Below, piece by piece: positions 1 through 64,000 of a stretch of DNA of 64,000 nt. A program made the translations under genes and the position numbers. Positions within the stretch are counted from its first letter, which is position 1; every line of letters starts with the position of its first letter. Source of the DNA: Selaginella moellendorffii. Lineage: Eukaryota > Plantae > Lycopodiophyta. The notes beneath the pieces were generated by a model. It searched no databases. It saw nothing but the letters and a program-made list of their open reading frames with translations, and was not told where the DNA came from. The DNA lies in the NCBI RefSeq assembly GCF_000143415.4, contig NW_003314339.1:613751-677750 (forward strand), read 5' to 3'.

Positions 1-512
1 CACCTGCAAAGTACAAAGTGAATGATTTGGTGTTAGTCCGTTTTCCCTATTTTACAGTACATGGTTTATCTAAGGGGCTCCTTGCGCAATGGAAAGGACC
101 GTATCGGGTGTTGCGGCAAGTTAGACCGCAAGTTTATAAGGTTCAGCATGACGTCCAGCAAGCCGATCCTCTGGAGATTGTGCATGTGCAGCGGTTGAAA
201 CGCTTCATACAAAGAGATCAGGAGCAGTTAATACCGTCTACAGATCCGCCGATGCCTCCTCCTAACGTTCCTCCAGATCCCGGCCCATCTACAAGAGAAC
301 CCTGACGGCCTTCCTTTATTCCAAGAGGAAGGGATGATATGAGGGCCAAGTGTACGGCTATGATGTCGTATACTAATATTAGCGTAGTGGGATTTTGGTA
401 GCCGTCGGATTGGTTTCAATCCGGACCACTCGCTCCTGTATATAAGCTAGGGTTTTTGGGTTAATTGATATTCACATTTCTGTATTCCCTTTCCATATTC
501 CATGCACTCACA
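1..512 (+). mobile_element. 3' end of a Ty3/gypsy LTR retrotransposon (integrase C-terminus, PPT, 3' LTR 338-512)
   Basis: ORF 18-305 has the integrase GPY/F motif (WKGPYRV...VHVQRLKRF). A purine tract (aagaggaaggga) lies at ~323-334. A 175-bp repeat ending ...CACTCACA is also found at 556-731. Confidence 0.9.
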
Positions 513-555
513 TCTTTAATTTTTAATATATAAAATACATTTCAAAATTACTATG

Positions 556-3500
556 TGTGAGGTCCAAGTGTACAGCTACAATGTCGTATACTAATATTAA
601 CATAGTTAAATTTTGTTAGTTGTCAGATTGATTTCAATTCAGACCACTCACTTTTGTATATAAACTAGGGTTTTTGGGCTAATTGATATGCACATTTTCT
701 GTATTCTCTTTCCATATTCCATGCACTCACATTGGTGGAGTTGAAGGCAACTTTCATTATCCTGAAGGAGTGCTAGAATTTGGGATTTTTTGTTTAGATC
801 TCCCTTTTTTTTAGTTTTTCTCACCTTATTGTTTTTGTTTGTTTCTTTTTATTCATCTTCATGGCAGAGTAGTAGCCTCCTCCTCTGACCCTAGAGCAGC
901 AGTTGGTTGCAGTTAAACAATTAAACTCAGTTGATGGTAACATTCACGGCATATGGTACAACTCTTTCTGCTCTTATTGCCAATTCTTGCATCCAGCCAG
1001 AGTTCTTTTGTAGGAATCCTAGGGGTGATGTGTACTATTGGTTCTATCACTTTACGATGATTATCACATATCATTCTTAGGATGATGCTTGACATTTACA
1101 TGAGTTTCCTATATGTCTCCAAAGGATGGCACTGCAATGGGACAATGGTTTGGGCGCAGCCACATGTGAGGATTGGAGTAATCTCTTAGATGTCTTCAAA
1201 CGTGTATTTGGATATGCTGATAATGCCTTTCAACAATTGCATCATCTTCGTCAAGGGTCATTTGAGTCGATGATGCAATTTAGTGTTTGTTTCCAAAGCC
1301 TTTTACTTCCTGTGGAGCCAAATATATTGGAGTGGATCAAGCTAGAAATATTGTGGCCAACACTTCGTCAAGATCTTGTAAGACTTGTGCATGCACTTAC
1401 TCTAGCCACCTTTAACGATGCCGTTCACTTGGCATAACGTTATAAAATGTCACCTCTTTCACTTCTTGTTGCACATCCTTTAGCTCCACTTCCTATGAGA
1501 GATGGTTTAGTTCCAATGGAGGTTGATGCTATTGCTATCCAGGTTCAAGGATAAGGGTGAGGATATGGTCGTGGCTATGATGTCCATTGCTAGGACTGTG
1601 ATGAAGTTAGTCACAATTATCGGCGTTATTAGTGTTTTCTAAATTGGCGACTTTTATTTCCTAGATGGAGACTTTGACATCAACAATGTCTTATTAGTGC
1701 TACTATGGAAGATCTGGAAACCGAGATGCATTCAAGAAATGAGGAGTCACACAAGTAGTAGAGGGACCTTGTGTGAATAAGTTAGTGACCCCTCTATATT
1801 TCTCTCGAGATTATCATCAAGGGGTTCACTCAGCATTAGTTCATCCAACATTTACTTTCTAAGCTGTTTTTATAATAAAAGATTTCCTATTATTTTCTTT
1901 GTATTGATTGATATAGGTTTGAGTTTATTTTCAATTGCTCAACCTATTGCCACATATTGCCATCTATATTTGCATCATATAGTAGAGCCAATTTTCATTT
2001 TTTATGGCAACGGGCGTACACATGCATGTGTATGAAATGAGGTAGACCTAATTGTTCATGTGGGCAATTTTGAGCTTGAGTTACAAACATTGTAGGTGGT
2101 GCTGAGTCAAGATTTTGACCTCATCTTTGGTATAAAGTGGTTGTGGCATAATTATGCCAAGTGTGACTTTAAGGCTTCTCACCCTTATCTCATACTTCCA
2201 TATATTTCTTCCATTCCTCTCACTTTTGTACTTCTTTATCCCTCTACTTCTACCTTTACTTCCATCACCTTTGTCACCTTATTATTTCTTCCTATGTTTC
2301 CATCTTGTTCCTCTCTTCCCTTTTCTAATCTCTCTAACAATCTTTGTATTGCAGTGGTTAACTGACTTATGAAGGAGTATATTAATCTTTTTGAATTTGA
2401 CCTGTCATCTGGGGCCAAAATTGCCACACATCATCCTATTCCAATTGGGGATGCTTGTCCAATCAAGGTTTTAGTTCGTCACCGATTACCCAAAGAGATC
2501 AAGATTTTATATACAGACATCAAAGAGATGTTGGAAAAGGGTGTTATTCAAAAGTTGTGGAGTCCTTATGCATTTGAATTTTATTTTATGACGAAACTTG
2601 ATGGGAGTATTCATTTTTGCATCTATTATCATCCGTTAAATGAAATGACAATCCCAGATATATACCCTATTCCTCACACTACTAATCTCTCGGATTGTCT
2701 AGGGAGAAGTCATTGCTTCACTAAATTAGATCTTGCTTTTAGGTACTGGCAAGTATCAATGGTTGAAGAAGATATCCTTAAAACAGTTTTTTATACACTG
2801 TTTGGTTTGTACAAGTTCTTGGTGATGCCGTTTGGTTTGAATAATGCTTTAGCAACTTTTTAGCTGTTCTTTCCACTATGCCGGAGGTGACTACTAACTT
2901 CATCAATGATGTCTTGATCTATTTAGAAGGGACATAAAAGGAACACGTCCGTGATGTTCATAAAGTATTAGATCGGCTACAAGAAGTTGGTTTTAAGTTG
3001 AAGTGGTTAAAGTGTGTATTTGGGTCTAAGGATATGACTTATCTTGGGTACTGTATTTCCTGTAAGGGTTTGCAAGTTGATCCTGACAAACTTGTGGCTA
3101 TTCTAAAGTACCCTACTCTAAAGTGTATGAATGATATATAATGCTTTCTAGGCAAGATGCAGTATCTTGATCATTTTGTTGATTCTCTTTTTTATCGCAC
3201 TACACTATTGCAAGCATTGCTGAAGTCATCAAAGTCATTTTTCATCTGATCTGCAAACTATGAGTAGGTGTTTACAGATTTAAAAGAACTATTAATAACT
3301 CTTCCAATTTTGGCATATCCTAACTACACTTAACATTTCATTTTGTGTGTGGATGTTTCTGATATTGGTTTTGGAGATGTGTTAATGCAAAAGAGTCTAA
3401 GTGTGCTTGGTCAGTGCCATTCTATTATATATATCAGTTGTACATTAGAACCAGCAGAGGTGAACTACTTCACGACAGAGAAGGAGTATTTAGCAACAGT

Positions 3501-5155
3501 TTGGGCTTTCAAGAAACTTCATACATATCTACATAATTCTTGAATGTTACTAGAATGTGATAATGCTGCAGTTACTTCATTATTGAAGAAGAAGAACTTG
3601 ATTGGTCACTGTTCAGTGGGCTTTGAAATTTTAGATATATGATTTTGATATTTTTTATTACCCGGGGAGTTCTATGGCTAATGTTAATACCCTTTTTTAA
3701 TCTCCTTTGCCTTTTTCACTCTCTTCTCATGTTTTTAATGAGCTTATTGTTCCAGCATTTATAGATTTTTTAAATGAAGATTTTGTGGCATTGGTGGTTG
3801 TTGTATTTGATGTTCAGTATCCACAAGGTGCAAAACAAGATTTACTTTCTCTTGACGAGGTTTGCGAGGCTTAAAAGATTGAGCTTGGATTCGAAAGATT
3901 TGCACTGGGTTTAAGAATTTTACATCACTTACTAATGACTTGCTATTTCGGCATTTACATTCTCAATATCACCTTGGGGACGGTCTTCTTTCTCTTATAG
4001 AGATGGATCTTAATAATCATTTATGGCTGATGGTGCTTTCAATCTTTATTTCATATTTTCTCTATGCCTACCATGATTCTCTTGTCTTAAATGGGCATAT
4101 GGGACATCATTGTGTGATTGAAATGTTATATAGATCTTTTTATTAGCCAGAGATATAGAAGTGTTATCCAATATGTGAATAATTACTTTTGGTGCTAAGC
4201 TCATAATACTTTCTTTTGTACTGCGGAAAATTAATTGTAATTTCCGTCCATTTGAGTTGGTGGCATTTGATTTGATGGGACTGTTTCCATAATCAACTAC
4301 TAGCAATGAATATATAGTTATGGATATGCCACAATTTCACGAGTGTTTATCATCCACAATCAGACAGTTTAGTGGAACGATTTGTTTGGACCTTCAAAGT
4401 GATGATTGCAAAGTATATGAACTTCTAGCATTCGGATTAGGATAGTTATTTGCCATCTTTTTGGTATGCATATGTCACAAGGGTATAAAGTTTTGTTAGT
4501 GCTTTATCATATAAACTTTTATATGGTCATGATTTAATATTGCCAATGGAGTTAAGTTTACCTTCACAATTGCCGTAGACTACTAATGCTAAGTTGTGGG
4601 ATCAGTATTTGATAAGCATTCTTCCACTTATCCAAGCAGAATCTGCTGAAAACCTGAGCCATGTACAAGTGGCACAACAATGACATTATAACTCTCATCA
4701 TCATCCACCTACGGAGTACAAAGTGGATGATTTAATATTGGTCTATTTTCCCTATCTTACGGTATATGGTTTATTTAAGGGGCTCTTTGCTCAGTGGAAA
4801 GGATTATATCGAGTGTTATAACAAGTTGAACCACAAGTTTATGAAGTTTAGTATGACATCTAGCAAGCCGATCTTCCAGAAATTGTGCATATGTAGCGGC
4901 TGAAATGCTTCATATAAAAGGACCAGGAACAGCTAGCACCACTTACAAATTCACTGACTTTTATTACTCTAGATCCCAGCCCATCCATCAAAGAACCCTA
5001 ATGATCTTCCATCATTCCGAAAGGAAGGGATATTGTACAATTATAATGCTGTATATTAATATTAGTGTAGTGGGATTTTGGTAGATGTCGGATTAGTTTC
5101 AATTTGGACCATTTTCTTTTATATATAAGTTAGGGTTTTTGGGCTAATTGATACA
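556..5155 (+). mobile_element. Degenerate full-length Ty3/gypsy LTR retrotransposon (~4.6 kb)
   Basis: 5' LTR 556-731 (TG...CA) is followed by PBS-like TGGTGGAG. Gag-like ORF 1126-1437; RT (FTKLDL...YWQV, KFLVMPFGLNNALATF) 2369-2863; RNase H (DVSDIGFGDVL...TTEKEYLATVWAF) 3343-3543; integrase remnants ~4050-5000, paralogous at their 3' end to 1-320. PPT ~5020-5030 and a partial 3' LTR ~5035-5155. Many stops and frameshifts. Confidence 0.9.
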
Positions 5156-5789
5156 TATTTGCAAAGTATAATTATAATATAAAAAAATTATTGATAAAAT
5201 ATATTAATTATTAAAAAACTCTTAATATATAGTATTGGAAATGAAAGTTTAAAAGTATTAACTTATGTTATAACTATTAATGGTGAAGCATTAAGTTAGT
5301 TAGATATTTACAATTTTTTTGTAGCTAATTGATTAATTAAGTATCAATAGTATAAATGGTTATTGTCCCCATGAACTAAACATATTCAGCATCTAATAAT
5401 TAATTACTATACTAAATTAAATATCTATTTAAAATTGTAAGAGTTGTGCTAGCATAATGAGATCATAGCTAAAAAGCTTATGATGTGGTGCTCATAGATT
5501 TTTATGAGTTTTAAATATTAATTTTATTTATTTTTATTTAAATTTAATTTAATATTATATAAGGATACAATAATTTCACTCATGGATTTATTGAAAAAAT
5601 GTGATATATTACATACTATATATAATACACAGTTATTAGTGTTTATGTGTTTTTTATTTCAGTAATATATAATAAATAGATTTTTATTTTTTGTTGTACA
5701 TAGTTTATGTTTTTTTGAAGCATAAAAGCTACTTTTAAGTCTCTAAATAAATATTATTTTTAAGTTTATTTATCCTATAGAGCTTGAGC

Positions 5790-6250
5790 TTGTTCCAGAT
5801 CGACTTTGCATACAAGTAACATTTGGACTATGCTCTTTGTATAAAATCTAGTTGGTGAATTAAAGCAGTGTTTTAACCTGTTACATCTTTTTCCAATTTA
5901 TACAACTCTTCACCTGCACCAAAGTTGCCCAAGAGCTGGTAATTTTCTTGAGAGTAATACAAATCATCAGAAGAGCAAAAGTGAGGAGGGGAGGGGGGTG
6001 GTGGGAGTGAGAAGACAAAAAGAAACTTTTTTGCAAACTTTTTTGCAGTCTCATACTTCTTGTTGGGCACTGCAAGACTGCCAAAACAGAATATAGATAG
6101 ATAAATAGATACTCCCTCTCCCAATTCTACCATAGCACCTCTATAGTTCTACTTCTTTTCTTTTAGCTTTGATAAAAAGCTTTATTGGTTGAGAAGATGT
6201 TAGAGTCCAACCGAAGATTGCAGCAAAGCATGAAGAGTTCACTGAGATTC
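5790..6250 (-). pseudogene. Degenerate partial copy of the DUF309 gene at 27518-28262
   Basis: The reverse complement matches ~27770-28260 (MVELGEGVS, SQENYQLLGNFGAGEELYKLEKDV), including part of the intron. The middle (~5975-6110) is replaced by unrelated sequence. Confidence 0.85.
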
Positions 6251-6806
6251 AGGCAAAGGTATTTAGTATTTAGTTAAATTATGTGACAGGGCACTTGAAG
6301 CGGATCACTGAGCGTATTGATTCCTGAGGTTGTTTTGGCTTAAGTTTGGAGATTTTCTACTGACCTGTGTGCACAGGGCAGCTCAGTTGTAGTTGGTACA
6401 CCACATCACTTCTATGACTTCTACGTTCTTCGAGGGAGCGCTCTACACAGACGAGAGGTTCAAGCGAAAGCCATCTCGCGGCGGTGATTCAACCCCGCGC
6501 ATTGTGTTCACGTTGAATGGCGAGATGACCTGCCAGGCAGACTGCTCCAGAGCAGAGGAATAGCCCTCTTTATGCGGCGTGCGATCGTGAATCTCGCCTT
6601 CGAATTCCTGCTTGAGAACGCGAGGAGGACGGACGATCCTGGAAATCACAGCCCCTACCCCGATCGAGGCGCGAATCGAGTGGCGTGGCGAATTGTTTAG
6701 CCAGATCGTGCTCGAATTAGAAAGAAATTCGAATATTCGCAACGCGCCATGGATGCCTGACCGTCCGATTTTTCTAGAAACCGGCGCGAGCTAGAGCTTA
6801 GCGGCC

Positions 6807-8000
6807 ATGGATCTTGGCCAGTCTCCACACCGGCGTCAGATGGGATCTCTCGTAGATCTCTTCAACGAGCACGACGGGCGTCGTCCATTTTCACATCTCT
6901 CAGCCTCTTTCATCATCGATGTTTCAATTGATCTTGTCCAAGGTCTGGAACTACAAGACGAGAAGGTGCATGTTCACAGGAGTATCCCTGGATCGTAAGT
7001 GCTAGCGACGATCAAGCCATCAGGATTTGGAACTAGCAGTCCCGGACGTGCTGACGGGACACAATCACTACGGCTTCGTTTCACGTCAAGGACGATCTCA
7101 TGGTGTTTGCGTCGCTGAGACGGTCTCTCCAGCCGAGGATCTTCACAGAATTCTGAAACTCACGCAGATGAACAGCTAACGTTTTGGTGGCGACGATGCG
7201 GTGGTCAAGTATGTTCTCGAGGGGCATGACAGGGCTGCTTTCCATCCAAGCTTGCCGCTAGTTGTCTCTGGTGCTGACGATCGACAAGTAAAGCTGTGGA
7301 GGATAAATGTTAATATGTGGACTTGTTCTTTTGTTCTAGTTTCTAAACGCTTGCATTGGTTCCAGAAACAGGCTTGGGAGGTTGGTCACATCAACAACGT
7401 TTCCTGTGTCATGTTCCACACTGCCGGGACATCAAACTCGAGTCTGGGACTTGTCCAAGCGTTCTGCCGTACAAACTTTCAGGAGGGACCCGAGATGAAC
7501 TTTTTTGCGACAGGACAGGGCAGTGGAATTATCGTCTTCAAGCTCGAAAGAGAGAGGCCGGCTTATACAATCAGTGCGGGGGTGCTGTATTACGTCAAAG
7601 AAAAGGCTTTGAGGACTTACGACTTTGCCACTTCAGAGGACACATCACTGATAAACATTCGAAGAGCGGAGCTGAATCAGAGAACATTGTCTTGCAATCC
7701 AGCGGAGAACGCCGTGCTTTTATGCTCGGACCGTCACAACGGTACGTACAAATCCCGAGAAGTAATGACACTTCGGCCGAAGAAAGCCAGCGGGTCGTGG
7801 GGTGTTTCGTGCCCCGCAACCGCTTTGCCAAGGCGCACGGCTTGATTCTAGTCAAGAATCTGAGGAACGACGTCTCCAAGAGAGTCGAGGCTCCATTGGC
7901 GACAGTTGACGCCATCTTCTATGCGGGGACGGGATCTTAGAGCCTTCGACAGTGCAATGCGCCTTCTCACTCGGCAACTCGGGATCAAAAACTTCGGGTC
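6807..8000 (+). pseudogene. COPA: Coatomer alpha subunit (alpha-COP) pseudogene: WD40 N-terminal part plus a short C-terminal-region piece
   Basis: MGSLVDLFNEHDG; VVKYVLEGHDR..AAFHPSLPLVVSGADDRQVKLWR; GIIVFKLERERPAY; VDAIFYAGTG; then AFDSAMRLLTRQLGIKNF at ~7944-7998. Many deletions and frameshifts. Confidence 0.88.
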
Positions 8001-8989
8001 TTCACCCGCCAAACAAATATCACAAATATCCTCGAGACACTGTGAATAATCACAAAAATCTTCGCAGATCGAAGCACCGTGATCGGGAGAATTTTATTCT
8101 TTCTTTGTGCTTTCACTCTTATTTAATTTTAGCTATGGAATGAATATTGTTTCAAGGAGAAATGGGCTTCTAACGCCCAGAATCTGAAATGAAAAGCGAT
8201 TCTTGAAACTCTGCTGCGCGAGTTGTCCAATGCGCATTTCTTCGAAGTTTTCAAGGGGAAAATAGCGATTCCAATTTTCCTGCGATTATCAAGTAAAGAC
8301 GAGGAAGCTAGGAAGCTAAGAATTTACAAGCGAGAGCGATTATCAGTAGCCTAGAAAAGAAGAGAAATCTCAAGTTCTATTCCAACATAGGAAAGAATTC
8401 ACAGGTAGAAGCAGTAGAGAAACCTCACATCACGCTGCCTTGGCTGCCTTGGCTCCTACTTCTGCTCGCCAACAGCAGCAGCCAGAAACAACGGTGGCAG
8501 ATAATACATTTTTTTCATCATCATACCTCTTGTGCTTGTGCTCCCAGCCAGAGCTGGTCCGCTGATTTTCTTTGAATGAAAGCTACAAAATCTCTACCTC
8601 CACGTACCTTACGGCGGGCCTACCTTACGGACCATAAAATCTTTTCTTTACGTGCGGGAGAAAAGCTAAAGGAAACCAGCGCACTGAGAAAGAAAAACCA
8701 GGCAGAAAAGGAAACCAGCGACAGCACTGAGAAAGCAAAACCAGGGAGAAAAAGAAACGAGCGAGAGTACTGAGAAAGCAAAACCAGGGAGAGAAGAGAG
8801 GGGCTGGGGCTGGGGCTTTTAGATGACGAAGAGTGAAAACTACCATGGCTCCAGCGTGTGTCGTCTTGTGTGAGATGGGAGACAACGAGAATTCGCGTGT
8901 GCTGCGTCACGAGGGAGGAATTAATCCGGGCCGACATTATAGCCAAGGAGTTTTGAATTTGATCGTTCCAAAGCAGCTCAGATCTTAGT

Positions 8990-9340
8990 CAACGATGTCA
9001 ATTTAAGAATATTTTCAAAGAAATGGCAATCGCTACCGCCAGGATCTCGTCTCTTCCACTGCTGGGGCTCATCGGAGACTCAGCAAGGATTTGGCAGATG
9101 ATCTCTTGGAGAACTGCGACAGTGTCCCGGAGACTAAACTTGCCGAAAGCGGGAATCTGGACCGATGCCAGGAACTGTCTCCGAAGATGCCGCAGCGTGG
9201 CATTGTGTTTTAAAAATTGATAATGCAATGTATGAAATGCGTCTCGAAACCAGAAGATGTTTCTGGAAAGATTCCAAAGAAAGATAGACACTCGCGGTGG
9301 CTTCTGCATATGCCCATTCGCGCTACCTTGTTTGAATCTT
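8990..9340 (+). pseudogene. Possible PLS-class PPR gene remnant
   Basis: Broken-frame peptides LAESGNLDRCQELSPKMPQRGIV, KIPKKDRHS and AVASAYAHSRYL resemble PPR motif consensus. Confidence 0.4.
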
Positions 9341-9354
9341 TGGTGATGGTAGAA

Positions 9355-9660
9355 TCCACGAACTTTGGGAATGGCGCACAATCCCCCGCTTAATGACCAG
9401 CACACAGCATCCACCACCGCCAAGTCACAAACGCTGAAAATCTGCCCGGCCACCTCCGGCACGAACCGCACAGCGCAGCAGGGGCACGACACCGCCCGCG
9501 TAGATGGGCGTAAACGTTGCTCCCCACACCACAAACGGGTTCCTCTCCGTCGTTCTCGCACGCCTGGAGGACCTGCTTCGAATTGGCGATCCCGGCCTGG
9601 TTTGGATTCATGTCTCGCAATCGCCTCGCCAGGAGACAACGAGAATTGGAGTGTGCAGGG
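9355..9660 (-). pseudogene. COPA: Alpha-COP C-terminal fragment, inverted relative to 6807-8000
   Basis: Across frames: ARRLRDMNPNQAGIANSKQVLQACE, RNPFVVWGATFTPIYAG, VSCPCCAVRFVPEVAGQIFSVCDLAVV...GLCAIPKVR. These match the alpha-COP C-terminus (RNPFVVCGATYVPIY..VSCPYC.ARFVP...C.VCDLAVIG). Confidence 0.8.
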
Positions 9661-9783
9661 GGAATTAAAGCAAAATGAAGTTGTAAATATTCCAAGGAAC
9701 CTTCAAAAAGACGGAGATCCTATCTTTTAGAATTCTAAGTATCCGCTGGGTTTACCCATGCATCTGAATTGGCAGCAGCTTCA

Positions 9784-10903
9784 ATGGCGCTAGTGCCTTG
9801 TTCGTCGTTCAATCCTCGCGGGCTCCTTTCTCTCCCGCCATTGCGCAAATCCCTGAGAAGGCCGAAGTCGAAAGCGATTGTATTGGGTGTGTCAATGTCG
9901 GAGGATGGGCAATCTCGTACTTGCAAGAAGTAAGATGCAACAAAGAAGAAGAAAGCAGAGCGCACAACATATTTGTTCGCTGCTGTTGCCTCAAGCACAT
10001 TGATTGGCGGTCTCAGCATTGGAGCTGCGTGTTACAGATTCTTGTGGCAAATGCAGGAGGTCTGTGAACTTTGACACACATAGGCTTGATCACAAGAGAG
10101 AAATCTTTAACTATGTTCAGAAAGGCAGCAGTGAATTGCCTGCTCTGGAAATCCTTGGTACCGTGTCTTTGGCATTAGGTGCAGCTGTGAGTATGTTCAA
10201 AGCTGCTGTTCAAGATTGATTTTATTCTGTTTCTCAGGTGGGCATGGAGTTTTGGGCTAGATGGGCACACAAAGCGCTATGGCACTCTTGCTTGTGGAGC
10301 ATGCACAAGGTAAGGCACAAACAAATTTTCGGACAGTTAAATTGCCACGAGTCTCTCTACAACAGTCTCATCATGTTCCTCGGCAAGGTCCATTCGAGGT
10401 CAACGATGTTTTTGCCATTGTGAACGCAGTCCCGGCGATAGCTCTCATGTCTTACGGATTCTCCCACCAAGGACTCCTTCCTGGCCTGTGCTTTGGAACA
10501 GTAAGTAATAGAAGCATTTCTTGTAGCTTTGAAAATATTGCATATCAGGGCCTGGGCATCACCATCTTCGGGATGGCCTACATGTTTGTTCACGACGGCC
10601 TGGTGCACCAACGGTTTTCAGTTGGCCCACTGGCCGATGTGCCATATTTTCGGAAGGTAGCTGCTGCTCACCAGGTTTGTCCATAAATCATTCAGCTCTA
10701 GATTTACCATCAAACCTTTCACTCAGATTCACCATGCCAATCTGTTTGATGGCGTTCCGTACGGTTTGTTCCTGGGGCTAAAGGTGAGCGAGAGACTGGA
10801 AACCAAACTTTTGACGGATTCATGGCCCTGATAGGAGCTGGAAGCGGTTGGTGGAGAATTGGAGCTGAAGAAGCTGGTGTCAAATCGTCATCATAAAAAA
10901 TAA
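9784..10903 (+). CDS. BCH: Non-heme di-iron beta-carotene hydroxylase (BCH/CHY-b), multi-exon; possible in-frame stop in exon 1
   Basis: AERTTYLFAAVASS; VGMEFWARWAHKALWH..HKSHH; GPFEVNDVFAIVNAVPAIAL; MAYMFVHDGLVHQRF; AAAHQIHH; GVPYGLFLG.KELEAVGG. GT-AG introns. TAA at 9931-9933 is in frame with ATG 9784. Confidence 0.9.
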
Positions 10904-11313
10904 TAGATTGTAGCACCACGAAAAAGATTTTTTTTATTATTACTTTATAGAAAAAGCGACTGCAAATCGGCCCTATGTGTTAAAGCTGACACCAGGTCTT
11001 CAAACTATCGTACATAGAAAACGTGCGTTTTTCTAAGAACATGGAATCCTGGCGGGTGGGCTGCATAATGAAATGGCCCACAACCCAATGTCATACCGAG
11101 AAAAAGACTCTGTCCTAGCAAGGTTTGTACGCAGCTCGGACCAAACCACGGACTTTGTACCAGGAGGAAGGAAGAGCATTGTCCCACGCCCCGCGCACGT
11201 CCATCTCGGGTCGGTCCCTTGTTTGTGAGGAGGCTTTCTAAAACGTATCGCTGCAAGGCGGTCGCTTGCAACTTGAATGAAAAGGGTAGCTGCGGCTTGA
11301 AGGGGACAAGAAG

Positions 11314-12653
11314 ATGTTTGCCAGTACCACGACTCCACATCGGCTTGTTCGAAGAGTGGCAACAACCAGTACTGGGCCGAATGTGAAGAGCAGGAAGCTG
11401 CTATGCGGGAAGAAGAGCGAGAAGATGATTGCCAGTACCACGGCTCCGCCCCCGCTTGTCCGAAGTGTGAAGAATGTAACAACGACAAGTACCGGACCGG
11501 GATTCAAAGTCAATGCATTGGGCTTGCTCCTGGGGACGTGTTTGCTCTTGCACCCAGCAAACCATGCTGGAGCTCTGGACATCGAGACTGCTCAAAAAAC
11601 ATGGAAATGTCTTCTGGGTGGATGCAGGTGCTGTTGTGTTCCCCTCCTCATTTGCTGGGTTCCACTGTTTATTTTGAATCCACCTGATCTCATAGTTGTG
11701 CATGTTCTTCAGATCCGAGCTGGTTCGATGCGTGAGAGATCCTTCATGCGCTGCCAATTTAGTTTGTCTGGAAACTTGCAGCCCAGGAGACTTGAATTGC
11801 CAGGTATTATTTGATTTAAAGTTGTTCTCTCATTTTGTATCGGAACATAGGTCAGATGCGGAGACATTTTCCAGAACAAGGTCGTAGAGGAATTCAACAC
11901 ATGCCTCCTGAGCAAAAAAAAGTGCATCCCTCAAAGTGCCAACGACGGCTCCTACCCGGTACCTCCAGACTGCGCTTTGGTGGAAAAGTTCAACACCCAA
12001 GACTTCACAGGCACATGGTATATTACCAGCGGTCTTAACCCCCTGTTCGATCTCTACGATTGCCAAGTCCATGAGTTCTCGGCCAGTCCCCACAAGCTCA
12101 CCGGAAAACTGACGTGGAGGGTGACCACCCCCGACGGCGGTTTCATCACACGCAACGCGATGCAAAATTTCGTGCAGAAGAATCCCAAACGCCCGGGTGT
12201 GCTGTCCAATCATGACAACGAGTACCTCAATTACAAAGACGATTGGTGAGTGTTTCGCAAGCTTCCAAAGCTTCGGTGTGTGTAGGTCCGGTGCGCGATT
12301 GCCAGCATAGCTGCGAATCCTATATGAAAAATTGACGGATTGATTGGTGCAGGTTCATCGTCTCCGCCCGGCTCAACAACCAACCGGATGACTACGTGTT
12401 CGTGTACTACAATGGGTCCAACGATGCATGGGACGGCTATGGTGGGGCCGTCGTCTACACACGAAGTTCAAGCCTCCCCAAGTCCAATTTCCCAGAGCTG
12501 CGGCTTGCTGCTGCTAAAGTCGGCTTGGATTTTGACAACTTCAAAATGACTGACAACAGTTGCGGTCCGCAGCCATCTTTGTTTGCTAGAGTCCACAAGA
12601 GATTGTTTGAAGGAGAGAGAGCTCTTGCTACAAACCGTAATAGTTCTAGCTAG
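11314..12653 (+). CDS. VDE: Violaxanthin de-epoxidase-like lipocalin (4 exons), lacking the Glu-rich C-terminal domain
   Basis: Cys-rich N-domain ([29 protein letters not shown]...[20 protein letters not shown]). Lipocalin core ([23 protein letters not shown]; [13 protein letters not shown]; [25 protein letters not shown]; TDNSCGP). Lumen-type signal ending in AGA. Confidence 0.92.
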
Positions 12654-14681
12654 TCATTTATCCTCTGTGTTTTTATAAAGATATGAGAACAAAATGTAGC
12701 TATGTATGCACTTGCTACCCTAGATCAGACATAAGCTCCAGGGAAAATTTTCTTGGAACTGAAAAAAAGCAAGCAAATGTATAACATATCTCTCTACTTT
12801 AGTAAGAACTTCTACGATCAATCGCACTGGCTGGCCATGGAGACTTTTGATATTTTGCCAGGAATTAAATCTCAAATTTCTACTCATAATATTTGAACCC
12901 AAGAGCCATATATATAAATGGGCATCCAGTAACTCATCCTAGATTAGTTTAAGGTTGAACTATATTAGTTTCTAAAGAAGTGTTCAATTAATTTCTATTG
13001 TCTTTATTAAGTTTTTCATAATTTTCTAATATTCATTTAATTGAATATCATGACCAAAATAGCATTATATAATGGATATTTTGAGAGGCTAACATTTAAA
13101 TATTTACAAATAATTGATATTTGACATATATAAGTATATATTTAATATGTATTAACTTCATACTGGCCATAATTCACAAAAAAATGGAGAGTGTTGCATT
13201 GAAGAATGCTTAGAGTTGTTATAAGCAAGCTTGGCAGAAGGAAGAAAAATAACCTAATCATCCTGTTGGTGAGAAATAAAATATTAAAAATACTACTCAA
13301 GAGTTTAAATAAGACATTTCAATTACCTATCAATTTAAGGATGATAAGAAGCTAACACTTATTTTGATATAAAGGAATTAAAGAAACTATTGTTAAATGG
13401 TGGAAAATAATTAAAGACCACAATCAATGATAATATTATATAGCAATCCATAAAGATGAAAAATCTCCTTTTAGATAAGTTTAATTGACTACTTTCCATA
13501 TATTATCTTCTGATAGGGCAAGAAATGTGCTATTTTGAAAAATCAATCAATTGTAATATTCAAGAACAATGTTAAAGACTTAAATGGTGGAAGATTGATG
13601 AGGAAATCAATAAAAATAAATTTCTAAAGCTCTGGAGTAAGAGGAATTTTAAAGAAGACTAGATAAAAAATGTGAAGGCATCTTGATTCATTAATACACA
13701 TAGCAAGTATAGATAAAATTTTCAATATACTTTTGCATATGAAACACTCATAACAATTTCTTGGTTCTAAGTAAAAGATTGGTATGTTAACCAAATTTGA
13801 TGGCATGTAATTTAAGTTAAATTTATTGATATTTCATTCCAACTTCTTATATAGAATTGATTGGATTAATTTTTTATTAGGATATTGTAAGTAATTAAAT
13901 TTTCCATTCCACTTTAATCACTTAACCATGCCTTATATCACTTAGAAGAATTTCACTCACAACTTCCATATATCCTCATTCTAACTTGGGGCACAAGAGG
14001 TGATATCAAAGTCATGCTAACTTTACATTTTATCTAAGTGCTCTACATATCTAGTTTTACTTTAGACACTTAAAGGTGCTAATGAAGTACCAGCCATTTA
14101 TTTATGATTATTATCATTGGCATTAGATGCAAAAGTTTGAGTGAATTGCTTTAGCAAATAAAACCTTGCAAAAATGAAAGCACATGATACAAACATAGTA
14201 ATTCTAGGATATTAAAAAATATATATAAAAACTCCTGCACTAAAACTATATTTATCTTTATTGATAGTCTAAAACCATATATACCATGGTTTTGTTTTTC
14301 CAAAATTAAATAATCTATCCATGAGTGGTAATTTTATGACTACATCTTAGCATCTTTAAGATGCCCCAAAACATAAAGAAATACCATCCTTTACTATCTT
14401 TGTTTTTATTCAAGTCTCTCTTTTGTATACATTAATTCTTGCTAAAACCATCATTAGGTTAGGGCCTAAAAACCTATCTACTAAATTTCATTAACTTTTG
14501 AAACTTCTTTACCATGTGACTATACCTTTGATTATTAAACAAAAGGATTGTTCCTCTTTCTTTTTATAATTAAGGATTTTAAAATGACATTTTAAAACAT
14601 TACAACCCAATATAAACATTATAAGTACTTTCCCCACCTTTCACCACTAGGGTGCCTTAACCCTATGGCTAGAGCAAGGTG

Positions 14682-15567
14682 TGAGACACAAAATCCCTAG
14701 TCCTCAAAGTGGAGCTGGAAGGGTGCCACGCGGTAGTGGCCGAAGTGAAAGCCAAATAAGCGTAACACATTTGGATTAAAAACTTTGACTTAAAAGGTCG
14801 AGAGCAGGAGTGGAACTTCCAATGAAGTGCTCAAAGAATAAGCACGGAGCAACAATAAGTGAGTCTCTAGAAAAGCGACTCGAGAAGGAGGACCCGAGAT
14901 GGAGTCTGAGATGGACCTGAGAGGGACCTGAGATGGAGTCCGAGATGGAGTCCGAGATGGAGTTTGAGATAGAGTTCGAGATGGACCCAAGATAGAGTCT
15001 GAGATGGAGTCCGAGATGGAGTCCGAGATGGAATTCGAGATGGACCCAAGATGGAATCTGAAATGGAGTCTAAGATGGAGTCCGAGATGGAGTTTGAGCT
15101 CGAGTCTGAATCCCAAGGACAGAAAGGGACTTGGTGGGGACCGGAACGGAGATATTGGGGAAGGTTATTCCCCATGTTTGTGGGCATCCTAAAGATGCTA
15201 AGGAGTGGATCTGGGATGACTACTCATGGACAAATGGCCCAGTCTTGGAGAGACAGGATTGCAATGCAAATGATGTTAGACCACCGATGTGACTAAGGTG
15301 AATGAGCGTGGCTTAACGTAACAGGCTCATATGTCAATGGTACCTTGGGGTGTTGGTCATGGGATCAGACACGTGGAGCATTTGGACCAAGTGCAAAAGT
15401 TGAGTGGTATAGATGCCATTCTCGGGGCTAACAAGCCCCAAGTCCTAAATGGGACTTATGGAGGTTGTGAATGAGATTCTGACCACTTGGAAGAATCTCA
15501 TTCACAACCTCCATAAGTCCCATTTAGGACTTGGGAGGTTGTGAATGAGATTCTTCCAAGTGGTCAG
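14682..15567 (+). mobile_element. Younger, internally deleted LTR-like copy nested antisense in the older element
   Basis: Starts TGAGACAC and is GC-richer than its flanks. Possible 5-bp TSD AGGTG at 14677-14681 and 15568-15572. Confidence 0.5.
14893..15098. repeat. 12-bp minisatellite (GAGATGGAGTCC)n, ~17 degenerate units
   Basis: Directly visible. Produces spurious EMES/SISD repeat ORFs. Confidence 0.9.
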
Positions 15568-15568
15568 A
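15437..15568. repeat. Perfect 44-bp inverted repeat (15437-15480/15492-15535) plus a third inverted arm (15534-15568)
   Basis: Arms are exact reverse complements around an 11-nt loop. 15534-15568 is the reverse complement of 15478-15512. Confidence 0.95.
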
Positions 15569-17709
15569 GGTGCGGTTAAATGACTAAAGTAGAATGGAAA
15601 AATTAATCACTTACACAAGGTTATACAAGATATCTTTTGAATTGGGAGCATTAATTATTTGATCTTCCGGAAGAGCTAGAACTAACTTTTAAATACTTCA
15701 CTATATCACCCCATTTGTCCATTAATATATTTGAACTCCACAGTGTTTATATCATTACCTAATATATGGGTATAACCTTCTTTGATCACATTAGCCTTTC
15801 CTAACCATTTATTATCCTATAGGAACTTATTAAATTTTGGAAGATGATTGTTTTGGTCTTTTACCCTTAGATTTGGACTTAGTTTAGGACTTGGATTTAG
15901 GGATTTAGTCTTGGATTTGGTATCAAACTCAGTTTTAATACTTCCATGAGTTAATAATTCTTTTTTTGAGCTTTTGGTTTAAACATATTACACTAATTAA
16001 ACTTCTGCTTCAACCACTGTCATATGACACACATTTAGCTCCATTTTGGGACTTAGGGATTTTGGTGTTACATATATCTCTCTTTACTCTTTTTAAAAAG
16101 AGTGATCCTTTATATCTTTTTATCTAGCACTTCAGTAGCATTTTTAACAATATTGATTTGGAATATACTATTATTAATAATTTGCAATAATTATGTTAAA
16201 ACTTTAAATTTACATTTATTTATGTTCCAAATGGTTGCCATCAATATTTTGTGGGATGATACAACTCTTAAAGAAGCCTTCATGATAATATTAAAGATTT
16301 TATACATTTTCACTTAGATTCAATATTTCTTACAACAATTATTAATCTTGTATAAACAACTAAAGAGAAAGGCTTGAGAAATAATCTATTATGATTAAAA
16401 TATTTGAATTCTTTTTTTCAAGGATGTTAAAATATATAAAGCTAAATGTCTTTTAACTTAGATACCTAGGCTGTTCATGGAAAATGTCTAAGCTAAATGA
16501 TTTCCCAGGAAGTTTAAACTCAAAATTTTATATTTTATTGTTTATTGTCACAATTGTTTTCAAGAATATTAATTTATTATCATCAAATCAATAGTTCCAA
16601 TGGTGATTGGAGCCACCCATCAATAGCACTATGATAATCATTTTTAAGAATATCGATTTTCTATTAAATCAATAGTTCCAATGAAGATTGGATGCACCCA
16701 TCAATAATGTCTTTTAAAGAAGAAGAAAAAATCTGATATGGGTTCATGTTAATCTCATGATTTAATATGGGCATAAGTCTATATTAATCTTGAATACCCA
16801 ATAGTTTCAATCTCCATTAGAACTATTAAGACTAAAGAGAAAATTTTGAAAAATGGTTTATTAGAGTTAAATTACATAATTTTTTTTCAATTGGTTAAAG
16901 ATCTTAAAATATATGGAGTTGTATAACTTTCCATATTAAGACAATCCCAAGGGGTGTTTTTAGAGAGTGGGGAAAATTGTGGCTTGGACCATCAAATGTC
17001 AATCTTAATTTATAATGCAGAGTCGATATTAAATATAAATTTTATATATCCGAAAACCTTTCATCACTTGAAAAGAAGAGTACACTTTTGTTCATGGGCA
17101 TTGTTTTATATATATTTTATTTCTAATGGATTATTTATTAAGTCATTTTCTTTGGTTGTTTATAAATCATTTTCAAAAATGTTACTTTGTTATCAAACCA
17201 AAAATTTTAATGGAAATTGGAACCACTTATTGATAATGTCTTTTTGAAAAAAGAAGAAATCTAAGCATGGGTCCATATTAACCTTGTAATCTAATTTAAT
17301 ATGGGCTTGGGTCCATGTTAATCCTGAATACTTATCTATGTGGCTAGGTCCACCATGGATTTTCAAATGAAAAATGAACAATTCTGGATATTTTATAATA
17401 ATATACTACCACTCACATATGCTATATGTGAGTGGTTCAGAGTTACTGTGTAGAAAAAGAAAAGGAGAAAGAAGAAATATGTATAAATCTAATCTTTGTC
17501 CAAAGAAAAATGAAAAAGGGCAAAATAAGCTGAGACTTTCTCCAAGTGGGAGAATATTCTTTGGAAGCATTTACGTTCTTACTTTCAAAACGACAACAAA
17601 TCTGTGCTGTGAGTGAGAAACACTGCCACAGCAAGTTCAAGCCCCAGAATCATAATTGAACTTCAGAGTTTTCAATCGTTGCATTAAATCGCAGTAGCAC
17701 CAAGAAAGC

Positions 17710-18417
17710 GTGGATGATTCTTCCTCCACCGGACACATGGCAAGGCAGTACCTTTTTGGGGCATTTGGGAAATCAGTGACAGTATTCGATGGAGCACCAT
17801 GGCACCAATGCTGTGTCCTGGAGGGTCAGCTCTACGTCAGGGGTGGCAACCATAAGGGTGAGGAACCAAACGTCGAGGTATACAATCCAATGGAGGATCT
17901 GGGATCCTCTCCCATCGTCACCATCACTGGAGGCCATAGCTGTTCCCATGGCCCTCGTTGTCGATCGCAACAAGATGGTTGTGAGCTTGAGTGATGGTGT
18001 AGGAGCAACTCCACACAAGATCATTCCTGGGAAGTGGCAGACATCCCTGGATTGCAAGGGCGCCGCTGCTTTGTGCACTCCAACCGGATCTACAAAGCCG
18101 ACAAGGCCGAATCGTTGTTGCGAAGATACGAACGTGCCAAGAACGCTCCAGCTGACGAACGCTTCTTCCAGCGATGACAAGATTTTGTTCCGTGTTGTGA
18201 GTTGCTAGAAGAACATCTGGGCAATTTCGAAGAATTCCAAAGTTGTGACAGTGATCCAACCGTCGAGGGTTGCTTGGAAGCCAAGGCCGTGGTGATTTAT
18301 AAGCTCAGCGTGCCTTTCAGCAGCGATCTAATAGTCTTAGACGTAGAGGTTTTCAAGCTTGATGGAAAGATATCTACAAGGCTGATGAAGGCATTTTGTC
18401 TAAATTCATCTAACTAA
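17710..18417 (+). pseudogene. Kelch-repeat (F-box/kelch-like) gene remnant
   Basis: CCVLEGQLYVRGG...VEVYNP is a kelch consensus. The frame is broken. Confidence 0.5.
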
Positions 18418-18456
18418 AACTGTCACAAAGCTAAAACAAAGGTGGTCGTTTTGGTA

Positions 18457-20138
18457 TTACTTTTCTAAGGTGTTCGACAGCCACCCAGCAAAAGGTGAAT
18501 TTAGATGAAGGAGAATCTCTTTGGCTTCCAAATATGTTAGTGCTAACTTCTGCAAGAAAAGAAAAAAGAAAAAGAGAAAGTTAAGAAGCTGTGAGTCAGA
18601 AGACTAGGATGCTTTACTTTGCACTCCAAGTAGTTGCTGCAAGCCAAGCCAGGGAAGAAATGCGTCAACAGGTGTCTAAATGATCTCCCCAATGACTTCC
18701 TGAGGAAAGAAAACGAAAGTTTTTCAGTATGGAGTGATCTTCTTCTTTGTCTAACCTGTTGAGCTTTGATTCTGTAGCTGGTAACAACGCTCCTTTGCCC
18801 GCAGCACCTTGCTTCCTTCCCGTTGTTCCAATGACAACCTCGTGGGAGCCGGACGAGTCCCAGCTGATTGAATATCTAAACAGGGAACGATAGCATCACA
18901 TATGCTGCCTCGGAGTGAAAGCCAAACCCGCAGGCCAATCCACTTGGATAGAGCATGTAATCCTCCGGAGGTGTTGGTGCCAGCCAAATCACTGGCTGCA
19001 TACGAGGATTACAAAAGCATTTCACAAAGTCTTACCTGGTTGAGTCTGTAAGGAGCTTCTAGATTCCGTGCCACTGAGCACAGCCGGCCGAAAGTAGCTC
19101 TTTGCAGGGCCTCTATGCACGCCAGGTCGGAAACCAGTGGCGATGCTTTCGTGCTCCTAGCAACAGTAATCGTCGAGATGTATACTGGTTCGTTGAGGAA
19201 CAAGGACAAGAGAGCTCCTACAAACAGTGTTTGATCCAGGAGCCATAGGGATGGAGGAAATCCAGACTCACCTTGAACTCCCAAAACATTCCATCTTGCG
19301 ATCTTGTCGCTACAACTCATAGAAAAAGTGGCATCTCCCCGGCCAGGCTTTCGCCTAAGCATGCCCGTTGTCTGCAGGCTTTGTTCCGAGTGAACTTGTG
19401 TAGACACCAGCTTTGCCCCCGTCGTGCAGCAAAATTCACTGTGATCGTCTTCTCCGGCGCCAGGATCAACTCCTAAGATGCATGCGTCTCCACCTATCAA
19501 GTAGAAAGAACCGGATGATCAAAGATCTATAGTATGGAAGAACCAGATGATCAAAGAAATAGAATGGAAGAACCGGATGATCAAAGAGATAGAGTGGAAG
19601 AACCAGATGATCAAAGAGATAGTGGATGATCAAAGAGATAGTAAGACTTACAAGGTGACTGGCTGATGTAGAGATGGAGTCGAATCTCTGGACGCATACG
19701 CAGTCTGCCATTATCATCCCTCTTGAAAAACTTGGAACGAGAATCTTGCCCCTCATCTACAAAAGACCCGATGTCCGTGTATAAAAGCCTGCATTGCGCG
19801 TGATAATATATATGAAGAACAACGGGATAACTTACTTGAGCAGTGTTCTCCTAGCGATCACTTCGGCATGGCAATCGTTGATTGTGTCGCCAGCAAGGCT
19901 GCGTTGAGAGCCTCCCAGGCATTTGGTCCCAGTTCCCAATGCAATCACTCGCAAAGAAGCTGAATCGAATCGTTGGAACAATCGTGTAAACCATCTAATC
20001 TATACCTATTGACGAATCGCAATCGGAGACTAAGAATGCTCCGAGAACTGTGTATTCACCGCCCTGTGGCTTCCCTTTCTTTGGCAAGCACTTGTAGCGC
20101 TCCAGCACTGCCTTGGACACACACTCCCCCCAGTCCAT
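18457..20138 (-). CDS. TAD1: tRNA-specific adenosine deaminase 1 (ADAT1/TAD1), multi-exon
   Basis: [13 protein letters not shown]; ALGTGTKC; [12 protein letters not shown]; [13 protein letters not shown]; [25 protein letters not shown]. Confidence 0.92.
19505..19640. repeat. 30-bp minisatellite inside a TAD1 intron
   Basis: ~4.5 copies of gaagaacc(g/a)gatgatcaaagagatagagtg. Confidence 0.9.
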
Positions 20139-20187
20139 GTCCTTATAAACCCTAATATTTTGTTTCTCCAATTTTAGGACTAGGGCT

Positions 20188-23100
20188 ATGGAGCAAGGTA
20201 TGGCGCGCGTAAAAATTTTCGATGATCTTAGTGACAGTGATGGAATCCATGTAGTGTACGCATGGGGGAGGGGCGATTTTGGTCAGCTTGGTGTGGGCGA
20301 GCTCCCTCGCCAGTGCAGCACTTTCGTTTGGATCAGCAGCCTCGCTCACAAGGACGTGGTACACATTGCCGCCAGTGATTATCATACGGCATTTCTAACA
20401 GGTGAGAGTGAGTGATTCGAGCGATCCTTCCTTCCTTTCTCGCGATTGTTTCCACTAAAAACTTTGTTTCTAGACGAAGGGGAACTCTACACAACTGGCT
20501 CGAACGATTCCGGACAGCTTGGAACGAAATCTTCCGGGTGTGAATTCTCTCCCGTGAGAGTTTCAATGCTAGATACTTCACTTGTTTCTCACGTTGCGAC
20601 GGGCCAGGGTCACACCGTCGCTGTGACTGGTATCTTTTTCTTTCCCCTCGTGTTCCTTCTAGCTTAAACTTTGAGTTTCAGACACTGGCTCGCTAGTTTC
20701 CTGGGGATGTGGCGAGTTTGGCCAGCTCGGTCTCAAGGATGCGGCTGGAGTTTTTACCAGCCCGCTGCCTCGCTTCCTTCGCGGTTCTCGCGAACTCCTG
20801 TTCGTCCGTGTTGCTTGTGGTTCTAGCCATACACTCGCTCTCACAGGTAAATCGCTCAAGGTTGATGAGATTCATACCTCTGTGCATGGTTCCAGGCAGC
20901 GGGGACGTTTACTCATTCGGACAAGGCACTTTTGGTGCTCTCGGTCACGGAACCACGGAAAGCTGCAGCTCGCCGGTGATTGTTGACAGCCTTTGGGGCT
21001 TGGGAATCGTCCAGGTATTTGTCTGTGTTATCTATACAGAAAACTAGAATCCCGTGGATCTGTGCATTGGAGATTGCCTGCGGTGACAATCACAGCTGCG
21101 CTTTGACAGTTGAGGGTCAGGTATGTTCTACTCTCGAACTTCATCGAAGGCAAAAAGTTTGTAATTGATAAGTTTGCAGCTCTTTAGTTGGGGACGAGGA
21201 AAGTATGGGCAGCTTGGCTGTGGAAGCGTTGAAAACCATTTGCAGCCGGTGCCTGTCACGGCTCTCAGTGATCGTCTGCTTACTCAGGTTGTCTGTGGTG
21301 CGGACTATACCATGGCCATTGATTCAGATGGGCAGCTTTTTTCAGTGAGTTTTAGTTTTTTGCATACATGAACTAGGATGAGCTTACGAGTTTGCTTGCT
21401 GCAGTGGGGGCATGGTCACTGGGGTCAGACAGGCCATGGCACTCAAGATAACATCCTTGTTCCAAAGCTGGTTTGCTCGCTTGAAAATGACAATATTGTC
21501 CAGGCAAGTGCGGGAGCTCGTCATGCTGTAGCCTTAACATCAGGAGGTGGCGTTTATGCGTGGGGTGACAATGAGCAAGGACAAGTTTTACCTGGAGGGA
21601 GGTAACTAAAAGAACTCAGCAATGCCTGTGGCCATTTGAACCATATTTCCTTTTCAGTTCGATCGTGCAGCTCACACCATTGTTGCTAAACTTGTCGCAA
21701 ATAAGTTCCAAGCAAGTGGTTTATGTGGTGGCAGGGGGAGAACATACGCTTGTAGCGTTTGACTGCGATGAAAAGCAATTGTCGACACTGATTGAGTAAG
21801 CTTCAAGTGCTTTCAACTACAAACGTTACGTTTTGTTTCACAGCCTACAAGGAGATGAAAAGAAGATGCATAAACTTGATAAACACGGAGCAGGATTGCG
21901 GGCGTTAAAACTTCCTTGCCTCCATATTTTGTTTCAAGTGAGCTTTTCTTCTACTTGGGCCTTCAATTTTTTTGCGTTTGAAACAGGAAACAAGAAACAA
22001 AGCCGCATTGCTGCATAGTTTGGAAAGTGTATTTTCCTCGCCCAAGTTCTTAATCATGTCTTTCAAGTCCCACTCGGCATGCTGGTGTGGAACGAGAGAA
22101 GATGATTCGTTTTCTCCTGATGGTAATGTCTTATGCTTTGTAGTTCATTCTTACTCATTAAATTCTTGTTCTTTATTTAAAAGCACCGGAAACTGAACTT
22201 AACATTAGCTACATACAAAATGTTTATCACAAAATATTGGAACTCTACGACCCGGATGTAAATGCATCTTTCTGTCAAGTATGTGCTAATGTTTTCTTTT
22301 ACGGATTGCAGGTTGTTCAAAGACTCGGGGCCTCTATTATTCGATTACTTGATTCCATCGAAAAGCACATCGATAATGCGGCGGAATCCAGGTGGCTGCG
22401 GGTACGCTACTTTCATCTCAATTTAATAGAACTAACTCTGCCAACTAACAGGCTTTGCTGATCATTCTACAATGTCCCCTCGTAGGAGAGAAAGGGTCCT
22501 GTAACTTAAGTTCATAATTTTCCTGCTAAATGTGTCCCGCATTACAGACTTGGCGATATTATATCTGTAAAGCTTTTTACTTTGTTTACTCAGGTATCCT
22601 CGTCCGGAGAACGGGTACGTCTTTCTTTTTCTATGTCGGAAGTTTTTTTTAATGTCCTTTGCTTCAGATAATGGAGGAATACTTAAAAGGATATCCGAAA
22701 GAAGTTTTTGGTGGTCGATTTGTCCGAGGAGTTCAAAACTTCATTGTAAATAGGTGCTTTCAAATAGTTTTTGCTTCTTCTTTTGAATGCTTTTTTTTTT
22801 GTTAAAACCAGAAACGATTTGTTAAACGGAAGAGGTCCCGTTCCTGTTGATATCTCTGCAGCTTTGAAGGTTTCCAGTAATTATTATTATTTGTTTAGTG
22901 TTTCTGATATGGAAATTCCAGGTTTTGTCGATACTTCATACTGTGAACGAAAAGGAGAAACTTGTACATTTAAGTGAATTTTATAACTCTGCTGTTAGCC
23001 AGGACGCTGACCTTCAGGTAACTCTTTGGGCATTGAATGCCGCACAAGAAAAATCCTTTGGGTGGCAGTATTGTGCTCTATATGCGAGCTTTAACCATTC

Positions 23101-25020
23101 TACTAAATGTAGGCAGAATATTTGAAATGGTTACATGTTCAATATAAAATGCAACCATTGATCTGCTACTGTCAGGTAGTGTACGTAAATCTTAATTGAC
23201 AGCACATCTTCCTTTCTTACTTACAGGTGCCTTTTATTCTTTCTGCGGAAGCCAAGAGCCGAATATTACAAGTAAGCGCAAAACTACTTTTCTGGATTGT
23301 GTTCACGTTCTTTCGCAGGTTGAAGCGAATATTCAAAAGCAACATATTGTGCAGGCATCCATGATTGAGCATATGCTTGGGAATGCATCGGCTAGTCCCT
23401 TCTTGGTTCTTCAGGTAAGATGGATAGCTTCCACGTTGTCAGTACTTTTTCTTACTGAAAATTCTACAGGTGAGAAGAACCTCTCTTGTACAAGACAGTT
23501 TGCATCAGCTGTCTTTACATCATTACGAGCTGAAAAAGCCACTCATGGTCAGAAGACATTTCTCGTAACCATCGTTTCTTACTGACAAAGAGTACAGGTT
23601 ATATTTGAGGGAGAATCAGGCGTGGACCAAGGAGGTGTCACAAAGGAGTTTTTCCAGCTTCTGGTTCGCGATCTCTTCAATGTTGGCTATGGTGAGGTTG
23701 TTATCCTTGGAATGAAGGCCGTAACTTTTATGGACAGGGATGTTTACATACAGCGAGGAGTCACGATACTTTTGGTTCAACTCCAATTCTATGGAGACAG
23801 ATCTTGAATTTCAGCTGGTACAAAAGCTTGCATTTTGCCGTAGCTTTATAGATCGTTCTGTAGGTTGGAATTATTTTGGGACTGGCGATTTACAACGGTG
23901 TCATTCTGGACGTTCACTTTCCACTTGTAAGTGTGTGATGTTTAAGACTCGAGACTTTAAGTTCTCCAAATTTTACAGGTAGTATACAAAAAGCTTCTGG
24001 GGATCGATCCTCGGCTCCAGGACCTACGGGATTTGCAGCCTCAAGTTTACAGGAGTCTTAACAGCCTTTTGTCCATGGAAGAGATCGAGTCAATGGACTT
24101 GTATTTCGAGGTAGCTGTTTATGTATTTTGAAGCAGGCTTTTAACCCGGCCTTTGTGACTGTGGTGGAAGGTTTCATATGACTGTTTTGGAGAGATCAAA
24201 ACACATGAACTCATACCAAACGGCTCGTCCGTGCAAGTTACAGGCGAGAACAAACAAAGGTAAGCTTTCAAATTTGCATCACCAAATTCATACGCTTGCT
24301 CATTACAGATATGTTGATCTATACGTCAATTACCTGCTTGAAACATCAATCGCGACCCAGTTTTCTGCCTTTAAGCGGGGCTTCCTTCAGGTTGGCATTG
24401 AATGTTTCTTTGTGTCTGAGCTGGATCGTTTCTCTCTTTCTCGTCCAGGTTTGCGGTGGACCGGCCTTACGCCTTTTCCAGTATGAAGAACTAGAGCTGC
24501 TCATCTGTGGTTTACGTCACTACGACTTCGATGTCCGTGAGACCGATTACTCACTCACACTAAAACTAAAGCCTTGAACCATGGTTTTCTCCAGGCACTG
24601 GAACGAGGAACGACGTACAAAGGAGGCTACACGAAGGACAGCAATGTCATTCAGTGGTTTTGGAACCTGGTAAGCCTTTCGTTCTTTCCTCTAGATCTCT
24701 AAGTTATAAACCCTAGGTGAAAGAGATGAGCGTCGAGGAGAAGAAGCAGCTCCTCTTCTTTACCACCGGAAACGATCGCGCACCCGTGGGAGGCCTGGGA
24801 AGCTTAAAACTTATAATCCAACGCAATGGAGATGATACTGAGAGGTAAGTTTCCATCTTTCCTACTTACGCTTTCTTAACTTACTCTACTTTTTACCAGG
24901 CTCCCGACGGCTCATACGTGTTTTAACATTTTACTTCTCCCGGAGTATAGCTCCCAAGAAAAGCTGGCTGACCGGCTTAAGCTGGCAATTTCGAACTCCA
25001 CAGGCTTTGGCTTGCAATGA
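20188..25020 (+). CDS. RCC1-repeat + HECT E3 ubiquitin ligase (small-HERC-like architecture), many exons
   Basis: About 7 RCC1 blades ([44 protein letters not shown]) at ~20250-21770. HECT domain ([61 protein letters not shown]) at ~23470-25020. Confidence 0.92.
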
Positions 25021-25090
25021 TACTTAAGTAACGAGCCTTTGGAATAGAAACTATTTTAATTTTAGGGTTGTAACTGGAGAGTACGAGGCT

Positions 25091-27319
25091 ATGGAGCAGC
25101 AATGGATCGATGCGCCGCCACCGCCGCCGCTGCCGCCTCCACAGCAGCCGCCGCCTCCGCCATGGCAGCCGCAATTGGATCGTCCTCTCCAGCAGCAACA
25201 ACATGGTCAGTTTTATGCACAGCAAGATCAGGTAACCCCTATTGTTTGCTGCTTGCTTGATGATTCCATTCCATTATCCATCCCACGCTATGGCACCATT
25301 TTATCCGAGAGATTGTTTCTCGCTTCTTCTGTGTGGCATGAGAGATTAGAAATCCTCTTCTCTGGTCTTACGAGTGTCGCCTTTTTCGTAGGCTTCCTCT
25401 GGATTGACTCAAGGTAGTGTGCGGTGACGTTTGGTTGTGGGAGGGATTTGGCTCACATTGTCTTCCAGCTGTGGATTGGGCCGCCAAAGCCAAGGCTTGG
25501 ATGAGCGCAAAATCTGCTGAGGGACGTATGAAAGCTGTAGCTCTGGATCCTCCTCCGGAAAGCTTGCAGCAGCCAAACGGAGGTAACTTTGGCTGCCATG
25601 ATCGATCACTCACACTCAACGTTTTCCTCTCGGTGTTTTTCGGTAGCAGCATTTTCTCCGCACCCTCACTTCTTGCCTCGGCCTCCAGAACTGCAACCAC
25701 GTCCAGCGCAAGTGTTACACCGTCTTTCTAGCGTCGATCCCTCGCAACATGGCTTCTCTGGAAGTCCATCAGGTGTTGTGTGGAGCGTTACTCCGACCAT
25801 GCCGCTTCCACCTTCTCAAGTATGTCTTTTTTCGCTGTTCCCGCTCTTTTTTTTTTTCTTCTCAGGCTTGTTTCTCATTGACCAGACTTTTCATCCCATT
25901 CAGCAACAGCCAACGTTTCCGAGGCTCCACGGCGTGGCATATCGACCAGCATTTGCTTTTGGAGCTAGTCCAGCTGTTCCAGTCGTTGATCCCGCGCAGC
26001 AAAAGAAGGTGCGTGAACAAGGGAAAAGGAATACCGCTCTTGTTCATCTCTTAATATACAGGCACCCGTTCCTTCTTGGCTGAGGGAGGAACTGAAGAAA
26101 AAGGTGAGGACGCCATCACTTGGCCCTGTCACGGACGTGACGAGAAAAAATACTTCGGAGGTTCTGAGGCCTGGCATAGACAGCACGCCAGTTTCGCCAG
26201 GTGGAAGTGAAACAGAAGGAGATGATGAGGTACTGCAAAAAAGGCATCTCACTGTTTTACGTGGACTTGCTCGTGACTTGCAGGACGATGCTGAAAGTGC
26301 TGCCACTTCTGTGATCAATCAAGAGATAAAGAGAGTTCTAACTGACGTTCTTTTGAAGGTATAATTAATTTATCATTTCCTTACTTTGCATCATCCATTT
26401 CAAACAGGTGACGGACGGGCTTTTCAATGAAATAGCACAAGAAATATTTGACGAGGAAGAGGTGAAGTCCCACGGTACGAGTTCTATGTTACTTTAGTTT
26501 TGTGCTGATTTAAAAATGGATTTTGTGAAGCCTCGGAAAAGAGGGAGACGGACAACATCCCGGCACCCAGTGCAGCTCCTGCCAGAGTTGTAGTTGCTGC
26601 TGGCGATGGTGAGGAAGCAGAGATAGATACGAACTGCGCGGGGAATTTCCTTGGCCTTGCAAGCTACGATTCAGATGACGACCAGACAGAAAAGAACGAC
26701 AAGAAGTCCACCAGCAGAGACACAGAACATGCTAAGGTGCCAAATAGTGAGAACCCTGTGGTTGCGGACCATCTCAAAACACAGGAAAAGTCTACTGGTC
26801 GTGAGCAGCTGCTGGCAAGGGATTCAGAACGCAACAAAGAGAATGAAGGTGACCCAAAGCTGAAGGAGAAGAAATCAAGAAAGGACAGGCGAACTGAACA
26901 TAATCTGAAGGGAAAGAGATACGAGCGCCATACTCCACGAAGTCGAAGCAGAAGCAGGAGTTTCTCTCCCAGGCGCTCCAGAAGTAGGAGCCCAAGTCGG
27001 AGAAGGTGTGTGTGTGTGATATTTAAAGTTCCGTGTTTGGAGCTGACAAATGTTCATGTCAGGAGTGACAAGCGACGGAGAAGCAGGTCTCGGTCGCCCA
27101 GACACTCTCAAAGGTTGGTTTTAGACATCGTGCAAACACTGACATCTTGCGTGCGTGTTTTAGAGATTCATCGCGTTCCTTCTCACGGTCCACTTCTTCT
27201 CCTCGTGAAGCTCGGAGGTACGTTTTTTGCCTTTTCCTTCTTAGTTTTATGTTGGAACCTTACTTAGACACAAGCACTCGAGGTCAAGGTCACCTGGACA
27301 CTGGCACAGTAGGAGATAG
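25091..27319 (+). CDS. PNISR (SFRS18)-like Pro-rich/RS-domain splicing-associated protein
   Basis: VDWAAKAKAW, VPSWLREELKKK, IKRVLTDVLLKVTDGLFNEIA, LGLASYDSDD, and a C-terminal RS tract. Confidence 0.7.
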
Positions 27320-27517
27320 ATGAATCAATGGTAAGCCATCCCGGCTTTACGGTTTTGAAGGTCACTTTGTCTGCAGTATGTGATTGCCGTTGCAAAATGT
27401 GGTGAGGTAATTAAGTGTCTTTTTTAGCTGTTAACTGACCTTGTTCTGTCTCAGGAATATCCATATCTCAAGTCTGAGGTTCTTGTTTGAGGATTCGGGG
27501 AAAGTGTTTTAACAGGC

Positions 27518-28262
27518 ATGTCATCGAGGTCCTTGTTCTGGTGGTGCAATCCTGTATGCAGCAGGCAATTCTCCGGCCGTTTTCCTGTTGCTTGCTGTCG
27601 ATTGGCCTTAAGGCAAGAACATACCCAGAGGATGATTGCAAGGGGATGGAGATGGGAGGAAAGTGAAGCTTTTGAGGAGAGTTTCAGCGATGCCGTGGAC
27701 ATGTTCAACAAGAGGGATTATTACAAGTGCCACGACATATTTGAGGCGCTCTGGAATGACGCAGAGGAACCTCAGCGAACTCTTCTTCATGCTTTGCTGC
27801 AATCTTCGGTTGGACTCTACCATCTTCTCAACCAGGTAAAGCTTTTTATCACAAGCTCAAAGAAAAGAACTAACACAGCTGTGCTCGGTGTAGAACTATA
27901 GAGGTGCTATGGTAGAATTAGGAGAGGGAGTATCAAAGTTTGGCAAGCTAAAGCTGAAGAAGGGACCATTCTACGAATTTGACAAGGAAATGAGAGCTGT
28001 CTTGGACTTTTTGTACAATACTCAACTGGAGAACGCAGCTTGCAATGATGATTTTTGTATTACGATGGATGGTTCCCAAGAAAATTATCAACTCTTGGGC
28101 AACTTTGGCGCGGGCGAAGAGTTGTACAAATTGGAAAAAGATGTAGCAGGTTATGGACACAGCCTCATATTTTCACCAACGAGAGTTGAACAAAAGAACA
28201 GCAGTCCAAGTGTGAAACTTCCAATATTACTTGCATGTGAAGGGGATTTGAATGAGTTGTAA
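27518..28262 (+). CDS. DUF309 family protein (2 exons)
   Basis: AVDMFNKRDYYKCHDIFEALW...LHALLQSSVGLYHLLNQNYRGAMVELGEG. Intron ~27836-27893. Confidence 0.85.
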
Positions 28263-28700
28263 TAGCTTGAAGTTTTTTATATTGGAACATAAAATACTTT
28301 GGAATATGAAAATTTACATTTTGAAGTTTCACTTTTATATTGAAATGGAAAGGCGCGGCGGTGGAAATATGATCAAGGGAGAAAGGAAGAAAAGGAACAT
28401 TTTCATGTTCATCCTAGAATTGAGGCCACATCCACTTTGACATACCAGATCGCAAGAAGAATATAGTTACCTATACCAAGCGGGCTCTTTCAAAGTTGGC
28501 GAGAAGCTGTTAGGTCAGTAAACGGTGGCTGCTAGATCGGCTGGAATTCGCCCCAGGAGTTGCTGCCAGCTTTATAGTTGATGCATTTCTTCCTTGGCAA
28601 CCAAAACTCGAACTCTGCTTAAAAAACCGACCCTTTTAGAAAGAGAGAAATAATCCAAGAAAACAGCTCTAGGGTTTTAGGAGAGGGAGAAGGAGAAGCG

Positions 28701-30305
28701 ATGAAGGCCTTGGTTTTCGAGGTGTGGGACTTGATGATCTGTGAGACTCGGCCGAGTTCCAAGCTGCCCGAGTCGTCCAAGATACGCCTGGATACCGGCA
28801 AGTCCAAGACGCTTATCAAGCGCCCTCATCTGGATGCGTTTCTCAAGCGCATGGCGGAGCTGTTCGTGCTGATTCCCTACACCACTCGCTCGCGGGGCGT
28901 CACTGACAAGGTGCTGGACGCGCTGGAGCCGGATGAGCACCGCTTCTCGCACAGGTTCTTCCTCGATTCGTGCGGCAATGGGATCCATGGCAAGACCAAG
29001 GACTTGAGGATCCTGCAATGGCCCATGGACCAGGTGATCGCTGTGGACGATTCGTGCTCCAAGTACGACAGCCACTCCGACAACGTTGTGATCATCCCAA
29101 CGTTCAGTCGGACTGATCTGCGGAAGGACCGGGTGCTGCTGGATCTTATGCCGTTTCTCGAGGGTCTTGCCAAGCGCGAAGTCGAGGACGTGAGGCCGGC
29201 CATCCGTGCGAGGTTTTTCGAGAACTTCCCGGTCGCGAAGAAGGGTAATCGGAAGCGGATGTTCGAGATGGTGCTCGAGAAGAATGTTCGGCCGGTGGAG
29301 ACGGTTCTAGTTGATGATCCGCCAATAGAGGACAAGAATGTGGTCGATCTGGATCCGGATGAGGAAACGAATGTGGTGGATCCGGTTGAAGCGATGGAAA
29401 CGAAGGTAAGTGATCTGGTGGAAGCGATGGAAACGAAGGTGAGTGACCAGGATGAAGTGGAAGAGATGGAAACGAAGGTGAGTGACCAGGATGAAGTGGA
29501 AGAGATGGAAACGAAAGTGAATGATCAGGACGAGCCAGTGGAAACGAAGGCGAGCGATCGGGAAGAGCCAGTGGAAGAGAGGGTAAAGAAGGTCCGCTGG
29601 CTCATTCCAGAGATGGAAAAGAATCGGGAAGAGCCAGTGGAAGAGATGGAAAAGGTGGCGAAGAAAGAGACGCGGAGGAATGAGCAACCGAGTGAAAGAG
29701 GGAGGATCAAAGCACTCGGCCGCGCGCTGCTAAAGGTTTTGCGTCAGCCAGTTCTTCATCCCAACTTGGAGATGCGACCCGACGGTTTTTGCAAGCTCGA
29801 GGAGCTGCTGGAGCTGGATTTCATGACAAAGTCAGGTGTACCTCTCAGCTCCCACACTGCTGCCGAGGCGATCAAGGCGGTGGACAAGCTGACTAAAAAG
29901 TTGGCCAAGATGGTGGACGAAACCGGAGCGCTTTACATCGGAGCACTCCAGGAACCAGTGGCACCTAATGGTGAGACCGAGCAGCTGTTCCAGAAGATCG
30001 AGAAGTCCCCGGTTTGTGTCTACGGCACATCCAAGCAGGAACTGGAGGAGATCATGAAGAATGGCCTCACGGCTTCGAGCTCGAACCCGATGTACCTGGT
30101 GATGGCAGTGCCGGACGCGGAGATCGCGAGTAGCATGCGCAACTCCAGCGAGGTTCTCATCACCGTCAACTTCCAGAAAGCTCGCAAGGACAGGAGCATC
30201 GAGTTCTACACGTCAGAGAATGGCTTGATCTTCAGCAGTGGCTCCATACTGGTCAAGTACTTCAAGCAGGTGGTGGAGCTGCCAAGCAACAAAGTGCTGC
30301 TCTAG
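28701..30305 (+). CDS. Intronless fusion: FCP1/SCP (NIF) HAD-phosphatase-like domain + acidic repeats + tRNA 2'-phosphotransferase (Tpt1/KptA)-like domain; both catalytically degenerate
   Basis: Intact 534-aa ORF. NIF: KRPHLDAFL..MAELF, HRFFLDSC, KDLRIL, DRVLLDLMPFLEGLA..DVRPAI. Tpt1: RIKALGRALLKVLRQ, MRPDGFCKLEELL, LSSHT, PVCVYGT, EFYTSENGLI. Confidence 0.85.
   Translation: MKALVFEVWDLMICETRPSSKLPESSKIRLDTGKSKTLIKRPHLDAFLKRMAELFVLIPYTTRSRGVTDKVLDALEPDEHRFSHRFFLDSCGNGIHGKTKDLRILQWPMDQVIAVDDSCSKYDSHSDNVVIIPTFSRTDLRKDRVLLDLMPFLEGLAKREVEDVRPAIRARFFENFPVAKKGNRKRMFEMVLEKNVRPVETVLVDDPPIEDKNVVDLDPDEETNVVDPVEAMETKVSDLVEAMETKVSDQDEVEEMETKVSDQDEVEEMETKVNDQDEPVETKASDREEPVEERVKKVRWLIPEMEKNREEPVEEMEKVAKKETRRNEQPSERGRIKALGRALLKVLRQPVLHPNLEMRPDGFCKLEELLELDFMTKSGVPLSSHTAAEAIKAVDKLTKKLAKMVDETGALYIGALQEPVAPNGETEQLFQKIEKSPVCVYGTSKQELEEIMKNGLTASSSNPMYLVMAVPDAEIASSMRNSSEVLITVNFQKARKDRSIEFYTSENGLIFSSGSILVKYFKQVVELPSNKVLL
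29340..29660 (+). repeat. In-frame 30-39-bp coding repeats (VEEMETKVSDQDE-like)
   Basis: Repeated gaagagatggaaacgaaggtgagtgaccaggatgaagtg units. Confidence 0.85.
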
Positions 30306-30462
30306 CTCCGGCCAAGGGGCCTCGGTTCTTAAGAGTAGTTAGATCTTTTCTCAAGTCTTGGAACGAATCTATAAGAAAGTTTTCTAGATATTTAATCAAT
30401 CAGTCTTCGATTGGCTTCCAAAAAAACGAAACATAAGAGAAAAAACGTCCTCATACCATAAG

Positions 30463-31178
30463 CTACTCTTCCTCCGCGATCGTCCCCTTCTCGCTCACGT
30501 AGATACCATCCAAGAACTTCCTGATGTCCTTGTTCTTCACATGGCATTTCTGGCAGCAAAAAAAAGAAGAAACATCACCTCTGAAAAACTGATATTTGCT
30601 TCTTCTCTCATCTCATACCTGGTTGATGAGAGCAGCGGATCTCGAGACAAGCTCGATGTCATTCCCCTCGAGAACAAGCTCGTCCTTGACCTTCTCTGTC
30701 CTGGTCACTGTGACGCCGGGGAGCATGTCCACGGTTCTCACCTGGAAAACAAGCACAAGCAATGGTGGTGGTGGTGTCAAGCCCAGCAGGAAGAAATCTG
30801 GAAGAAAACACTCACTCTCTTCTCGCCCAGAAAGTTGCGGATCTCGATGTTCTGCTTGGTGGCCGAGATGTTGGCGTTGATGGGGAAATGAGCGTAGACG
30901 AACCTCATCTTGTACTGGAAGCCCTTGGTCACTCCCGTGATGAGATTCTTGACGTGGCTCACGGCAGTGCGGATGGCAGCGATGGTCTTGCGCGATCCGA
31001 ACCAGGCCTCCACCTTGAGCTTCCTCCCATTCTCCAGCATCTGGAAATCCAGGTTGAGATGCTTGAAATTCCGGAGGAGAACGCCGCGGGGCCCCGACAC
31101 GCGGATCTGCTTCGCCCTGATCTCCACCTTCACCCCCTCGGGGATGTCCATCGTCTGCGAGGACAGGATCGTCTTCAT
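30463..31178 (-). CDS. RPL9: 60S ribosomal protein L9 (uL6), 3 exons
   Basis: [16 protein letters not shown]...[13 protein letters not shown]...[18 protein letters not shown]. Telo-boxes upstream at 31222-31240. Confidence 0.97.
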
Positions 31179-31329
31179 GGCGCTCCTCCCTCGCTCCTCC
31201 CCAAGAATGCAAGACGGCCTGCCCTAACCCTAAACCCTAAAACTCAAATCCTCAATGGAGTTTTAATCGAGGCCGTTGATCAAAGTATATTCTCCTCCTC
31301 TTGAAAATCGGCTCTCTCTCTCCTCTCGC

Positions 31330-33904
31330 TCACAGGAGCGACGAGCCGAGCTGGAGCATGAGAGGATAAATGGGAGTGAATTGCTTGTCGCCGCGAGCTC
31401 TCACCTTGGCCGCGTAATCGTCCAGCGTTCCCTTCACTTCTTTCCACACGTCTTGTTCGCTGTGCGTGTCCAGCCACAGCGAGTACTGCGACGCCGAGAG
31501 CTTGGATCTCTTCATCGGGGACTCGAGCTCGTCCGGCGCCCGGCTGTAGAGATGGTGAAACACCACACTCGCCGGCAGCTCCTGCAGCAGTGGGCTGCTC
31601 GCGATCTGGTTCGTCTCCAGGAAGATGAAAGGCCTGAATGCCCGCAGCGCTCGGTATGGAGCACCAAGTTGCTCCACGGGAAAGAGGTTCTGTGCCACAA
31701 GGAGCTCCAGCTCTGCCATGTCTCTCGCCATGCTCAGCTTCCCAGCCTCCGATAGCGGTCTCACCAGGGCAGCGTGTCTCACGAACAGGACGAGCACCCT
31801 GGAAGCCATCTTCCTCACGAAGTTGATCGACACCGACTTGGGATTCCCGGAGCTAGAGCCTGTCAAGAGCTTGGACAGGAACTCGGACCTGAAGTGAGTC
31901 GCGGCCTCTTGGATCTCCTGCATGTACTTGGGCCTCTCGTCGTCCACTGTCATATCCGAGTTGAAGTCCAGGCCTTGCATCTCTAGGATACTCTTCTCCA
32001 GTCTCTCCGCCATCGCCTTGAACAGCGGATTCACCGTGTCCACTGCCACGCCGTAGACAGCCCCGAGCGACGGAGAGAGGATGTCAGCGGCGGATGGCGA
32101 TAGGCCTGTCATCATTGAGCTCAATCTGTGATGGATGTCTTGCAAGTGATGGCACAGCGCAAAGTTCTTGAGCTGCGATGGCGTGGCTGGACCGGTCACC
32201 TGACGAGCATCAGGACCTGTTGCAAGCTGATAGAACAGCCCAAGTGAGCCTAAGACAAGGAAAGGCGGAAGAACAAGCTCACCTGGTACTCGGCTTTTTC
32301 AGCGAAGAGTTGCACAGACTTCCCAACTTCTTTAAGCACCATGAGCGTCAACCTGGCATCCAGCTTTGCAGCCTCAACCTCCTCCTGGATCCGTGCCACC
32401 AGCTTCGCAATCGGCTCCTCTGAAGTCGGAAGGCGAAGGAGAGTGGACGAAGCAAACATGTTGTTGACAAGGTCCGTGAGTCGTGCAAGTGTCTGGCCAA
32501 GGTACGCATTCTGGAACGGTTCCAGCGTCGTCACAAGCTGCTGTCTGTCCGCGTCCTTGATCGCCGGGGACGCACCTTTAACTTCCGTGTCGCGGACAAG
32601 CCTCTGGAGAAAGTTGTCCGCCACCCCGAGCAGCTTGGGATATCCCAGCACGAAGATCTCCTTGACAAAGCTCGATGAAGTGAACGCCGACTTCATCTGG
32701 CTGGCAAATGCCTTGACAATAGCCTCCCACACCCTCTCGGTCAGCGAGGCATCTCCAGCCTGCAAAGCCACACATTCGTGTTCAGTCACAAAAACTAAGA
32801 AGAACCTTGCCAGCAAGCAAAGCTTTCCTCTACCTGGACAACTTCATCGATGAAGCTGGCGTGAGAAACCGGATCCCTCTTCTTGATCATGACTCGCTCC
32901 AAGTGCCACACCGCCACCAAGATGGAGTGAAGCTGCTCCATGCATTGCCCAAGTCTCTGCCACAACCCATCCCTGGCCCTGGATCCAGCTCCCAGCTGCG
33001 GCGTCCCACTCCTGTGAGCTCCCCCTGGCCCCGCTGGGCCTGTGGCCGCCGCCGCCACGCTCGCGGAGATGGCCTTCATGTCGAGAGCACTCGCAATGCT
33101 CTTGACCGCCTGGCTCTTATACTTCTGGATCACGCTCTCCACTGTCGGCCGGAGCTCCCCGAGGTTGAAGTAGACTTGGAGCGCGGCACCAACTTGAGCT
33201 TGGTTGAAAGCTTTCATGCCAGCTTCCAGGCTCCGCATGGCCTCGCTCCGGATCTTGGTGCCAGCCTCCTTGAGCCAGGCCAGCTCCGAGTCCACCACCT
33301 CGATCCCGGAGAGATCAGCGTCACTGCGGAGCCCCTCGATCTCGCTCCACAGCTGCGCGGCCTTGGAGAGATCGGTTGGCTTGGAGGAATCGACGACGAG
33401 CTCGCGGAGGCGCTTGAGCTGCTTGAGCACGCGCACCACGGCGCGCAAGAGCTCCACGGTGGTGTGGAGGCAAGAGAGCTGCGTGGACTTGGATCGAATG
33501 CTCTTGTATGGCTCCGCTACCTCGGATCTCACCCGGCGCACGGAATTCTCTAGGCTCCCAACCCCGATCTTCACCACGCCCAGCGCGCCCTCCATGTCCT
33601 TGACGCTGCTCAGCTGCTGGACGAGCTCACTGTGGCGCAGCACGACCTCCCGCCTCAGCTGCTTCTCCAGCAGCGCCATGCCCTGCTCCACCTTCTCGGC
33701 CGACGCCGCGGCCGAGCCACTGCGCAGCGCATCGCTCGCGAACTGCGTCGCGTTGAAATCCTCCGACACAAACCTGCACAGCACCGGATCCCGGGCCATC
33801 TCGGCCAATGCATCCACCTCGGCGCCGCCAGCATCCTCCTCCTCGTGCTCGCGATCTCGAAACGAGGCAGATCGCATCCTGGGCGTACCCTGTTGGATCG
33901 GCAT
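31330..33904 (-). CDS. COG5: Conserved oligomeric Golgi complex subunit 5
   Basis: FVSEDFNATQFAS..., KKRDPVSH, LGYPKLL, FVRHAALVRPLSEAGKLSMARDMAELEL, LGAPYRALRAFRP. Confidence 0.92.
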
Positions 33905-33919
33905 TGTCACTCCCACCAC

Positions 33920-33937
33920 AAACCCTAATTAGGGTTT
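33920..33937. promoter_or_regulatory. Palindromic double telo-box (AAACCCTAATTAGGGTTT) between divergent COG5 and RlmN-like genes
   Basis: Perfect 18-bp palindrome in a 52-bp ATG-to-ATG spacer. Confidence 0.65.
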
Positions 33938-33956
33938 ATCCAAGAAACAGGGGACA

Positions 33957-35484
33957 ATGTCTCTCAGCTCCATTTTCGACGAGGGGATTCTCAAGGCGGA
34001 GCTCCAGCGCCATGGCATCAAGCCGCTACACGTCTACACCATCTGGAGGTAACATTCTCCATCGCGAATGGATGGATCGATCGCTCAATCGTCTCGTTCG
34101 TGCCCAGGCATGTCATGGATCACCCAAACGCGGCGTTGCACCAGGTACCGGGGCTGCCTGGCGCGCTCTATCCACTGCTGCGTACTCGATTTAAGGCGCT
34201 CACGTCCACATTGGCCGCTCACTCCACCTCCGCGAACGGCACTACCACCAAGCTCCTCCTCCAGCTCCAAGTAAAGTTTTTTTATGTTGTTGCTTCCTTC
34301 TATCTCAGGCTTGTTCTCGTGTGCTTAGAACAGAGTGGCCAATCTGTGGAGACAGTGATCATGCGGCATCACGGTGGAGCTGGGAAGTACGCCGGGGGCC
34401 CGAGACCTGGATCCGATCGTGCGACGCTCTGCGTCTCGTCTCAAGTGAGTGACTCGATCTCGCCTTTGGTTTTTTTGAGTGATTCTACTCGAAGTTCTTC
34501 AACTTCTAGGTGGGCTGCAAGATGGGCTGTAGCTTCTGCGCGACTGGGACGATGGGCTTCGTGGCCAACCTGACCGCGGGAGAGATTGTGGAGCAGTATG
34601 TTCACGCATCAAGGATGAGCCCCATCAGGAACATTGTTTTCATGGTGCGTTTCCTCCATGGAGTCCTATCAGATCTCACGCACTGTTTCTTCATTGAGCA
34701 GGGGATGGGAGAGCCTCTTAACAACTATAACTCGGTGGTGCAAGCCGTACAAACACTCACTGGACGCTGCTTTGGCCTGTCGCCAAGTCGTATCACCATC
34801 TCCACTGTAAGAAGTCTCAAACAAAACTCTTGTTTCAGCGCCTCCATCTTTTCCTTCCAGGTGGGAATTGTGCCTCGGATACTCTCGGTAGCAGGCGATC
34901 TCCCTGGCGTCAACCTGGCGCTCTCACTCCACGCTCCCACTCAAGCACTGCGCTGCCAGATCGTACCAGCCTCCCGGGCCTTCACGCTTGACAAGCTCAT
35001 GGCCGCCGTGGATGCGTATCAAGCATCAAGGTGAGCTCCAGCTCGAAGCTCCAGTTGTGTGAGTACTCACTCTCTCCCGTCCAGCAATCGCACGCTCTTC
35101 ATCGAGTACGTGATGTTGCAAGATGTCAACGATTCCTCTCAAGACGCTCGTCAGCTCGGGTGCCTGCTGCGAGACCGTAAAGTCGTAAGTTCTCCAGGTT
35201 GGTTTCTCGTCCCAGAGATTGAGATTTCATTGCAGGTGCTCAATCTCATCCCTTACAACCACACTTTTGTGGTTGGCGACTACAGGGCGACTCCGGCGGA
35301 TCGCGTGCACCACTTCCAGAAGATCGTCCGAGAAGAGTTTGGGATCCGCACGACCGTCCGCCAGGAAATGGGACAGGACATCGATGGAGCTTGCGGGCAG
35401 CTCGCTCTCAAGAAACTCGAAGCTTCACCAGATATGGAGGACATCTTCCTCGATCTCCAAAGGAGAGAAGAGAGTCGGAGATAG
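33957..35484 (+). CDS. Radical-SAM RNA methyltransferase, RlmN family
   Basis: TLCVSSQVGCKMGCSFCATG (CxxxCxxC), MGMGEPLNN, LALSLHAP, GQDIDGACGQL. Confidence 0.92.
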
Positions 35485-35536
35485 AACCAAAAATCTCTCT
35501 TTTTTATTTTGGCTACGTGAAAGAAGAACAAACGCA

Positions 35537-37068
35537 TCAGGCTTCTCGATTTTTCTTCCTCCGCCACACGGTCTTCCCTCTTACGAGTTCTGAGCCGTCA
35601 CTCTGCAATCGCAAGAGGTGAAGCAGGCACGGCGGCTGCTCCACAGTCTCCTCGCCACTTCCGCCAAAGTTCGCTGTCTTCGTTTCCAAATTGTCGTCCG
35701 CGATCAAGCAATCTGCGTGTTGTACCCAGGTCATCGACTCTACAACGTCATTCTGGCCGCATTCTCGCCGGTACTCCAAAGTTAAGCTCGATACTTCGTG
35801 GTCTTGAACAATAGAGAGAGGCACGCTCTACACAACCCGAGCGAGTTAGAGAGACCGCGGCTTCAACTTTAAAATGTTATATATCTCACCTCGAGCATCC
35901 ATCCGATGTATTTTACGTTGTTCACGTGCTGGTTCATGTCCAAATCTCCATGCCTTGGCTGCAAATGCAAAGATGATACTTTAAAAAAAGCGCAGGAAAG
36001 AGAAAGGAAAGTGAGATGGATACTCACTGTCAAACCCGAGCGGGCAAACTGTGTAGCGCCATCGACCTTGGTGATTTTGTGCGAGACGTTTCTGACAATG
36101 GCGCGTCTTTGGAGATAGAATGGAGTTATTTCCTCCCGGACGTCGTCGGGCATCTTAGAAAGCCTCCTCGTCGTCTGATTCATCACCACCCAGGTGCTGC
36201 AAGAACAAGCTCATGAATGCTTCCATCACAACCAAATCTCACAGCACACCTTGTTGCTCTGGCCAAAATCTGGCCCGACTTGTAGTCTCGCATGAGCCAG
36301 TCCCTGCGCATGCCATTTTTACCCGACGCGTCCACCCAAGTATCGATCTCAATCGCATCGCCCCTACAAAGATCCACAAAGATCGTCACAAAGTCTGGAA
36401 CAAAAGAAGAAAGTGAGCATACCATGAAGCGTAGCGCTCTACTTGGACATGCACTCTCGACACCACCCATATCAATCGGTGCCGGATCATTGCATGCGTT
36501 GCTCCAAATCCATCTCCAGCAAGCCCGGACATCCAGACGTGGTTTAACGCAACCTCCTGGAAAACCATCACTAGAAACTCTGTGATCACTTGTCCAGAGC
36601 TTACGAAGAGGAGCACTGAGAGAGCTCACTCACCTGGAAATGGTTCATGAGTGTTTCTATGGAGGCCGTCTTGTCCACCCCGACTTCATACGATCGAATG
36701 ACGAAGGTCTGGCGATAGACGAGCCTCCCTTCCACGAGCCTGCCCTGCCTTTGAGATTCCAGCGCCAGACTGTAAGGCCGGGGCGATGCCACCAGGAGCG
36801 CTGCTATGGCTGCCAGCACCGTGTTGAGCGAGGAAGCGCCGCCCTTTTGCAACTCCTGGCCGGGATTTCCGTTCAGCTTGGAGGATTCCAGGCGCGTCCC
36901 GTTGATCGCCAATTCATCCGCCTTGGTTGCCTCCTGGAGGCTACTCCTCGCCGCGATCCTCGACCTTGGAAACAAATACCTCAGCTCCGCCGATCCATGG
37001 AAGAAGCGATACGACGACGTCGATGCCGTGCTCGCGGAGCTGATCCTCGACACTGGAAAAGCATCCAT
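35537..37068 (-). CDS. Acyl-ACP thioesterase (FatB/FatA family), plastid
   Basis: YRQTFVIRSYEVGVDKTASIETLMNHFQE, GKNGMRRDW, DLDMNQHVNNVKYIGWMLE, LTLEYRREC. The start codon is uncertain. Confidence 0.92.
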
Positions 37069-37365
37069 GGAACCTCGCCAGGGCCGATTCCCCGATGCCA
37101 CACCTGACGATCGTGCATGCGCTACAAACTCGTAGATCCGCCGCGCATCACAATGCACGGCGCTAGAATCCTGTGCCGGAGCTGCTGGATCGCGCGACCG
37201 AGCGTTGGAGATCACAGTGGCGCCATCCCCGCCGCCCTCCACGGCACCGGCGAAACGCGAGAGAGGAAATCTCAATACCAAAGAAAAAGGGGGAATTAAT
37301 TAGTGCTAACTTAAACTGGATGGTCCTTAACTGTACGCGTGGCAGTGCGTTGCCGGCTGGCTGGC

Positions 37366-38693
37366 TTAGCTGTCCGCCCGTACCACGGCAGCCAGACCCT
37401 CCCTGTACGACGGAAACATGAGCTCCACTCCCAGTTCTTCCTTGATCCTCTTGTTCATCACGCGCTTCTCCGCCGCCGCGCTTCCTCCATCACCATTTCC
37501 TGGCGATTCTTCCTTAAGTTCCATCCCCAGGAGCTCCATTCCAAAGGCCGCAACCTCAGATCTCGGGGCCGGATCGTCGTCGACGACGTTGTAGATTCTC
37601 CTGCGTTTGCTACCAAGTTAGAGCTGGATCGACAACCGGTTTTGAGGTACCCGGAATGTGGTGACTCCATGCTCGCCATCAGGACCTGGCACACGTCCGA
37701 GACGTGGATTCTCGAGGTGAAGCGACGGGAATGCCTCGCTTCACTCACTCTTCGTTGCCTAGCGCCTTGTAAAGTATCCAGGACGCTGGAAAGGAAACAA
37801 ACAAAACCACTAACTCAGATAGAACAATATGGGATTACCTCCGACCAGGACCGTAGATTCCACCAGCTCGGAAAATTTGCACTGACGCATTACTGTGCTG
37901 AAGCTCTAGCCACGAGTTCTCGGCGGCAACCCTCGCTTTTGACTTTCTATCCACTGGCTTCGCCTGCGTGCTGCAATTGCTTTGTTGGTTTAGTTATAAA
38001 ACAGAAGCTTGCTTTTAGAAAATACTCACCTTTCGTCCACCCAGCCGCCTCGGTGATCGCCATATACTCCTCCAAAACGTAAGTCAGTCAATCACAAAGT
38101 TTACAATCACAAAACCAATATACCAGTGGAAGATATGTATCCAATCCAGCGAAGTGCACGACACCTAGCTTCTATGTCCTCCAAGTGCATTTTCAAGACC
38201 TGCGAGCAACGACATACTCAAATGCATCAATCCCCAGAACGTACCATGTCTGTCAGTGTATCCGGGTCCGGAGGCACACAGCTGACGAGATGAGTTGCTT
38301 GGTATAATGCCTCCAAGCCACCGTTGCTGGGGAACGACACCGAAGTTCAGTTCAGGCGGCCGAAGCAAAGAAAATGACATGGTTCTTACTCGAGACTGAC
38401 ACCAGGGCCGAAAATGTAAGCATCCACTCCGTAACATTCTTCCAGCGTCCTCCTCTTTTCCGCGCTGCGGCAAGTCCCAGAAACCTTCCTGCTAGTCTTA
38501 CGAGTATTGGTAAAAAACAAAACTTTGAAACAAACAGGAACACTAACCATCCCTTGGTACGAAGTTGCTTTCCAAGTTCAACCCCTGTGTAACCAAGGCC
38601 AAACACGAACATGGACTGGTTCGTGCTCGTTTCCAGCACCTCATTCTTCGTCTTCAACAGCCCTCCTGAACAAGACCACACTATGGTTTGCAT
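37366..38693 (-). CDS. NAD(P)-binding Rossmann atypical SDR (YeeZ-like epimerase/dehydratase)
   Basis: MFVFGLGYTG, TSRIHVSDVCQVL, YNVVDDDPAPRSEV, EKRVMNKRIKEELGVELMFPSYREGL. Confidence 0.85.
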
Positions 38694-38861
38694 CTTACTT
38701 TCTACTTACACCAGTGGCAGCCCCAGAGATGAATATTGCTTTGCTTTACAACAAACTGAGCTGTACAGCGGCCCTTTTAGGCCAAACGTTGCCAAATGTC
38801 CCCCCCTCCCTCCCCGGATCCCACAGAACACTAGGTACCTAAGTATTAAAACACACCAAGG

Positions 38862-41800
38862 TCAGCGCTTTTGGAAATTGATGTACTTGATGGAATACGC
38901 AAACCCAAACCAGAAAACCACGATGTAGGCAATAAGGACAGCAACGCAGTATCCAAGCCAATCGTGCCTGAAGCCAAAGTAGTGCCGCAAAAACACGTCC
39001 ACCTGAATCGTACCATAGCCTTGTGCAGTCATACGTTCCTTGACGTCTCCTAACTGCGAGCCGATCAGGCCATATAGAGTCCAGGCAATTGGACTGATCC
39101 AGTAGAACCAGACCCACCAGCCAGGGATAAGCTGCCAGAGTAGAAAAAAGAAGCATTAGTTCCCGTGGACTGTCGAAATGTATACTCACGGGCTGTGGTA
39201 TGATAAACCCGGAGAAAAGATTCCATAGGGAGTAAAATGCAGAAGAGATGACCGCTGCTAGTTGCTGCGACGGCGTCAGGCCAATGGCCATCATCCCGTA
39301 AACCGTGAAGTACGTGAAAGTTAGAAACATGAAGAGCAAATACCAAAAGAATTTGGCTGCAAAAAACAGCGCATCATTATTCCAAGGCCACCAGTTTATA
39401 CTCACTAGCAGTACCGGCAGTCCACTCAAAATGGATCATTGAGTAAGTGACGAGCCCGTATATGATAGTTTGCAGTACAAGGTACGGGATCTCGATGGCA
39501 CCCTGTGAAGCACTCGAGCTTCAGCGCAAAAGATAGAAATTACTTGTGCTTACTTGTGCGAAGGCATACGGCAAAGGCGAGTACATTCCAGCCGCTCTTT
39601 CGCGATAAAAGACCGTGCGCTCAACGGAGACAATCGGTTGTACGCTTGAAGCGTTATTGATCCCAAGAAACAACACCGCTGCATAGAGAGCTCCCATGAC
39701 GTTAAACAGATCTTGTTGGCTACCCCTGGGAGCAAAACAACATGTTTTAGAAAAACTTTGTTGACTTGTAATCAAAGACTGTACCTTTTGCTTCCTATGT
39801 CCCAGAAAACAGAGCCAAAAATCAAAGCACAAATCAGAGTAAAGAAAAATCGAACAGCGTTGTAATTTGGGCTGCGCCAGTACGTCAAGTTTTGCTTCCA
39901 CAAGCATGCTTTAAACTGTGTCATTGAATCCTGAGAATACTCCGTTGGAAAAGAGAGATCTCTGGAACTAGGTGGTGGCACACTCAGTTCCTCGATAAGC
40001 TCTTCTATTTCCCTGCAGAGAAATGATGCATATTTTATCAGAAAGCAAGACTGATGTACCTGTGTAAATCCGAAACAGAGTAAATGTCAGCAAAGTCCTT
40101 TTTCAGCCGCGCCTCTGCCGCAGGACTAGTTACTTCAAGCATCCATGTTGCAGGATTATATCCGTCTTTAATAATTGGAACGCCTTCAACGGTCTGTGGA
40201 TTTTATGCAAGCGTTAGCCTCTGACAAGCCCATGAAAGGCATACCATGAAATAATCAATCATCGTTTGAGAGTTCTCCCCGAGCGGTCCCATGTAGATGA
40301 CACGACCACCTCTTTTCATCAGCAAGAGCTCGTCGAAAGCCTCAAAGATGTCTATACTTGGCTGATGAATCGTGCAAACTACAGTACGCCCTGTATCAAC
40401 AGTATTTCTGACTGTCCTCATCACTATCGCGGCAGCACGAGCATCCAGTCCGGATGTGGGCTCATCCATAAAGATTATTGAAGGATTGGCCACGAGTTCC
40501 ACAGCAATGGTCAGCCTTTTCCGTTGCTCAGTAGAGAGACCGGTGCTCCCTGGAAGGCCCACCAGAGCATTTCTTAGCGTATCCAGCTCCACCAGGGACA
40601 TTATTTCCTCCACAAACGCCTGCAACCAAAACAACATGAGACAAAACCATGCGAAAAACAAAATCCCTCTTACATATCTGGTAGTTTTGTTCACTTCTCG
40701 TGGAAGCCGTAGCCACGAGGAATACAGTAAAGACTCGTAAACGGTCACTTGAGGGGAGTGAATGTCCGTCTGCTCCACGTATCCAGAAATACGAGCGAAA
40801 GTCTTCTGAACTTTGGAGTAGCCAGATACTCGTATATCACCTTCTATATATCCACCCGTCTTTCTCCCAGCAAGAACATCCATCAGCGTCGTCTTGCCCG
40901 CACCGCTTACACCGACAAGAGCAGTCAAGACACCAGGCCTGAATGCACCGCTCACATTACGAAGAAGCTGTAGTCGAGCGTCAGTCAGGCCCTGGCTTCT
41001 CATTTCCTGATAGCCACAAACGATAGTGCTCAACAGAGAGCAAAAGATAAAAAAAACACGTACTTACAGCAGGCATATCGACGTAGTAGCACATCTTCAA
41101 AAACGTCAAGGACAAAGGCTGAAATGGCAAGATCATTCCTTTCTTCTTGCCTGAATCTCTTTTTTCCAGTGCAGCCACATCCAGAGTCATTTCCGGAGTC
41201 CCATCGGATCGAAACGTTCTCTTTGTTGCTGTTTCTGTAATAAACCTACGAGTAATAAACCTGAGATGATATAATGGCAAGAGAAAGTATCGATCCCTAC
41301 CTGGAACAGCAGCTTCAACTGACGGTGGCTCAACAGGATCCTCTGGGATGACAGCCTGTGGTTTCCCCAGCGCTGTTACAATCGCCAGATCAATTAACTT
41401 AGCACACCAAACCGAGAATGAGAATGCTTACGATCTAGATACGCAAACGCAAGGATCACAACCAGGTTGAACAAGAGCATATACCCGGTCAGCACGCCCA
41501 CTCCCACCCAGTACCACCAACTTTCCAAAAACAATCCTCTTGGCTTCATTATGTTGATATAAAGCTTTCTATATCCAGTGGCAACATTCTGCAAAACAAG
41601 AGTGCTCGAGTAATTAGAATACTCTCACCTTCAACGAAATTAAACCTGGTTCCATCGAGGAGCGAGAAATTCATTCACAGCTATGGCATTCTGTGAATAA
41701 GAGAGAGGCGAAAGCCAGTACCCCCATATCCACCAAGGATGTATGTCATCTGTGATAGCACACAGTTAGCCAGCGCAGCGAAATAAAATAACAAAGAAAG

Positions 41801-44519
41801 GCCAAAACTTACTTCTAGCTATAATAAAACCACCCAACAAAAATACAATAAGAAGAGCGAATGAACCGAAGGTATTTGCTACCACCATATCTCTAGCAAG
41901 AGCTCCAATCAGTCTAAAGATTGCCAATGCCATTTGATGCATCAGCATTAATAGAAACATGTATCGGAAGAACCTGGGGACAAAACATCAACTTTCAGCT
42001 TAAGTAACACAGAAAAGTTGTGCCAATACCTGTCAGCCTCTGGTGTGAAGCCTACGCAATAGTATATAATACAGGACCATATAACCGCTTCCACCACCGA
42101 GTAAGGGATTCTTAGAAACCAGCTCGGCAACGAAAACGCCCAAGCAGGATAGAAGCGATTATCTCTCTGCTTGTAGAAGACAGGAAGCCTATGAACCGTG
42201 ATGGCCATCTCGGAGAAGCCATTAAACATCATGTGAATAAGCGCAAAAAACAAGCAGCCGAGGTACATATTCCCGTAGATTTCATTAGTCGGCTCTATTG
42301 TCGTTCGAAGGAACAACGTTCCCGTAATTATTGCCATTATGGCTACCTGAAACAAAGGAAAACAATAAGAAGATCACGAGGAGCAGAGAAATTGAACTCT
42401 TACCTGAGTAGTTTTAAAAATGTAGAGAAATCTGTGACGTGAAATCAAGAGGATTTCTCGTTGGGTGCATGCCTTGAACAATTCCCAGCTTGACATTGCA
42501 TACTTTCGTTTCGACAGAGCCGCAGGATGGCTGCCTGCTTTGTTATAAGGGGTGGCAAGGTGCGCGCTAAGGTCTTTACCAGCTTGATAATCTTGGAATG
42601 CCTCGGCAAACACCGCGACTGGAATGTACTGGTATGGCCTGCTCTTGTCTGCCCAGTATTGCTTCTGATCCTTCTTCGAGGTTACCTGAAAGGAAAAACT
42701 GTTAGAAGAAAAGAACAGGGAACCAAAAGCAACTCAATACCTCTTGAAGAAAATCAGCAACTCCTTTCCGAGGTGGCAACTTAAAACCCATCAATTCGAA
42801 AAAGTGTAGTATGCTCTCTCTCGGACCGAGATAAACTACGTATCCTTCAGCTAGTAGCAACACGTCGTCAAAAAGGTCATACGTTTCTGGAGGAGGTTGA
42901 AGAAGCGCCATCAGAACTGTCCCTTCGAGCAAATGAACAAAATTTCTGACGCACTTGACGATTTGAAACGTGGTGGAACTATCGAGCCCGGTCGAGATTT
43001 CGTCCATAAAAAGCGTCTTTTTCGGCCCCACAACCATTTCACCTGTGAGGAAGACGTTCTTAAGTTGCTGAGTTCTGTTGTGCTTGGTTGAGGCATTTGA
43101 CTATAAGGCAGGCGGAGGTGTTGTAACCTGTAGTCACGCGTTTCTTCTGCCCTCCTGAGACGCCACGAAGCATTTCATTCCCCACCAAAGTGTCGGCACA
43201 AACTTCTAAGCCAAGCACCTTCATCATGTAGTCTGTAGCCATACTGTGTTTTTTCCCTTTAACAGCCATTGCCTGTAACCATAAAGTTTAGTGGAAAGAC
43301 TAGTCCTTGAAATCTAAACGGCCGGACCTTCATAAAGGCATCGATTTCAGGATCCGGGTGAATGTGTCGCTCCTTCTCTCTGCCGACTAGCTCAGTTAGC
43401 ATCTCTGGAAAAGATCCAAGGAGTAAGAATCTAGCGCCAAAGTTTTTGCTACTACGCACCGTTTTTGTAGCCAACACCTTGGCAGCGAGCAGAAAAATCC
43501 AGTGTCTCTCGGACAGTCATCTCTCCAATATGGTTGTCCTCTTGACCAATATACGCAGAAGTTCCCAGGGGCTCAAACTCGTTGAAGCCATGGCCGTTGT
43601 AAGTTATTGTACCGGTTGCCTGCGGGCAGAAAAGACAGTTTACCGCAAAAGAAAGCAAACCAGGACACACCCTCAGATCCGCTTCAAGTTTTCCAGCGAG
43701 TGCCACCAGCAACGTCGACTTTCCGGCTCCAGGCGGTCCCAGCAAAAGAGTCATTCTGCAAGGAAGGAATCCAGCACCAAGATAAGAGAAATGGAGGTAA
43801 ATGAAGCAGCTCACCTTCCGGGTTTGATGACCCCACTCACGTCCTTGAGAATCTTAAAATCCTTCTTGTCCGATGACATGATCTTCATGGAAACTAGCAT
43901 GTCCTGAGAAGAAAAAAAGAGAGTGGTGTTTGATCTCAATCGATACAGTAAGCCAGTTACCTCCACAAAATTCCTCACGAAGTTTGTGAGGCTTGGTAAA
44001 GCTCTCGATCCAACGTGAACATCAGCACTGATCCGGAGATGCTCGAAGCGAACCTCCACCGTGGGAAGCGCAATGCGGACCCTGTCAAGTCAGTAGTTCT
44101 ACAGTGAGCTCCTCCTCCTCTGCCGAGATGAAAGCCAGCAGCCAAGAATCGATCGATGACACCGACCTCTGGAGGCGCTCCTTGAGCCGCTGCAAGAGGT
44201 GGAGATTGTCTTGATCGGTGGTGGCAAACGCGCTCTCCAACACCCGCTGCCTCTCACCCCTGCTCAGGTACCTCACATCCACCGGGACCTTCTCCTCCTC
44301 GTTCAAAAAAACCATGCGGAGGCGCTCGTAGGCTGGGAACTCCTCCAGCGCTGCCCACATGAGCGCTTCCGCGTCCTCATTGTCCTCCACCGCCACTGAT
44401 TTCCTCGCAAACGGCGTGCCGTGAGCATCGGTGCTGACATTATCCTTCCATACCTTTGACGATCGATGCTCGGGATTTAGAAACAGGCCTCCCATCGGGG
44501 CCGCGGCATCTGCCGCCAT
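38862..44519 (-). CDS. Full-size ABCG (PDR) transporter, ABCG31-like
   Basis: [69 protein letters not shown]-terminal INFQKR*. Confidence 0.95.
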
Positions 44520-44762
44520 TGCTGCGCGCCCTACACACTACTGCCGAGGACGCTAGGGCAACGCGAGCGTCCACACAACATCAGCTCAGGCACGCACGGC
44601 GCCATGACAATGCGGCTGAATCGCAGCCCTATCCCTCCCCCGCGCAGTCCACGCTTTTGAAATGACCAGGCACCAAGAACCCTAATAACGGAAATAAACG
44701 CGTCTTCGAAAGCTAGGGTTATTTGGGGCAAGGTGTAGATCTGCCAGATCCAGGAGGAGGCG

Positions 44763-45362
44763 ATGATGGCGAGCAGTGTGGCAACGCAGCAGCAGAGCTT
44801 GGCGCCGACGCCAGCGGCTCGGGCTTTCCTCTCCCGTCTCTCCGATGGTATGAAGATGGCGGTTGCGCAGCGCAGGCCGTGGAAGGAGCTCGTAGATCGC
44901 AACTCGCTGGCCAAGCCCGAGTCCCTCTCCGACGCCCTGGGCCGGATCCGCAAGAACATCGGCTACTTCAAGATCAATTACATCTTGGTCGTGCTGGGCT
45001 GCATCGCGGCGAGCCTGGTCTATCATCCTCTCTCGCTCCTCACGCTCGGGGTGCTGGCATTCATGTGGTATTACCTCTATCTCGTCCGCACCGAGCCCGT
45101 CGTCCTATTCAATCGGAGCTTCAGCGAGCGCGAGGTGATGATCCTCATGGGGATCGTCTCGGTCGTGGTGGTGTTCCTCCTCTCGGACGTGGGATCGCTG
45201 CTACTGTCGGCGCTCACGATTGGCGCGGTCGCGGTGAGCCTTCATGGGGCTTTTAGAGTTCCGGACGATCTCTTCCTGGACGAGCAAGAGGGCGGCGCTG
45301 GATTCCTCTCCTTCCTTGGATCTACCAGCAGCACCAATCCTCCAGTGGCGAGCCACGTTTGA
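44763..45362 (+). CDS. PRA1 family (prenylated Rab acceptor, PRA1.B-like)
   Basis: RRPWKELVDR..KPESLSDALGRIRKNIGYFKINY; HGAFRVPDDLFLDE. Confidence 0.93.
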   Translation: MMASSVATQQQSLAPTPAARAFLSRLSDGMKMAVAQRRPWKELVDRNSLAKPESLSDALGRIRKNIGYFKINYILVVLGCIAASLVYHPLSLLTLGVLAFMWYYLYLVRTEPVVLFNRSFSEREVMILMGIVSVVVVFLLSDVGSLLLSALTIGAVAVSLHGAFRVPDDLFLDEQEGGAGFLSFLGSTSSTNPPVASHV

Positions 45363-45695
45363 GGATCATCATCAAGCAATGTTTCCAGTTCTACCTATTT
45401 TGCCTATTTTGCTTTGTTGTTGTTCTAGCACATCACACGGAATGTTAAAAGGTTTGATCATCGCGTGGGCTGTTCTCCGCCGTAGGATGAATCGTCGTTG
45501 CCGCGCTGGAAAGTGTAGGCGTGTTGGCACGGATAAAAACTTAGTAACTTAGGGTTTGTGGACGAGAGCTAGGAGCGAGCGATCCACACGCTAGCCCGAT
45601 GTAAGTGATGTCGATCTAAGGCCGCCCTCGGGCGCGCCTCTTGCTGCTAGATAGATTGGAGGCTAGATCGCTAGGAGAGAAGGGGAGGGAATAAA

Positions 45696-46069
45696 ATGGC
45701 GCCCACGGCCACCACGGCAGCAGTGTCAATCCCTCTTCCTTCGCGCCCTCCGCGCCTCGACGCTGTTGTTGCTGCCGACGACGCCGGGGAATTCGACTTC
45801 TCGGACGTTTTTGGGCAACTTCCATCCGTCAAGGAGGGCGAGGCTGCGGATTGGGGCCAGCCGGAGCTCCACTACGTCGCCGACACGCTGGTCATTTGTA
45901 GCCGGTCACACTCGCTGGTTGGGCCGTCTCCTCGTCCCAGCTTGAGAGTTGGCTGCCCGCTGGAGGAATGCGCGGCCGGGGACGATGCTGGTGAGGACTC
46001 CGACTTCTCCGACGCTGTGGATGTGGAGCAGCAGCAGGAATTCGACGACACCACTCGCAAGCTCGGGCC
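45696..46069 (+). CDS. S6 kinase N-terminus, truncated by a gap (redundant copy)
   Basis: Near-identical to 48752-49128 and ends at a 100-N gap. Confidence 0.75.
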
Positions 46070-46169
46070 NNNNNNNNNNNNNNNNNNNNNNNNNNNNNNN
46101 NNNNNNNNNNNNNNNNNNNNNNNNNNNNNNNNNNNNNNNNNNNNNNNNNNNNNNNNNNNNNNNNNNNNN

Positions 46170-47585
46170 ATAAGGCAGGCGGAGGTGTTGTAACCTGTAG
46201 TCACGCGTTTCTTCTGCCCTCCTGAGACGCCACGAAGCATTTCATTCCCCACCAAAGTGTCGGCACAAACTTCTAAGCCAAGCACCTTCATCATGTAGTC
46301 TGTAGCCATACTGTGTTTTTCCCTTTAACAGCCATTGCCTGTAACCATAAAGTTTAGTGGAAAGACTAGTCCTTGAAATCTAAACGGCCGGACCTTCATA
46401 AAGGCATCGATTTCAGGATCCGGGTGAATGTGTCGCTCCTTCTCTCTGCCGACTAGCTCAGTTAGCATCTCTGGAAAAGATCCAAGGAGTAAGAATCTAG
46501 CGCCAAAGTTTTTGCTACTACGCACCGTTTTTGTAGCCAACACCTTGGCAGCGAGCAGAAAAATCCAGTGTCTCTCGGACAGTCATCTCTCCAATATGGT
46601 TGTCCTCTTGACCAATATACGCAGAAGTTCCCAGGGGCTCAAACTCGTTGAAGCCATGGCCGTTGTAAGTTATTGTACCGGTTGCCTGCGGGCAGAAAAG
46701 ACAGTTTACCGCAAAAGAAAGCAAACCAGGACACACCCTCAGATCCGCTTCAAGTTTTCCAGCGAGTGCCACCAGCAACGTCGACTTTCCGGCTCCAGGC
46801 GGTCCCAGCAAAAGAGTCATTCTGCAAGGAAGGAATCCAGCACCAAGATAAGAGAAATGGAGGTAAATGAAGCAGCTCACCTTCCGGGTTTGATGACCCC
46901 ACTCACGTCCTTGAGAATCTTAAAATCCTTCTTGTCCGATGACATGATCTTCATGGAAACTAGCATGTCCTGAGAAGAAAAAAAGAGAGTGGTGTTTGAT
47001 CTCAATCGATACAGTAAGCCAGTTACCTCCACAAAATTCCTCACGAAGTTTGTGAGGCTTGGTAAAGCTCTCGATCCAACGTGAACATCAGCACTGATCC
47101 GGAGATGCTCGAAGCGAACCTCCACCGTGGGAAGCGCAATGCGGACCCTGTCAAGTCAGTAGTTCTACAGTGAGCTCCTCCTCCTCTGCCGAGATGAAAG
47201 CCAGCAGCCAAGAATCGATCGATGACACCGACCTCTGGAGGCGCTCCTTGAGCCGCTGCAAGAGGTGGAGATTGTCTTGATCGGTGGTGGCAAACGCGCT
47301 CTCCAACACCCGCTGCCTCTCACCCCTGCTCAGGTACCTCACATCCACCGGGACCTTCTCCTCCTCGTTCAAAAAAACCATGCGGAGGCGCTCGTAGGCT
47401 GGGAACTCCTCCAGCGCTGCCCACATGAGCGCTTCCGCGTCCTCATTGTCCTCCACCGCCACTGATTTCCTCGCAAACGGCGTGCCGTGAGCATCGGTGC
47501 TGACATTATCCTTCCATACCTTTGACGATCGATGCTCGGGATTTAGAAACAGGCCTCCCATCGGGGCCGCGGCATCTGCCGCCAT
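46170..47585 (-). CDS. Redundant copy of the 5' part of the ABCG gene
   Basis: Near-identical to 43104-44519 and bounded by a 100-N gap. Confidence 0.8.
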
Positions 47586-47818
47586 TGCTGCGCGCCCTAC
47601 ACACTACTGCCGAGGACGCTAGGGCAACGCGAGCGTCCACACAACATCAGCTCCATCAGGCACGCACGGCGCCTTGAGAATGCGGCTGGATCGCAGTCCT
47701 CCGCCCACGTTTTTGAAATGACCAGGCACCAAGAACCCTAATAACGGAAATAAACGCGTCTTCGAAAGCTAGGGTTATTTGGGGCAAGGCGTAGATCTGC
47801 TAGATCCAGGAGGAGGCG

Positions 47819-48418
47819 ATGATGGCGAGCAGTGTGGCAACGCAGCAGCAGAGCTTGGCGCCGACGCCAGCGGCTCGGGCTTTCCTCTCCCGTCTCTCCG
47901 ATGGTATGAAGATGGCGGTTGCGCAGCGCAGGCCGTGGAAGGAGCTTGTAGATCGCAACTCGCTGGCCAAGCCCGAGTCCCTCTCCGACGCCCTGGGCCG
48001 GATCCGCAAGAACATCGGCTACTTCAAGATCAATTACATCTTGGTCGTGCTGGGCTGCATCGCGGCGAGCCTGGTCTATCATCCTCTCTCGCTCCTCNNN
48101 NNNNNNNNNNNNNNNNNNNNNNNNNNNNNNNNNNNNNNNNNNNNNNNNNNNNNNNNNNNNNNNNNNNNNNNNNNNNNNNNNNNNNNNNNNNNNNNNNNNN
48201 NNNNNNNNNNNNNNNNNNNNNNNNNNNNNNNNNNNNNNNNNNNNNNNNNNNNNNNNNNNNNNNNNNNNNNNNNNNNNNNNNNNNNNNNNNNNNNNNNNNN
48301 NNNNNNNNNNNNNNNNNNNNNNNNNNNNNNNNNNNNNNNNNNNNNNNGCGGCGCTGGATTCCTCTCCTTCCTTGGATCTACCAGCAGCACCAATCCTCCA
48401 GTGGCGAGCCACGTTTGA
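47819..48418 (+). CDS. Redundant PRA1 copy with an internal N gap
   Basis: Matches 44763-45362. Gap at 48098-48346. Confidence 0.8.
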   Translation: MMASSVATQQQSLAPTPAARAFLSRLSDGMKMAVAQRRPWKELVDRNSLAKPESLSDALGRIRKNIGYFKINYILVVLGCIAASLVYHPLSLLXXXXXXXXXXXXXXXXXXXXXXXXXXXXXXXXXXXXXXXXXXXXXXXXXXXXXXXXXXXXXXXXXXXXXXXXXXXXXXXXXXXXGAGFLSFLGSTSSTNPPVASHV

Positions 48419-48751
48419 AGATCATCATCAAGCAAGGCTTCCAGTTCTACCTATTTTGCCTATTTTGCTTTGTTGTTGTTCTAGCACATCACACGGAATG
48501 TTAAAAGGTTTGATCATCGCGTGGGCTGTTCTCCGCCGTAGGATGAATCGTCGTTGCCGCGCTGGAAAGTGTAGGCGTGTTGGCACGGATAAAAACTTAG
48601 TAACTTAGGGTTTGTGGACGAGAGCTAGGAGCGAGCGATCCACACGCTAGCCCGATGTAAGTGATGTCGATCTAAGGCCGCCCTCGGGCGCGCCTCTTGC
48701 TGCTAGATAGATTGGAGGCTAGATCGCTAGGAGAGAAGGGGAGGGAATAAA

Positions 48752-50415
<1,664 letters not shown>

Positions 50416-50510
50416 GACGGACGACGACACCGTACAGTGATCTCTCTACACTTAAACGTATATAAAAAAACGTGTGACAGCCTTTTGAAAGTGAAAAAGT
50501 GTGTAGTGTT

Positions 50511-51250
50511 CTAGTCCCAGATCATGACCACCGCTATGACGGCGGCGCCAAGCACGACCGCCAAAAATCTGTAGAATGATGTGTCCCAGAATGATGCGCG
50601 ATCGGGAACAAATCCTTTGGCCAGGAGATGGTTGATGGCTACGTAGACAAAAACTCCACACGCGATTCCCATGGAGATGGCGTAGATCCAATCCGCGGCC
50701 GCTCCCTGAGCCGTGGAGTCGATGATGATCCCAATGGCGACGCCAATCGGCGTGGAGATGGCGAATGCGAAGGAGTAGAGCGAGGTGGAGAGCAAGGGCC
50801 TGTTGGGCATGATCTTGAGCAGCGCGATTCCCATGGCGATGGCGGCAAATAGCTTGTGAAGGCATATCGTCCACAGATTCCTCCATGCGTCTCGCTCGGT
50901 CGCTGCGAAGCACAATCGATCACGAGGACGCATGAGATGGATCGTCAACCAGCTTGCCTGCAATGCCGATCGCGATTCCCTCAAACACCGAGTGGAAGCA
51001 AAGAGCGATGATGAGTAGCAAGCTATCGCCGAAGGACGCCTCCTTGACGATGGCGGGTGCGGTGACGATGTTCTTCATGTTGAGAGTGTTGTCTCCCTGG
51101 AAATTTGCAGCATTTTGTCAGTGTCGGCCTAGAAGAAACACGACTTCACTTACAACAGTAGACCCTCCTTGGTGAGATCATCGCCTTTCCCCGACGATCA
51201 CAGCGGAAATGAGGAAGAAACGAGAGAAGCACGTAGCGATGACTTACCAG
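50511..51250 (-). CDS. ZIP transporter 3' part (redundant copy, truncated by a gap)
   Basis: Near-identical to 52715-53454. Confidence 0.75.
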
Positions 51251-51350
51251 NNNNNNNNNNNNNNNNNNNNNNNNNNNNNNNNNNNNNNNNNNNNNNNNNN
51301 NNNNNNNNNNNNNNNNNNNNNNNNNNNNNNNNNNNNNNNNNNNNNNNNNN

Positions 51351-52619
<1,269 letters not shown>

Positions 52620-52714
52620 GACGGACGACGACACCGTACAGTGATCTCTCTACACTTAAACGTATATAAAAAAACGTGTGACAGCCTTTTGAAAGTGAAA
52701 AAGTGTGTAGTGTT

Positions 52715-53954
52715 CTAGTCCCAGATCATGACCACCGCTATGACGGCGGCGCCAAGCACGACCGCCAAAAATCTGTAGAATGATGTGTCCCAGAATGATG
52801 CGCGATCGGGAACAAATCCTTTGGCCAGGAGATGGTTGATGGCTACGTAGACAAAAACTCCACACGCGATTCCCATGGAGATGGCGTAGATCCAATCCGC
52901 GGCCGCTCCCTGAGCCGTGGAGTCGATGATGATCCCAATGGCGACGCCAATCGGCGTGGAGATGGCGAATGCGAAGGAGTAGAGCGAGGTGGAGAGCAAG
53001 GGCCTGTTGGGCATGATCTTGAGCAGCGCGATTCCCATGGCGATGGCGGCAAATAGCTTGTGAAGGCATATCGTCCACAGATTCCTCCATGCGTCTCGCT
53101 CGGTCGCTGCGAAGCACAATCGATCACGAGGACGCATGAGATGGATCGTCAACCAGCTTGCCTGCAATGCCGATCGCGATTCCCTCAAACACCGAGTGGA
53201 AGCAAAGAGCGATGATGAGTAGCAAGCTATCGCCGAAGGACGCCTCCTTGACGATGGCGGGTGCGGTGACGATGTTCTTCATGTTGAGAGTGTTGTCTCC
53301 CTGGAAATTTGCAGCATTTTGTCAGTGTCGGCCTAGAAGAAACACGACTTCACTTACAACAGTAGAACCCTCCTTGGTGAGATCATCGCCTTTCCCCGAC
53401 GATCACAGCGGAAATGAGGAAGAAACGAGAGAAGCACGTAGCGATGACTTACCAGCGGTGGCTGTGGCGGCCTCGGCATCGCGTAGCTTGGCTGGATCAG
53501 CGTGGTGGCGAGAAGCATCGGTCCTGGAGTAGACGCTGGAGATGATGCAATCGCCGAGCATGGTGAGCAAGTAGCCGGCGGTGGCGAGCATGTAAGCAAA
53601 AGGATAGCTTTTGCTGGTCCTCTCCTCGAATGTCTCATTGGCATCGGAGAGGAAATGCATGAGCGCGGTGCCCAGGAAGACACCGCCGGCGAATTGCGTG
53701 CCCAGCACCAGAAAAGACGAATGCCAGCGGAAGAAGTAGGGCGAGATTCCAGACAAGAAGGTCGCCACGAACGCGATGATCAAGCACCATACCTTGGTGA
53801 GAATGAGACCCTTGTCTCGCAAATCGTGATCAGCTGCAGCAGCATCCGCATCCGCATCATCGTCATGGGATCCGCCGTGGGATTGCGCCGCGCCGAGGTG
53901 GAGGAGGATGATCCCCGCCCAGAGCAGCAGGGCGGCGCTGATCCATCGCGCCAT
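52715..53954 (-). CDS. ZIP family metal transporter, ZIP2/ZIP11-like
   Basis: SHGG N-terminus, [57 protein letters not shown]-type end. Confidence 0.93.
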
Positions 53955-54063
53955 ACCTAAGACAAGCTTTCAACTTAGCCTTTGAACTTCCAAACCATGG
54001 GAATGGGATAGGATTTATCGATAGCTGAATTATTCTGCTAGAGCCGGGCGCAACACGCCAACT

Positions 54064-54108
54064 GTACTCCAGTACACACACGTTGTGCCGATCGCTAGTA
54101 CAAAGTAC
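54064..54108. promoter_or_regulatory. Cluster of four GTAC cores (candidate copper-response elements) upstream of the ZIP2-like gene
   Basis: GTAC at 54064, 54072, 54098 and 54105, i.e. 110-155 bp upstream of ATG 53954. Confidence 0.55.
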
Positions 54109-54158
54109 AGCCCTAGTAGAAGTTTCAACGCCCTAAAACAGAGCACTGCAACAGTGGA

Positions 54159-55075
54159 GCCTCCCGTTAAACACCATCCTGTTTCAGTCTCTCTCCACCT
54201 AGCTGGCAATGATGTGGCATGATTACATGGCATTTCTCTCTTTCCACTCCCGTCCGACTCTCTCTCTCTGGTGCTGCCACACAACATTACTTCCAAACAC
54301 TTTAACTTGGACCAAAGTCTCTTTCACAGAACAGAGATGAGAGAAAAGGGGGTTCTTTTACTTTGCGTCCAATGCCAACCAGTGTGTACGTATCTCTCCT
54401 TTTGCTTTGCTCCTCTAGATTGGCAGACTTTGGGATACCCTCTTCTCTAGGGGGTTTTAGGTTCTTCTCTGGAATGGAAATGCTGGTCGACCCAAGCAGC
54501 AGCAGCAGCAGCAGCTAGATTGAAAGTGCTCTTTTTTTTTGCTCTCAAGGGGCAGCTACAATGATCATATGGAAGTTTCTATGAATTTGTGGAGTTTAGT
54601 GGTACTATTAGCTCTGGCTTTATGGAATATGGGCATGCTTCTTTGCACAGTGGAGCTTGTAACTATTTCTACAGTGTGTTCTCCTCTTGGATCATCCTTA
54701 GTCTTATTTTTCCAACGGATGCCTTGCAAGCTTTCAAGCATGCTCTTGGGGATCCATTGGAACTTCGCAGGTGGATGGGCGATGATCTTTGCTCAGCTTT
54801 ATCATCATGGAGAGGAATCAAATGTGGTGGAGATAGACATGCCATTGTCTCACTGTTCAAGTTCTTTTCTTTCTCCATGAAAGACGCACAATGGAAAAAA
54901 ATGTTTCCAAACTCCAGACGTCAAAGAAGTGCCGGTCAAAAGCGGAGAAAGACCACAGTCGTCGGGCGGATAGATGCAGACGGGAGTGGAAAGAGAGAAA
55001 TGCCATGTAATCATGCCACATCATTGCCAGCTAGGTGGAGAGAGACTGAAACAGGATGGTGTTTAAACGGGAGGC
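54159..55075. mobile_element. Non-autonomous Mutator-like element carrying a gene fragment (Pack-MULE-like)
   Basis: ~97-bp TIRs (54159-~54255 and ~54979-55075). 9-bp TSD AACAGTGGA at 54150-54158 and 55076-55084. No transposase. Confidence 0.9.
54581..54855 (+). pseudogene. Captured LRR receptor-like kinase 5' fragment (signal peptide + LRRNT cap)
   Basis: MNLWSLVVLLALALW..., then in a shifted frame DALQAFKHALGDPLELRRW.GDDLC...SWRGIKC...IVSL. Confidence 0.7.
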
Positions 55076-56729
55076 AACAGTGGACCGACGACTTCGTTTA
55101 CGACCGCGAAGTCTCGTTTGAATGCCCCTCCGTAATTCATGGTGCTTGATCCAGGCAAAGCTGCGTCGGCCGCCGCATTTAGTCAAAGGCGGTGGAAAGA
55201 TCGGATAGATGTGGTTACGCTCTCTTCTCCACGTGAACTATTATACTACTTCTAACTGAGCTCACGATTGAATTGAATTGGATTGGATTGGATGGGTGGG
55301 GTTTTTGATATTTCCCAAAGGTGATCCGAGGTGGGTGCTGGCTGGCGGTGCGACAGCCTTTTCATTCCTGATCGAGAGAGAGGAGGAATAGAAAATCTTC
55401 TGCATTTGACGGTTGTTGAAAGGATCAGGTGTACGCATGGGACGGACATTTGCTCTTGCTCCGCGATTGGTCACTGCCCTGGCGGCGTACGAAAGGAACG
55501 CAAAAAAATAGAGAGAAGAACTCCGCTCACCTCCCCAATTCCCGGGGGGAGGGCTCCTCCTCCCCCGTTTGTTGCCGAGTCGTCAAGGAATGAATTGCAC
55601 CCCCTCACCAAACAATAGACTGGAAATCTAAAAATAAAGAAGCACCGCTTTGTGTTATCCGTAGCTCAAAAGATCGATCGAAATGGGATCTTAAGTGATG
55701 GTAGAGTTCAAAAGACTGGTCACAATGGGATCTTATACCGCACGATAATCTCTGCCTTCGTATTTGCTTAGCTTTATGAAGTTGAAAATGCAAATTTATG
55801 TCCAGTGGGGCTGGGCATGGGACTCGCTCGCTCAGGTACAGCCTCAACTCTGCTTTCCCTTTCTTTATTAAAAGAGAAAAGAGAAAAGAGAAAGAGAGGA
55901 AGAAGCTGGGATTCCTCTATGCGTATGCCGCAGAAGTCCGACTAAATGGATTGACATTTGCGAGCTCAACGTAAACATCACCGAAAGTTTCTCCGCAATT
56001 ATTTATGCTCAGTGGAGAGGAGACGAGCAACAAGAAATTGGCGTACTGTAGACGCTCAACGCAAATCAAAGCAAGACTTACTTTGGTTGAAAGTGAAGAA
56101 CTCGGCCAGCCAGCTAGCCGGGCAAACAAAACAGCGTGGGCTGGCCGGGCAAAAAATTTACATTGCTTTGTTTTTGCATGGCCACCTTTCATGCCACGGA
56201 CAATGGCTGCGGCGGTCTTTGGGTTGACCAGAGCGTACGCAGCGCCGGTCAAAGGAGCCAACCGGGATGCAGCTCAATAGCGACGCAGACAGTGCTGAGT
56301 GCGACGGATGGCGCAGAGCTATTTCGCCCTAATGCGTACGTACGCAATGTACGGTTCCGAAAGGACAGAGGGGAAAATGCTACAGCTGCCGCGCCGCATG
56401 TTTGATGTGAGACATGGGAAAAAGGAAGAACCCGAAAATCTGAAATCTGGCACCAAACAGAGAGGGAGATTATGCTGGTGGATATTCCATTTCCCCCCTG
56501 GAGCTATAAATTTTCCCATTTTTGTTATCCAAGGAAGCCATTGGATTCGAAAGCCAAAATGCAGCTACAAATATACGCCGCTCTTAATTTAGGGGCCGCG
56601 TATACTTAGGCCCCAGGATGATCCATCCCTTTAGGTTGCTAGCTCTATCGCCAGGACCAAGGATTCCAATCGCAGCTCTCGCAAAGTGGTGGAAGTTATA
56701 AGATCAGGAAGATCGAGAGGAGCTCAGCT

Positions 56730-57850
56730 ATGGTGTGGGCGCTGCTGGTGCTCCTCACCATCTTGTTGCCGGCGATGCACTCGTGGGCTCCCGCGGCCGA
56801 GGCCATCCGATCTTCCCAGTTCGGGCAGCAGCAGCTCTTCCACGAGGCTCCAGCGTTTCGAAACGGCAAGGAGTGCCCGCGGCAGAGGCTAGATCCAGCG
56901 CAGCGGCCCGGGTGGTGCCATGATCCGGGCGCGATTCACGTAGCAATGACGCTGGATCGCGCCTATCTCCGCGGCTCCATGGCCGCGGTGCTCTCCATCG
57001 TCCAGCACGCGGTCTGCCCCGAGAGCATCGTCTTCCACTTCCTCATCGCGTCGCCCGGGCATGATCACCATCCCGAGGAGCTGCCCATGGACGCGCTCCA
57101 ATCCGTGGTGAAGCAGACGTTCCCGTACCTCAGGTTCAAGGCGTACGAGTTCCAGGAGGCGCTGGTCCGCGGCCGGATCTCCTCCAGCGTGCGCTCCGAC
57201 CTCGAGCAGCCCCTCAACTACGCGCGGAACTACCTGGCGGCGATGCTGGACGAGTGCATCCACCGCGTCATCTACCTCGACTCCGATGTGGTGGTGGTGG
57301 ACGACATTGCCAAGCTATGGCGGACGGAGCTCCGGGACGGCCACGTCCTGGGCGCCCCGGAGTACTGCGCTGCCAATTTCACCAGGTACTTCACGCCCGC
57401 CTTCTGGAGCAACGAGACGCTGGCGTCCACCTTCGCGGCCAGGTCCTCCACGCCCTGCTACTTCAACACCGGCGTCATGGTGATGGACTTGCGCGCGTGG
57501 CGGCGCGGCGGCTATACCGCCATGCTCGAGGCCTGGATGGACGTGCGCAAGGAGAGCAAGATCTACGAGCTGGGATCGCTGCCCCCTTTCTTGCTGGTGT
57601 TCGCGGGCGAGGTGGAGGCGATCGAGCACCGGTGGAACCAGCACGGCCTGGGCGGGGACTGCGTGGTGGGCAGCTGCCGGGATCTCCACCCGGGGCCAGT
57701 GAGCTTGCTGCATTGGAGCGGCAAGGGCAAGCCATGGGCGCGCCTGGATTCGGGCACGCCATGCCCGCTCGACAGCCTCTGGGCTCCCTATGATCTCTTC
57801 CGCTACCGCCATCGCCACCCGCAACTGGCGCTCGCGCTCTCCATGGTGGC

Positions 57851-57854
<4 letters not shown>
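56730..57854 (+). CDS. GATL: Galacturonosyltransferase-like (GATL, GT8), intronless
   Basis: [66 protein letters not shown]. Confidence 0.95.
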
Positions 57855-57888
<34 letters not shown>

Positions 57889-57906
57889 CAGAGAGGGAGA
57901 GGGAGA
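57853..57906 (+). repeat. (GA)n microsatellite starting at the GATL stop codon
   Basis: Directly visible. Confidence 0.9.
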
Positions 57907-58100
57907 TTCGTGAGCACCGGTGGGCCGGCGCGATCCGTCGCTGGATCGCATCCCACATTCTTGGATTTTGGATTCTTGTTCTTGTTCTCCTTCCTGGGTT
58001 GTAGAAGGGAGCAACCATACATACATTATAGGTAAAAGCAACAGAAGATTGAGACTTCTTCCATGGTCGCCTTGCCCTAGCTCTAGCATCTACATTTGCG

Positions 58101-59652
58101 ATGGAGGAGGTCCAGAGCAAGCTCATGGCGCTCGACTACCCGCGAGCTTCGGTGCCGGCGCAATCGCTGCTCTACGCCGGCCTGGAGCGCTATGCGCTGC
58201 TCGAGTGGCTCTTCTTCAAGTAAGTTCTTGAGCTTTGCTCGCCCTTTCCACGCCACGCTCTCTGGGCATTTGGTGTTTGATTAGGCTCCTAGGGGATAAG
58301 TCGCCTTTCACGCAGCAAGGACCACAGGGCGATGGCACCGAGCGGGACGAAGAATCTGCGCGAACACAGCGTGAGCCCATTCTCGAATCCAGATTGTGAT
58401 TGTGACAAAGGCGACGACCTTTTCATCTCTTTCGCAGATTTAGCCGAGATCGCCCGGTTTCTGGGCTTGACACCGACTGTGGATCTAGACGCTGTCCAGG
58501 TAACTCTGGCTTAAAGTGTGTGGATTTTGTGGATCCGGCAAACCAATGCTCCTTCCACCACAGGGTAAAGGGAGCTACGAAAGTCGTGCCGAGATGCTGC
58601 GCTTGATTGTCAACCTGGTTGAGGCGAGCTGCGTCGCTGACAATCCGGAATGGAGGTTCGTGCTCTTTCCTCTCAAACCCGTATGAACGCCACCACCCTC
58701 ATCCTCGTTTCGTGCGTGCCTATAGTGTGGATGACCAGGTTGCCAAAGACATCCAGTTCCTTGATGCTATCTCGGAGAAGCAGGCCCAAGTTTTCTCCGA
58801 GGAATGCAAGCTCTTCCCGCCCGACGTACAGATCCAGACGAGCTTCCCAGTGTAAGTGACGCGTCTTGTGTCTGTCTGGTTAACGCTCGACCTTGACTTT
58901 GTTTGCAGGCCGGATGTGTCCGAGCTAGAAAACAAACTCGCCGACTATGTCAAGCACCTGGCCGATCTCCAGCAGGTTGTTGATGATCTGGCCTCGAAGG
59001 TGGGTTTCTCCTCTCGTTTTTTAATGCTTGAGCTTCATGTGCTGCTTTGACTCGGATCCAAAACCGCTAAGTTCTGCCATTGGTTCAGCAAAACTACAAC
59101 CCGAATGAAGACCATTCCGAGGCTGGGAACGAATTAAAGGCGCAGCTGGAATCTTTCCTCGAGACCGCCAAAGTATTCAATCATATATATTCAAAGGTGC
59201 CCGCGCTCTCCCTCTCTTTCTTTCGCTCTCGTACGATGTATGTTTGTTGTGATCACGTATACCCCGCAGGAAATACGACCCTGGACACACACGATGGAGC
59301 TGCCCCAGCTGCATGGATTGGGACCGGCTGCGAACCGGCTGTTGGAGTCGTATAAACTCCTCCTCAAGGTGAGAGACGTGAAAACCAATCAACTGTACTG
59401 AACCCTCCAATCCTCCGGTGGTTGCAGCTGCTTCGCAACCTTCGTAGCTTGCGGGACTCGCATGCGGCCATCGCCGCCGTCTCTGAAACTTCAACTTCTC
59501 CCACTGCCACCTCCGTGGAAGATGGTGCTGCTACCACTGCTCGCGCCGACGGCTCCCTCGAGAAGCTCGTGTCCGAGTGCGAGGAGGGACTCGTCGATCT
59601 CAACCGCGGGCTTGCGGTCCTCTCGGCCTCGGCGGCACGGGTGACAACATAG
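58101..59652 (+). CDS. AUG7: Augmin subunit 7
   Basis: [37 protein letters not shown]; DQVAKDIQ; [15 protein letters not shown]; KEIRPWTH; [13 protein letters not shown]. Confidence 0.9.
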
Positions 59653-60034
59653 TGGGCCATCGTACGGACGTGTGTACTTGGAGCAAAGCAGTTATCTGTT
59701 GGTGGATCCGACCAGCGGGGCACCGCGAGCTGAGTGGGGGAATTATGAGATGCGTCACCTTTCTGGGATGTCGTGGGCTCCAAATGGATCGGCCTCTCGT
59801 TCGCTCCCTCACTAGTCGGCGCCTACAGTGGCTCGAGCAATCATTTTTCTCTTGACTTTGTCACCGAGCAATGCTTTGCTTTTCGCGCTTGTGATCTCCT
59901 TGTCAGTCGCAGTCTCGGCTTGGGGCGGGTCGATTCAGGTTCGCAGAACTTCACTCCTGTTCGCAGCTTCTTTCCTTCCCATTTCTTCGCAAGCTTGAGC
60001 GCTCTAACGTTTCCTCTCCAGGGAGTGTGGTGGT

Positions 60035-60397
60035 ATGTCGGGTGTGTGGCTGTTTCGAGACGGCGTGGCCACGCTTGTGCGGAATCCGATGAAGCAACCG
60101 CTGGACAACTTCAAGGCTTGGGAGCCGCCAAAGAAGCAGCTCGTGTACCGGGCCACGAACGAAGTCATCACGTCTTTCGATCTGCTCGAGGACAAGCTTT
60201 TCGCGCTGGGATGGGAGAGGTGTGATTCCGAGGCGGAGGAGAGCCGGCAGTACTTTCGCAGCGTCAACGGGCCATACTTCATCTCGCTGCCGGCGGACTT
60301 CACCAAGCTGAAGACGACACACATGTATGACATTGTTGTCCAAAGCCGGACTGCGTTCGAGGTCCGCGATGTGCTCAAACACCACCAGCACAGCTGA
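60035..60397 (+). CDS. FPF1: Flowering-promoting factor 1-like protein
   Basis: MSGVWLFRDGV...NEVITSFDLLEDKLFALGWER...ISLPADFTKLKTTHMYDIVV...FEVRD. Confidence 0.9.
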   Translation: MSGVWLFRDGVATLVRNPMKQPLDNFKAWEPPKKQLVYRATNEVITSFDLLEDKLFALGWERCDSEAEESRQYFRSVNGPYFISLPADFTKLKTTHMYDIVVQSRTAFEVRDVLKHHQHS

Positions 60398-60404
60398 CAG
60401 TTAT

Positions 60405-62465
60405 CTATGCTTCGCTACGCTCGTCAGATGATCCTCCTCCAAGTCCGGACAGCCCCGCGCTGGGATTGGACCATATATGAGGACCACCCAAGTCCGCAAT
60501 GAAAAGATTTTCCAGAGTCATTTCGTTCCTCTCAATCTTGTCTCTGGCCTCTTGAATCGCAGAAGACGCGGCTTTCACCACCTGGTCTGTGGAACTTCCA
60601 GCAATGCCGGCGACTACAGTTAGATGTGGAGTTTGCGTGCTTAGCTCCTCCTCGTCTTCGGGCCTGGAGAACGATAACAGCGTCAGTGAGAACGCATATA
60701 TAGAAATTAGCGGATCAACGCACGTTTGAGGTGGCAAGTTGAGTCCCAATCTGTCAAACCATCCACTGGCTGTTGCCAAAAAACAAAACACAGCAGTCAG
60801 AACCAAAATCCAAGAAGAACTTCTTTACCTTTGTGAGGTTTCTTCTGTTCGTGGTGGCTGACAACGGCATTCTCCGTCTCAGATGTCACCCTGTAAGCAG
60901 CACGATATGACCCTTGTGAGAACAGCTTTCAAGAGTACCTTCGCTCGAATGAGTCCACTAAGATGGGAAAGCTCGGTTGGATTCCGGCTAGCATTCTGCA
61001 CCACTTGTTCCCAAAAATGGCTCTATCCAAGGTGTCTTGAAAATACATTTGTGCAGCCTTGGCCATGATCGACTCGAGCACAGAGCTCCATTCGTCCATG
61101 TCCTCTACAAAATCCTGAATCTGTGAACATAGAATATTTTATCAGTACGAAAATTCGCTAGGCAAATATACGTCTTGTGACTCCAGCATCTCGAGGTCAT
61201 CTTCAGCCATATCCGACGGGAAGTCGCTCACTTGATTGTGTCTTCGAGCCCGTCGATTTCGAATCAGTGACTGATAGTGATGTTCCATAGACGATCTAAT
61301 CACCCCGTCCAGCTCTTCCTTTTTAAAAAAATGTGGCCTGAACCTGTACCACGGCATTATATCTTACTCAAGGAAGAAAACGTTAACGTACCACCGCGCA
61401 CCACTAGGCCCAACGACAAGAATGCTCAAACAGTGAGATGTGAACACCGGAACACCTTGAAATTGTTGAGCGGCCTTTCCACCTTGCTCCTTCTTTATAA
61501 TGGTTTTGGCAAGATCTACCTGCAGGCATGGATGTGAGTTGTCACTTGATAAGCTGCGCAGCGCAGCTACCTGTTTTTTCGAAGGGATGAAACTAAACAG
61601 CGAAGGCCTTTCCTGTGAGCAAAACAAGCAACGTATTAATACAAAGAAAGAAACCAGTGTTGAGGAACTTTTTACCTTAAAGAACTTATATGCGAGATGC
61701 AAGGGAACGGAACCAATCTCCATGTCGGGCACCTTTAAGCGGTTGAGATACGCCTCTGGCATGACACAAGATAAAACACACGACCGAGTTTAGCGACGAG
61801 GCTTGTGTCGATCTCTCTATTTCACCTAGGACATGCAAAGCATACTTGCATCATCGTGATTGATATAGAAGTGAAACGCTGGGCCTTTGGAAGCCTCGAC
61901 GCGAAGTATCTTGGACAGAAACCTGTCACCATAGCACCATAATCCCGTAAAGAGGAGATTAGATGCATGCGAGCCTACCTCTTGACGAAAGAGCAAGAGA
62001 ATGGAAGGTCTTTGAGGTACCGCTTCTCTTCCACACCCACAAGGCAGCTGCGAGAGCTCGAGTAGAGGCCAAATACCTGTCCCGCGAAGCCCAGGCCCTT
62101 GCTGAAAACAAATCCATTCGGCTTGGCCGGCCTGGATTTCTCCTCGGTGTGTGCTCCGTGTGTGCTCGTGGAGCTCCCCAGATTGTGGAGTGTGACCAAT
62201 GGTACCAGGCTCTTGCTGTCCGCTCCAAGAGCGCTGGCGAGCTGGAAGAGACCATCCCGACGCTCTAGCCAAAACAAGAAGCTTCATGAGAGACAGCGAT
62301 GGAGCTCCAACAATACCTACGATGGTGGTGAAAATCCATCGCTGCATTGAGCACGGAGCACAGCGCGCCTCCAATGCATACCTTGCGGCAGCGGCCCTGC
62401 TGCGCCGTGGGGACGGGAATCCACCACAGCTCCTCCTCCTCCTCCTCGTCCAGCAGAATCGCCAT
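60405..62465 (-). CDS. Tic22-like family protein (At5g62650-type), multi-exon
   Basis: GPAFHFYI, LHLAYKFFKERPSLFSFIP..KQV, QGVPVF, PHFFKKEELD, GIQPSFPILVDSFER. The start is uncertain. Confidence 0.75.
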
Positions 62466-62501
62466 AGCCAAGTTCCCTAGTGAGGCTAGGGTTTCCAGCA
62501 A

Positions 62502-63784
62502 ATGAAGCGCAAGGCGGAGGGAATTGCCCTGCTCTCGCTCTACAACGACGAAGACGAGGACGACGATGGAGAGGAGGAGGAGGGCAAGGAGGCTGCCGCC
62601 ATTGTGGATTACGCGCACGACGAGGCGACAGAGGTGGAGGTGAGTGGTGGCATGGGTTCCAAGGCAGTGAGTTGCTCTGTTTTTTGCGCTAGGCCGCGGA
62701 GCTAGGAGTTTCGAAAGAAGAAGGAGAAGAAGAAGCTGGCGGCGCCACCGCCACCGCTGTGGCTCCGCCAGATCCAAATTCCTTTCCTCCAGAGCACCGA
62801 CAACAAGTCACGCCGCAACAAGAAGAGCTCGTGTGTCTCGACGAGAGCTTAGTCGCAGATTTTCTTCCATCTCCACCAACATGCAAGTGTTCTGACGAGC
62901 TACAGGTGGGTGTCTCCCTCTTTTTTCCTTCTCCTTTACGTGTTTCATCGTAGTTTTGCAGGACAAGTTCACCTGGTTCTTGTCGCTCAAAGATGCTGGC
63001 AGGAGTTTCAACGACGAGCTCCGAAACTCGAAAGGCTACCGGAATCCCGACTTCTTGCACCGTGCTGTAATCCACCAGGGCGTGGATCAGCTCGGGAGCT
63101 GCTTCAAGAAGGAGATATTTGATCCACATGGCTATGATCCCGAGGACTTCTATGACGCTCTCGGTAAGTATGCGTGCGCTCTCGGTACCTCGATCCTGAC
63201 CCGAGTCTTCTCTTCTAGCACTCGAGCAGAAACGGGAATTCGACCGTAGAGACATGGAGAGGAAGCAGAACCAGAAGCTGGAGTTTGTGCGAGCGAACAC
63301 TCTCGCTGCCGCCGCGAAGATGATGCAGCAGAAAGGTCTGTGGTACGTGTGGCACACAAGTTTGTGGTTTCTGATGGTGCAAAGCTTGTAGTAAACGTTA
63401 ACGCATCAATACCATCCTTGAACGAGGCGGCTGCTGCGGCTGCTCCAAAGCCTGAAAGCAGGACCAACAAGAAAAGCAAGTGGGATAAGGTGAGACTTTC
63501 TTTCTCGTTTCATGCCTTTCATTTTGCGTATTGTGTCGCCAATAGGTTGAGCCCGACTCTCGGAGCATTGGCGGTGCATCGTTGAGTAGCCAGAACGCTC
63601 TGGCCGCGGCTCTGGTGTCCGCAAATGCAGCTGCTCTGAATTTCGCGTACGTCTTTACGCTGGCTTTGAGTCTTGTGATTGATTGATTGATTGATGTGTT
63701 TCCAGACAAGCAGCTCAGGCTATCCAGGGGGTCCAGCAACACAAGCGGAAGGACGAGGACAGGCACGGCAAAAACCTCCGCTGA
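62502..63784 (+). CDS. SAP30-binding protein (HCNGP-like)
   Basis: GIALLSLYNDED; FLPSPP..KCSDELQ; SFNDELRNSKGYRNPDFL; GSCFKKEIFDPHGY...FYDAL; KKSKWDKV. Confidence 0.88.
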
Positions 63785-63844
63785 ACCTTCAAACGGAGAA
63801 GGGAATATTTAGGAATGTTCTTTTATCAAGAGAAATGGAGGCCA

Positions 63845-63868
63845 AGGGTTTAGGGTTTAGGGTTAGGG
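63845..63868 (-). promoter_or_regulatory. Tandem telo-boxes (interstitial TTTAGGG repeats)
   Basis: agggtttagggtttagggttaggg, probably upstream of a gene running off the window end. Confidence 0.5.
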
Positions 63869-64000
63869 CTGCTGCAAATAGGATGGAGACGAGAGTTTTC
63901 CCAAGTCGAGCTTATGCATGGCGTCTGAGCTTTGAGGGTGTGATGCCACAAGAGTGGTGGGATGGATTTGCAACAAAAGCTGAGATGTACAACTCACTTG

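What the first reader, a model, noticed from the sequence alone, without database searches (positions are those of the whole stretch)
9784..12653. Two-gene xanthophyll mini-cluster: beta-carotene hydroxylase directly upstream of a violaxanthin de-epoxidase
Seen: BCH and VDE lie on the same strand ~410 bp apart, isolated as an island between pseudogene debris and LTR debris. Established: these non-homologous enzymes both produce zeaxanthin (BCH from beta-carotene, VDE from violaxanthin), and plant carotenoid genes are generally not clustered. Some Selaginella accumulate the retro-carotenoid rhodoxanthin, and honeysuckle rhodoxanthin synthase is a BCH variant. Inference: divergent paralogues may be co-located as a specialised carotenoid or photoprotection module rather than being the housekeeping copies.
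Basis: partly seen in the sequence, partly recalled or inferred. Interest (0 to 1): 0.75.

Follow-up and report, generated by a model that had tools for sequence, protein, structure and literature searches.

The report
Carotene hydroxylase beside tail-less VDE, duplicated
In the spikemoss Selaginella moellendorffii this is one of four duplicated loci where an extra, diverged carotene hydroxylase gene sits in front of an extra violaxanthin de-epoxidase gene that lacks its acidic tail; in this copy the hydroxylase carries a premature stop, so the pair looks like a duplicated neighbourhood and not a working two-gene pigment module.

Summary
A BCH gene (9784-10903) and a VDE gene (11314-12653) lie on the + strand, 410 nt apart. 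The window is S. moellendorffii GL377643.1.

1. The BCH has an in-frame TAA at 9931-9933 (codon 50 of 266). Its allele and both copies of a paralogous locus have CAA there.
2. The VDE (XP_002987036.2, 366 aa) keeps the 10 cysteines, the lipocalin domain, D177 and Y198. It lacks about 67 residues of the Glu-rich tail.
3. The pair is present in seven fetched sequences from four loci. Ordinary BCH and VDE genes lie elsewhere and are not adjacent.

VDE is intact and tail-less in 7 of 7 copies. BCH is intact in 3, has the stop codon here, and is decayed in 3. dN/dS is 0.15-0.35 for both genes.

The three residues that determine rhodoxanthin synthesis are the ordinary BCH type (A, F, A).

Verdict: these are lineage-specific extra copies, adjacent through one event and then copied together. 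The tail-less VDE is selected, the BCH is dispensable, and nothing supports new pigment chemistry.

The scan already reported this pair on three other pieces of this genome. New here is the null BCH allele.

The parts
9784..10059 (+). BCH exon 1 (92 codons: transit peptide and first membrane helix)
   Evidence: Translation. The same exon is an open 92-codon reading frame in L006, L005 and L007.
9931..9933 (+). In-frame TAA (codon 50) that disables this BCH copy; the other intact copies have CAA (Gln)
   Evidence: Alignment of seven copies; polarised as derived in the window; translations.
10121..10903 (+). BCH exons 2-7: 10121-10186, 10238-10309, 10366-10500, 10549-10674, 10727-10783, 10835-10903 (stop TAA 10901-10903). 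All four histidine boxes and all GT-AG splice sites are intact.
   Evidence: Intron positions are the same as in canonical Sm BCH. The annotated 212-aa product 9946-10903 carries PF04116.
10904..11313 (+). 410-nt spacer between BCH stop and VDE start, shared by all copies of the pair
   Evidence: The upstream reading frame that NCBI models use in locus B is closed by stops here.
11314..11627 (+). VDE exon 1: presequence with a two-unit tandem repeat, a hydrophobic stretch, an A-G-A motif, and the start of the Cys-rich domain
   Evidence: Repeat number is 1, 2 or 3 units in different copies.
11713..11803 (+). VDE exon 2 (Cys-rich domain)
   Evidence: PF07137 match; exon map.
11851..12245 (+). 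VDE exon 3 (end of Cys-rich domain and most of the lipocalin barrel; D98, D114, D117, Q119, R138, Q153, F155, H168, D177)
   Evidence: PF07137 E 1e-50; alignment to 3CQN.
12353..12653 (+). VDE exon 4 (W179, Y198, D206, end of lipocalin domain). It stops at TAG 12651-12653, only about 31 residues after the domain, so there is no Glu-rich tail.
   Evidence: No tail remnant lies downstream in any copy.
7201..7842 (+). Coatomer-alpha WD40 pseudogene fragment in the upstream flank, shared with L006 and L008
8998..9636 (-). Weak coatomer-alpha C-terminal fragment on the opposite strand
   Evidence: E 8e-4, below the Pfam cut-off.

Best explanation
The window holds one haplotype of locus A, one of four S. 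moellendorffii loci carrying the same gene pair. The pair is a diverged paralogue of the non-haem di-iron beta-carotene 3-hydroxylase, followed 410 nt later by a paralogue of violaxanthin de-epoxidase without the Glu-rich C-terminal domain. Both arose by DNA-level duplication of the ordinary genes, because intron positions are identical. Both then changed quickly, became neighbours once, and were later copied together by segmental duplication. The tail-less VDE is the part that selection keeps. It is probably a lumenal, ascorbate-dependent de-epoxidase with all catalytic residues. Its mature form is much less acidic (pI about 6.0-6.5 against 4.9-5.3), so its pH-dependent membrane binding or oligomerisation probably differs from ordinary VDE (inferred). 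The BCH partner looks like an ordinary hydroxylase by its histidine boxes and specificity residues, but it is dispensable. In this window it is a young null allele (Q50 to stop). Shown: gene structures, the stop codon, tail loss, copy number, selection signals. Inferred: enzyme activities, lumen targeting, altered pH behaviour.
For: Identity of the window and gene models. Stop codon TAA against CAA in L006, L005 and L007. On the window branch BCH has 1 synonymous and 6 non-synonymous changes, including A183T at a column invariant in 108 canonical BCHs; VDE has 4 and 1. BCH is decayed in L001, L009 and L008, while VDE is open and tail-less in all seven copies. dN/dS is 0.20-0.34 for BCH (p 5e-5) and 0.15-0.35 for VDE (p 1e-6). 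VDE exons are better conserved than VDE introns. Intron positions match the canonical genes. Canonical genes lie elsewhere. Catalytic and binding residues and the 10 Cys are kept: with PMC13181403. The tail is absent with no remnant. Charge figures. Partial C-terminal truncation of VDE keeps activity (Hieber 2002, as cited in PMC4412432). The trees show long stems, and a Selaginella-specific origin is not rejected (p-AU 0.51 and 0.50).
Against: No expression data could be examined here. Earlier scan notes say the copies are transcribed, but I did not test that. The TAA could be a sequencing error, or it could be removed by an unannotated in-frame 57- or 66-nt intron (GT at 9889 or 9880, AG at 9945), a normal size for this gene. 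The window-branch excess of non-synonymous changes rests on 7 events (Fisher p 0.07-0.09). Gene conversion between copies could distort dS. T112, an ascorbate contact in Arabidopsis VDE, is Leu here, and about 30 otherwise near-invariant VDE positions differ, so activity is not assured. A recent review calls the C-terminal domain essential (PMC13181403).
Confidence: 0.7

Rival explanations
1. A working two-gene zeaxanthin or photoprotection module. Both genes are functional here and co-regulated, kept adjacent by selection. The stop codon is an assembly error or is spliced out.
For: The two non-homologous enzymes both yield zeaxanthin. The pair and its spacer are retained together in four loci. 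Both genes show purifying selection between loci A and B. Both stems are about 3 times longer than the canonical Selaginella branches. A 57- or 66-nt in-frame GT-AG interval spans the TAA.
Against: BCH is destroyed in three other copies whose VDE stays intact. Homology between loci A and B starts only 22 nt before the BCH ATG, so no BCH promoter is shared. The same interval is coding in the intact copies. The window's BCH also carries a change at an invariant column.
Confidence: 0.12
2. Both genes are decaying relics. The tail-less VDE is an inactive truncation product, and the open reading frames survive only because the duplications are recent.
For: The tail is missing and many conserved positions have changed. 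Copies sit among transposon and pseudogene debris. BCH is already dead in most copies.
Against: The VDE reading frame is open in 7 of 7 copies, at dS up to 0.19, with dN/dS 0.15-0.35 (p 1e-6). Its exons are better conserved than its introns. The catalytic residues and all ten cysteines are intact.
Confidence: 0.1
3. New chemistry. Either the BCH is a rhodoxanthin-type multifunctional oxidase, or the VDE is a VDL-like tautomerase feeding an unusual xanthophyll.
For: Thirteen near-invariant BCH positions are changed in all divergent copies, several next to the first histidine box. Algal VDL proteins also lack or have a poor Glu-rich tail (PMC13181403).
Against: The LHRS determinants are the ordinary A, F and A. 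VDL and VDR have Glu at position 177, and this protein keeps Asp. No report of rhodoxanthin in Selaginella was found in the library.
Confidence: 0.05

Closest known systems
Violaxanthin de-epoxidase (NPQ1; Arabidopsis lipocalin domain 3CQN/3CQR)
   Same: Same four-exon gene structure as the Selaginella canonical VDE. PF07137 match over the whole profile. The 10 conserved Cys are kept, as are D177, Y198, W179, D114, Q119, R138, D98, D117, H168 and D206. Clearly alignable to 3CQN (E 2.7e-36 and 5.2e-30).
   Different: About 67 residues of the Glu-rich C-terminal domain are absent. Residue changes include C7W, T112L, F116Y and Y180F. One residue is deleted in the NNRPDETEC motif. Mature pI is about 6.0-6.5 instead of about 5.
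Algal VDE-like (VDL) and VDE-related (VDR) proteins
   Same: Cys-rich plus lipocalin architecture, with a reduced or absent acidic tail in VDL (PMC13181403).
   Different: VDL and VDR carry Glu at position 177, and this protein keeps Asp. In the trees it falls within land-plant VDE, and a position next to the Selaginella VDE is not rejected.
Plant beta-carotene 3-hydroxylase (BCH1/2, CrtR-b; PF04116 di-iron hydroxylase)
   Same: Seven exons with the same intron positions as canonical Sm BCH. Four histidine boxes. A72, F102 and A103 as in ordinary BCH.
   Different: About 62% identity to the canonical Sm BCH. A 36-residue shorter first exon. Thirteen near-invariant positions changed (for example E to K in the HxxHH box, as in bacterial CrtZ by my recollection). 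A premature stop in this copy.
LHRS, honeysuckle rhodoxanthin synthase (PMC7176425)
   Same: Both are diverged BCH paralogues.
   Different: The defining residues T72, I102 and P103 are absent, and no pigment evidence exists.
Plant metabolic gene clusters
   Same: Two non-homologous enzymes of one pathway lie side by side.
   Different: Only two genes. One partner is repeatedly lost. No shared upstream region between loci. Co-expression untested.

Membership tests
Violaxanthin de-epoxidase (VDE) | VDE lipocalin domain (PF07137) | tested here: met
   P0155, which equals the window model: E 1.7e-97, profile positions 3-242 of 242; exon-wise.
Violaxanthin de-epoxidase (VDE) | Catalytic D177 and Y198, plus W179 | tested here: met
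   Alignment to 3CQN. Residue roles from PMC13181403.
Violaxanthin de-epoxidase (VDE) | Ten conserved cysteines of the N-terminal domain (C9 to C72) | tested here: met
   All ten are present in the translation. Only the non-essential C7 is replaced by W (PMC4412432).
Violaxanthin de-epoxidase (VDE) | Glu-rich C-terminal domain of about 100 residues | tested here: not met
   The stop comes about 31 residues after the lipocalin domain. Homology to the canonical tail ends at EGERAL, and no remnant lies downstream in 7 copies.
Violaxanthin de-epoxidase (VDE) | Bipartite presequence for the thylakoid lumen | tested here: inconclusive
   A Ser/Thr-rich N-terminus, a hydrophobic stretch and an A-G-A motif precede the mature start. 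No targeting predictor was available.
Violaxanthin de-epoxidase (VDE) | De-epoxidation of violaxanthin with ascorbate at low pH | not testable with these tools
   Needs an enzyme assay.
VDE-like (VDL/VDR) | Glu in place of D177 | tested here: not met
   Asp is retained (PMC13181403).
Beta-carotene 3-hydroxylase (BCH) | Fatty-acid-hydroxylase fold with four histidine boxes (HxxxxH, HxxHH, HxxxxH, HxxHH) | tested here: met
   All four boxes are present in the script translation. PF04116 is recorded for the annotated product. Single-exon references alone do not reach the Pfam threshold.
Beta-carotene 3-hydroxylase (BCH) | Uninterrupted reading frame from the transit peptide to the stop | tested here: not met
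   TAA at 9931-9933. The frame is intact in L006, L005 and L007.
Rhodoxanthin synthase (LHRS) | T72, I102 and P103 (mature numbering) | tested here: not met
   The window has A before the first His and F-A in NDVFAI (PMC7176425).
Plant metabolic gene cluster | Three or more non-homologous pathway enzymes, co-expressed | tested here: not met
   Only two enzyme genes are present. The neighbours are coatomer debris, an adenosine deaminase and an RCC1 gene. Co-expression is not testable here.

The most novel reading that the evidence does not exclude
The tail-less VDE is a naturally re-tuned de-epoxidase that binds thylakoid membranes, or is active, at a higher lumen pH than ordinary VDE. This would give this deep-shade plant a faster or constitutive zeaxanthin (or lutein-epoxide) response. 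The adjacent BCH copy, where still intact, would feed the same zeaxanthin pool under shared regulation.
Probability: 0.15. Interest if true: 0.6.

Novelty: new variant of a known kind. Interest (0 to 1): 0.3.

Why it matters
The role of the VDE C-terminal domain is listed as an open question in a 2026 review (PMC13181403). A land-plant VDE family that lost this domain, yet stayed under purifying selection in every copy, is a ready-made natural experiment on what the tail does for pH sensing, membrane binding and oligomerisation. It could inform attempts to tune non-photochemical quenching. For gene-cluster biology the result is cautionary. Two enzymes of one pathway can be adjacent at several loci simply because one adjacency was copied, while one partner decays. 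This window adds the youngest stage of that decay.

Tried and rejected
1. My first eight-exon BCH model spliced out the TAA with a 66-nt intron. I dropped it after the paralogue alignment showed the interval is coding in the intact copies.
2. Pfam on single BCH exons, and on a 103-aa read-through reference, gave no hit. NCBIfam gave nothing.
3. A word-based homologue search with the 141-aa ORF did not return the window's own BCH. A search with the canonical fragment listed only proteins at 80% identity or more. So I have no database id for the 266-aa BCH paralogues.
4. Exact look-ups of P0001 and P0505 found no record. The allele of locus D was therefore not fetched.
5. Rfam found nothing in 8-19 kb.
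6. The 43-row careful VDE tree did not finish. Quick trees and AU tests on smaller sets were used instead.
7. I looked for remnants of the tail downstream of the stop and found none.
8. No paper in the library describes this pair or rhodoxanthin in Selaginella.
9. I considered a transposon-carried gene pair and did not pursue it. The duplication blocks differ in extent between loci and include ordinary flanking genes.
10. The joined BCH model was assembled only inside scripts from window.fa, for local alignment, dN/dS and trees. It was not sent to any database tool.

Full report
**What is there**

The window is Selaginella moellendorffii scaffold GL377643.1. Locus L002, fetched by exact protein look-up, is base-for-base identical to window 1314-22653.

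Two intron-bearing genes lie on the + strand.
- The BCH gene runs from ATG 9784 to its stop at 10903. It has seven exons: 9784-10059, 10121-10186, 10238-10309, 10366-10500, 10549-10674, 10727-10783 and 10835-10903.
- The VDE gene runs from ATG 11314 to its stop at 12653. It has four exons: 11314-11627, 11713-11803, 11851-12245 and 12353-12653.
- The gap between them is 410 nt.

My spliced VDE model equals XP_002987036.2 (P0155, 366 aa). The annotation holds only a 212-aa partial BCH product starting at 9946, which carries PF04116.

**The flanks**

Upstream are coatomer-alpha fragments on both strands (7201-7842 + and 8998-9636 -). Further upstream are remains of an LTR retrotransposon (integrase C-terminus, reverse transcriptase and repeats within 1-5200).

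Downstream, 12.7-17.7 kb is AT-rich. It holds a 12-nt minisatellite and a perfect 44-nt hairpin but no recognisable retroelement protein. 'LTR debris' on that side is not shown.

Exon 1 reads through 49 codons and then hits TAA at 9931-9933. I fetched six other copies of the pair.
- L006 (GL377633.1) has the same flanking adenosine-deaminase and RCC1 genes. It is 98-99% identical in the genic parts, so it is the other haplotype.
- L005 and L007 are the two haplotypes of a second locus.
- In all three, the codon is CAA and the gene is an open 266-codon frame.

Using the second locus to polarise changes, the window branch carries 1 synonymous and 6 non-synonymous BCH changes. These include the stop and A183T, at a column that is Ala in 108 of 108 canonical BCHs. 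The neighbouring VDE on the same branch carries 4 synonymous and 1 non-synonymous change. The numbers are small (Fisher p 0.07). They fit a recently disabled allele.

An in-frame GT...AG interval of 57 or 66 nt spans the stop, and that is a normal intron size for this gene. However, the same interval is coding in the intact copies and no model uses it. I treat rescue by splicing as a minor possibility.

**Second thing missed: the VDE has no acidic tail**

PF07137 covers residues 98-335. The alignment to the Arabidopsis crystal-structure sequence (3CQN) shows these residues in place: D98, D114, D117, Q119, R138, Q153, F155, H168, D177, W179, Y198 and D206. T112 is Leu. Residue roles are from PMC13181403.

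All ten conserved cysteines of the N-terminal domain are present. Only C7, which is absent from algal VDEs, is Trp.

The protein ends about 31 residues after the lipocalin domain. Compared with the Selaginella canonical VDE, about 67 residues are missing, and no trace of them lies downstream of the stop in any copy.

The mature tail-less proteins have a computed pI of 6.0-6.5 and are almost uncharged at pH 7. Ordinary VDEs have a pI of 4.9-5.3.

**Third thing missed: these are extra copies, present four times**

The ordinary genes exist elsewhere.
- BCH XP_024515817.1 (302 aa) is 80-85% identical to seed-plant BCHs. It lies at GL377637.1:501-522 kb.
- VDE XP_002986185.2 (438 aa, with tail) lies at GL377637.1:829-850 kb.
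- They are not adjacent.

The pair occurs at four loci.
- A: this window and L006.
- B: L005 and L007.
- C: L001 and L009, on the same scaffold as the canonical genes (L001) and on its haplotype partner (L009).
- D: L008, 176 kb from this window. A further fragment, EFJ13408.1 on GL377633.1, could not be fetched.

Intron positions in both genes match those of the canonical genes, so the copies arose at the DNA level and not by retroposition.

The shared blocks differ in extent.
- A and B share window 9762-12847 plus parts of the deaminase and RCC1 genes.
- A and C share only 10059-12678.
- A and D share 5158-14152.

This is the pattern of segmental duplication. Homology between A and B begins only 22 nt before the BCH start codon, so the BCH copies do not share an upstream region.

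**Selection**

VDE is open, correctly spliced and tail-less, with its stop in the same short region, in all seven sequences. BCH is intact in three, has the single stop here, and is riddled with deletions and lost exons in L001, L009 and L008.
- dN/dS is 0.20-0.34 for BCH between A and B (binomial p 5e-5 for L006 against L005).
- dN/dS is 0.15-0.35 for VDE across all loci (p 1e-6 for L006 against L001).
- VDE exons are better conserved than VDE introns.

So the tail-less VDE is maintained everywhere. The BCH is maintained only at some loci.

**Origin**

In protein trees both divergent clades sit inside land plants on long stems. The VDE stem is 1.05 against 0.39 for the canonical Selaginella branch, and the BCH stem is 1.44 against 0.48. 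AU tests do not reject a sister position to the canonical Selaginella gene (p 0.51 and 0.50).

No protein between 60% and 88% identity to the tail-less VDE turned up among 5.8 billion clustered proteins. I cannot tell how well other Selaginella species are represented there.

A lineage-specific origin followed by fast change is the simplest reading. It is not proven.

**Rhodoxanthin**

The honeysuckle enzyme owes its activity to T72, I102 and P103. Transferring these three residues converts a tomato BCH (PMC7176425). The corresponding residues here are A (before the first histidine), F and A (in NDVFAI), the ordinary type.

The VDE keeps Asp at position 177, where VDL and VDR have Glu. Nothing points to new chemistry.

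The BCH clade does carry 13 changes at near-invariant positions. An altered property cannot be excluded.

**How it most likely works**

- Shown: structures, stop codon, tail loss, copy number, selection.
- Inferred: the VDE is imported into the lumen and de-epoxidises violaxanthin with ascorbate.

Partial C-terminal truncation of spinach VDE kept activity (Hieber 2002, as cited in PMC4412432). A 2026 review suggests the tail may keep VDE off the membrane at neutral pH (PMC13181403). A tail-less, less acidic VDE may therefore bind or act at a higher lumen pH. The BCH, where intact, is probably an ordinary hydroxylase. In this window it is probably a null allele.

**Relation to earlier scan notes**

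The scan has already reported this pair on three other pieces of the genome (s1-385098, s1-420019, s1-398823). My independent analysis agrees with them on four loci, tail loss, the dead BCH at the locus next to the short-chain dehydrogenase, and no rhodoxanthin link.

New here:
- the premature stop in this haplotype's BCH;
- the count of seven fetched sequences;
- the polarised substitution counts;
- the block boundaries.

Their statement that the genes are transcribed was not tested here.

**Method note**

Database searches used exons or open references only. The joined BCH model was built only inside scripts for local alignment, dN/dS and trees, and was not searched. The joined VDE model is identical to a database protein that was used by its id.

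Noticed in passing
L003:4670-5359: A truncated second copy of the canonical VDE (residues about 40-207, 77-84% identical) lies 5 kb upstream of the canonical Selaginella VDE gene, next to the BURP-domain genes. It is a partial tandem duplicate.
   Followed up: partly
window 11314-11470; L005:10290-10560: The VDE presequence holds a tandem repeat of roughly 28-37 residues. Copy number varies between loci: one unit in locus C, two in A, D and L007, three in L005.
   Followed up: partly
window 15437-15535: A perfect 44-nt inverted repeat with an 11-nt loop sits in the AT-rich stretch downstream of the VDE gene.
   Followed up: no
window 14907-15119: A 12-nt minisatellite (GAGATGGAGTCC-like units). 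It gives rise to long spurious ORFs on the minus strand.
   Followed up: no
L005:10001-10290 and L007:10001-10290; window 11041-11313: NCBI models of the locus B VDE (492 and 465 aa) start 137-140 nt after the BCH stop, in a reading frame that is closed by stops in the window. This suggests a long VDE 5' leader that begins almost at the end of BCH, or an annotation artefact.
   Followed up: partly
GL377637.1 (L001, L004, L003): Locus C of the pair, the canonical BCH and the canonical VDE all lie on one 0.98-Mb scaffold, at about 0.21, 0.50 and 0.83 Mb. The same holds for its haplotype partner GL377630.1. This hints that the pair arose by local duplication in that neighbourhood.
   Followed up: no
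window 1-5200: Remains of a Ty3-type LTR retrotransposon: integrase C-terminal and SH3 domain at 18-302, reverse transcriptase at 2369-2860, and 140-nt repeats at 340, 558 and 5023.
   Followed up: partly
L004:14368-14451: A short BCH-like fragment (28 residues, 64% identical) lies 3 kb downstream of the canonical BCH gene.
   Followed up: no

What the first reader, a model, noticed from the sequence alone, without database searches (positions are those of the whole stretch)
28701..30305. Intact intronless chimeric gene joining two apparently dead enzymes: FCP1/SCP pseudo-phosphatase + Tpt1 (ADP-ribosyltransferase-fold) pseudoenzyme
Seen: an uninterrupted 534-codon ORF with no introns, among intron-rich neighbours. 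Residues ~1-175 follow the NIF/FCP1 HAD profile, but the catalytic DxDx(T/V) reads VFEVWDL. A repetitive acidic linker follows. The last ~200 aa are collinear with plant tRNA 2'-phosphotransferase. Established: Tpt1 needs an Arg-His-Arg-Arg tetrad and has RANQGHS and HGT motifs. Here RH is RQ, KQRF is KKLA, RANQGHS is GALQEPV, HGT is YGT, and the R.HVH segment is SSSNPMYL. Inference: both active sites are lost while folds and frame are retained. This suggests a lineage-specific scaffold, reader or decoy that links phospho-protein binding (e.g. Pol II CTD) to nucleic-acid or NAD binding, perhaps built from retrocopies. I know of no described NIF-Tpt1 fusion.
Basis: partly seen in the sequence, partly recalled or inferred. 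Interest (0 to 1): 0.82.

Follow-up and report, generated by a model that had tools for sequence, protein, structure and literature searches.

The report
Expressed dead-phosphatase–dead-Tpt1 fusion gene
A spikemoss (Selaginella moellendorffii) gene joins a phosphatase-like domain and an RNA 2'-phosphotransferase-like domain that have both lost their catalytic residues; it is transcribed and intact on both haplotypes but seems only weakly constrained today, so it is a lineage-specific curiosity and not a proven new mechanism.

Summary
Window 28701-30305 (+) is an intronless 534-codon ORF of Selaginella moellendorffii. It matches Pfam NIF (residues 7-165, E 3e-28) and Tpt1/PTS_2-RNA (337-514, E 1e-29), joined by an acidic tandem-repeat linker. 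Motif I of the NIF domain (DxDxT) reads E-V-W-D-L. The Tpt1 Arg-His-Arg-Arg tetrad keeps one residue of four, and HGT is YGT.

The ORF is intact on the other haplotype (530 aa) and in RefSeq (XP_002987040.2, 521 aa, uncharacterized). It is covered by unspliced RNA contigs in four transcriptomes.

No other protein with both domains appeared among 1.84 billion cluster representatives, and no paper describes it.

The Tpt1-like domain sits on a branch of about 4.5 substitutions per site yet keeps frame, collinearity and fold. This implies long maintenance as a non-catalytic protein.

Recent variation (22 nonsynonymous : 12 synonymous) does not reject neutrality, and pN is 3-5 times that of neighbouring genes. 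Present-day function is therefore uncertain.

The scan already noted the other-haplotype copy (s1-420056). It also noted a sibling fusion with an apparently intact Tpt1 (s1-434250, s1-334468), which I could not retrieve or test.

Verdict: a real double pseudoenzyme, a new variant of a known kind, of moderate interest.

The parts
28579..28700 (+). 5' UTR (minimum extent)
   Evidence: The RNA contig of run X1 starts at 28579. The intergenic stretch 28441-28600 is nearly empty in all runs. In-frame stop at 28620-28622.
28701..30305 (+). Intronless coding sequence, 534 codons plus stop
28719..29195 (+). NIF / FCP1-homology (SCP-like HAD) pseudo-phosphatase domain, residues 7-165
   Evidence: Pfam PF03031 E 3e-28. 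PDB CTDSPL 2hhl E 3e-15. 30 of 54 conserved family columns kept.
28710..28736 (+). Degenerate motif I: L-V-F-E-V-W-D-L-M in place of L-V-L-D-L-D-E-T-L (nucleophile Asp->Glu7, general acid/base Asp->Trp9, Thr->Leu11)
   Evidence: Roles of the two Asp from PMC4436666.
29226..29675 (+). Acidic linker, residues 176-325, net charge -23
29363..29654 (+). Imperfect 33/39-nt tandem repeats (13-aa units such as EEMETKVSDQDEV). Copy number varies between haplotypes and strains, always in frame (12-nt and 39-nt indels).
   Evidence: (joint 29477>29517 in X15)
29709..30242 (+). Tpt1/KptA-like pseudo-enzyme domain, residues 337-514
   Evidence: Pfam PF01885 E 1e-29. TRPT1 7yw2 E 7e-11. AF2 model with pLDDT 82 and TM 0.74-0.77 to 7yw3/7yw2.
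29742..29747 (+). Tetrad positions 1-2: Arg348 kept, His->Gln349
29940..29957 (+). G-A-L-Q-E-P in place of R-A-N-Q-G-H (tetrad Arg3 -> Gly414)
30021..30029 (+). Y-G-T in place of the NAD+-contacting H-G-T
   Evidence: Role of HGT from PMC6333775.
30075..30098 (+). S-S-S-N-P-M-Y-L in place of M-x-R-x-H-x-H-F (tetrad Arg4 -> Ser461)
30306..30514 (+). 3' UTR region, converging on and apparently overlapping the 3' end of RPL9 (minus strand, poly(A) site near 30391)
   Evidence: poly-T loose end before 30391 in X15, and contigs of X1 and X5 that run from RPL9 exons into 29781/29968

Best explanation
This is a genuine, transcribed, lineage-specific protein-coding gene of Selaginella moellendorffii (RefSeq LOC9662741, UniProt D8SQ72). 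Its product is a double pseudoenzyme: an SCP-like NIF domain without its DxDxT centre, an expandable acidic repeat linker, and a land-plant-derived Tpt1 domain without its RNA-phosphate tetrad or NAD+ histidine.

Shown: the ORF is intact on two haplotypes and in a third expressed variant, and it is transcribed without splicing. Both catalytic centres are gone, while hydrophobic core positions, domain boundaries and the predicted fold are kept. The sequence has diverged far more than an unconstrained ORF could survive.

Inferred: for most of its history it was kept by selection as a non-catalytic protein. It most probably works through protein-protein contacts of the two retained folds plus the acidic disordered linker. 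It could be an adaptor, or a competitor in the pathway of its catalytically competent relatives (the canonical Tpt1, and the NIF-Tpt1 sibling reported by this scan). It probably does not bind phosphate, NAD+ or 2'-phospho-RNA in the old pockets.

Present-day constraint is weak, so it may now be drifting towards loss.
For: Domains and dead motifs. The essential roles of the lost residues come from PMC6333775 for the tetrad and HGT and from PMC4436666 for the first Asp as nucleophile and the second as general base.

Intact in other copies: L001, 530 aa, and XP_002987040.2, 521 aa, 100% identical apart from one 13-aa repeat.

Transcription: four runs are shown to be RNA by the spliced neighbours. 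They cover 28579-30297 with no spliced joint and leave the upstream intergenic stretch empty. Alleles of both haplotypes are seen.

Selective pattern of loss: 37 of 67 columns conserved at 90% or more in canonical Tpt1 are kept, mostly Leu/Ile/Val/Gly/Pro/Tyr/Phe. The catalytic Arg/His/Asn positions are replaced. The same holds for NIF, with 30 of 54 kept.

Fold: the AF2 model has pLDDT 82 and TM 0.74-0.77 to TRPT1.

Long maintenance: the stem branch is about 4.5 substitutions per site against a median tip of 0.33. Mean identity to canonical domains is 35%, against 66% among them. A neutral ORF of this length stays open in only 1.3% of simulations at 0.1 substitutions per site.

The dispersed 3' fragments at about 90% identity already carry the dead motifs. 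They have lost conserved G442, L456 and R480, which the gene keeps.
Against: Recent variation does not show purifying selection. There are 17N:9S changes between haplotypes (dN/dS 0.54) and 22N:12S with the third variant. P for a deficit of nonsynonymous changes is 0.07-0.35, depending on transition bias. pN is 3-5 times that of neighbouring genes at similar pS.

Derived changes hit conserved structural positions: P517L in the window allele, and L416P and A421P in the other.

No orthologue was found in any other species, so conservation across species is not shown.

No single RNA contig spans both domains, because assemblies break in the repeats. There is no protein-level evidence: the protein is absent from the one phosphoproteome checked.

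The binding or adaptor mechanism is inference only. The AF2 confidence leans on an alignment of canonical Tpt1s; the single-sequence model failed with pLDDT 36.
Confidence: 0.55

Rival explanations
1. A gene recently released from constraint: an expressed duplicate of a NIF-Tpt1 fusion that no longer does anything, and whose frame is still open only because too little time has passed.
For: Polymorphism is compatible with neutrality. pN is 3-5 times the neighbours'. Each haplotype has derived changes at conserved positions. Partial copies lie scattered in the genome. No orthologue was found elsewhere.
Against: The amount of divergence is far beyond what a neutral ORF survives: 65% of residues differ from canonical Tpt1, the stem is about 4.5 substitutions per site, and 30 of 67 invariant columns are changed. 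Any fully neutral phase must therefore be short (about 0.05 substitutions per site or less) and recent. Losses are concentrated in catalytic polar residues while the core is kept. All indels are in frame. The gene keeps conserved residues that the fragments lost.
Confidence: 0.3
2. Still an enzyme with non-canonical chemistry, for example a Glu7 nucleophile in the HAD site, or a Tpt1-fold activity that does not need the tetrad.
For: NIF motif II Thr61, motif III Lys100 and motif IV Asp116 are kept. Arg348, Lys399, Gln417, Gly442-Thr443, Ser477 and Arg480 are kept in the Tpt1 part.
Against: Both Asp and the Thr of DxDxT are replaced, with a bulky Trp at the general acid/base position. Three of the four tetrad residues, each individually essential, are gone, as is the HGT His. 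The catalytic loops are the least confident parts of the model.
Confidence: 0.05
3. A TIM50-type mitochondrial import subunit, as UniProt's automatic name says.
For: Tim50 is a NIF-fold protein, and the PDB Tim50 chains match at E about 3e-10. UniRef name.
Against: SCP/CTDSPL chains match better (E 3e-15). The closest relatives are SCP-like small proteins. The protein begins directly at motif I, leaving no room for a presequence or membrane anchor. Tim50 has no Tpt1 domain.
Confidence: 0.02
4. An assembly or annotation artefact that joins two separate genes.
For: The GenBank model EFJ13404.1 is mis-modelled (450 aa, false intron). RNA assemblies break inside the repeats.
Against: The same continuous ORF is present in two haplotype scaffolds of an independent assembly and in this window. 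RNA depth is even on both sides of the repeats. An X15 contig bridges the repeat block.
Confidence: 0.02

Closest known systems
SCP/CTDSP-type small CTD phosphatases (NIF / FCP1-homology domain, DxDxT acyl-phosphatases); in plants the SSP family
   Same: Full-length Pfam NIF match. Best solved relatives are CTDSPL and SCP1. Motif II Thr, motif III Lys and the first motif IV Asp are kept, as is the C-terminal LLDLxPFL...DVR signature.
   Different: Motif I is E-V-W-D-L, with no nucleophile, no general acid/base and no Thr. Motif IV is DD instead of DN. The domain is fused to a Tpt1-like domain. The nearest relatives are intronless Selaginella genes (P0017/P0157) that already read D-M-N-H-T.
Tpt1 / KptA / TRPT1 RNA 2'-phosphotransferase
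   Same: Two-lobe domain, collinear over the whole Pfam profile, including the land-plant-type segment between the lobes. The predicted fold superposes on human and mouse TRPT1.
   Different: Only Arg348 of the Arg-His-Arg-Arg tetrad is left. HGT reads YGT. 30 of 67 near-invariant columns are changed. The branch is more than 10 times longer than those of canonical plant Tpt1s.
Schizosaccharomyces Tpt1-Yae1 fusion (PMC12810181)
   Same: A natural, lineage-restricted fusion of a Tpt1 domain with an unrelated domain.
   Different: There both domains are active and essential, and Tpt1 is N-terminal. Here Tpt1 is C-terminal, the partner is a NIF domain, and both look dead.
Yeast Tim50 and other catalytically dead NIF-fold proteins
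   Same: A NIF fold kept without phosphatase chemistry and used for binding (established knowledge; the Tim50 PDB match is).
   Different: No presequence or membrane anchor, different partner domain, and closer to SCPs than to Tim50.
NIF(one Asp lost)-Tpt1(intact) fusion of about 424 aa in the same genome (scan notes s1-434250, s1-334468)
   Same: Same domain order, same species, intronless and expressed, according to those notes.
   Different: Its Tpt1 is said to be intact and it lacks the long acidic linker. I could not retrieve its sequence, so the relationship is untested.

Membership tests
NIF / FCP1-homology domain (Pfam PF03031) | Profile match above the gathering score over the whole domain | tested here: met
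   98.9 bits against a cut-off of 21.8; profile positions 6-160 of 160
Active FCP/SCP phosphatase (DxDxT acyl-phosphatase) | DxDx(T/V) motif I with nucleophile Asp and general acid/base Asp | tested here: not met
   E7-V-W9-D-L11 at the aligned positions. Roles of the residues from PMC4436666.
Active FCP/SCP phosphatase (DxDxT acyl-phosphatase) | Motif II Thr/Ser, motif III Lys, motif IV Asp-Asn/Asp | tested here: met
   T61, K100 and D116-D117 are kept
Active FCP/SCP phosphatase (DxDxT acyl-phosphatase) | Mg2+-dependent phosphatase activity | not testable with these tools
   needs recombinant protein
Tpt1 / KptA (Pfam PF01885) | Profile match above the gathering score over both lobes | tested here: met
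   104.2 bits against a cut-off of 26; profile positions 4-177 of 177
Tpt1 / KptA (Pfam PF01885) | Two-lobe Tpt1 fold | tested here: met
   AF2 with alignment gives pLDDT 82. Foldseek hits 7yw3 and 7yw2 at TM 0.74-0.77, followed by 20 further Tpt1/KptA chains. The model depends on the alignment.
Active Tpt1 enzyme | [quoted passage not shown] | tested here: not met
   R348 is kept; the other three are Q349, G414 and S461. Essentiality from PMC6333775.
Active Tpt1 enzyme | HGT motif contacting NAD+ | tested here: not met
   Y441-G-T
Active Tpt1 enzyme | NAD+-dependent removal of RNA 2'-phosphate; complementation of yeast tpt1 | not testable with these tools
   bench assay needed
TIM50 | N-terminal presequence and transmembrane anchor ahead of the NIF domain | tested here: not met
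   The protein starts three residues before motif I, with an upstream in-frame stop and no spliced 5' exon
Retrocopy | Intronless copy of an intron-containing parent, with a poly(A) remnant and target-site duplications | tested here: inconclusive
   Intronless. The A-rich tract about 140 nt after the stop lies in the RPL9 3' UTR and cannot be assigned. The parent genes were not retrieved.
Processed or unitary pseudogene | Stops, frameshifts or lack of transcription | tested here: not met
   No stop or frameshift in three alleles, and the gene is transcribed

The most novel reading that the evidence does not exclude
Selaginella carries a private family of NIF-Tpt1 fusion proteins. In that family this catalytically dead member, with its copy-number-variable acidic repeat linker, would act as a pseudoenzyme regulator (partner, decoy or competitor) of the active fusion or of canonical Tpt1. 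That would tie RNA 2'-phosphate or ADP-ribose chemistry to a phosphoprotein-binding platform.
Probability: 0.15. Interest if true: 0.7.

Novelty: new variant of a known kind. Interest (0 to 1): 0.4.

Why it matters
Tpt1 is a single-domain enzyme almost everywhere, and natural fusions are rare; the Schizosaccharomyces Tpt1-Yae1 case was only recently dissected. A lycophyte-specific NIF-Tpt1 architecture, and within it a member that has shed both chemistries yet kept both folds through very large divergence, would be a clean natural example of how enzyme folds are re-used as non-catalytic modules. If it regulates the active paralogue, it would point to a link between RNA 2'-phosphate or ADP-ribose metabolism and phosphoprotein signalling in plants. 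Its weak present-day constraint and restriction to one species limit the reach of the finding.

Tried and rejected
(1) Word-index searches with the whole protein and with its Tpt1 part found only the other-haplotype model.

(2) A third word search, with a canonical Psilotum Tpt1 domain and meant to pull out Selaginella's own Tpt1 or the sibling fusion, listed 120 of 891 hits. None was from Selaginella.

(3) I checked 25 long or multi-stretch hits by Pfam and all 154 retrieved proteins by local phmmer for the two-domain architecture. None has it.

(4) I looked up the sources of 20 hits. The only Selaginella entries were fragments of this gene and standalone NIF genes.

(5) The single-sequence AF2 model failed (pLDDT 36).

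(6) A mixed full-length alignment for folding both domains was discarded, because MAFFT placed the Tpt1 N-lobes under the NIF domain.

(7) The ESM Atlas feature search gave no usable hit.

(8) Domain net charge and pI, as a proxy for lost RNA binding, differed too little to mean anything.

(9) The phosphoproteome paper and its supplements do not list the protein.

(10) The fragments L002 and L003 are not retrocopies, because L003 runs into the convergent RPL9 gene.

(11) The findings look-up by sequence was blank.
Full report
WHAT IS THERE. Window 28701-30305 (+) is an uninterrupted ATG-to-stop ORF of 534 codons. An in-frame stop lies at 28620-28622 (read), so the protein starts with M-K-A-L-V-F-E-V-W-D-L. 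Pfam gives two full-length domain matches, both far above the curated cut-offs. NIF (PF03031) covers residues 7-165 and profile positions 6-160 of 160, with E 3e-28. PTS_2-RNA/Tpt1 (PF01885) covers residues 337-514 and profile positions 4-177 of 177, with E 1e-29. Among solved structures, the N-terminal part is closest to human CTDSPL/SCP1 (E 3e-15 to 5e-14), ahead of CTDNEP1 and Tim50. The C-terminal part is closest to mouse and human TRPT1 (E 7e-11, 5e-10). Between the domains lie about 150 residues with net charge -23. They are built partly from imperfect 33/39-nt tandem repeats at 29363-29654.

ORGANISM AND COPIES. The nearest database protein is Selaginella moellendorffii SELMODRAFT_424529 (EFJ13404.1, UniProt D8SQ72). 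It is 96-97% identical and already carries both Pfam domains. Its locus (L001, scaffold GL377633.1) has the same neighbours, RPL9 and then COG5, and is the other haplotype. At DNA level that copy holds an intact 530-codon ORF, which differs by one 12-nt in-frame indel in the repeats and 26 substitutions. The 450-aa GenBank model is a false intron. RefSeq XP_002987040.2 ('uncharacterized protein LOC9662741', 521 aa) is 100% identical to the window's ORF apart from one missing 13-aa repeat. The gene is therefore in the databases but uncharacterized. UniProt's automatic name 'TIM50' is not supported.

TRANSCRIPTION. Sixteen small assemblies from eight or nine studies hold 50-80% of the locus's 31-mers. 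I laid four of them on 27001-31800. All four are RNA. The upstream DUF309 gene shows GT..AG joints at 27111>27162, 27215>27266, 27404>27453 and 27833>27892. RPL9 on the minus strand shows CT..AC joints at 30549>30619 and 30736>30811. The intergenic stretch 28441-28600 is almost empty. The ORF is covered from 28579 to 30297 in all four runs with no spliced joint. The only joint inside it (29477>29517 in X15, GT..AA) is the loss of one 39-nt repeat unit. Alleles of both haplotypes are seen, and X15 carries a third variant. The caveat is that assemblies break in the repeats, so no single contig carries both domains. Even depth on both sides (X2: 62 and 58) and a bridging contig in X15 imply one transcript.

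BOTH ACTIVE SITES ARE GONE. I aligned the NIF part with 104 NIF domains. The family's L-V-L-D-L-D-E-T-L reads L-V-F-E-V-W-D-L-M. The first Asp forms the covalent aspartyl-phosphate and the second is the general base (PMC4436666). Here they are Glu7 and Trp9, and the Thr is Leu11. Thr61 (motif II), Lys100 (motif III) and Asp116 (motif IV) remain. Overall 30 of 54 columns conserved at 80% or more are kept.

I aligned the Tpt1 part with 149 canonical domains. It keeps 37 of 67 columns conserved at 90% or more. Most of those kept are Leu, Ile, Val, Gly, Pro, Tyr or Phe. The Arg-His-Arg-Arg tetrad, each member of which is essential (PMC6333775), is reduced to Arg348, with Gln349, Gly414 and Ser461 at the other three positions.

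FOLD. A single-sequence AlphaFold model failed (pLDDT 36). With a 36-row alignment the Tpt1-like domain models at mean pLDDT 82. It superposes on human and mouse TRPT1 (TM 0.74-0.77) and then on twenty further Tpt1/KptA chains. Its only Atlas neighbour family is PF01885. The least confident stretches (model residues 101-110 and 141-160) are the two former catalytic loops. This model leans on canonical homologues, so it shows compatibility with the fold and nothing stronger.

ORIGIN. The Tpt1-like domain carries the land-plant-type segment between the lobes (M-T-K-S-G-V-P-L-S-S-H-T against K-T-F-A-N-V-P-L-R-S-H-T), which protist and bacterial members lack. By path length its nearest neighbours are Psilotum, Riccia and Marchantia Tpt1s. 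It therefore descends from a plant Tpt1. The closest NIF domains in 1.84 billion representatives are standalone, intronless S. moellendorffii genes (P0017/P0157/P0022, 36-43% identity). These already read D-M-N-H-T and share the unusual V-D-D-S motif IV.

Notes of this scan report three related loci in the same genome: a ~424-aa NIF(one Asp lost)-Tpt1(intact) fusion (s1-434250, s1-334468), a canonical Tpt1 next to PARG (s1-392320), and the L001 copy of the present gene (s1-420056). I could not retrieve the sibling's sequence with the searches left. The attractive reading, that this gene is a degenerate duplicate of that fusion, is therefore a lead and not a result.

HOW WIDESPREAD. An exhaustive phmmer search of 1.84 billion 50%-cluster representatives gave 3675 hits. 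The only one with both domains is the other-haplotype model. Pfam scans of 25 long or multi-stretch hits and a local phmmer run over all 154 retrieved proteins found none. Word-index searches agree. The limits are that relatives at 50% identity or more are hidden under their representative, and that the word searches cannot see fragments shorter than 294 aa. Fragmentary orthologues in close Selaginella species are therefore not excluded. No paper in the searchable library links NIF/FCP1-homology with Tpt1 or names this gene.

SELECTION, DEEP. The two alleles sit on a stem of about 4.5 substitutions per site, against a median tip of 0.33 for canonical Tpt1s. Mean identity to canonical domains is 35%, against 66% among them. 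In simulations with substitutions only, a copy of this ORF stays open in 28% of runs at 0.026 substitutions per site, 10% at 0.05, 1.3% at 0.1 and never at 0.2. Frame, collinearity and core residues survived that much change. The losses are concentrated in catalytic polar residues. This means that most of the divergence, including most of the active-site loss, happened under selection for a protein that did not need catalysis.

Two dispersed DNA fragments of the 3' part support this. L002 matches 29829-30268 and L003 matches 29980-30514, both at about 90% identity. L003 runs into RPL9, so these are segmental copies and not retrocopies. Both fragments already carry the dead motifs. At the three gene-versus-fragment differences that canonical Tpt1 can polarise (G442, L456, R480), the gene keeps the ancestral residue.

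SELECTION, RECENT. Between haplotypes there are 17 nonsynonymous and 9 synonymous changes, giving dN/dS of 0.54. With the third variant the counts are 22 and 12. Allowing for the observed transition bias, the neutral share of nonsynonymous changes is 0.69-0.77, and the deficit has P of 0.07-0.35. Coding chunks of the neighbours show pN/pS of 0.1-0.3 and pN of 0.002-0.005. This gene shows pN of 0.014 at similar pS. Some derived changes hit conserved positions: P517L in the window allele, and L416P and A421P in the other. Present-day constraint is therefore weak at best, and a recent slide into decay cannot be excluded.

MECHANISM. Shown: an expressed, intact, two-fold protein without either catalytic centre. 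Inferred: it acts, or acted, non-catalytically. The missing residues are the ones that bind Mg2+/phosphate in NIF enzymes and the 2'/3'-phosphates and NAD+ in Tpt1. I therefore think 'reading' phospho-ligands or NAD+ through the old pockets is unlikely. I favour protein-protein contacts of the retained folds, plus the acidic and probably disordered linker: an adaptor or competitor in the pathway of its active relatives. I put this at 0.55, recent functionless drift at 0.3, residual unusual catalysis at 0.05, and TIM50 or an artefact at about 0.02 each.

VERDICT. This is a lineage-specific double pseudoenzyme, a new variant of known kinds (dead NIF folds, rare Tpt1 fusions). It is present but uncharacterized in databases and undescribed in the literature searched. 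Interest is moderate (0.4). The sibling with an intact Tpt1 is the better entry point for bench work, and the relationship between the two is the first thing to settle.

Noticed in passing
window 27061-28296 (+): The upstream neighbour is a DUF309-domain gene (Pfam E 3e-18) with several 48-65-nt GT..AG introns. Runs X15 and X5 use a different junction at 27387/27389>27453, with 25-27 extra letters. This could be an allelic indel or an alternative donor.
   Followed up: partly
window 30391-31300 (-): RPL9 (Ribosomal_L6) converges on the fusion gene. Its poly(A) site is near 30391 (poly-T loose end in X15). RNA contigs of X1 and X5 run from RPL9 exons down to 29781/29968, so the 3' ends of the two genes appear to overlap tail to tail.
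   Followed up: partly
L002:4951-5377 and L003:7927-8466: Dispersed 440-540-bp DNA fragments of the gene's 3' part (about 90% identity) are annotated in GenBank as hypothetical proteins (SELMODRAFT_431743/426290 and 404571/404569). They show CpG decay (R480C, R495C). The L003 fragment includes part of the RPL9 3' end.
   Followed up: yes
L003:6959-7285 and 7521-7858: A large inverted repeat (foldback, arms of about 330 nt, 93-98% complementary) lies about 70 nt upstream of the gene fragment. It may be a transposon-like element involved in moving the fragment.
   Followed up: no
L004:5001-5600: P0017 is a standalone intronless SCP-like NIF gene (199 aa) whose motif I reads D-M-N-H-T, so the second catalytic Asp is lost. 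It lies between an INTS2 gene and an NB-ARC/LRR resistance-type gene. It is the closest relative of the window's NIF domain.
   Followed up: partly
window 29363-29654: The coding tandem repeats are polymorphic in copy number. There is a 12-nt indel against the other haplotype. One 39-nt unit is missing in RefSeq XP_002987040.2 and in RNA of run X15.
   Followed up: yes
L001:6001-7421: GenBank model EFJ13404.1 (450 aa) introduces a false intron in the Tpt1-like part, although the locus encodes a continuous 530-aa ORF. The UniRef name 'TIM50' is an automatic mis-assignment.
   Followed up: yes
window 31283-34000 (-) and beyond: By synteny with L001, the downstream genes are COG5, a radical-SAM protein and an acyl-ACP thioesterase. 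Between haplotypes they show pN/pS of 0.1-0.3.
   Followed up: partly
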